Assembly: GCA_002633005.1 (NCBI GenBank)
Contig: NMRA01000132.1
Coordinates: 62,001-125,898 of the forward strand
Source: Phoronis australis
Taxonomy: Eukaryota > Animalia > Phoronida
Direction: 5' to 3'
DNA length: 63,898 nucleotides
The notes beneath the pieces are model-generated. The model made no database searches. It saw only the letters and a program-made list of their open reading frames with translations, and was not told the origin of the DNA. The translations under genes and the position numbers were made by a program. Numbering within the stretch: position 1 is the first letter of the stretch; each line of letters starts with the position of its first letter. This document shows positions 1-63,898 of this stretch, in pieces.

Positions 1-356
1 AGCACAGAACTGGGTTTATAACGGGTTTAAATGGTACTGATATCACATTGTCTCATTGTGTGACTGGTTCGACAGCAATCATTTCGGCGCCCGAATCTTC
101 AGTCGACACTTCAGCACAGATTCTTGTTCGAAGGTGTCGGGTGAATATACCATTATCGAACTACAAGTTCAGTGAAGCAAGTATATTGTACATCAGAAAT
201 TTGGAGTTGCACGGCGGAAGAAATAATTCGTGATATGGAAAACTGCCCTAGCCGAAAGCCAAACGATTATCATGGTCGCCGTCAACGGCTTGTCGGCCTC
301 ACGGCATGTTCGACATTGGCGCTGTAACCTCTGATGTTCTTATTTCTCTCTTTTAG

Positions 357-3098
357 CGTGACAGCTGAGGAAGCTCGTGGTAACTTATCCGCCACTACCG
401 TTAGCCCTCTCATCACCCCCATCCAAGGATTCTTCGTCGAATTGTTTCTCACGTTCTTCTTGGTTTTCACCATAAGTGGCGCTACTGACGACAGAAGAAA
501 TCCAGTAATGCCCTCTACTGCCGTCGGTATGGCTCTGATAACGAGCGTTCTGACTGGCGTGAGTGTCATATATACTTACAATGAAAGCACCTCTTTCGTC
601 TGAGATTTTTAAGAACGGTGGTGTTTGACGCTTACCACGACAATTGAGATTTATCTAAAAAAACAGCAACGAAATCTACCAAATGTATACCTACAATTTG
701 CTAGGCTGAGACGTGATTTTCTGCAATTATCCCCCACGGAGCAGTCGTGTTGGCAGCTGGCCAAATGCTCTGCTGACGAGTTTAATCGCACTCCATGAAT
801 CGCATAAACTTTTAAACGTATAAATTTAACTTATAACTAGAAGTTACTGACCTTGATTTCAGCGAATGTCTAAAAAAATCACAAAAACAGTGCATTTTCA
901 TTATTGTTTTATAGCTCAAGTCAAAGCTAATAATTTCTATCCCATCCAGCATTAGTGCCAAAATGCGTTTTTCGTCAGTAAAATGATGACGTTTAGAAAA
1001 TGCCACAAAATAGTTACTTTTTGGAAATGTGTTGTCATAAATACTAAATTGTAGTTTTCTATACAACAATTTGACCCAGAGAATCCATTTCTGTTGATTG
1101 ACTATGCTATGGGTAACTTTGAAGCAATCACAACACAAAAAGAATTGAAACTCTATTTTATTTTTAAAGTGTTAACTCTACATCAGTCAACCAGTGTATG
1201 CCTTTGGAAATCCTGACTTATTCATACATGCCAATGTTTGGTATTTACTGTACTGCACAGATTGTATAAATGTAAAACTATTCCAGATCGACTACACTGG
1301 AGCCAGTTTAAATCCAGCTCGTAGCCTTGGTCCTGCTGTCGTCATGGGGATATGGGACGACCATTGGGTAACTACTCGATCTAGATTTCATTTAGGCTTG
1401 GTGTAATTTCACGAACTCCGTGGGATAAGCGCTTTCGCTGTTAACGTAAGAGAGCTTGTAGGGAACCTTTTCTATGCCTTAGTGGTGTTTGCTGATTTTT
1501 TTCTACAGATATCACCAGCTACAAGTACCAAGATTTGACCGTGGAACCCAACCAGCTCGCCCCGGCTAGTAGCAATAATAAAAAGTTTGGTGCGAATGCT
1601 TATAAAAAGCCATCTCAGTGAACCAAAAGGCAAATCCTCCGCGGCACTATACGCTGTTTACTTTTGGACAATAGAAAGAGCAACAGCGACAGAATCATAG
1701 AAAATTTAAATTATAAACATGTAGCTGTCAAGATATATTAGCAACTAGATACCGGCAAAATCATGAAACTGGTTAGGTTGCATCGAAGACCATGATTTGT
1801 AACTTTTGTCACCGTTCATTTCGTAGTACAATGTATGCCCCGTAGAATTATCTGACAGTCTTGGCAAACTCTGGGGTCGACTTGTCCCAATACAAATTTT
1901 GGAACTCGGAGAGTTCTCGTAGCCCCTCTACAATGATACCACAAATCGAGTTCTCATTTCAGTGCAGGGTACATGAAACTGACCAACACTATTAGGTCTA
2001 TAGTTTTGGAAAAACGATCTATTAGTTGTCCACAGACCTCTGAATTCTTTATTCTCGTATAGGTATACTGGGCAGGACCTGTAGCTGGAGCAGTTATTGC
2101 CACCACGTTTTATCACTTCTTTCTTGCCTATAAACGACTCCCAGCAGATGGCGCCGAGGACTGTTACGAACTAGGCTCTGATCCCCCTGTAGGTAAGTAT
2201 AACTTAGATGTACAATTTATTTCACAAACCCGGCGAAAATTTCACGGAATTGTTTTTGTTTAATGAGAATTATTTCCACATATATGTTATGTCTTGACCG
2301 AGGAGAATTTCAGCAATTCTTTAAGTAAACCCATGTGTAAGGCGTTGAAAACACATTTGTTAGTTGGTTGATTAACTAAGCGTTAGTACATGAACTATAC
2401 TGCCGGCATTGGTCCAGTGGAATCTGGCTTGCATTTTTTAACATATTTCATGGCATTATTCCTGCCAAATTTGTCGGAACTCGGAATCTTGTCAAATTTG
2501 TGTCTCAATGAAGCTTTCCTAGTAAAAATTTGGCTAAACAAATACTGGGTTTATTTCAAGCAATGTTCGACATGGGACCAGCACTTTATTAATGATTGTC
2601 TTAAGTCGCAATTTTCTCGAGATCAAGTGTAGCACCAAATTAATTGTTCGATCGTCATGCCGACAGTGAAATTAGTGAGCAATTCCTCATCAATTTACGA
2701 CAAACTTCCAAGGAGCTTCTCTCAACTGTAAGCCTGCACGGACATTTTCAGTGCATTTTTTCTTAATCGATCTTGTTTTGGAGGTATTTTTGAAATACCA
2801 TTATCCTGAATTTCTCTCGGCCCACATAAACCAGTATTAATTCATACCTGGAAATGAAATACCGCGATTTTGGGCTCACATTATGATTTTCCCGCAGCTT
2901 TTCTATGATAGGAGAACTAAGTTCAGACCAATGCATGGTGCTGAATAATGGAGACAACCTTGACACTTGAACTTAATTGTTTTCACAGGTGAAACAAGGC
3001 GCGTGCTCAAGTCCCTCCTCGAAAGTCTACCGGCAGATGGCGCCCGCACAGTGAACAGTGGCAAAAAGAGGCATGAAAACATGTTACTTGAACATTAA
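357..3098 (+). CDS. Aquaporin (MIP family, classical AQP1/AQP4-like), 3' portion; 5' exons lie outside the window
   Basis: Four phase-compatible GT-AG exons: 357-558 (VTAEEARG...[25 protein letters not shown]...[13 protein letters not shown]), 1287-1367 (81 nt, [27 protein letters not shown], second NPA), 2063-2192 ([20 protein letters not shown]...), 2989-3098 ([11 protein letters not shown]...MLLEH*). The last exon is the least certain. Confidence 0.92.
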
Positions 3099-3614
3099 AC
3101 TTGCATTCATTTGTGAACCAGAGAATCCAGACGCCGAAAAGGAAATGGAGGAAGGGGTGGACAGAAATGTGAAATGATTGCTTGGCACGTGACAGAAACG
3201 ACGCGTTGTGTAATAATATCCATCCCATTACTTGCCTGAAGTGAGAAAAATGGGCTGGCAAAACTCCCCAACCCTCGATCGTCTCCGTACTCGCTCTGAC
3301 CTCCAGCGTGCGGGCAGCTTCGTGCAAGCCAACAATCAAATTCTTGGCTATTGAATTCCTTATTTGGAAAGACAGGGGAGTTGACTAGAAAAGGCTTTAT
3401 TGAATACATAAATATCGTCTCAGTGTTTGTTATTTTGTTATTATTTTGTAAATATTGAATTATTCTATGTATATCCTACAAGCAATATAATACGAAAACA
3501 GATTAACATTTCTACAGGAGCTACTTACGAGCACAGCAATTATAGAATATTATGATGGTGCTGCTGTTGCGGCGAACGGACATCAACATTCACATTGAAA
3601 TTGTTTAAAAGATG

Positions 3615-6600
3615 CCCAGATCACTACGTTGGGCCGACGTCGCCATTCGTTGGCTCGAGGTCGATTGGTCGCGGTCGGTTTTTTGACGTTGGTCCGACGT
3701 TGGTCGGCGGTCTACGAGATACTGCTTTTAAAAGCCTGTTTTGCACTTTCAAGTAAATTCGACGCTTGCGATATTATTTTTTTATAGTCACAGTGTATAA
3801 GTCAACCTATTTGTCCTACTTTGAGTATTGTTCAGTCTTGACGTCGGACCAACGTTGGCTCAGCGTCGGGCACGTTTGACGTTGGGCTGACGTGGGTGCG
3901 ACGCGGTGCGAGAAATCATATGTGGTGCTGAGTCCGACGTCGGGACAACGTCGTGTCGGCATTGTCAAAGTGTAGGTCCATTTAATAGAGTCAAATTGAA
4001 AAAGGAAAACTAAAAATCCGTCTGTGATTCAGAAAAATATTTACTGCCGTGCATAAGTCAGCCTATTTGTCCTTCTTTGAGTATTGTTCAGTTTTGACGT
4101 CGAACCAACGCTGGCTCAACGTCGGGCACGTTTGACGTTGTGCCGACGCGGGTGCGACGCCGGGTGCGAGAAAGAGTCACTGGTTGTGCCGAGTCCGACG
4201 TCGGTCCAACGTCGTGTCGGCGTCGTCAAAGTGTAGGTCCATTTAATAGAGTCAAATTGAAAAAGGAAAATTAAAAATCCGTCTATGATTCAGAAAAATA
4301 TATGCTGCCGTGGCAATATGTAAACATTTCATTCCAGCCGGATCGAGCCCCGGCCAACGGCCCGCCGGCCGGCGGCGGGGCCGGGCCCCGCCCGCTGCCG
4401 GTCTTTGTTCGCTCTGCGCTCGTGAGTCGTTTTCGTCACATCACATAATTGGTAGTCATTGGTTAAACACTCTCTAATTTCCAAACAGTGTCATTTTCCA
4501 CAGAATTTGCCACCGTTCAAACTGTTCTCGGCACGCGGGAGTGGCCGCTGAGGGCAGTAAGTTAACTTTTCCTCAACAGGTGTCGCTGACCAGCTAACCG
4601 GAAACTGAGTTTAAGCGCAAAACCGTTAAGCTGTTCACATTTTCAGTATCCATTTCATGCATTTACGTCAGCCAGTGAGGTAAGTAGATGTCTAGTTTAT
4701 CCTTGTAATTGCAAAACGTGCCTGTTTGTTGTGCTTAATCAACAGCTGATTTGATGATTTAAGAATTAAACTTCTGTCCTGATCTGACTGATCAGATGAA
4801 TCAATTTTCAGTGTTAGCCAGAGCAGTGCTAGTGCAGTAGTGGCCAGCAGCCAGCCAGATGGCTCTGGTCGAAAATATTCGTGATCATAGCTGTTTCATC
4901 CACGCCAAAAACATGTCTGCTACTTATTGCTTGTCTGGTTCTCAAAATCAGGGACCATTAATTTCTAAATTCAATTATTCTACTACTGCCAGTACCCAGA
5001 TTGTGTTGTGGTTATGCAGTGAGACTGTAAAGCCGAAATATCATAGCCATGGCCCATGGCATGAGAGCTTGTTTCGATATTTTAGATCATACTACTGATA
5101 TATCATGCCATGAAAATATTAATGGGAGTACTGAATACGATATTATGTAGCTCTGGACGCTTACATAGTACGCCATAAATTTGGCAAGGTTCGCTACTCG
5201 CCACTCCGTAGTAGTCTACATACGTGACAAGTGGGTTGTCAGATTGATTGTTGTGAATGACTACAGCTTGACTTTCGATCGGGATTAGAATGACCCCNTT
5301 CCAAACAGTGTCATTTTCCACAGAATTTGCCACCGTTCAAACTGTTCTCGGCACGCGGGAGTGGCCGCTGAGGGTAGTAAGTTAACTTTTCTTCAACAGG
5401 TGTCGCTGACCAGCTAACCGGAAACTGAGTTTAAGCGCAAAACCGTTAAGCCGTTCACATTTTCAGTATTCATTTCATGCATTTACGTCAGCCAGTGAGG
5501 TAAGTAGATGTCTAGTTTATCCTTGTAACTGCAAAACGTGCCTGTTTGTTGTGCTTAATCAACAGCTGATTTGATGATTTAAGAATTAAACTTCTGTCCT
5601 GATCTGACTGGTCAGATGAATCAATTTTCAGTGTTAGCCAGTGCAGTGCTAGTGCAGTAGTGGCCAGCAGCCAGCCAGATGGCTCTGGTCGAAAATATTG
5701 GTGATCATAGCTGTTTCATCCACGCCAAAAACATGTCTGCTACTTATTGCTTGTCTGGTTCTCAAAATCAGGGACCATTAATTTCTAAATTCAATTATTC
5801 TACGACTGCCAGTACCCAGATTGTGTTGTGATTATAGTGAGACTGTAAAGCCGAAATATCATAGCCATGGCCCATGGCATGAGAGCTTGTTTCGATATTT
5901 TAGATCATACTACTGATATATGCCATGAAAATATTAATGGGAGTACTGACTACGATATTATGTAGCTCTGGACGCTTACATAGTACGCCATAAATTTGGC
6001 AAGGTTCGCTACTAGCCACTCCGTAGTAGTCTACGTACGTGACAAGTGGGTTGTCAGATTGATTGTTGCGAATGACTACAGCTTGACTTTCGATCGGGAT
6101 TAGAATGACCCCGATTGAAAGGCATGTGTGTCACACACTGGTAAGATTGCAATACAAACCTCGACTGAGTTCCAGGACATCTATGACTATGTAATAGCGT
6201 ACTTATTACTTCTTTCTTTAGCCTACTTACTAATATGGTGTATACTAGAGGTGCAGTGTTCATGAAGATTGAAATATAAGCTCACATGTCACAGCTAAGT
6301 CTGGTTAGATATTGGGTCAACGGAATCTTATGGACTGTGTCGACCTGCTAGTACTCTGGGGGACTTACCTGCTTACTGTTACTGTGAGTCTGTATGAGAG
6401 TCCCCTGTTCTATTGACAGTGTAACAATTTTTGTAAGTCATTGACACTGTATAGAGATCAGGTCTTTGGTTTGAATGATACGTCAAACTTGGTCGCCGTT
6501 GGTAGTGTATTTTTGTCATGCTGTGGCAATTAGTTATTGCACAACATATTCGAAGAGAACCTCCTATGCAAAATATCTTACTGACTGACATGCTCAGTCT

Positions 6601-9600
6601 ATACGCAGAATATGGTCAAAACAGTGAGATTGGTATCAGAGAAACCGAGTCAGTCTTTTAGGACAGAAGTTGTAAAAATATATAGAACTCTGTGGAATTT
6701 ACTTGATTGAGTAAATTTAAACTTCAAAGCATGCGAACACGGAAAAGAAGAAAGTTGCAATGAAGTTGTTAGCTCACAGTCAGTGTTTTCCACAGCTGAA
6801 AGTTGAAACTCGACTGGAGTTATATAATTCATGTATGTGTTCGAAACCTCGTGTAAATACTGTGGGAAGTTATTGTAAGCATTGGAATGTGTATTGACCT
6901 GGTTCCAAAAATTCAAAATGTTGTAATTTGGTTGAGAAATTACTAATCTCTCGGTACACTGCACTTCAAACTTATTGCATAGGTTTTCAAACTTTTCGCA
7001 AGTAAGCCAAACTCATCATGACTAAATTTAAACTCTATGCAGTGACAAGTCAAAACAGTTTGTGGAGTCTCTGTTATTGTTGCTAACTTTTTCTCGTATC
7101 ATCTCTATTCAGACAACATATGGACATAACATATCCAGAATCAGAGACTAGTTTTAATAAACAACTTTATTAAAATGAAATTTAAAGGCAAATTTGATTT
7201 TCATACCACATTAAAACCACAATCCTAAACAAATTTATAAGCTTGTAATGCTTACGAGCGTGATACAGGATTTATCAATTTTGCATTCCCAGGCCAAGGA
7301 GAGCTATAGCAATTCGACTTGCTCGTGGAAGAACAATGAAAAGCTGTGCTTATGACTATTTTAACATGATATTGATTGGCAATCTTGTGTTTCAGAATGT
7401 ATGCTGATGTGTATTTCACTGATGAGGGCAGTGTAGAAGTAGTTCCCAAGTGTTGGGTTTGTGCGAAAGGAGATGATTGCAACCTGGACTGGGTCTTGAA
7501 CAATGCAGAAATTAAATATGCTACTGGTAAGTAAATTTCCTGCTCATCAATGGTTTCCTCATTGTTGTAAAATGTGAAAATGTTTCAATCTCTGTAATTT
7601 TAGCTGTGAGAAAGTTGAACAATAAACTCTCTAATGCTTAGCTTCGTCAGTTGTACTTTTTAATGACGTCATTTTTTTAGTAATTACATATAATAGGACA
7701 TTTTTGTTTAAAATTTAAAGGTGCAAGTTAGCAGAAACTGAAGATCAATTGAAATGATGGCTGAAGTGCTGAGCTGAAGTATGCTGGCGACAGAGATGGT
7801 GACAGAAGATAGGAGGCAACAAACAGGTAAACAACAATGTTATAGTTTTCAAAATCGATGAATTGGCAAATCTTTTAAACACCTAGTCTTTCTAGCATTT
7901 TGAACAAAACTGATTTTTTCAACTTTTATAGTAATATTCCTTTATATAGAGTTTAGTTTTTCATACAAGCTAAACTTAAAATTAAACGTTCTGAATATTA
8001 AACCAAATACCAAAACATATGTTTTTCATGAATTTGCTTTGTAGTGAATTTAAAACTTACTTTCATGTATTTTTGCAATTTGCAGGGAAAGCTGTGCAAG
8101 TTTTAGATTATGTCCAAGAACTTGGTAGTGACGATCAAGATACAGATTGATTCTGCAGTGCATATTAACTTGGGCCTTCTTGTATAAAGGTTTAAATGGG
8201 AGTACTTCTTTATGCCTGATTAAAAATATTTCGTATTTTATTTAACTTGCAGATGGCATCTTAATTTCGTACTGATATGTTTCAATCTGGTCAAATTTTA
8301 ATATTCTGTTAAGTCTTTTTAAAAGTTTATACTGCTTGGGCTCGAGTTTTTATGAAGACTCTGTGTTGAGAGACATCTTCTTCAACTTACATTAAGTTCT
8401 TAGACAGTTGAAAGAAATGCATTGTTACAGTTGCTAAAATTGCTTTAAATTCCAGTGCTCTATATTCCATAGCCTGATTAACATTCAGCTTTTCACTGAA
8501 ATGTTTAGGATTAATTATTTGCCAGTTCGATGTTCATTTAGGCACATAATTATATCTTAGAGTTTATTGATTTATTTCTCATGTCCTGTGTTTTTCATAG
8601 TGCCCCATGGATCCCTGTTTAAGTATCCTTGAAAATGTTTGTGTTGTATTTTACCAAATGTTTGGCATACTCGTAATTCTTGTAGTCATAATGACAGTAA
8701 GTTTGTTGATTTGCTCGTATTTCTCTATTTTATGTCCTGCAATGAAACCTTAATTACTGGAAAGCTCACTTTGGCAACTATTACGCTAATGGAACAATGA
8801 TCAATTTTATTTTTTTGTTCCAAACGTAGCTTTGAGTATTCTTTGATATGTAAACTCAGGCAGTGTAATGAGCATTATTTTTTTAGTCTAGTATTCATGC
8901 GCGCACCCAGCCAAAAATGGGGGGCTCGAATTTGATTCAGGGGTATGTTCAGAGCTATGAATTTCGCATTCTTGGAATTTTGGTTGTTCCTGCCTTTTTA
9001 GTGGTCTTTTGTTTTCTACTTTGTTCGATATTGTTGTTTCTACATGGCTGACATGTTTGCCCACCCTATGAAATGGAAGGGGGCTCGTTTGAGCCCCCGN
9101 GTGTTTTTCATAGTGCCCCATGGATCCCTGTTTAAGTATCCTTGAAAATGTTTGTGTTGTATTTTACCAAATGTTTTGCCTACTCATAATTCTTGTAGTC
9201 ATAATTTCCAAACCTAGTTTTGAGTATTCTTTGATATGTAAACTCAGGCTTTGTAATGAGCATTATTTTTTTAGTCTAGTATTCATGCGCGCACCCAGCC
9301 AAAAATGGGGGGCTCGAATTTGATTCAGGTGTTCGTTCAGAGCTATGAATTTCGCATTCTTGGAATTTTGGTTATTCCTGCCTTTTTAGTGGACTTTTGT
9401 TTTCTACTTTTTTCGATATTGTTGTTTCTACATGGCTGACATTTTTGGCCACCCTANCCCGGGTGCGCTCATAGTATTTATTAAGTCTTAAGCTTTATGG
9501 GTGAAGTGTTTGTTTCTCCTACAGTGTAAGTGTAATTGTAATGTTAGCACAGTTTTCATGAAAGTCACTATGCGAGGCTTGCCACAAATTTACATATTCA

Positions 9601-10436
9601 AGGTCAAAATGAGATATTTGCATCTTTGAAAGTTGTCTTCTGTGCAAATAGTTTATTTTTATGGTTTACTTCATCATTTACCATTTTTGGTACTCATCAT
9701 TTCTGGTATTGATATGCTTTAATAAAATGCTTAAAGAACACAGGAATGCCTTTAATGACATACTGCATGCTGTGCATATCCTGATGTACAATCGGAGCAT
9801 TGTTGTCGCCACCAGTTGGTTGGGTGGCCCTGACTGTTCTTAACATGTTCTCGGCTGTTTACCAACGTGAAACCTACTTGCGACTTTTTAACCACGTGCA
9901 TTTTCCGATTGCTCCCATAGATGACATACTGATTTAATCGTTAAATCAGTACACGAGCAAGCGGGAAAACCAGGTGGCCGAAAAGTTGAAGGTCGGTGCG
10001 ACGTTGGCAAACGGTCGACTCTAAGTTGGTGCCACGTTGGCAAACGGTCGCCTCTAAGTTGGTGCCACGTTGGCAAACAGTTGCCTCTTAGTTGGTGCAA
10101 CGTTGGCGAGCAGCCGCCTCTACGTTGGTCCGACGTCGGTAAACAATCGCTTGCAGGGTGGTGGGACGTTGATAAGTGGTCGGAATTGAATTGGCGCGAC
10201 GTCGGTAAAGGGTCGTATTTCCGCCGTCGGGCCCAGGTCGTACCGTCGTCGGTTAATAGTCGGCAGTCGGACCAACGTCGGGTCATCGGCGGCCCGACTG
10301 CGACGTTCTTACGACGTTGTTACAACGTTCATCCGATGGACAAAATCACGTTGGTCCGACGTCAGACACCAACGTTGGCCCGACGTAACGTGAGTCGTCG
10401 GACCGACGTTGGGCCACCGACAGCATGCTATCTGGG
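3615..10436. mobile_element. CACTA/EnSpm-like DNA transposon, decayed
   Basis: Termini CCCAGAT...ATCTGGG with 2-bp TSD TG (3613-3614, 10437-10438). Dense subterminal GACGTTGG/CCGACGT repeats at both ends (about 3625-4230 and 9990-10420). Coding remnant at 7397 reads MYADVYFTDEGSVEVVPKCWV, resembling N-termini of animal EnSpm accessory ORFs (from memory, unverified). Confidence 0.75.
9284..9472. mobile_element. MITE with CATGCGCGCACCC TIRs and 5-bp TSD, nested in the CACTA-like element
   Basis: CATGCGCGCACCC ... GGGTGCGCTCATA flanked by GTATT on both sides; a duplicate copy starts near 8896. Confidence 0.6.
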
Positions 10437-11409
10437 TGGTAGCAATGATGAGGAGACCAGTCCGTGTCTTAGTTGTTAGGAGGCCCAGTCTTCGTTGTTA
10501 AGTTACTTGACTTCATTTTTATGACCACGAGCCGCTAGTAGATTGGAGTCCCATCTACGGCGCTATTTGATGAATGCTGCACTTCTAGTTTTTGACGAGA
10601 TCAGAGCGTATTAGTTTCATAAAATCACTGAGTTGGTAATTTTGACGTTCACGGACTCAAATCTAAGCGAGACCCCCTCGTAAGTTAATGCTGGTATATA
10701 CCTATACTTGTACCTGCAGCGTCGGTGGCTGGTCTGGAAATGTGCGACCCCGCAGTTGTGAGAATGGGCACCATGATCGTAACAACAAAATTGTGGAAGA
10801 ATATGGAAATCCCGGACACTTCTCTTGAAGCCGGCCACCCGTGCTTCTGCCTAAGTTTGAGAAGTAGGCCTACACGATTTACATTTCCTTTTCCATGAAC
10901 AAAGATAAACAATTTTTAGCTCATATAAGCAATTATTAGAATTTCGACACTAGTGTTGAGACAACACAGGCCAGGTTGTTTAATGAATTGGGATATGCAT
11001 GAAAGGCGATCCAGGGGCGGATCCAAGATTTTAAGTTGGGGGTCAGGGCATAGTATTAGCCAGGATTTTGCACATCAGACAATCGCACCCCCAAACTGCC
11101 AAATGGAATCTGAGAGAATTTTTGGAGGAGGGAGGCATGGGCCCCTTGTCCCCTTCCCTCCAAATCCGGCACTTCCATCTAAAAATCCAATGAATGAAGC
11201 AGTTGACACGGAACTGACGTTCATGACGCCCGTTTTATCGTAGTTATGAAGTTCGGTCGTAACTAAGATAGAAGTCTGTAACTATTGTTTTAATTTTCAC
11301 ACAGCTTATAAACTTGGCTCGTGAAGATGGCCCAAGATACCCCACGGAGAGTTAACAAAGCGAAACATCGTGCTACACCATTAATTTCTATGACATCGCG
11401 GTTACTTTT

Positions 11410-11630
11410 CATGCGCGCACCCAGGGGGACTCGAATTTTTGACAGTGTGGACCTTTTACTAACAAAAAACGGGGGACTAATAAAAAACGGGGTACCACGG
11501 TCAGAGCTATGAATTGGCAGTGCATTCGCGCCTTTTTAGTGGACTTTTGTCTCGTTTTCTTGGACTGTTTGTTTCTCTGAGGAGGACCTTTTTGCCCACT
11601 TCGAGCCCATCCCCCCTGGGTGCGCGCATG
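11410..11630. mobile_element. MITE with CATGCGCGCACCCAGGGGG TIRs and 5-bp TSD
   Basis: Perfect TIR pair; CTTTT directly repeated at 11405-11409 and 11631-11635; interior similar to the copy at 9284. Confidence 0.75.
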
Positions 11631-12499
11631 CTTTTAAATTCTTAACATTACTAAAGCCATAAACACTTTTTATCGGTTTCCGTTAAGCTAGTTTTTCCGT
11701 TGAAGCAAAAGTATGCAAAAACGTAAATCATGGCTTGAACGAAAGCCTTCAGATTACAGGTTTAGAGAGGGGTTGTAATAGAGACTAAGTCGAACCGCAA
11801 AATCAATTTATTTCGTGTTACAACAGTGCAAATTATGACAAATTTTATATTTAATGTCACCGGTTATGAGTGCAATTTGGGAGACAAGACTGGAAGCGAG
11901 GTTCTAGTTGCGTTTTAAAAATAATATTTTCCAGCGTGGTTGAAATGAATGTATTTAGCGGATAATGGGGAAATTTTAAAATATGCACAACAAACACCCA
12001 CGCAAAAACACAGTGCCTGAGGTACCCGGCGTCGTCAGTGAATTAGAACAACAGAATCTTGACTGGTTAGTGTTGCAGTGCCGCGGGTATTCATAAATAC
12101 ATATTGTACGCGCACACACGGCATACCACACATGCACGCGCACACACGGCATACCACACACAGGCGGCACGCTCGCGCTCCCGCGCCCATGCATAAAGAG
12201 AAATATTGAAAGTGTAGTGAAAAAATATGTTTTGTTCTATTCTATTATTTTGCTGCTGATGCGAATTACTGCGATGAATTTTTAAATTTATGCCTGCATT
12301 TCACCCCTGCATGTTTCATAGCTGCCAAAGTTGAATTCTTAACGGAACATTTTTGAAGTTTAAAAACATTGACACGAGTGCACCATGCATGGATGGCCAC
12401 TTGAATATGGTTATGGACATGAACAATACATTCATTATAAGTAGTCTCCTGCACAGACCCTCGAGGTTGACGTCAGCTTGTGAGGCCACTGGGAACCAG

Positions 12500-13401
12500 G
12501 GCCCGGTCTCCAATCTCCGTACTCAGACTCATACTCATACTCGAGATTTCATACTCAAAATCGTGCTCACTGGAGTCGTACTCAAAAAAGCGTATCTAAT
12601 GTCGGATTTCGAGTAGACTCCAAACGTACTCAAATCTGACACTCATACTCGAGTTGCTATGGAACTCTTTATGATGTGAAATGCAAAATCACGCAAAGCC
12701 GCGCTGATTCATCGCTTCCTATAGGAATAGACCACCTCAAGAACTAGGCCTACATTATCGTCTGCTGTCGCTACAACTACAAGAGTATGCCTATAACGTG
12801 GAATTTTGAGTGTTCTGTAACTGTTATTNNNNNNNNNNNNNNNNNNNNNNNNNNNNNNNNNNNNNNNNNNNNNNNNNNNNNNNNNNNNNNNNNNNNNNNN
12901 NNNNNNNNNNNNNNNNNNNNNNNNNNNNNNNNNNNNNNNNNNNNNNNNNNNNNNNNNNNNNNNNNNNNNNNNNNNNNNNNNNNNNNNNNNNNNNNNNNNN
13001 NNNNNNNNNNNNNNNNNNNNNNNNNNNNNNNNNNNNNNNNNNNNNNNNNNNNNNNNNNNNNNNNNNNNNNNNNNNNNATTTGCTGTGTTTCTTGGTTCCC
13101 TTTCGATATTTTGTTCTCTGGCTCGTATTTATTTTCGAGTACGATTTCAAGCACACTGCCATACCAAACTTGAAATTTAGAGCATATACTCGGAATTTTT
13201 ACTCAAAATCGTACTCGAAATATGGATGAAATACACTTCGCTTCGAGTATACTCGAAAATTGAGTACGTGCTCGAAATTTCGAGTACAGATTTTTCGAGT
13301 ATGACATTGAATACACCAAAGCTGAGTCTGTACTCGAGTTGAGTATGAAGTGTGAGTTTGAGCATGATTCGAGTCTGAGTACGGAGATTGGAGACCGGGC
13401 C
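12500..13401. mobile_element. Non-autonomous PIF/Harbinger-like element (contains an assembly gap)
   Basis: About 31-bp TIR GGCCCGGTCTCCAATCTCCGTACTCAGACTC with its exact reverse complement at the right end; 3-bp TSD CAG (12497-12499, 13402-13404); internal TACTC/GAGTA subterminal repeats. Confidence 0.8.
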
Positions 13402-13884
13402 CAGGTTACATTACTGATAAGAAGCCAGCCTTACATGTAGGCAGAGACCGTAGTCTTTGATGTAGGTGGCACTGAATAGTTAGGCTGCGGCCGCGGCCAA
13501 TTTGCACTACCAAAATATTAAAAGTTTGGGGTAGGCCAAGTTTGGGGGCATTTTATAGGTGAACATTGCATGTAAGCTCAGTGAATGTGGTTTGTTTGCA
13601 TTTGTACACGTGGTGAGAATAAAAAAGGCCTCTTTCTCGGCTGTAGCTGCACTCTTTTTCAAGATGGCGGCCCCCGGTTGCGATTGTGCATTGCTGCCGG
13701 GTAGCGACTGAGAAATTGGCCGCGATTTCAGGTAGCCCTCAAACAAGCCAGATTTGCAAAAAAACTAATTGGTTGACAGTACTTTTGGACCACATTTTCT
13801 GAATCTGTAGGAAATTTTCTTTCAGAATCTATTGTTGGTTTTAGTCGTGCATCGGCATGGAAGTGGTGATTTTAGGGTCAGAAG

Positions 13885-16800
13885 TAGGGTGAGCAAACCA
13901 AAATTTCAAGTTTAACAAAATTACATGAAGAGGCATTCAAATGAAACCCCTCATTGAGTATAATTTGCTGCTTTTTGAATTTTTAAAAACGGTTGAGGGG
14001 TTTTGATGCTACAGGCATTTTTGTCGCCCAAAAATAGGCCCTTTTTCTGGAATTCGGTGTTTAAAATTCGGAATTGTGGTCAACCAAGAGTTTAAGCTTG
14101 AATTATTTTAACAATTTAGTTTATAAACTGCTAAAAATGAGCTAACTTGTTCTTACTGTCTTGTATTTTAAGACTAATCGGCTAAATTTGTGAGAAGTTG
14201 TATCTGTGATGATTACTAAGGTGTTCAAAATTGGAAAAAAACAACTCGACTTAGTTTTTTTCTGGTTTGTGACGCTGCGTTTTTCATTCTGAGTGCAACT
14301 TCAAGACCCTATATTTTAAAAAAGGACACACATAGAACTCTGAAACTTTCAGGATGTCATAACATCATCATAGAAAGGTCACTGAAACATTAATGCTCCT
14401 GTATTACTAAATGCATATTCAAAAAAGTAATTTTAAATTTTAAAAAATCTCAAAATTGAACAATCTTGTAGAATCGGCAACTTTNACCTGTGATAATTAC
14501 TAAGGTGTTCAAAATTGGAAAAAAACAACTCGACTTAGTTTTTTTCTGGTTTGTGACGCTGTGTTTTTCATTCTGAGTGCAACTTCAAGACCCTATATTT
14601 TAAAAAAGGACACACATAGAACTCTGAAACTTTCAGGATGTCATAACATCATCATAGACAGGTCACTGAAACATTAATGCTCCTGTTTAAGTAAATGCAT
14701 ATTCAAAAAAGTAATTTTAAAATTTAAAAAATCTCAAAATTGAACAATCTTGTAGAATCGGCAACTTTTCACGATTTATTGAATGTATTTTGCTATATAT
14801 CAAAAACCGTTACAGATTTTTGCCTAATTCTTTTTTTACCATGTTGTTCTAACACTCAGACATCATGTCAACACCTATAACAGGACATTAAATTTGAAAA
14901 ACTTATTAGAATTTGAAATTGAAAAACCTATGAAAATTATAAAATTTTGACGTTTGCGGCATGTATGACGTAATATCTCAAAAACCGTACAAAATTTTTG
15001 CCTAATTTCTTTTCCTATGTCACTACTAACTCTCAGTCATCACTTTGACACCTAACACAGCTCATTGAATTGGAAAATAAATAAAAAAATTGAAAATAAA
15101 CTCATGAAAAACCATTGCTTTTTAATGTCCTCGGGTGCGCATTTTGCCATAACTCCAAAATCCTCCAAGATTGCTCTAATTTAAGTCTGTAGAACTAAAT
15201 GCTCTACCACCATATCAACACCTAAGCATTTCACTTTTCTGTAAATAGTTCATAGTCCAAATACCAAATCTACTCTTAACTCCACAAAATGAAAATAGAC
15301 ATCCTGAGTTCCATTTTCGTACGTTTTGCTTTTAAGTAAACTATTAACTGATCTTNTTTCACTTTTCTGTAAATAGTTCATAGTCCAAATACCAAATCTA
15401 CTCTTGACTCCACAAAATGAAAATAGACATCCCGAGTTCCATTTCCGTACGTTTTGCTTTTAAGTAAACTATTAACTGATCTTGTTTAACTGCTATGTGT
15501 GCCAATGTGTCTACTTTAGTGTTGTTTTTAGTATTATGTTCTGTACTTATGTTGTATTAGAGTTGCAGTTGAATAAGTATTGGTTTTCATCATAAAAATG
15601 GCTTACACAGGGAACCGATGTGATCAAACATTCGAAGAACACTAAGAGGTAGGGATAGTCCTGTCAGTAATGATTGGTTCTAATTCACAGTTACCTGCTA
15701 AGTTGGAAGGTTCTGACAGTCACAGTCATTCAGTCACAATAACAACTAAATCTCATTGATGACAACAACAATTTCATTAAATTATTAGCAACATAGTTCA
15801 AGAATTATTGGAATAAAATCCACCCGACACCAACCCAACTGTATTGTGGGTTTGTAATGAGTACCTCAAGAAGTGATCGTCGTAGATTGAACATGTTTTG
15901 TATTTTGTAACGAACCATATGTCTAATTGTTTCAATCTATTTGCAGGGTTTGATATATTGTTTGGCTTTCACTGAAAAAATAATGAGCATGTCTCTACAG
16001 TATGATGTACAACTGGCCCATATATTGCTACAGGATGGAGTGGTCCCTCGAACACGTGGATCCTCAACACCGTCATCCTCTTCTGCTTCATCACCATTAT
16101 TCGTCTCATACTCAGTCAACCTCCTCCAAGTCGTCCAAGAGCTCAAACAAGCACATTGCCGCCATAGATGCCATAGCTTATCATATTTTGGTGTAGCGTT
16201 ATACTTTGAAACACGTCTATGAATTTCTGGTAACATAAAGGTGTTTCACACGATTGCTGAGGACAATAGGGACATCGACACTTGGAAATGAGGTGGCTGA
16301 GAGGAATGTCGCTTGCATAGTTGCCAACATTCAGAATGAAAAACCACCAGGAACATGCGTATCTAGGCCATACTGCAAGGGAGAAAGGTCTGCTGCAATA
16401 AACATCCAGAAATANNNNNNNNNNNNNNNNNNNNNNNNNNNNNNNNNNNNNNNNNNNNNNNNNNNNNNNNNNNNNNNNNNNNNNNNNNNNNNNNNNNNNN
16501 NNNNNNNNNNNNNNNNNNNNNNNNNNNNNNNNNNNNNNNNNNNNNNNNNNNNNNNNNNNNNNNNNNNNNNNNNNNNNNNNNNNNNNNNNNNNNNNNNNNN
16601 NNNNNNNNNNNNNNNNNNNNNNNNNNNNNNNNNNNNNNNNNNNNNNNNNNNNNNNNNNNNNNNNNNNNNNNNNNNNNNNNNNNNNNNNNNNNNNNNNNNN
16701 NNNNNNNNNNNNNNNNNNNNNNNNNNNNNNNNNNNNNNNNNNNNNNNNNNNNNNNNNNNNNNNNNNNNNNNNNNNNNNNNNNNNNNNNNNNNNNNNNNNN

Positions 16801-17544
16801 NNNNNNNNNNNNNNNNNNNNNNNNNNNNNNNNNNNNNNNNNNNNNNNNNNNNNNNNNNNNNNNNNNNNNNNNNNNNNNNNNNNNNNNNNNNNNNNNNNNN
16901 NNNNNNNNNNNNNNNNNNNNNNNNNNNNNNNNNNNNNNNNNNNNNNNNNNNNNNNNNNNNNNNNNNNNNNNNNNNNNNNNNNNNNNNNNNNNNNNNNNNN
17001 NNNNNNNNNNNNNNNNNNNNNNNNNNNNNNNNNNNNNNNNNNNNNNNNNNNNNNNNNNNNNNNNNNNNNNNNNNNNNNNNNNNNNNNNNNNNNNNNNNNN
17101 NNNNNNNNNNNNNNNNNNNNNNNNNNNNNNNNNNNNNNNNNNNNNNNNNNNNNNNNNNNNNTTTATCTCCGATTTCAAATTGGTTCACCCTGACAAAAAT
17201 GCAGAATTTTATGCAGTTTAAAATGATATATTAATCAGCGAATTTCATTCACGGACTGCAATGCTACGCCCGAAAATCCGACCCCCACTGAGCTGTCACA
17301 AAATTTTACGGAAGTGACGAAAATGCGTGTGTAAGCCATTTTTAGTCAAAAATTTTAGTATTTCATTTAGGATGAGTGAATGTGTGTTGGACATGCATGG
17401 AAAGACGAAGAATCAGTGTTTATCATCATATCAATTTTATTCTTATCGAGTAATGATAAAAAGAGATATGACAGTTTGAAAATCTAGAAAAATGGCCGAT
17501 TTTGTCGATTCCAGAAAATCGGCCATTATGGTTTGCTCACCCTA
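13885..17544. mobile_element. TIR DNA transposon (hAT- or P-like), decayed, with a gap of about 750 N
   Basis: 16-bp TIR TAGGGTGAGCAAACCA / TGGTTTGCTCACCCTA; TCAGAAG directly repeated at 13878-13884 and 17545-17551; interrupted coding-like sequence at about 15600-16413. Confidence 0.75.
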
Positions 17545-17593
17545 TCAGAAGTGCCGATTTTGCATTTTTTGCCCTTATTTTTCTTAGTTCAGC

Positions 17594-17701
17594 CGCAGGC
17601 GTCCTCAGCTTCTGATCGTCCCCAATACACTACATATAATACTACAACAATAGTATTATATGTAGTGTATTGGGGACGATCAGAAGGTGAGGACGCCTGT
17701 G
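17594..17701. mobile_element. Palindromic mini-MITE, 108 bp, copy 1
   Basis: Near-perfect hairpin with about 50-bp arms (CGCAGGCGTCCTCAGCTTCTGATCG...); 8-bp TSD AGTTCAGC (17586-17593, 17702-17709). Confidence 0.85.
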
Positions 17702-19446
17702 AGTTCAGCTTGGTTTCCACTGGTGAAAAAAAAGGGTCAAAAATACAAGAGAGTACAAAGTTTCTGTGCTCATCTGTAGGTCTTGTGATGTGAAATGACT
17801 CAAAACTTTTCTTTATTTGCATGCAGTTTTTGACAGAGTGAAGCCGAAAGGGTGAAGAGTCCATTGACGTGTGTTCTGATAGGAAAATCCCAATGAGAAC
17901 TGTTCAGTGCCTCCTTATTCCGACGGAACGAAAAGAGTTAATTTGTTGAACTGACGATCCCCGGAAGTAGCGCTGTTCTCGATCAGAGCCAACAAAGGAG
18001 CATCGAATTTCACTCGGGGATTCCCATTCCCGGGAGACAGAGTCTCGTCACTCAATACTTCAGTTATATACAGGTATTGGCTTGTGTCTGAGGGTTGTCA
18101 GTCGTTCTGAAAGCGTCGAGGTGAGACCTCAACAAGCTTGAAACTTCAAAAAGTGCATGCGCCCGAACAGTGAACCCGCCTCTTGAGTTGGCTGAGTGAT
18201 CGAGTGCCGGCGCCCACCCGCGCGCCGGGACCGTCCGGCCATGAGATCTCGCCGAGAGCCTGAAACATCTCTTGACGATGTGAGGTGAGTCATTTTCTGC
18301 CACTACGATATGTTTGGCTCGCTGTGCCCCCTCGGGACCGACCTCCTGGCGGGGTCCAGTCGGCCCCTCGTACGTTTGTCGGCGGGGTGAGTGACTGGTG
18401 GATATACTGATCGATCGCCTCACTACTAACCACCAAGTACGGCTGGCTGTGCCAGTAGGCCTAGAGACGATTGTCTATTGGGACTGATACACTCTACATG
18501 GTACCCAGTCGTCTGTACTGACGTGTCGAGTAGCAGCGAAGTGACTTATACCGTGCCGTTGACCGAACCGGTAGGGGGAACAATCTGAAGCCGCGTCAGT
18601 GGCGGCGGCTAGTGTTTATTGTCGATGCGGGCCGATCCCCCTGCCCTCCCCCCCTCCTCCCCTGTCGTCTGCTACACTGCACTGTTCATGGCTCCCCACG
18701 GGCTGTGCGGCACCGATCGACGGACTTGAGTATGTATAGCCGGCCGGGCGGGTTGTATCATAGTGTCCCCGCGCTCTCCGGCCAAGCCATGCACTATAGT
18801 GCCCCGACGGGTCTGAGACGTACGAGGGATAACTTTAGTCAAGGCTAGACTGGCTCCTTATACTGGTTTTTCGATTTAATTCCCGACAAAAATTGAACCG
18901 TTCAGTGGGAAATCTCTCAAGCGAAGAGGTGGGGCCTTTAATACCTCTTCATTTCAGTGCCCTCTGAAATCGCTGTCCTCTATCTCCAGTAGGCTTATGT
19001 GCCGGGGGTATTTTGGCTTTCGGAGTAAAGAAATGGCCACGATGGTTTGTGGGTCCATTGCGGCAGAGGGAGTGTCGGGCGGCTCGTCGGACTACCCATT
19101 GCCCGGCCGGTTTCCTTGAATATTACGCTGAAGTTTAGTTTGACTCAGGCACCCCTATCTAGGGTGTTGAAGAGGGCCCCTTTAGCGTGTGGAGTGGATG
19201 ACAACTCAGCAAACTTTTCAAAGCGTTAGCTGACTGGGCCGTAACCACGGTACTGTAGACTAGACTAGACTAGAATAGGTATATAGACTTTATCGTGAGT
19301 AACCAGGTCTCTACAGCTAGACTCGATCTTCAGAGCATGCGAATGCTGGTAAACAACATGTGTTTTTGTTTTTCAGAAAACAACAATAAAATAAATGCAT
19401 CGTGCCATGTATTTCAAGGAAGCCACTACACTATATTCGTGTGGAA

Positions 19447-20544
19447 ATGGATAGGACCATATTAGCCAGATATCTCAGACTGCTTCTATGTGAGTTGATA
19501 AGCCTATGGCTTGTGGTGGCTGTTCTCGTGGTTTGGATTCTTGGTTGGACCGGGTGCCTGGGAGACTTGTCGGGCAAACTGAAAGTCATTCAAAGTTATA
19601 CTGGTCTTGTAAATTCTGCGTATGGCGTATTGAATGGTATTATTTTACTTATCATTGGTTTTAGAAGCAAGCAAAAAATAACAATGCAAGCGACTCGGGA
19701 ACGAGAATGCTCTGGTCTCGTGAGACAAAATGTGAACGCAATACGTGACAACGTGGAAGAAAATGGCGAACGACTCTCACTACTTCACAATCAAGTTGGA
19801 GAACTGTACACTGCACATGCAACCACCAGTGATCACGTGATCAGTAAAATTTCTTCTACCAACGGCATGGTGAAAAATCTGCAAGTGGAACACAGTACGT
19901 TGTTTGATAACATGAGTAAGATAATTGCTCAGAATAGAGAGCTGTTACTAGGCAACAAGAAGATTTTAGAAGTCCTCGACTCACCGACTGCACCAGTACG
20001 CGTTACCAAAGACATCATTATAAGAACTGAGCCTGAACTTATTAAAATGTGTGTTGTTGGTGATGTAATGACTGGAAAAACGTGTCTGATTCACTATTGG
20101 ACAACTAACAGATTTAAAGATCACTACAGGGCTACGATTGGTGTAGATTTTGCACTGAAGAAAGTCTCAACTGACATTGGCGAAATGAATGTGCAAGTCT
20201 GGGATATAGCTGGACAAGAACGGTTTGGAAACATGATGAAGATATATATGAAAGATGCGTTATGTCTTATAATTCTGATTGATATAACTAGGGAAGGTAC
20301 GTTAGGTGGCGCCATGAATTGGTTAAAAATGTGTCAAAAATTTAATCCTCGCATTTTCCCAGTCTTCTTGCTTAATAAGATTGACATGATCAAGAACGCC
20401 CAATTGAACCGGGAGACAATAGACGAAGCCTTGAATGGTGCTCCTTGCTTCTGGGTGTCTGCTAAAACCGGAGAAAATGTAGATCATGCAATAACATTAG
20501 CTGCTTTTGGGGCGGTGGTGCGTGCCTCTGGAAATTCAAACTGA
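19447..20544 (+). CDS. Rab32/38/29-like small GTPase with N-terminal hydrophobic (TM) segments and coiled coil; intronless CDS, 365 aa
   Basis: Uninterrupted ORF from gaaATGG. G1 GDVMTGKT, switch I YRATIGVDF, G3 WDIAGQERFGNM (the WDIAGQE variant marks the Rab32/38/29 group), G4 NKID, G5 SAK. A strong acceptor tttttgtttttcag ending at 19376 suggests an upstream non-coding exon. Confidence 0.9.
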   Translation: MDRTILARYLRLLLCELISLWLVVAVLVVWILGWTGCLGDLSGKLKVIQSYTGLVNSAYGVLNGIILLIIGFRSKQKITMQATRERECSGLVRQNVNAIRDNVEENGERLSLLHNQVGELYTAHATTSDHVISKISSTNGMVKNLQVEHSTLFDNMSKIIAQNRELLLGNKKILEVLDSPTAPVRVTKDIIIRTEPELIKMCVVGDVMTGKTCLIHYWTTNRFKDHYRATIGVDFALKKVSTDIGEMNVQVWDIAGQERFGNMMKIYMKDALCLIILIDITREGTLGGAMNWLKMCQKFNPRIFPVFLLNKIDMIKNAQLNRETIDEALNGAPCFWVSAKTGENVDHAITLAAFGAVVRASGNSN

Positions 20545-22640
20545 CCGTGTTAATTCGTTGTGTACTCCAACGTACTCTAGGCTTACTATGCCAAGTTGGA
20601 ATCAACTTTCTGATGTTTTGAAATGGCAAATTTACATTTCTTGGTTGGACCTGAGACAGGCAGCTCCACTGCAAATGGTCCCTTTTATACTAAAATCTCA
20701 TGGCGACTTTGTGAACATGGATTGCATTAGCTAATTGTATCTCACTCAACATTTAATTTATTTCAGTAAGGCTTGTTATAGATATAATCGTCACAATTTG
20801 CACTGTCTGGCTTCGAAGTAAAGCCATGAAGTGCTAATACTTAGAAAGAACATGGTTGCCGGTTTATTTTCTGGTGAAATTAGATTTCACATTTATTGTG
20901 GGAATAATTATACTATTTCATTAGGTATTCTTTGGATTATTTTGTATTTGTTTTCGTGTATGTTTTGGTAAGAGTAGAGCTCATATTATCAAATGAAATG
21001 AGTCTCCATCTTGACCAGTTATAGGGACGAGAGTCAATAGCTAAAAACTAATGTCTTAAAAAAAAAACAGAATTTAAGTCAAACACTGATTGTGAACTCC
21101 GTTCTGACCAAAGATAACTATTTTATAATTGTGACTTCTGATCGTTGCCATATTGATTTTGAATCAGAAACGGCCTCAAATTTTATGAAAAAATTAAACT
21201 GTCGCTATACACCTGGAAGTAATATGCATATTGATCCTAGCTATACACAAACAAATAAATATTTTTTGTAGAACTATTTTCTGGGATCTTTTCACGTTTT
21301 ACGAAAAACACGTACATTTCATATTAAGTATTTTCAGTAAAAGTTGACCTAAATTAGTAGCATGTGATGATTGTAAAACTTTAAAGGAGTTTATGTCAGT
21401 TCCTTACTTCACGGCGGTGGCAGCGCTCGGCGGGAGTTGATTTCAAAGCCATGTAAAAACATTTTGTTACGCAATCCCACGGTATTTAATCTTACATGTA
21501 TCTACATTTACAAACGAACTTCAAATCGAACCACGGTTTTCATGTTAGGAAGCTCGACACAAGTTAATTTAATGTTGAAATTTTAGATTATTGTTGGTCT
21601 TTGCCCACTACAAATTTGCAAAGGCGCCTTTGGTTGGCAAAAAAAATGTTGCTCTTGGGTAAAACGTTACCTCTACTTAAAATTGGTGATTGAAATCCTT
21701 TTCAAATTGGATTAACTTGCTTGCATGATGTCTGCTTTATGTTTTGAAGAATATATTTGTTTTTCCCGTAAGTATTTTTTTTTCTGAATTTTGGTTGCCT
21801 CAATTTTTAGCGGTTTGGCTTCTACACAAAAGGTTCCACCGTTGAAAGTTTTCTTTTGTGTTTTATTTTGATGCCCATCGTATTTTATATGAAATAAAAA
21901 ACTAGGATTTATCGACTTCGCTTTTATGCTATTTTAGCTTAGACAGCGTCAGATAAAAATGCGCAGTCTGTGAGCGCGTCTTTCTAAATCACCGATTACA
22001 ATACCCGCAGCTGCATCTCACTAGATGGTGATTAAGTTATGTTGTTGCGGAGATAGTGAAATACGTTTACACGATGGGAACAATCTGAGACGAGAAGTTT
22101 CTTCTTTGACAATGTCAAAGGCGCAGCCAGATACTCGCCCACTTGGATTTGCCTGTAGTTTAGCATGACGTCCCGGCAGTGAAATTTCAGTTGATGTCTT
22201 GCACAACTATCAAACTCAAAAATGCCAAGCAATTATCGACTTTTTTTCAAACTATACGATCTGTTATTTGAAAAAAAAAACACAACCAAATGTTTTAGAA
22301 GTTCAATAGCCAGTGTCTTAAAACAACGGTTGTTTGTGCCTTTTCCGTGAGAAACTGTGTCGAACTCAGACTCTGTTTGGCGGGGGGGCTGAGGGGTGAC
22401 ATCATGCCAAGCTGAGTCCGTTGGATTATTAACCTGAGGAACACTTCGGGGGGGGGGGGGTGGCAATTTAAAAACAATATTCCAGGCAGTTTTACGCTAA
22501 CATTTGGGATTCTGTTACCCCAACGCCTAAGCAAGCCTAAGTCAGACCGTAATAGGCTATAACCCGTTCTCAATCGATCCACTGATGCTCGTGGCGTAGC
22601 CGCGATGCTGAAGGAAACCTATTAGGCAATTTCTCTAATA

Positions 22641-23287
22641 ATGCATCGATTTTAAAAATTCAAAGACGGCTGCTAGGCCCATATATTTTTCAATTTTAAA
22701 AACACTGAGTCATGTTGTTGGCCATTTTTTGCCTTACCAGTTTTTCCGACGTTTTTGACTTTGGAACTCATACGCTAAACACTTGCCTATAAAGCGTAAC
22801 ACTTCAGGCTTGCCTGTGTGGTAACCAACTTGGAAAGCAGTTTTCAACCTGTACAATTAAACTTGGCAGAGCATTATTTTGTTTCACTGAGAAAGAACTC
22901 GATGGTAAGGTCATTTTTAATATATAATCGCCCGAAAACCGCACTATATTAGGCAAATCTTAATACGTCAGTATAACAGCCCGGGATTTACATGCAAGTG
23001 CAGACGAGAAAGCGTGCACTATTTACCCCACCGTCCAGCGAAATCCTCGGCTCAGCATAGGCTTGATGGCGCCCGTCACGGACTGAGCTAGTCGCTAATG
23101 ATGGGTATGGCTAGTGAACGACGGTGTTGGATGACATCGACAATTGCGGTCCGACGGTCGTAAACCGCCCCTAACAGCGCACGAGTTTCAAAATCAAAAA
23201 AAGAGCAATAAGTAAGGCAATTGAACGACCAGCATGACTATTGTAAAGCAAATAGTGCTCGTCTTTGAATTTTTAAAATCGATGCAT
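22641..23287. mobile_element. MITE with 28-bp TIRs and TA TSD
   Basis: TA|ATGCATCGATTTTAAAAATTCAAAGACG ... CGTCTTTGAATTTTTAAAATCGATGCAT|TA, a perfect inverted pair. Confidence 0.75.
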
Positions 23288-23513
23288 TAGAATTAGCGAC
23301 TCGGGCATCCTACACTACACTTAGCCCTCAACTTTTCATTGCAATTCAAGGTAAGTGTCACTGTGCTCGAGTACACATGGTTCATGCATATGGGTTTCCA
23401 GTCCCATTTCGCAATTGACGAACCCTGTAGACTCAAGCTACCGAAACTTGAGAAAAAAAATATGAATTCGAGTTTACTGACTCAAGAAGCCGGGCTGGAT
23501 ACATACACGTACC

Positions 23514-23610
23514 CACAGGCGTCCTCAGCTTCTGATCGTCCCCAATACACTACATATAGTAGTATTATATGTAGTGTATTGGGGACGATCAGAAGCTGAG
23601 GACGCCTGTG
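23514..23610. mobile_element. Palindromic mini-MITE, 97 bp, copy 2
   Basis: Same arms as 17594-17701, termini CACAGG...CCTGTG; 8-bp TSD CACGTACC (23506-23513, 23611-23618). Confidence 0.85.
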
Positions 23611-23813
23611 CACGTACCGGTACTCGAGCATAAATTATTAGACACTCTTCTTGAATTCGCACAAAAGTAGAATTGAAAATCCCAGTGAATAATTCGATTC
23701 GATTTTGAGTAAAACGATGAGACCCCTGCCAAACAGAAGTCCTTCCCAGTCATGGATTGTCCGATTTTAAAAATTCGAAATCATTTTATCCTCAGAACAA
23801 GTTACAGGACAAA

Positions 23814-26800
23814 ATGGCGACTGCCAGGATGTTTTGCTTGAGTCGTTCTTCGGGTAAGTAACCAAGTACAAGGAAAGTGAACTGCATAAAGTCGTGTATA
23901 TTCGGTATTTGGCATTTCTGTTCTACTTGAATATAAGGCCAACAAACGAAAAACTCTATCAGCTGAGTGAGGGCGATGTCACTGACAGTTTGAGTGCCAT
24001 AGGCATTAGGCATTAGGGCATTGCCACTTAGCAGGTTAACGGGTTAACGTCATAACTTCTGAAGCCAGAAACATGCCAAGAATTGGTACGATGACACTTG
24101 GCTTATCTCAAAATCCAGCTACTGTCTGTTTGCTTGGTAGTTGACCCAGTTATGTTGCACACACGACAGAATTAACGAGGAGCATAATATTGCTACAGTA
24201 TCACAAAGATTTCGGACAAATCTCAAACCTATGTTCTTCATTAGGTCTCGTGATGTGACCAACAGGTGGCGTGCAAACCAGACTTAAAATGTTTGGAATC
24301 TATATTTCCACACCAGTTCAAGATTTGCATATTACAGCGTTATAGTATGCAAAATTTATGGGTTGTAATGGTCACATTTCTTTTCTAATTTTTAAAATTC
24401 GAAAACCTAATCACATGTCCTTTTCTCAACTATTCAAATATGCTAATTAAAAACATTCAAAGTGCAAATTTAAAATGCTATTGTTGCCCTCCGCGTGTTA
24501 GTGATGGGTATGATTATCTAGAGAACGATGTTGTCAGCAACCTGAAGCGAAGTAATTAACTGAACAGCTTGGTGTCTTTGATCACTGCGGAAGATTTCGT
24601 GGTGTGCAAACTGTTCGAGTTGACCAATATTTACCGGTGAGGATGTTAACGTAGGATTCTTTTCATGTAACATAAGCGTAGTAAAGGGTCAATTTTGCGG
24701 TGCGTACCGATAGGAAGTAGGTAAAGAGGGAGAAGATCGCCCTTAATTAAATGATCTGGGCTGGGATTCTCCTCAGTATCCCGGTTGAGGGCATTCATAT
24801 GGCCTTGATCTGAAGTAGTAACAACCAGGTGTTCATCCAGGATTTCAAAAATAGGGCGTCCAAAATGGGTTTCCCAATTTCTCAGGGAATTCATGACCAG
24901 TGTTTCTGTAACCCCAAGTCAAGTTGCTGTTTAAGTGTGAGATATATAGAGCCATGATTCTGCACTAAATTTTTGTATCTTACATGTTGTGTTTTGATCT
25001 GGTGAGGCCAACGAACTAATAGAGCTGTTGCTAGCATGTTAAGATACAGCCATACTTACTTGCTGACTTTAGTTGGGTGCCCAAATACTGAATAGGGCGA
25101 TCTAACCACTGTAGGGTGTTTCTATGCAGCACAGCACCAATCAGGTCAAACTTAAATCACAAACTTCAAACTAGAGCAAATCAAATTAGGGGCGATGAAT
25201 CTGCCTTTTGAAGCAATCGATCAGCTCCATTCTTATGTACATGTAATTAAGAACTTTTGCTAAACAAACCAAGGATTCCTCCCTGAAACATGAACCAACA
25301 CACATTGTTTATCAAAGTTGACGCTGTATAAAGTAACAGTTGAACAGATGACAAAGTTTCCTTTAGGTGTTGATACCAGTATAAAATGCTGTAATCCATT
25401 TGGTACTTAATTTAAGAAAAACAGAAAGAATATTTTCGTGTATCCTTCTGTGAATGACACTTTACTTGTGCTGCCACACCCTGCACAGTGGTTCTACTGG
25501 GTTTGACTTTTGAAATACCAGATGACTGACTGGTTGATTAAAGTCCGCTCCCTTAAAAATTCGCCCATCACTTGAATATGAGTTGACTTTTTCCGATGGA
25601 AATTAGGCACTGATGGGTGACCTAAGTCAGATGGTACACTTTAAAACATGAGAGTTCAACACCACATAAGGTGGAACCGAGAGGCCTTGGTGATGTCAGA
25701 GTTAATTAGATCATGTGTCATGCTTAAGTTGACTTGGCTGCGGTGGTTGGAAGTTCCCCCATACGTAGCCGAAAACCATCAGAGTTAAATGAAAATGTTT
25801 AATTTATAAACTCTTGCAATAGATATTCAAACAGACATGAAGAAAGTCAGTACTGAATTAATATCGTAGCAACATTATACAGCGACATGTGTTGATTGTA
25901 AAAATGCTTATTCGTAACACAACAGGTGGCGCTGGTTCGAGACTGCCTAAACATGTGTTGGTGCATTCCACGGTATTTGTGCCATGGACTTAAAAATTTC
26001 AAATCAGCCTTTTAACTTTCATTTTGATGTTTACACATAGTTTAATCATTGAATTTTGTTGTCTGCAGGTCCATTTTCTGTTAGTCTTAGAAATTTTGCT
26101 TTTATCGGAAGGTTTATCTCTTATTTGTAAAATTTTGCGTTACAGATGTGACATAACTTTTTTCATAATTTTTTCTACAGACATGAAGAAATAAATGCCA
26201 AAATTGTTTTAATATATCATTTGCTACACAAGAAGTATACTAACAGTTGAAACTACCTGATTTTTTGATAATTAGTATTTCCAATTAAACTTTCAAATTA
26301 GTGAAAGTCACATCTGTAACATTTAAGTAACAAAAGTTTTGATTTTAGGAAAAAAAGTAAATCAATTTTAACACAATTTAATTTTCTCTTTATTCACCCT
26401 AATCAACATAATTTAGCAAAATTTCTCAAATGTATCTCAATCCAGTTCCAAAAAAATCAAAAAACATTTCAAGTCACATCTGTAACAGTTTGTTACAGAT
26501 GTGACATGATGTAAGAAATGTGACCATCTTTTGCAGCCACTAAGTAAAGATTTACTTTTCATGACTCAATTTTTAAAAGGTTTGTATGATTAATTTGAAC
26601 AAATATCTATGAAGAATTGTTAAAGCCACTGTTAATCATCTACTGAGCCAAGTACTCCCCGTTTAGCGATAGTTCACGGCTAACAGTAACGTCGACACAC
26701 ACTGCGGTGAAGAACACATGCACTGAAGGTCCCCTTCATTCACTATAGCAACCAGCTGAAAAATCCACAAACTTCACCCAAAGCACAAGCTGAAAATCCG

Positions 26801-29800
26801 CCCACTTCACCGGAGGCATATCCCCCTTCATCAGAGGGACTGATTAGTGTTTTTTCTGTCAGTGATTTTGTGGTTGTTGAGTTCCGAGGTATTCGTTTCA
26901 AGCAAGATGTTCCATCAAAACTGGTATTACGGTGTTAAGCAGATAGACCAGAGTCAAAAACGTACTACCGCACCTTCAAAACAGCTTACCAGCCCGAAAA
27001 ACACAAACCCCGACCTCTAAAACAGAAACCCTGGGGATCGGACAGGACACCCCGGACCGAAACACCACTCCTGTACTTGCTTTCCAACATTGTTTATTGC
27101 AAGAAAATAGTGCCTTTATTAGCACTCTGTGTTCATACGACTTGTATCAATTTCACATTTTGATGAAACAATAAATCTTCCTATTTTAAATAGTTGATGT
27201 GATATGTTGTTTTAAACAACTTAGGACTGATCTGTAGCAAAAAAAGTGTTCATTCTTAAATCGCGGACGTGTGTACAGTGTACTAGACAGGGTGAACAAT
27301 GAAAAATGGCATGTGCTTGAGTGGTGGATGCCACAATGGTCACAGAATTCTAAAGGATTATCTACCAAAAAAGCATGTGAATGCGTAGAGTTCAGAAATT
27401 CCGATTCCAAATTTAGTGATCATTGAGGAGTTGAAGTAACTCTTCTTGAGGACAAGAACAGAAAAGTTGGTGACCACAAATTGCACGAGTTTTAAGCAAC
27501 AAGTCAACATAACGTAAGTTACGTTTTATTATTGCTAATCTTTAACAAATTCAGAAAACAAATGGAAAGTACTAGAAAATGCTCAGTTTGAGGCTATTGA
27601 CGTTGTCTTAGAAAATTTGAAAAATTGTCAAGGTTCCCTATTTGATCACTGGGGTTCGCGTTTTAAAAGCCGGGTTTGTTTTTCGGGCTGGTTAGCTGTT
27701 TTGACTCCGGGATATTTGTTTCACGCTAGGATTCCAATTTCGATGGAACAATTGTGTCCTAGGAGCTCAAACGTTGCATAGACCATGATGGTTGAAAGAG
27801 ATGGTATCAAAGTCACTGTCATGAGAAAAACAGATAGTAACAAGACTGCGTTCAGTTTACCAGCACAAGACGACACCACATGGATTGACTTGGACCAAAT
27901 AATCAAAAAACTGCCTGTTCTGCATATCGATCATTGCTCAGAATAATTTACAAGGACAAGCAACTGTCGCAGCCTAAACGAAATTTAATCCTAAGATTTT
28001 AGCTCAGTACGTCATGTCAGCATTTCACGTCACTTCGTAATTATACCTGTATGAGTGTTTATGTTGGTCTTAGTTAGTTGTACCTGATTTACTCCTGTTA
28101 CTAAACTCAACTTTTTCAAGGTGGTTTAAGGACTTACTTGGTATAGTTTTTGTATTTTTCTCTCAGTGACCACAATTTCATAATGAAGCTCAAAACACAG
28201 GTGCACGCAAACAAGCAAAGTAAATTTTAAGACTCCATCTATCAAAAACACTAAAATAGTTTACCCACAACCCTTACATACACTTAATGGGATTTTATTA
28301 GCTTTGTTTTCATTAAAATTGCATTCTACAACTCTGTATAGTGCAAGTGCCAAATAGTCACATCTGTAACAGTCACATCTGTAACGCACGTGGTTTTTTT
28401 AAATTGCTCATAATTATACAAAGACTTGATTTTAGTTCAAAAACCTTTTCTTCATGTTATAGCCAAATAAATAGTTAAATTATCTATAGGGAAACTAGTT
28501 CCATAATATGAAAGACAGAACAGAGTTTTTAGACAAACCACCATTAGCATATTAACCATGGCATTTTCGGTCACATCTGTAACACTAATTAAAAGTAAAT
28601 TTTAGTACACTTATAATGTGCAGAATTAAAAACTTTTGATACCTGAAGTGCTTCCATCAAGTGTGTAATGTGTACTTAAAATTTCATACTACTGTGATGT
28701 TTCACTAATTTTATATTGGAATTTAAAGTGTCTGAATGTCACATCTGTAACAAAACGAATACTGTGGAATACACCTGTTGCGGATCTTGCTGACATCAAA
28801 TCGAAAAAATAGTTAATGCTGACATTCAGTTTCCAAAATATTTTTACTCTCGATTGTTTTGTGAGAAAATGTTCAACATTTGCAGCATATTTAAATTTGC
28901 TCGTGCATAGATCAACGTAATTACACAAATATTTTGCTGATCACAAGGACCAGCGGATGTAATAAAATTCCGATCTCATCAGACTTAAAAAATCCTGTAA
29001 GATAACCTTTGTTTATCAAACACGCTGTTGCATAATCTCATGTGTCATCTTCATGTTTGATAAAAATGCAGACAAATGACATTGTTGTTGTTTCTTTGCA
29101 GCTCAAGCTCTGGTTAGTAAAACTACAAGGCCAGTTACAGTATTTTCATCACGGTCACATTATAGTAAGTAGATTCAGCGCTCGATTTGACGACCTGCTG
29201 GTTGCCAATGCGACCTCAGATTGTGTATGGCATGCTGGGAAAAATTCAGTCACCACTGCAAGTATCAATTTCCGACAATGATTCCTTCTAAATTTGTTTA
29301 AAAGTGTTGACTTCCAAACTTTAAATTACTAACAGTTTTCCTTGATTTATTAGCTTTTTATTTGATTCACAATTGTCACCACATTTAAATTACAACAGGA
29401 AGTAAACTGACAGAAGTCGGAATTGTTCGGTAAAAATCCGGCAAGATTGGTGAAATTCGCGCCACCAGTGCATGCAGTCATCTGTGTTCTATGTTTGTTC
29501 GTTGGCGGGAGAAGATGAGTTAGATAATGAAGGTATGCCTGCACTAGAGCACTTACGGGGGTCCACAATCGTTCAACTTTTTTATTTTGGTTGATGAACG
29601 TTTATACGCCGGATCGGAAACCTCGGAATTGATTTGAACACCTGAGATTTTCATTTTTGGTGACCTCAGATTTTGCTTGGCGACTGGGGATTTTTTGCCA
29701 GGTTGCCAAATGCGTCTTGGTGTTTAGCTGAGCGTTGAGTGCTGAGATTGTTCCCAATGCATGTGCTATTGAGCAAGGGGTTGTTTCATGTGCTGGGATA

Positions 29801-32800
29801 CTGGAGACTATTGATCTAGGGTTTGTTTCAGTTTGGGGAGGGGAATTGTGGGGTTGTGGAGATGCTGTTGAGCTAGGGATTGTTTTATGTCATGGGGAGG
29901 GTTTGTGGAGAAACTGCTTTGTTGGGGATGCGCTGTTAGTGTCAGGAGTTACGTAGGTGACTATTTCATGTTCCAGGTATCGACGAAGTTCACATTCACA
30001 AGGATGTCATGCTTACACTGGGTTACATTTTTAGATTGTCATTACTCTGTGCTCCAACCAACTAGCTGTCACTGTGTATCTTTCAGAACAAGTCAGTCCT
30101 GAAGAACCTAGCATGAACTGGGCTGATGTCACTGACAGGGCGGCTGTTGCCTCATTCTGGAATGAACTCTTCTCAGGTATAGTATTTTGAGCATATTATT
30201 ATTATTTATTATTTATTAACGGTCTGTTGTTCATGAATTAAAAATGGAATGTTATGGTTTTATCAACAATCAAAGTTATAAGTGTATCAGTCACGTTACA
30301 TTTTCATGAAGGTGTTGTTGTGATGTGATTCTTTCTGTCTTACTGTTCTGTTTTTCATCCTCTTTCACTGTATCTGCATTTACTGTTAGCAGTTGCATCA
30401 AGTGCTTAGTAAGACTGTTTGTGACAAAGTATATCTTGCTCAAGCTTTAGATGCACCTTGTACTGGATAGAACCATAATGTGACTGCGATGTAGCCTCTC
30501 TCAAGCTTTAGACACACCCTGTATTAGGTAGAACCATAATGTGACTGCGATGTAGCCTCTCTCTCAAGCTTTATTCTCACCCTGCACTAGGGAGAACCAT
30601 TGTGTGACTGCGATGTACAGCACACATCACGAATTTTTGTCCGACCGGTCGCAAATGACCGGCCGTCTAGCTGACCAGCAGCCGACCAACAATGGTCTGC
30701 TGGGAGCCGACTGCAGAGTCGCCTCTGCAGGCGGCACTTGGGTCGGCATAGTGGTCGCCAAGCATAGACGACCAATTCGGATTATGCGTGTCCTCAGTCG
30801 GCAATTACCATTTTATGACTTAGCGGGTGAACTTTTGGCCAAACAAACATTTAACTGTTCGCTGTTCATTCACCAGTAGCCACTCCGGTCTTGACATCGG
30901 TTTATCAACTTTTGTTCAACTTTTGAAAGGTTGTAAATCGATTCAACCTACAAACAGGAATTGCGTGAAATTGCACCAACGTAATCTTTATGTTGAATTG
31001 CTGACGGCGTGGTAAAATTAAACGTTAAATGATTACGTGGAAACATAATTTCGCAATCTAGATGTGAAACTTTTATACATTATGCATAAAAAAGTATCAA
31101 CAACCAGAAAATTTGAAATGTGTCAGTAAATTTGCATACAGTTCCAGGGCCGTAGGAAGTAGGGGGAGGCGGAGGGGGGGGGGGGGGGAAACGTTCNGGG
31201 GGGGGGGGGGGGGGGGGGGGTAACGTTCCCCCACAAAAATTTTCAGGCGTCTGGGTTAAACCGTGGCAACTCACATGGGCGTGGTGCCGGGGACAGTCGA
31301 AAAAAGAAAGACTGCGAAAAACGAATAAGAGAGAATTTTCAAGAGAACATTTAACAAATCTGCATCAGTGCATGGTTTACCTTTTGAGGACCCAGGCCAA
31401 GACATTGTCGTTATGGTCTTCGCTTTTGCAGCACAGGTCATCTAAACGCACACATATATTTCGAAAAAATCGAGGGAGTTTGTAAAGCGAAGTTTTTGCA
31501 GAGCATACTAATTTTCTGGATGTTTAAATTTAATAAGTCAATTTTGCGAATGCAAAACTATATTTTTCTAGAGGCCCCTCTCTGGCAAGGGATAACTGTG
31601 ACTACTTTCGCCTTATTTTTTTTCTCGAAACTGTATATCACTTGAGAAAAATTGATGACCTGAAACATAACATAAATTTCCGCGCATTTCCTGATGTTTG
31701 AGATATTTTCATATTGAGGGGCCCCGCTTTTGAACGAGGCCATTGACGACATTCAAGTGGCCACCTTTTTGTGTTTTTATAAAGAAATTCTTACGGGGCC
31801 GCTCATGGTGAAAAGTCCAATGTTGGAATCGATTACCTCTATTTTCCTGTTTTTTGTGAAATCTTGCTTTCATGTTGAAGGAGGTCACTCCCTGCATCGT
31901 TTTGGGACCACACGAGGGTGGAATGAACAGTCACTTTTTTCCAAGGTGTCCCATTTCAGAAGGTACCCTCTCTCATTGGAGCAGTGGGGGGAAATGTCCC
32001 TTTGTCCCACTATATACATGTATATCTGCACGTGCCTGACAAGTGTACACAGGCACTATATCTGCGCTTGCACGACAGGTGTACACAGGCACTATGTCTG
32101 GGCGTGCACGACAGGTGTACACAATCAATTATGGTTGATAGAAATTATTACAAACGATTCTTTAAAATAGATTAATTTCGACTATTTCTAAGAATGGTAT
32201 GACATGTTATAAGATGCTGATAAGAATTTATATTAACAAAAGGTGTAATATAAGAACTAAGTTTTTTCATCAGCCCTAGTAATTTATACGAATTTTTGTC
32301 ACTGACCAAAAACAATCCGTAAATGATGGTCAGACTGATATATGTGAAGGATGATCAGTCTCATCAGAATTCATATCAACCAAAATGGAGGTGCAAGATT
32401 TTTACACAAGCATTGCTTATTCTAAGGTCAGAAAATATGATTAAAACAGTGAAGAAGATGAACAGTATACACAGTGTCTATTTTGTTTCGTACAAGTTCA
32501 TTAAGATTGACGGTAAATATAAAGGGCAAAACTAAGCCTTTGAACTAGCAAGGAGCAATGTATAATGCATACAGAAGTATGCAACAGTCAGGGCACGGAC
32601 TTCTGTGTACATTCTGAGGGGCGTACATGTAGCTAGGATGGAGGGAGATTTGTCTCGTGCGGAACACTCTTTGGAGGGGAGGAGAGGGGACGGAGAGGCG
32701 ATACAACAATTCGTTGTGATCAGCACTAAACATTTTAGCATCAGAAATATTACATTCAAGTAAGTCAGGCAAACGAATTTTAATTAATAATCCACTGGTG

Positions 32801-35800
32801 CCACCTGCCGCCCTGAAGTGTTGTACCAGAGGGTTCCAGTTCAATCCCGTCCTGCAGCCATTCTATTACTGCTGATGAATTTCTGTAATTACTTCACGTT
32901 TCATCTTTTATAATTGCTAAGGGCTGTTCCAGTAAAATCCGTGTGGGAGGGGGGGGNNNNNNNNNNNNNNNNNNNNNNNNNNACGGCAGTAGAAATAAAA
33001 ATTCATGGGTGGTGGCCTTCAGAAAAAAACTCAAATTATGGTTGGTCGTTCCTGTAAGAAATGATGCATTAAAAATGAGTGGTATTTTTGACCTGTTAAT
33101 GTTGACAGGTTGGTTACTTCAGCTGTCAAAACTCAACTTATCCCAATACAAAAAAGCCCATTTTGCCAGTGAACAGAGTGTGAAATGTTCACTAAGCCAT
33201 TAATCAAGTCATGGGCAACTTGATTTGAGCCACCTGTTTGTCTGCAGTCCTATTGAATTGAAAAGTTATGCAACACTAAACTGGTGTTAACACATATAAG
33301 AAAATTTATGATTATTAAATAAAAAGTATGAGGAGTAAGATAAGCAAGTTCCAATATTCACTTGACATAGAAATATAAAAGAGTTCTTGGAGACAGTTTG
33401 AGATTCATAGATCCTTATAATTGAAAAAATGTTCATTGAAATTATAGACTCATGGTGAACAGAGACACCTGGTGGCTGCCAAAAGTATTGCTCACAAGCT
33501 ACTTTAGTTTTTAACAATATTGGACAAGACAACTAGTTCTTGTCTGTCAATCATCTAGTTCTTAACAGGTCCTCCTGGAGGCATTTTGTTTGCAAGTGTT
33601 GGATTTTATATTTTAACCTATTAAAAATAATTAAAAAATAATGGGTCATGGGTTGGAGAAATAAATGAAAAATATGGGCGGTGGGTACGAAATATAAGTG
33701 CCTTCCCCCCCCTCCCTTACAGATTTTGCTGGAACAGCCCTAAACATAAATTGAAACATCAGAACGTTCTAGAAACCATGTGTAGTTAGGTTGCAACAAG
33801 AGGGGGATTACATATTATATCAAACTTGACAAATATCCGTTGCGTTGGCGCAGTTGGATTTTGGAATTAAATGTTGAATAACGTCAGCATGAACATGTGT
33901 CTTAAAACGCTACACAATATTGCCACAAGTCAGACTTTAATAATTCTGCTAAAACTAATGATTGCCTATAGGTATTTTAATAAACACAATATACATTCAT
34001 TGACAGGCCGTAGTTTGTCAGGAAATGATGTGGTACGACGATGATAACTGGTATGGAAGCGGTAACTATCCCCTACATTTGATGTACGACGTGGCACTGA
34101 CTGAATGCATCAACCAAACATGTTGATTTTTGAAAATCCCCTCAAAAATGGACTTTTTCAAATCACCGTGTTGGCCATATTCATGTAGAAAAGCGAAATG
34201 AACAAATCTGTACACGCTGGTCAAAGCACTTTCACGTCTTTGTCTTAGAACGATGCATGTGCTTGGCATTTCTGACAAAGCACTCTCGTTCTGGAAGTTT
34301 TTAAGATTGAGCACCGTTCCAAAAATTGTAGGTCTCGTTACAGCTGACCACAGAAGAATGATTCTGCGATTTTAGGACTGAAACTGAACCAAATCTGGCG
34401 TGGTGACTCATTGGAAGGTGCGGAACTTGGGNNNGGGGGGGCAATACAAGCGTGATACAATTGTTGTTTTGGAGCCATAGTTGCCAGATATCATTCAGCG
34501 TCACTTACTACCTAATTAACTATAAACATCACCAGATGCTTTGCTTCACAAAACGTGTACCTTGGTGTATTTTCTTTCATTTTTTTCAACATCGCATTCG
34601 CTTTAACAAAGATTCACGCACAAATGCCGCATAGAGACAAACACCTCTTCACCACGTATTCGCATCTTCCCTTTCAAAATCGTTTTATTTTATACAATTT
34701 GTCAATATGTTGTTGACAGAAAATATTTGTTTTTGGAACAACGTCAACGACCAACTGATACATGTAACTAGAGCAGATTTTACCATCACCGATGCATGAA
34801 AACGGAATGCGCAAGGCTAGAATTGGTAGTAGCCTCAATAATGGTCATTCCGTGTTTGATGTCACTAAGTTCATGGAAATCGTAACCTTATGATTTCAAA
34901 GTTTGAGCCTTCCAAGTCCATGCGCTTAGGACATAAAGTTCCGTGTATTTCGCGTCTTTACTACAAGGGTTAATACTGTGAAAACAAAATCTCCGGAGTA
35001 AGACTGAGCTCTTCGGTGCAACAACTCATTCACTATCCCATCATCATGGGCGCGTGATAGGAGACCTGTGAGGAATTTTAAAAACGCAAAAATATGCAGT
35101 TCGGCGTAACACAAACAAAAAACAAGTGTTGCGAACTGCGAAGACTGTAAAAAATAGCTGCGTTTACAAAATTGCTATGGCGTTGTATTGACCGGGAAGC
35201 AGCCAGTCTAATGCAACTTGTTAATGTCACGAGCCAAAAGATCAAATGTAAAGAAAACTTTAACGTTTTGTTATCCAAAACTTGTTGCATTGTCCATAAT
35301 TGCTACTCTAGCCTAAAAATAGCAGCCGACTAGTGGGTCGGCTGATGGCCGGTCGGCAATTAAGGTCGGCTGTAGAGTCGACTGGTGGGTTGGCTTATGA
35401 GTCGACACTGCGGCCGGCTGCGGGTCGGCTAATTTGCCGACCATTCGACGGCCAGTCGTCGACTCCTAGCTGACCGGTTGGACAAAATTTCGTGATGTGT
35501 GCTGTAGCCCCTCTCCCATCATTGCAGGCATGTTTGTTGCTGCCAGTCATCTGTTGAAAGAGCCGGCCACCATTAACTACCCATTTGAGAAAGGTCCATT
35601 GAGCCCCAGGTTCCGTGGTGAGCATGCCCTGCGTAGATACCCTTCTGGAGAAGAAAGGTGCATTGCTTGTAAGCTGTGCGAGGCCATCTGCCCAGCACAG
35701 GTCAGTATGGACTTGAGTGGAGATGTTTTCTCTGAGTCTTTTATTGTCTCTAGTTATGCAGGCTTTCTTTGAGTCTTGTTTGGTCATCCAAACTGGGATT

Positions 35801-37613
35801 AGAATTTGAAACACTGCTGCGCTCAAAAGCAACAGTTTCACAATGCTGTTTTCGTTCTGTGAGGGCCAATGTCGATTGATTTCCACAGAAACTTGGAGTA
35901 AATTTATGTAGTGTTCTCTGTGATCTGTTTGATTATACCCCTGACCTGTTTAAATAGCGCGTGGCACATCCAACTTTTTATTGTGAACAAAAAAGTGTCA
36001 TTTTTGTGCGTTTGCTATGATATGCACGTGCTGCTCACTGTTTAAATTTTCAAAGCAGTTGTTAACGCGACCTGTTTTAATTTTTGAGTGCGTAGAATGT
36101 GTCATCCATTTCTGGCATAGAAATGTTGCGGGTAATTTTTAATTTACGATCCCCCGAACTGAGTGTTCTCAAAGTTTGGCACTGTGCTGTCATAGTGTAG
36201 GAGGCTGACTGCCTCTTCTGTCATCCCTTCGTCAATGTGAGTACGATAATTTCTGATGGATTACTCTGATCATCAGATATTGTTTGTATTACCTAGGCTG
36301 TTTGGGGACTGCCTGTTGGTTGGCCCTTAGCCTTTTCAAGATTTGCTATTCGTTTTATGAACCGACTTTATTTAAATAGCTCTTCATGAAATATGCAATG
36401 AAGAATTCATCAACATTAAAATTTAATAAACTAGCTTTTTATATTTGTTAAAATATTCACTGTACACTATGTTTATGACGTCTTGATTTTTTAAAGACCA
36501 CCTGGAAGAGACGCTTTTTTGCCTAAGATGATGCATCTGGTACTTTTATTCACAATTATAAATATGGTTCATGCTGTTACATGTACATAGCAATACAACT
36601 CCTGTTCTTCTATTTCACATAAAGAGTAAAGTGTCAGTGCTCACTTTGAAGAAAGGAAAAAGGCAGTATTAACAATGAAAAATACTTTGACAAGGGTACT
36701 GCTTCTTGATGAGCTGGGTGATTTGAATGACTGGAGCACTGTTATTTTGCAGGCCATCACCATAGAAGCGGAAGAGAGAGAAGATGGTAGTCGACGCACA
36801 ACCCGCTACGACATCGATATGACTAAGTGTATATACTGTGGCTTCTGTCAGGAGGCTTGCCCTGTTGACGCCATAGTTGAGGTGAGTAGTCTACAGTTTG
36901 TGTTGTTGCTGGCCATGTGACTCTTGTCTCAGCCTCTCTTGGTTTTCATGTTATGAAGATTGGTTACGAAACGTCTATATGTGACTTTTCATTGATAAAT
37001 ATTTGAAGTTCAATTTGTTTTTGCATTAATAACCTTTGATAGAAGTGATCACACATCTCCATCCACGAGTCTAGAGTGCACCTCAGTGCTTATAGAAATG
37101 AATTCCCGCTGGTGTCTGTACTCTAGGTGTCAGTGGCCCTAAGGGGATTCTAAAATCGAGCTTGTTTTTATTCGGAAAAACTGTCCTGTCTGATGACTTA
37201 ATTGTGATGTGCATAAATTTGACCATCTGCAGTGCAAAGGAACAGTAATTATTCATCACTGCCATTTATTGCAAACCTTTACATCCAGGAGGGCTACGTA
37301 TCAGCTGGTGTTAAGTTTGTCGTTTGTCTCCCGTGCAAATTCTATTGATATGACGAGAGATTGCGACATGCATGCAAGTGACTGGGCTCTGCCATTCACC
37401 ACGTTTGGCATAGACCATGAATTTTTTAGTAACTGTTTAATTTCAGCTCCTCAGTTCAATTTTGAATTTTGTTTCTTGCAGGGTCCTAATTTCGAATTTT
37501 CAACAGAAACACACGAAGAGCTTTTGTATAACAAAGAAAAGCTTCTCAAGAATGGCGACAAATGGGAGGCAGAAATAGCTGCAAACCTTCAGGCTGACCA
37601 CTTGTACAGATGA
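23814..37613 (+). CDS. NDUFS8: NADH:ubiquinone oxidoreductase core subunit S8 (TYKY), about 208 aa
   Basis: Exons 23814-23853 ([13 protein letters not shown]), 29102-29164, 30087-30176 ([16 protein letters not shown]), 35528-35700 ([22 protein letters not shown]...[14 protein letters not shown]), 36753-36881 ([18 protein letters not shown]), 37482-37613 ([22 protein letters not shown]...LYR*). All GT-AG, phases consistent, 627 nt in total; two 4Fe-4S CxxCxxCxxxCP motifs; Arg/Ser-rich transit peptide. Confidence 0.97.
25960..28775. mobile_element. Decayed TIR transposon in NDUFS8 intron 1, 4-bp TSD (superfamily uncertain, possibly Sola-like)
   Basis: Termini GGTGCATTCCACGGTATTTG / CGAATACTGTGGAATACACC; TGTT on both flanks; many subterminal GTCACATCTGTAAC motifs; stop-interrupted coding remnant near 27790-27940 (…[22 protein letters not shown]…). 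Confidence 0.65.
30470..30617 (+). repeat. Short tandem repeat, unit about 60 bp, about 3 copies
   Basis: Repeated AGAACCATAATGTGACTGCGATGTAGCCTCTCTC; the third unit is interrupted by the element starting at 30618. Confidence 0.7.
30618..35504. mobile_element. 4.9-kb non-autonomous TIR transposon with TA TSD in NDUFS8 intron 3
   Basis: TIR CAGCACACATCACGAAWTTTTGTCCRACCGGTC at both ends; TA at 30616-30617 and 35505-35506; CCGAC/GTCGG subterminal repeats; removing it restores the local repeat unit GACTGCGATGTAGCC. Confidence 0.85.
32921..33740. mobile_element. Harbinger-type MITE nested in the 30618-35504 element
   Basis: TIR GGGCTGTTCCAG / CTGGAACAGCCC with 3-bp TSD TAA on both sides. Confidence 0.8.
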
Positions 37614-38011
37614 GATGTGACCAACTGGGTCTCAATCTGCTTGTTCTGACTATGATATGGGTTTACCGTTCTGACTTGGCTGTTATGAAGATGCAAACTT
37701 TCAGAAAGCAGAGTTAAACACGTACATTGTCAACACTTCACCTTTAGGACACGCTGCCTACATGCTCCACGGCCACTGGCATTGATAGCTATTGAAAGGT
37801 TTGCTGTGTAATGTTGAGTTTGTCAGAATGCTGCTTGGTGGCGCTAGGAGTCACAGAGGAGGTTTGAGCCAGGTTATGAATAGATAATTTATTTACCCAA
37901 CAGTCAAGAACAGTGTCTGAATGAAGTGAAACTAGAATAGTTGTATAGGCCACTTGCAGTAACAAGATTTTGTTGGTTGCCATCTATGTTGAAGTGAAAT
38001 TGTTATAACAT

Positions 38012-38017
38012 AATAAA
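38012..38017 (+). promoter_or_regulatory. Probable NDUFS8 polyadenylation signal
   Basis: AATAAA about 400 nt after the stop codon, followed by T/GT-rich sequence. Confidence 0.5.
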
Positions 38018-38402
38018 AAGTGTGAACTAAAATATTGGTTTGCATATTTATTGTCTACAAACCGCCATGAGAGGCCTATCACGCAATCGGGGTTGATAGT
38101 GAGGTGGTTAGAATCTATGCAGGTGTGTAACTTCTCTAAACACTTTGACCAAATGCACCCTGGCTTGCTGACCAGAATATTGAAGAGATCTAGCCTGTGA
38201 GATAGTGTTGGCAGTAAACAACGCATCAACAACTTTATGGTTGGACGATATTGATAGATTAATTTCTAGCCTAAAAATCAAAGAATAATTCTTTAAATCA
38301 AAAATCCACCTGTATAGTGGTGAGGTCAGCGTGATCTCGCTATTCAACTAGGTAAATCTTTTTTTGCTAGACTTCCGTATGTATACTACAACTTGTAGCA
38401 GG

Positions 38403-38625
38403 GATATAGTGTCGCCTCTTAAAAATCTCAACTAAACCGGTGATATCACCTCTTAAATCGGGAATAAAACCCATGTCTTGCCTCTTAAATCAAGAATAAA
38501 CCCATAGTATCACCTCTTAAATTGAGAATAAACCCATACTGGTATCGCCTCTTAAATCGAGAATAAACCCATAGTATTGCCTCTTAAAAATTTGAGACTA
38601 AACCCATAGCATTGCTTCTCAAATC
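38403..38625. repeat. Minisatellite, unit about 30 bp, about 7 copies
   Basis: Repeated ATAGTATCGCCTCTTAAATCGAGAATAAACCC-like unit. Confidence 0.8.
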
Positions 38626-38700
38626 GGAATCCACTTGGTTCATTGAGTAATCTTGCCAAGAAGCACACGACTGTGACAATAAAAACTAATTTGAACTTCA

Positions 38701-38706
38701 TTTATT
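38701..38706 (-). promoter_or_regulatory. Candidate S6K polyadenylation signal (3' UTR about 2.4 kb)
   Basis: TTTATT on the plus strand at the edge of unique, UTR-like sequence; other candidate hexamers exist nearer the stop. Confidence 0.35.
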
Positions 38707-41129
38707 ATTAAATCTGTAACTTGCACATAATCACGTTCAGTGTTTGAAAGGATAAGCTGACCATGTTACAAACATTCGACAATAGACAAAATACATCACT
38801 TTCTCAAAGTAAACCTGAAAGTGTATCCTATCAGAGTGAACTAAAAGTTAAATGAGATGAGTAATACATGATACATCACTTAGTTTATTTCTGTATAAGA
38901 ATCCCACATCAGTAATACGGCTGCTGATGAGCGATTCCTTATTAAAGTGGCATGTTTTGATTGTGATCTATCAAAAGCTCTTCTTTAGGCAATTTAACCA
39001 CTTCCAATGACTCACATAATAAAAAGTGGAGCAGTGCAATTTCTCAGAATAATAGAATTTGCCACAATTTCACTTTTCTATCAGTCTCGAACAGTTCTTG
39101 CCACTTATGTTTTCTTATGCACACAGTGTACCATTAAATCGAAAAAAGGAATTTCTGAAACTGCTCTACACCAGTTTTAACACACAGTATATTTCACTCA
39201 CACCAATACTTATGGACACCCTGTGTTCTGTATTAAATCACAGGAACATCTTTTACACAATTCAAAAACTTCACCAAAAGGGAGCAGTGGCCTTTTTGCC
39301 GTTAGAGATTTGTGGGATATATGCAATGGATTGTGGGATGTTGATACTCCCAGCAGAATGAAACCAACCAATGAAAACGGAGAATGAACACCAACAGGCA
39401 ACAGATGGTGAGAAAACTGCATATGCCACAATTCTCTAACCATGAAAAGGTCCATTACAAACTTGCATCAGTATTGTAAGCTACAATAGCCACATTCTAA
39501 ATATACCTCAATGATGTGATGCTTGTGACATTCTAACACACACTTGAGACGCCAAGTGGGGCCTGACATATTGTTCTTTCTTTGCCTGATTCTGCACAGT
39601 AGTGTGAAAGTGGCATAGCCTTGTTTCAAAAAGTAGGTCAATCATGAAATGTGTTTTTCAACCTCCGCAAAAGGAGAGTTGAATTCCGGGCATTGTCGTT
39701 GATTTGACATTATTGCTTGACTGCCACAACACAACTAGACAAGTAGTCTTGCTTGGAAACAGAAACCATGCCATAATTGAGGTCAACATGGAAGAAAACC
39801 TAAAATAAAACATTTTCTTCCATCAACAGCGTGACGCTTTACCAGCCACTTGTCAGTATGCTACTCTTAGGACATCATAAGTACAGAAATGGAAGCTGTT
39901 TGCAGGACAATCAGTCATGTGACTGTGAAAGACCATACATGCGAGATGACAATAATGTCTCACTTTTATAATCATGTTATCACAAAATTAAGTGGCATTA
40001 GAGCATCATTTTCCTGAGTTTATCAAGATGAGAGGTTATTTTAACATCACAAGCCTTGTTAAAGTTTTTTGGTACGGTAACCGACATAAATAGAATATTG
40101 AGACCAGCAGTTTAATAAATAATGACAAATGGAAAATGGCTTAATGACATAAATAACTCTTCTTAATTTAAGTTTTCTTTTGAGTCTTCGATTTAAAATA
40201 AATGAATAACATCAAAACAACAAGTTGTTACTTTACAAGAACAGTTACTGTGAGAATACCATGGGGTCAGAGGTCGTTTTAGATACAATTTACATAAAAT
40301 AGCTCTAACTACGGTAAAAATTCTTCAGTTTGGGGCACAGTATAACGAACAGGTGAACTTTCATTTTGACAAATTTCTCAACAAAAATAATTTTCAGGAA
40401 AAATGATTTTGCTTTTAGCATGGTTTGTATGACATAGCTATTACCAAACACCATTTGGTAAATTTATGAGCATTTGCCACATTGTGGAAAATTGAAATAT
40501 GACAATTTAAGCAACAATTATTTTTGTCACAAATTGAAGAATTACTACCGTAAATCACTTTCTGTGAAATGATTAATTCCATTAACAATCATGTAAGATA
40601 ATCTATCAACGCCAAGCAATGATGAAATATAAAAAGCCAAAAGAAGTAACCTACCTACCCATGCTCAGTAGGTCAATGGCTGATTTGGGGATTTTTGTAA
40701 ACTTGAATATTTGTCAAATAACAATTATCCTAGGATATGGTAACTTTTAAAACAAAATTTGATTGCTCCCTATGCTTTTAAATCTGACTGAATGTAAGGT
40801 ACTGTCTTGAGGTAACTAGGACACTCAGTACGAACACGTACTGATAATTATTAACAAAAAATTGAACAATTTGCCTATCGTTACTTCCTCTTTTCATCAA
40901 CAACACAATCGTAAGGTTTAAAAAGGATTTTTTGACAAAATACCCGTCATCTTTCTTTGTAGCATCATCCTAACGACAGTATCTGGGAATCCAAATGACT
41001 GTATGATTAAAATCAGCAGCCAAATACTATGTCGTCAACATTGGACTGTATCTGTATCTGTATCTAGCGTGTGTACATGTATGCAGTCATTGAAATAATG
41101 CAACTTCAAACATCAATCTGGCAAGCGTA

Positions 41130-57193
<16,064 letters not shown>

Positions 57194-57289
57194 TATAATA
57201 CCAACCAGATTACATTCCCAACATAAAATACCATTTAAAATCGACAAAAGTACAAAGGAAAACCCCGCACTACATCACCGTCAGAAAGA

Positions 57290-57430
57290 GGGATTCCAAG
57301 TGACGTCACGGACGTGCCGGTCTTCCGGGAAAAAGTAACCAATGAGAAACGAGTGTCATCGACAACAGCGCTTGAGTGAGCTTTTGGAGAACTAAACCGG
57401 TTATTTTGCATGTGTACCCGGAAACCTTCT
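57290..57430 (-). promoter_or_regulatory. S6K proximal promoter
   Basis: CpG-rich stretch just upstream of coding exon 1, with a perfect CRE TGACGTCA (57301-57308), CCAAT (about 57339) and ETS-like CCGGAA cores. Confidence 0.55.
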
Positions 57431-60400
57431 TGTTTCATGCAGTCTTGCGGGAAAAAACAAAAACTTGTAAGTCCTCGTGAGATGTCGCCATTTTCAGAGT
57501 TTAAGCAAAGCACGCGATCACAACAGCTTCCTTCGTGAGATTCTTACGTCTATAAACTCTACCCACATTTTTGAAGGAAATCGCCCGCGTGTAGGATGAT
57601 GGGTCGACGCCACTCAACGCGGGTTCGCACTCAGTCAAGGGTGCCAGCCGAAACTTAGTCGTTCTGGCCGGAATGAAAGCCATGGCCTGAAAACTAGTCA
57701 GTCAGGTCTAGCTGTGGCGTACCGCCTGCGCGTGCAACCTTCTATCATATGAACACTCATTTCTCGGAATTGATTGATTAATTTTAGAAATGGCGGTTGA
57801 GAATTCGGTTACTCTGTTGGGTGGTGCACTATGCCATTGTGACTTCCGTGTGGACAACGTCTGTGCGCCAAAGCAGCAAAATATGTGTCTACCTTGTTCT
57901 GTCTGCGTCATTTATTGGATACGTAGACACTAAGTTGAAGCTTTATTATGCATTTATTCGATCATATTTTAATCATTGTCCTCTTCAGTGTTTCATGAGT
58001 GACATGCACTTGTGGGTGTTCAGAAAGCTCGAATTGAAATGGAAGATTCAATATCGGGTTTAGTTAAAATTTGTTTTCATGATGACCACCAGTCGTCATA
58101 TTTCATCTTACTGTCTAAATCAAACTCCACTCCGCTTTTTGTTCAAAGCCGGCTACGATGTCTTTGGGGTGCCTGTTTAGTGAATCCGATAGCACTTCAG
58201 TTCCCTATAGTAGGCCTATAGCTAGTGTTTCCCGCTCTCAGACGTCTGCCCCGGAGGTACGGGGGAAAACCACTATTTCGCCACTGCGTCATATGGACTT
58301 TTCACCACCAGGGGCCGGGTATCTTTATGGAACAAGTTACCTGAACTAATGTCATAAATTGCCGGGACATTTTTGATTGTTTCGTTGTAAAGTTTGGTTT
58401 CATCTTTGACGAGTCAAAATAAATTTCTCATTCGCAGAAAGTCTTTCACCCGAGGCGCTCCGTATTCTCTATGACAACCAAAGATTGACAGATCCAAAAC
58501 ATAGGATTTCGGTGACCCCAAGTCACGTAAGCGCTTCCCTGAGGGAGTCCCGCTGGATGTCATTGTCACTAAGTTTGCAGCGCGTCGTACAGTGCGATCT
58601 CCTACGGCATGGCGATTATATAACTCAGTGACAGATATTTTTCAAAAGTAAATACTTCACGACCCAGTTCATTGAAAACAACAGACCTTAGCCTAAGCAT
58701 TACAATTAAATGAAGATCCAAAGGCGCCATTGCAGTTTTGCCGCCACGCGCACTCCATATGGTTACCTAGACCGTCGGCAGCCTGGTATTCCTCCCCCGT
58801 CACTTGACATTCAGGCGTACCTTGAACAGCATATTATGTTTCTGATGAACCCTGGCTAATGATCTCGGACAGTCGGTCGCACTAAATATCATCAGAACTC
58901 ACTTTCCTCCAGTCTGACAAACTGGTAATTACAATTCCAAATCTTTATAGTTTACAATTGCCAACTTTGCTTCAACTTTCAGTCTCGTTTCGGCCTCCAA
59001 CGCGCATTCGGATTCGTGGCAAGCACAGAACGTAGAGTTCTATGACTTCATTGAATTCTTTAATTATTGGGAAGTCGCGTGAGTTGACTTGCCCGATCTA
59101 TGGCAGTGTACCGGCTGTCGATGCTTTTACAGAGGCTGCGGAGATACTGACATAATAAACGGCATATATTACCGGGAATTTCCGAAGTAGACCATATGGC
59201 CGCGTGTTTTCGCAAACGTTTCCAGAACTGAGTACATCCATGGGAGTATCTTGAAGGAAACTGTTAGAATCTTTTGACAATCTGATGGATTTCTCTGAAA
59301 TACGAGTAAAACTTCGTTTATTAATTTTTGACATAAGGAATTATATTTTAGGATCGCAATTTCTCTCGGTTTAATGATGAGTGACTTTGTTGGTAATTAA
59401 CCGTTTTATCAGAGTGTGAAGGACAATTTTAATGACACAGTTCCGAAAACACGCTCCCCCTTTTTAAAGAAAATACTCCCAGACGTATATTTTGGTTTCA
59501 TTTGACGTTTTTCAGTGAAAGGCCGACGTTTTCCGAATATCCGCCCAAGGACCTACTTTCGGAAAATCTCGGTAGTGAATTATGACATGAAGACTTGGTT
59601 TGGGGTAAGGTGTGCGTTCTGTGAAGTTTGACTGAATTCACCACACTTGAACGCACTAACCCACCACGTAAAGACATGTGAACAGTGTTGCCGTAGCTTG
59701 GCGGCCGGCACGGCCAAGTGGACATTTAACCTGGAAAGGAGACAATGATGTTCTTGTGGGAAGGATAGGATCACCTTTTGCTGCTAAGCTTCTCTACGTA
59801 TTTTTTTGTCAAATCACAAGTTGAATCAATTAAAATAGAAAGGAAGCCGTCTACCGGGTCTTTAGAAATGGAACAAGTCAATTTCTTTTAATAATTTCGG
59901 CGTTCAGGTTGTGTCCAACTTGTTGTATATAGCACAGCGACAATTAAATTGGGCAGATGAACGCTGAATCCAATATCTGACACCACTGATTGAGTCCCTT
60001 CTGGCATTTAGAGTTGGAGGGTCAGTTCGATTTCTTTTGTTCGATAATTGCTCTAATCTCCGATAAGATCGTATCAATACAGCCTCAATTCAAGAGCTGT
60101 ACTGTTAAAAAATAAAAGTTAAATTATAAAATGTTTGAGCATCAGTCAACCAATGACATTTCTGAATTCAGTCTCATCAAATGCTGATCATGCTTAGATT
60201 GTGAGTCACCAAAACTACACCCGAAGTTAAGACAATCTATTCGGTCACGTCGGTTGACTGTCTGTTCACACGTGGTCGGTAGCCTGCGTGTTGTCATGCT
60301 ACACAAAAGCCGGACTGTGAGCGGCAGTTAACAAAGGAGTTAGATCACGCGCTTACTTACCCTCTGACACAGCGCCACCTATACTGCACTGTGATAGAGT

Positions 60401-61697
60401 GTAGCGCTTACTGACACCGACACTGAACAGCTCCGGCTATAGTGCCGTGCCGTTTACACTTACAAAGTTGACACGGATCAACTGACACGGAATGATCTTT
60501 TTCCAGTGTGTATACGGACTGACACGGAGCAAATTGACACTGCGGTGACAAGTTTTTGTGAGGTAGAGTAATTTGCGCCCGAACATCTTGCGCCGTAAAC
60601 GCGAAACTGGAGCAAGGCGGAAAGGATCAGTCTACTCAACGCCAGAAATATGTAACATGCACTACTGCGCATGCGCTAAATCTTGCCAGCAGCCCTCCAT
60701 AAGAAATACACAAGAGCAGGCTATAATCAGGAATTTATAAGCGAGGGGAGATAACTGGACAATTTGCCGATAGCCTGTCGCATAGAGTGTATGTTAAGAC
60801 TTGTTACTGCCAAATATGAGCGTCATTGGTGAAAATTTTTCCACGTCTCTTGAAGTTTGAAGTTCGCCCCATTCAGGCCTATGTTAACGATCGTCCGGAA
60901 GCCCATATTTGAGCGCATAGCTCATTTTGAAGTCAAGTTTGTTGCTGAATTCATTTTGCCATCGGATTTGCCGATAGCGGAGGTGATTACCAGGAGTACT
61001 CAGAGGTTGCTGGTCCAAATTTCATGCTGTTTTTCGAAAANGCGAAACTGGAGCAAGGCGGAAAGGATCAGTCTACTGCGCTTGTGCAAACGGACCTTCA
61101 TACGGCGCCGGGGTTCTTTGTCTTTGCAACTCTCGTCATTGACCTGCGCATGTGCGATCCAGTCTCTCCACCCTGCAATTTCCGTCTTGCCACGGTTAGT
61201 GAGTTGTGTGTATAAACGGTCACTTGATACGGGTGAATTTGCTCCGCGTGTCAGTTGCGCCGGGCCAAAAGTTGATGTCTAAACGGGACTGTAAAGTCTC
61301 TGAACAGATCAACGCCCTAATTTACCGATATGCTTTGCCATTGGTGCGTGTAGTTCTGATTTAACGGAAACGAGCGATTTTACAAGACAGACTTCAAATT
61401 CAAGTCAAATCACCCTTCGTTGGCTAAGTTGCCGGCGACGTGGACAAATCACGAGCCAGAATCTATCGGAACCGTCAAAGTGACCGATCTAGGATATCAC
61501 AAGGGGGGCCCAACATTTTGTCTGTAAACATTTGCTCAAAGCACGATTGTAGATGCGCATAGCACCGAACCCCCCTCCCACCCAGGAAATTTTTCTGTTT
61601 TTTCCTCTAAAAATTAAGCACTTTTCTTGATTTCTGAAGTATTATTCAAAAAAAAAGACAAAAGAACGGAAAAAGTGTCAAGCAGGAAAAGCTACTA

Positions 61698-61762
61698 GCG
61701 CCACGGACTCGAAGTCACGACCTGGCGGATAGAGCGCGTGCTTTTCCACTGCACCACCACGA
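61698..61762 (-). repeat. Degenerate tRNA-like / SINE head
   Basis: Minus strand reads GTGGTGCAGTGGAAAAGCACGCG...CTTCGAGTCC (A-box-like and B-box-like); no complete cloverleaf. Confidence 0.3.
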
Positions 61763-63898
61763 TTTACTGAACTCCCAATTTGATACTAAGAGACCTACTT
61801 GTTTATGGTTCACAGCGTTTGCGCGGGAAACCTTCTTTTTGTAATGCTTATTACATGTTTTATATTTTGTGCAATCAGTTCGTAACAAATTTGTTGTATT
61901 TAAAATAGTCTTCAATTGCCCAAAAAAACAAATCCGTTTTTTTTGTATTGGCAATAATGACGCGATTGCTTTGGAAATCGTCTTAAGTTAAGATTTAAAG
62001 AGAGAATTATGAGTTTCTGAGTGATTCACTAAGGCTTCGATTAAAATTGACATCTTACCAGCAGCTTCTGTTTTTTCATCATCACAAAGATCAGTGGCGG
62101 ATCTACGTTTTCAGTAAGGGGAGGTTTAGGATTCCCGCAAAGGTCGAATCCGAGGCGCGTGGCGCCGAGCGGGGGGTAAACCCCCCTCCCGTGTAAGACA
62201 ACTTTTTGTTTTTGTAGCCAAACAGTGAAATTTCCATGCATCCTGGTACGTTTCTGGCACTTAACATGTCCCTGGAGTTTTTCTTAAGATAATTAAAAAC
62301 CCTTCTCGATTTCGTCACATGAACTTGGCTCATAAGTTTCGTGAAACCATATTTGTGCACATCAGGGTATGAGTCACACTACCAGCAAAAATTTTTGTTG
62401 GAACATCTGCTTACACACCTTTTTAGCATACGAAAAAGTGTGGTGTGTACAGGGGTTTAGAAAGTGTGGTGTGTACAGGGGTTTAGACAACTACCAAACG
62501 AGGTTTGAAGAGCATAAGGAGCACCCAAGGGGCGTAAAAAATTGAATATCAGATGATCGCAACAGCCTCCAGCTGTTTAAGAATGAAGACCTGTACTGTT
62601 AGTCCGGAAATAAACATGCGTTCTGTCTCGTTAAGAGAAAAACTGGCGAACGATGGTGCTCTCAGCTCATAATATATTATTAAAAGCGACAATAAACAAT
62701 TAAGTATCACTTTATTAAGCTGAATCACGTTGTCAACAATTGAAAAACGTCAAATGCATCCGGAAACAAATCATCTGAAAACAGTTTCACGAAACCAAAA
62801 CACTCTGTAGGCCTACACCGTAATGAAAAGATATACAGGAGTAGTTCGTAGAGGGACCAGATTTACACTGAGAGTACACAAAAACTCTGGCCTGGTCCGT
62901 CACGAGACCAAAAGTACTTCTGTGCTTATTATTCCTATAAAAATAGTCGATCTGTCGCGGGACCAAACAGTACTGGCTGATATAAATAGTTTTACACACC
63001 ACACTTTGGTAAAAAACATCACAAGACTAGTTCGCCGAAGGACCAGAAGTACACTGAAACTCGATATCTACACAAATCAAGCTGGCCTGGTCCGTCGTGA
63101 GACCTAAAGCGTACTTTGCAAAAAATTTGAATTGAAACTTCTCTCTAGACACATTTTAATCCCCAGTGGTTGCTCATACTTGTATTTTACACTTCTGGTG
63201 GTCAACTGCTGCGAGAGGTTGTCAAGGAAGGGTTTTCGCACCGTTCTGTAGTACTCACTGGAAGAAACAAGTATTGGGTACAGATTTAACTACGCACTAC
63301 GTGAAATAAGATTTTAGATATGAAGCAGATAGACTCATGTGGAAATACAAACCAGAATCAGTTTCTGTGCGCTCGTAGACCCTCTGGTGTACTGGGTAAA
63401 TTTGGCATGTCTAAAAATAATTTCTATTTCGTTTTCATTGTATACAAGCATAAAAAACCGACATTATTACAAAATGTGAATAATTATAACTTATTACCTG
63501 GGCGTTTCTCCAGCAACGTTGGTCTTATCTCCCTGCTGTTGACTGCCGAGGAATCTGTATATCGGATCCAATGATTTGCTTGTCTTAGAACCATTCTACC
63601 CAGACATCTTCGACGTTTGTTCCCAACGCTTGCACTTCGTCAACTGTTGTGTCAATGAGCTTGTCCACCTCTACAATGCAGCATCTCGTTTTGCAGCTCA
63701 GTTGGCACTAAGCCCCCTGAGGTTACCAAGTCCATTCAAAAGACTTACAGCATGCGCAACTAAATTTGTTCCGTTCATCATGGACTACTTCAAACCTTGA
63801 CGATGTATCCCAGGACCCATTTGCATCTCTTGCAATTTTCGAAATAAAACGTCCCAATGTGTGAACGCTTGAAACCCGAAGTACTAACATCAAATATA

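Follow-up and report, generated by a model that had tools for sequence, protein, structure and literature searches.

Rab biology is founded on reversible lipid anchoring and recycling by GDI, and the locus described here raises the question of whether a Rab can be built into the membrane through its own polypeptide chain. The window, by which we mean the whole stretch of 63,898 nucleotides analyzed from Phoronis australis (contig NMRA01000132.1), carries on its plus strand a single unbroken frame of 365 amino acids (19447 to 20544), in exact agreement with the one intact open reading frame (ORF) of a preliminary description made from the letters alone. Of the 11 ORFs listed for the window, it alone both starts with ATG and exceeds 133 amino acids, and the chance that the 195 codons preceding the G domain stay free of stops is about 2e-6 at the window's base composition. 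We consider it very probable that the encoded protein is an integral-membrane, non-prenylated Rab, and the features on which this reading rests are collected in Table 1.

Table 1. Features of the TM-anchored Rab gene and of the surrounding window
Feature	Position	Strand	Basis
Upstream exon, presumed non-coding	18106..18284	+	X4 stranded reads; consensus donor GAG/GTGAGT at end
5' leader intron, GT-AG, 1092 bp, inferred	18285..19376	+	no reads; polypyrimidine tract and CAG acceptor
Upstream ORF, 19 codons, different frame, overlaps main ATG	19395..19454	+	sequence
Coding sequence, single exon: TM hairpin, stalk, and Rab32-family G domain, without C-terminal Cys	19447..20544	+	
TM1, aa 12-35, invariant E16	19480..19551	+	hydropathy in 4/4 members, AF2 helix, invariant columns
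TM2 (aa 51-72) and basic patch RSKQK (aa 73-77)	19597..19677	+	hydropathy; predicted self-interface
Coiled-coil stalk, aa 78-178, C-end formed by conserved QN[RK]x...L.SP.[AS]P motif	19678..19980	+	heptads, alignment, model
Acidic-dileucine-like ExxxL[LIV], aa 87-92, candidate lysosomal/LRO sorting signal	19705..19722	+	4/4 members
Flexible linker, aa 179-197	19981..20037	+	pLDDT <50 at aa 181-192
Rab32-family G domain, aa 198-362, with HYRATIGVDFALK and WDIAGQERFGNM	20038..20532	+	
3' UTR, unbroken from coding exon; AATAAA at 21254 and 21893	20545..21900	+	X4 reads
Aquaporin (MIP) exons	328-1403	+	
NDUFS8 exons	35470-36917	+	
S6 kinase exons	44084-46995	-	
Low-scoring tRNA-like matches, 247 nt apart	43669-43741, 43916-43988	+	

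The GTPase part of the protein (Pfam Ras, aa 200 to 351, E = 1.8e-31) retains all five motifs reported for it, namely, G1 (GDVMTGKT), G2 (T230), G3 (DIAGQ), G4 (NKID), and G5 (SAK). Behind G5 there follow 25 residues without Cys, whereas five canonical controls of the Rab32 family have 49 to 54 residues there and end in Cys (one other control, P0223, is an isoform without the terminal Cys), and this accords with the described lack of a hypervariable tail and of a CC or CxC motif. Compared with a typical Rab, G1 to G5 and the Rab fold are present and the hypervariable tail with its prenylated Cys is absent. Without a Cys, modification by REP and GGTase-II and extraction by GDI are implausible.

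The available part of PMC4728774 gives FALK as a mark of Rab32, Rab38, Rab29, and Rab32LO and YxxTIGVD and DIAGxERFGxMTR as the switches of Rab32/38. In the window protein, FALK follows switch I, and both switch I (HYRATIGVD) and switch II (DIAGQERFGNM) fit the Rab32/38 consensus, with MK in place of TR; they do not fit Rab29 or Rab32LO as aligned in the accessible portion of supplement file 3 of that paper. At the two switch II positions where Rab32LO (Rab32B) is marked by His, the window protein has Q and N. FALK is altered in the other three of the four family members described below and occurs in none of 14 Rab7-motif domains. By sequence, the best solved relatives of the G domain are Rab32, Rab38, and Rab29; the beta2-beta3 hairpin is shorter in the window protein, and SAKTGENV stands in place of SAKENINI. 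Of the 10 VARP-contacting residues of Rab32 listed in the available part of PMC7779776, the window protein keeps eight unchanged and has conservative substitutions at the remaining two, and the counts across the four members are 8, 6, 7, and 2. The position of R93 is occupied by K in all four members, and the catalytic Gln is retained in two. Partners and kinetics have thus probably drifted, as the uneven VARP contacts, the R93K change, and the lost catalytic Gln suggest.

Expression was assessed with a sample of about 18 to 19% of each of three raw-read RNA runs, chosen by species label. Reads of run X4 cover all bins from 19264 to 21965, with a depth of 6.5 to 15 in the coding bins, and their first mates map to the minus strand, which, as in most stranded libraries, indicates plus-strand RNA. 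Reads of X2 are thin over the frame and those of X3 lie on the G-domain part only, so the end-to-end cover of the frame comes from one of the three raw-read runs at a depth of about 6 to 15. X4 thereby spans the whole frame, and no splice joint inside the frame or at its end is among those listed. A spliced-on Cys tail was looked for, and none is listed: X4 reads pass the stop into the 3' UTR (depth of 4.6 to 7.9 over bins 20615 to 21579, then declining), and no GTRAG donor is present in 20301 to 20700. Upstream of the frame, the bin 18106 to 18298 has reads in X4 only (depth of 3.8), and the bins from 18299 to 19263 have zero reads in all four runs; from this gap and the consensus GT-AG ends, we infer the leader intron and its 18284/19377 joint. 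The upstream ORF, which has two ATGs, may dampen translation of the main frame, judging from its position in the sequence. At least nine variants lie within the ORF, and the split among those listed (five synonymous and four non-synonymous) is uninformative as to dN/dS. Over 19810 to 19997, in the stalk region, contig 6 of X1 and partly X2 carry a diverged copy or allele with 15 differences in 188 bases, which may be a recent paralog.

Searches for the full architecture of TM segments, coiled coil, and Rab domain returned three full-length relatives, two of them in Lingula. P0002 (an ENA record) matches at 41% over 95% and was the one full-length relative among 120 matches listed from 5.8 billion proteins, and a full HMMER pass through 1.84 billion representatives yielded, within the 150 best matches listed, P0123 and P0124, which are Lingula anatina XP_013389542.1 (auto-named 'SEC4') and XP_013418664.1 (auto-named 'Rab-7a'), respectively. 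The four members have a common layout and align from the first module to the last (the aligned G4 of P0002 is NKID), and Cys is absent after G5 in all four. Their conserved N-terminal modules of membrane segments and stalk, 145 to 195 amino acids long, are 32 to 44% identical, with all six pairs scoring above 500 of 500 local shuffles, and the hairpins alone are 27 to 49% identical. A profile of the N-terminal module matches only the four members among 348 proteins fetched. As judged from these alignments, the architecture is that of a conserved family and not a chimera. Word-based searches missed P0123 once and P0002 once, though both were in the query, and the family range is therefore a lower bound. 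No relatives were found in the viral or metagenome contigs searched, genome contigs gave only two weak matches of 36 to 41 amino acids around G4/G5, and the window holds no second copy of the gene. Lingula carries an ordinary Rab32 (P0070) as well, which indicates that the TM-anchored family is an addition and not a replacement.

These relatives bear directly on the possibility that the frame is an artifact or a dead chimera, either a Rab retrocopy that joined unrelated upstream sequence in frame or a lone exon to which a Cys tail is spliced farther on. The two introns that animal Rab32/38 genes have in common, according to the available part of PMC4728774, are absent from the single-exon coding sequence, as such an origin would predict; nevertheless, three independent full-length homologs have the same fusion and no Cys, and the transcript evidence given above runs straight through the stop codon, so that we find this explanation barely credible. 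The intronless frame suggests instead that a retroposed copy was fused with a membrane module.

Four other proteins (P0229, P0258, P0248, and P0220) each combine Rab domains with a hydrophobic N- or C-terminal stretch, and P0229 has an N-terminal anchor, two G domains, and a kinase-like tail. All four are without the N-terminal module of the family and are possibly independent TM-anchored Rabs or proteins with mis-predicted ends.

Hydropathy analysis recovered both of the hydrophobic stretches first noticed in the frame. TM1 is strong in all four members (Kyte-Doolittle 19-mer of 2.68 in the window protein), and TM2 is marginal at 1.89, compared with at most 1.43 in the G domains and at most 1.24 in eight ordinary Rab32/29 proteins; its crude dG is +0.6 to +3.0. 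The 15 residues following TM2 include 5 to 7 K/R in all four members. Basic residues mark the cytosolic side of a TM segment (the positive-inside rule), and the stalk and G domain should therefore be cytosolic. A single-pass protein, with TM1 as a cleaved signal or the sole span and TM2 as an amphipathic surface helix, would in most versions likewise have a cytosolic G domain, and the marginal TM2, which in part of the family contains Pro, Lys, or Asn, could be taken in its favor; however, TM1 exceeds 20 residues and is conserved in sequence, unlike signal peptides, and a second span agrees with both the basic residues behind TM2 and the packing of TM2 in register in the models below, which makes the single-pass topology quite improbable in our judgment. 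With regard to known domains, the N-terminal module has only sub-threshold matches in Pfam and NCBIfam, no usable feature match in the Atlas, and only weak coiled-coil matches in the PDB (best E of 0.013). Since the anchor is conserved in all four members, none of which has a Cys after G5, and the tail is missing, the proposal that an N-terminal hairpin replaces prenylation is the natural reading.

The stalk was described as about 90 amino acids of heptads. It measures about 100 amino acids in the window protein, where the heptad signal lies above 2000 of 2000 shuffles at aa 78 to 123 and reaches p = 0.02 at aa 130 to 178, so the heptads are real in this protein, whereas the three relatives have only about 55 to 66 amino acids and weaker heptad signals (p = 0.036, 0.145, and 0.164). 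An AF2 model built on a 58-row alignment (mean pLDDT of 84.5) contains three helices (2 to 34, 42 to 123, and 130 to 178), a disordered linker at 181 to 192, and a G domain of Rab fold (pLDDT of 86 to 98 per block, rmsd of 1.3 to 2 A on Rabs). A model from 2 sequences was poor (pLDDT of 46) and was discarded.

In models of three copies of aa 1 to 195, the chains lie parallel and in register in a bundle held through TM2 and aa 88 to 177, with a predicted self-interface that takes in aa 52 to 74 and with a contact agreement of at least 67% and a pLDDT of at least 69 across the runs. The self-association score was 0.67, versus 0.00 for the best of 3 controls. Among solved structures from microbes, 21 of 30 self-pairs and 0 of 23 single chains attain this mark; for eukaryotes, the figures are 17 of 29 self-pairs (7 of 16 in animals) and 0 of 30 single chains. 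This calibration applies to two copies, the model having three by the analyst's choice; besides, coiled coils may pass such a test from the memory of the predictor. The stalk and TM2 are thus predicted by modelling to form a parallel homo-oligomer. A GTPase, a helical stalk, and a TM hairpin are superficially also the parts of an atlastin-like fusogen, in which GTP-driven pairing of G domains draws two membranes together. In the window protein, however, the G domain has the small Rab fold and is not dynamin-like, the parts come in reverse order, the disordered linker uncouples the G domain from the stalk, and the family does not conserve the catalytic Gln; we therefore regard fusogen activity as highly improbable.

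Where such an oligomer would reside may be indicated by the ExxxL[LIV] motif, which occupies the same column, 14 residues past TM2, in all four members (column-shuffle frequency of 0.013 for a motif found post hoc) and which in the window protein ends in LV and not in LL or LI. Acidic dileucine signals route membrane proteins to lysosomes and lysosome-related organelles (LROs), and the motif, in its sequence, is a candidate for a signal of this kind. Its conservation could instead stem from coiled-coil packing, in which such E/L spacing is common.

We give roughly an even chance to the reading that the protein is a fixed Rab32-type docking platform on LROs or late endosomes, with a self-associating stalk. 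Among the three roles suggested in the preliminary description (tether, fusogen-like factor, or immune decoy), the tether or platform is the one that fits best. TM1 is predicted to enter the membrane and TM2 to return, the basic patch keeping both stalk and G domain in the cytosol, and a parallel oligomer of TM2 and stalk is predicted to lift the G domains by about 15 nm (8 to 10 nm in the relatives) on a floppy linker. After insertion into the ER, the ExxxL[LIV] motif would be read by AP-3/AP-1-type adaptors, which would bring the protein to its organelle, and its location would be set through cargo sorting and not through GEF recruitment and GDI recycling. The G domain would bind GTP and switch in place, and the clustered G domains might recruit Rab32-type effectors with avidity and mark or tether carriers. 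Rab32 and Rab38 work with AP-3 and BLOCs on LROs, as stated in the available part of PMC11513930.

Hairpins with a short loop and a weak second helix are characteristic of ER proteins, and that of the window protein is of this type. Hence, the protein might stay in the ER as a resident integral-membrane Rab at ER-mitochondria or ER-endosome contacts and fix there an ER-associated, Drp1-related role, a view also favored by the association of Rab32 with the ER and MAM and by Drp1 being an ancient effector (available part of PMC4355727); the conservation of the dileucine-like motif in all four members speaks against it, and we deem it unlikely. Our preference is for the LRO or late-endosome platform. 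That the family is an ancient animal subfamily, composed of trimeric Rab32 derivatives that are delivered as dileucine-bearing cargo, act free of GDI, and serve as permanent identity marks and tethers of lineage-specific granules or LROs, is a more tentative proposal, to which we assign somewhat less than an even chance. If it is true, a Rab travelling as cargo would invert the rule that Rabs direct cargo.

Based on phylogenetic analysis with Rab7-type outgroups from metagenome loci (Rab9, Rab23, and Rab32LO being absent), the four members formed one clade in two trees (support of 99/98 and 100/99), and this clade nested in the Rab32 family (100/99 and 100/100); 30 rows were dropped from the first tree, the bootstrap of which had not fully settled, and 12 more were dropped and 3 added for the second. 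In the free trees, the group fell outside animal Rab32/38, and its sister shifted with sampling: in the first tree, it grouped on long branches with a non-animal-type Rab32 clade (98/94), and in the second, without that clade, another row was its sister (89/80). In AU tests, grouping with animal Rab32/38 (p = 0.178 and 0.158) and a Rab7 sister position (p = 0.084 and 0.072) both went unrejected, and a profile of the four members ranked Ypt7 slightly over Rab32. The designation Rab32/38-like is thus sound as far as the Rab32/38/29 family is concerned, with Rab32/38 proper as one possible parent. Since the non-animal-type clade has a differing switch II, we do not claim a transfer from protists, and viral structures match the G domain only, at no more than 28% identity, and so give no sign of a viral origin. 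A quick tree with a Ran outgroup, in which the group was drawn to the root, was set aside as long-branch attraction. P0124, alone among the four, has H/H at the columns diagnostic of Rab32LO in an otherwise degenerate switch II, which is either a coincidence or a hint at the parent lineage.

The branches of the family are long, in contrast to the near-static canonical Rab32, and this is one of several observations compatible with an immune decoy or sensor, that is, a fast-evolving, membrane-fixed mimic of Rab32 that absorbs or reports bacterial effectors. The two Lingula paralogs, one with degenerate switches, and the diverged stalk sequence in X1 point in the same direction, as does the targeting of Rab32 by a bacterial protease (available part of PMC7779776). 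A decoy, however, should retain the switch surface, and the family keeps between 2 and 8 of the 10 contact residues; furthermore, no immune genes are among the Pfam matches in the window, and no large expansion was seen. The decoy is thus possible but distinctly unlikely.

We compared the platform-type Rab proposed here with known proteins. With Rab32 and Rab38, which make up the Rab32A branch of the Rab32/38/29/32LO family, it has in common the G-domain fold, FALK, HYRATIGVD, QERFGNM, 8 of 10 VARP contacts, and the family placement, whereas these two have a hypervariable tail with Cys and coding introns and are without a TM hairpin or stalk. The large Rabs (Rab44, Rab45/RASEF, and Rab46/CRACR2A) likewise have a coiled coil N-terminal to the Rab domain, but EF hands are theirs only, and no TM segment is described for them in the available part of PMC7818423; none of the four family members has an EF-hand match at E up to 1, and Rab44/45 descend from the Rab8 group (available part of PMC3425129). 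RabL2, RabL3, RabL4, RabL5, and RabL6 are also without C-terminal prenylation and consist of the GTPase domain only, with no membrane insertion expected (available part of PMC7818423); to this unprenylated state, the family adds a conserved membrane module and the window protein a Rab32-type switch.

The SR-beta G domain is held by an N-terminal TM segment (available part of PMC13393502), and a hydrophobic TM segment is described, in the partial source available, as anchoring the GTPase of Miro. Both belong to GTPase families different from that of the window G domain, with Z scores of 17.8 for SR-beta and 18.0 to 20.6 for Miro versus 25 to 26 for Rabs, and the SRPRB profile matches two of the four members at E of 0.037 only. 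To our knowledge, neither SR-beta nor Miro has a hairpin-plus-coiled-coil stalk. In the engineered Ypt1-TM2p (Ossig 1995; available part of PMC2175085), a TM anchor replaces prenylation, and the protein is functional and not extractable by GDI; the GDI independence of the window protein would follow by analogy. Ypt1-TM2p is, however, artificial, with a C-terminal single span and no stalk, whereas the family described here is natural and has an N-terminal hairpin with a stalk.

No TM-anchored Rab appears in the available parts of two Rab surveys (PMC7818423 and PMC3425129), and the hairpin-stalk-Rab architecture is unmentioned in those of PMC11513930, PMC4355727, PMC5608401, and PMC9703636 and undescribed in the full-text literature searched, most subscription papers lying outside it. 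The architecture had not been recognized at the outset, and we likewise found no named family for it in this literature, Pfam, or NCBIfam; hairpin-stalk proteins of the Rab32 family are apparently new to the literature. The window protein lacks the prenylation of a typical Rab and probably acts as a Rab32 would if it were held at one site. Conserved, natural TM-anchored Rabs make it possible to test directly what purpose the GDI cycle serves and how a Rab is localized free of GDI, and the clustering of three G domains on a stalk offers a test of whether a switch becomes a tether. Database names conceal such proteins, the Lingula members being filed as SEC4 and Rab-7a.

The NDUFS8 and S6 kinase exons of the window have an animal-like character, in an intron-rich eukaryotic setting. 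Around the gene, a palindromic, MITE-like element of about 100 bp occurs at 17596 to 17699 and 23511 to 23610, flanking the transcription unit, and the window has no further copy of it. A target-site duplication common to the outer ends of both copies was not seen, and the two are therefore probably independent insertions. A second MITE-like element (22639 to 23289) is bounded by perfect terminal inverted repeats of 30 nt that lie 591 nt apart. The two tRNA-like matches farther downstream are perhaps tRNA-derived repeats.
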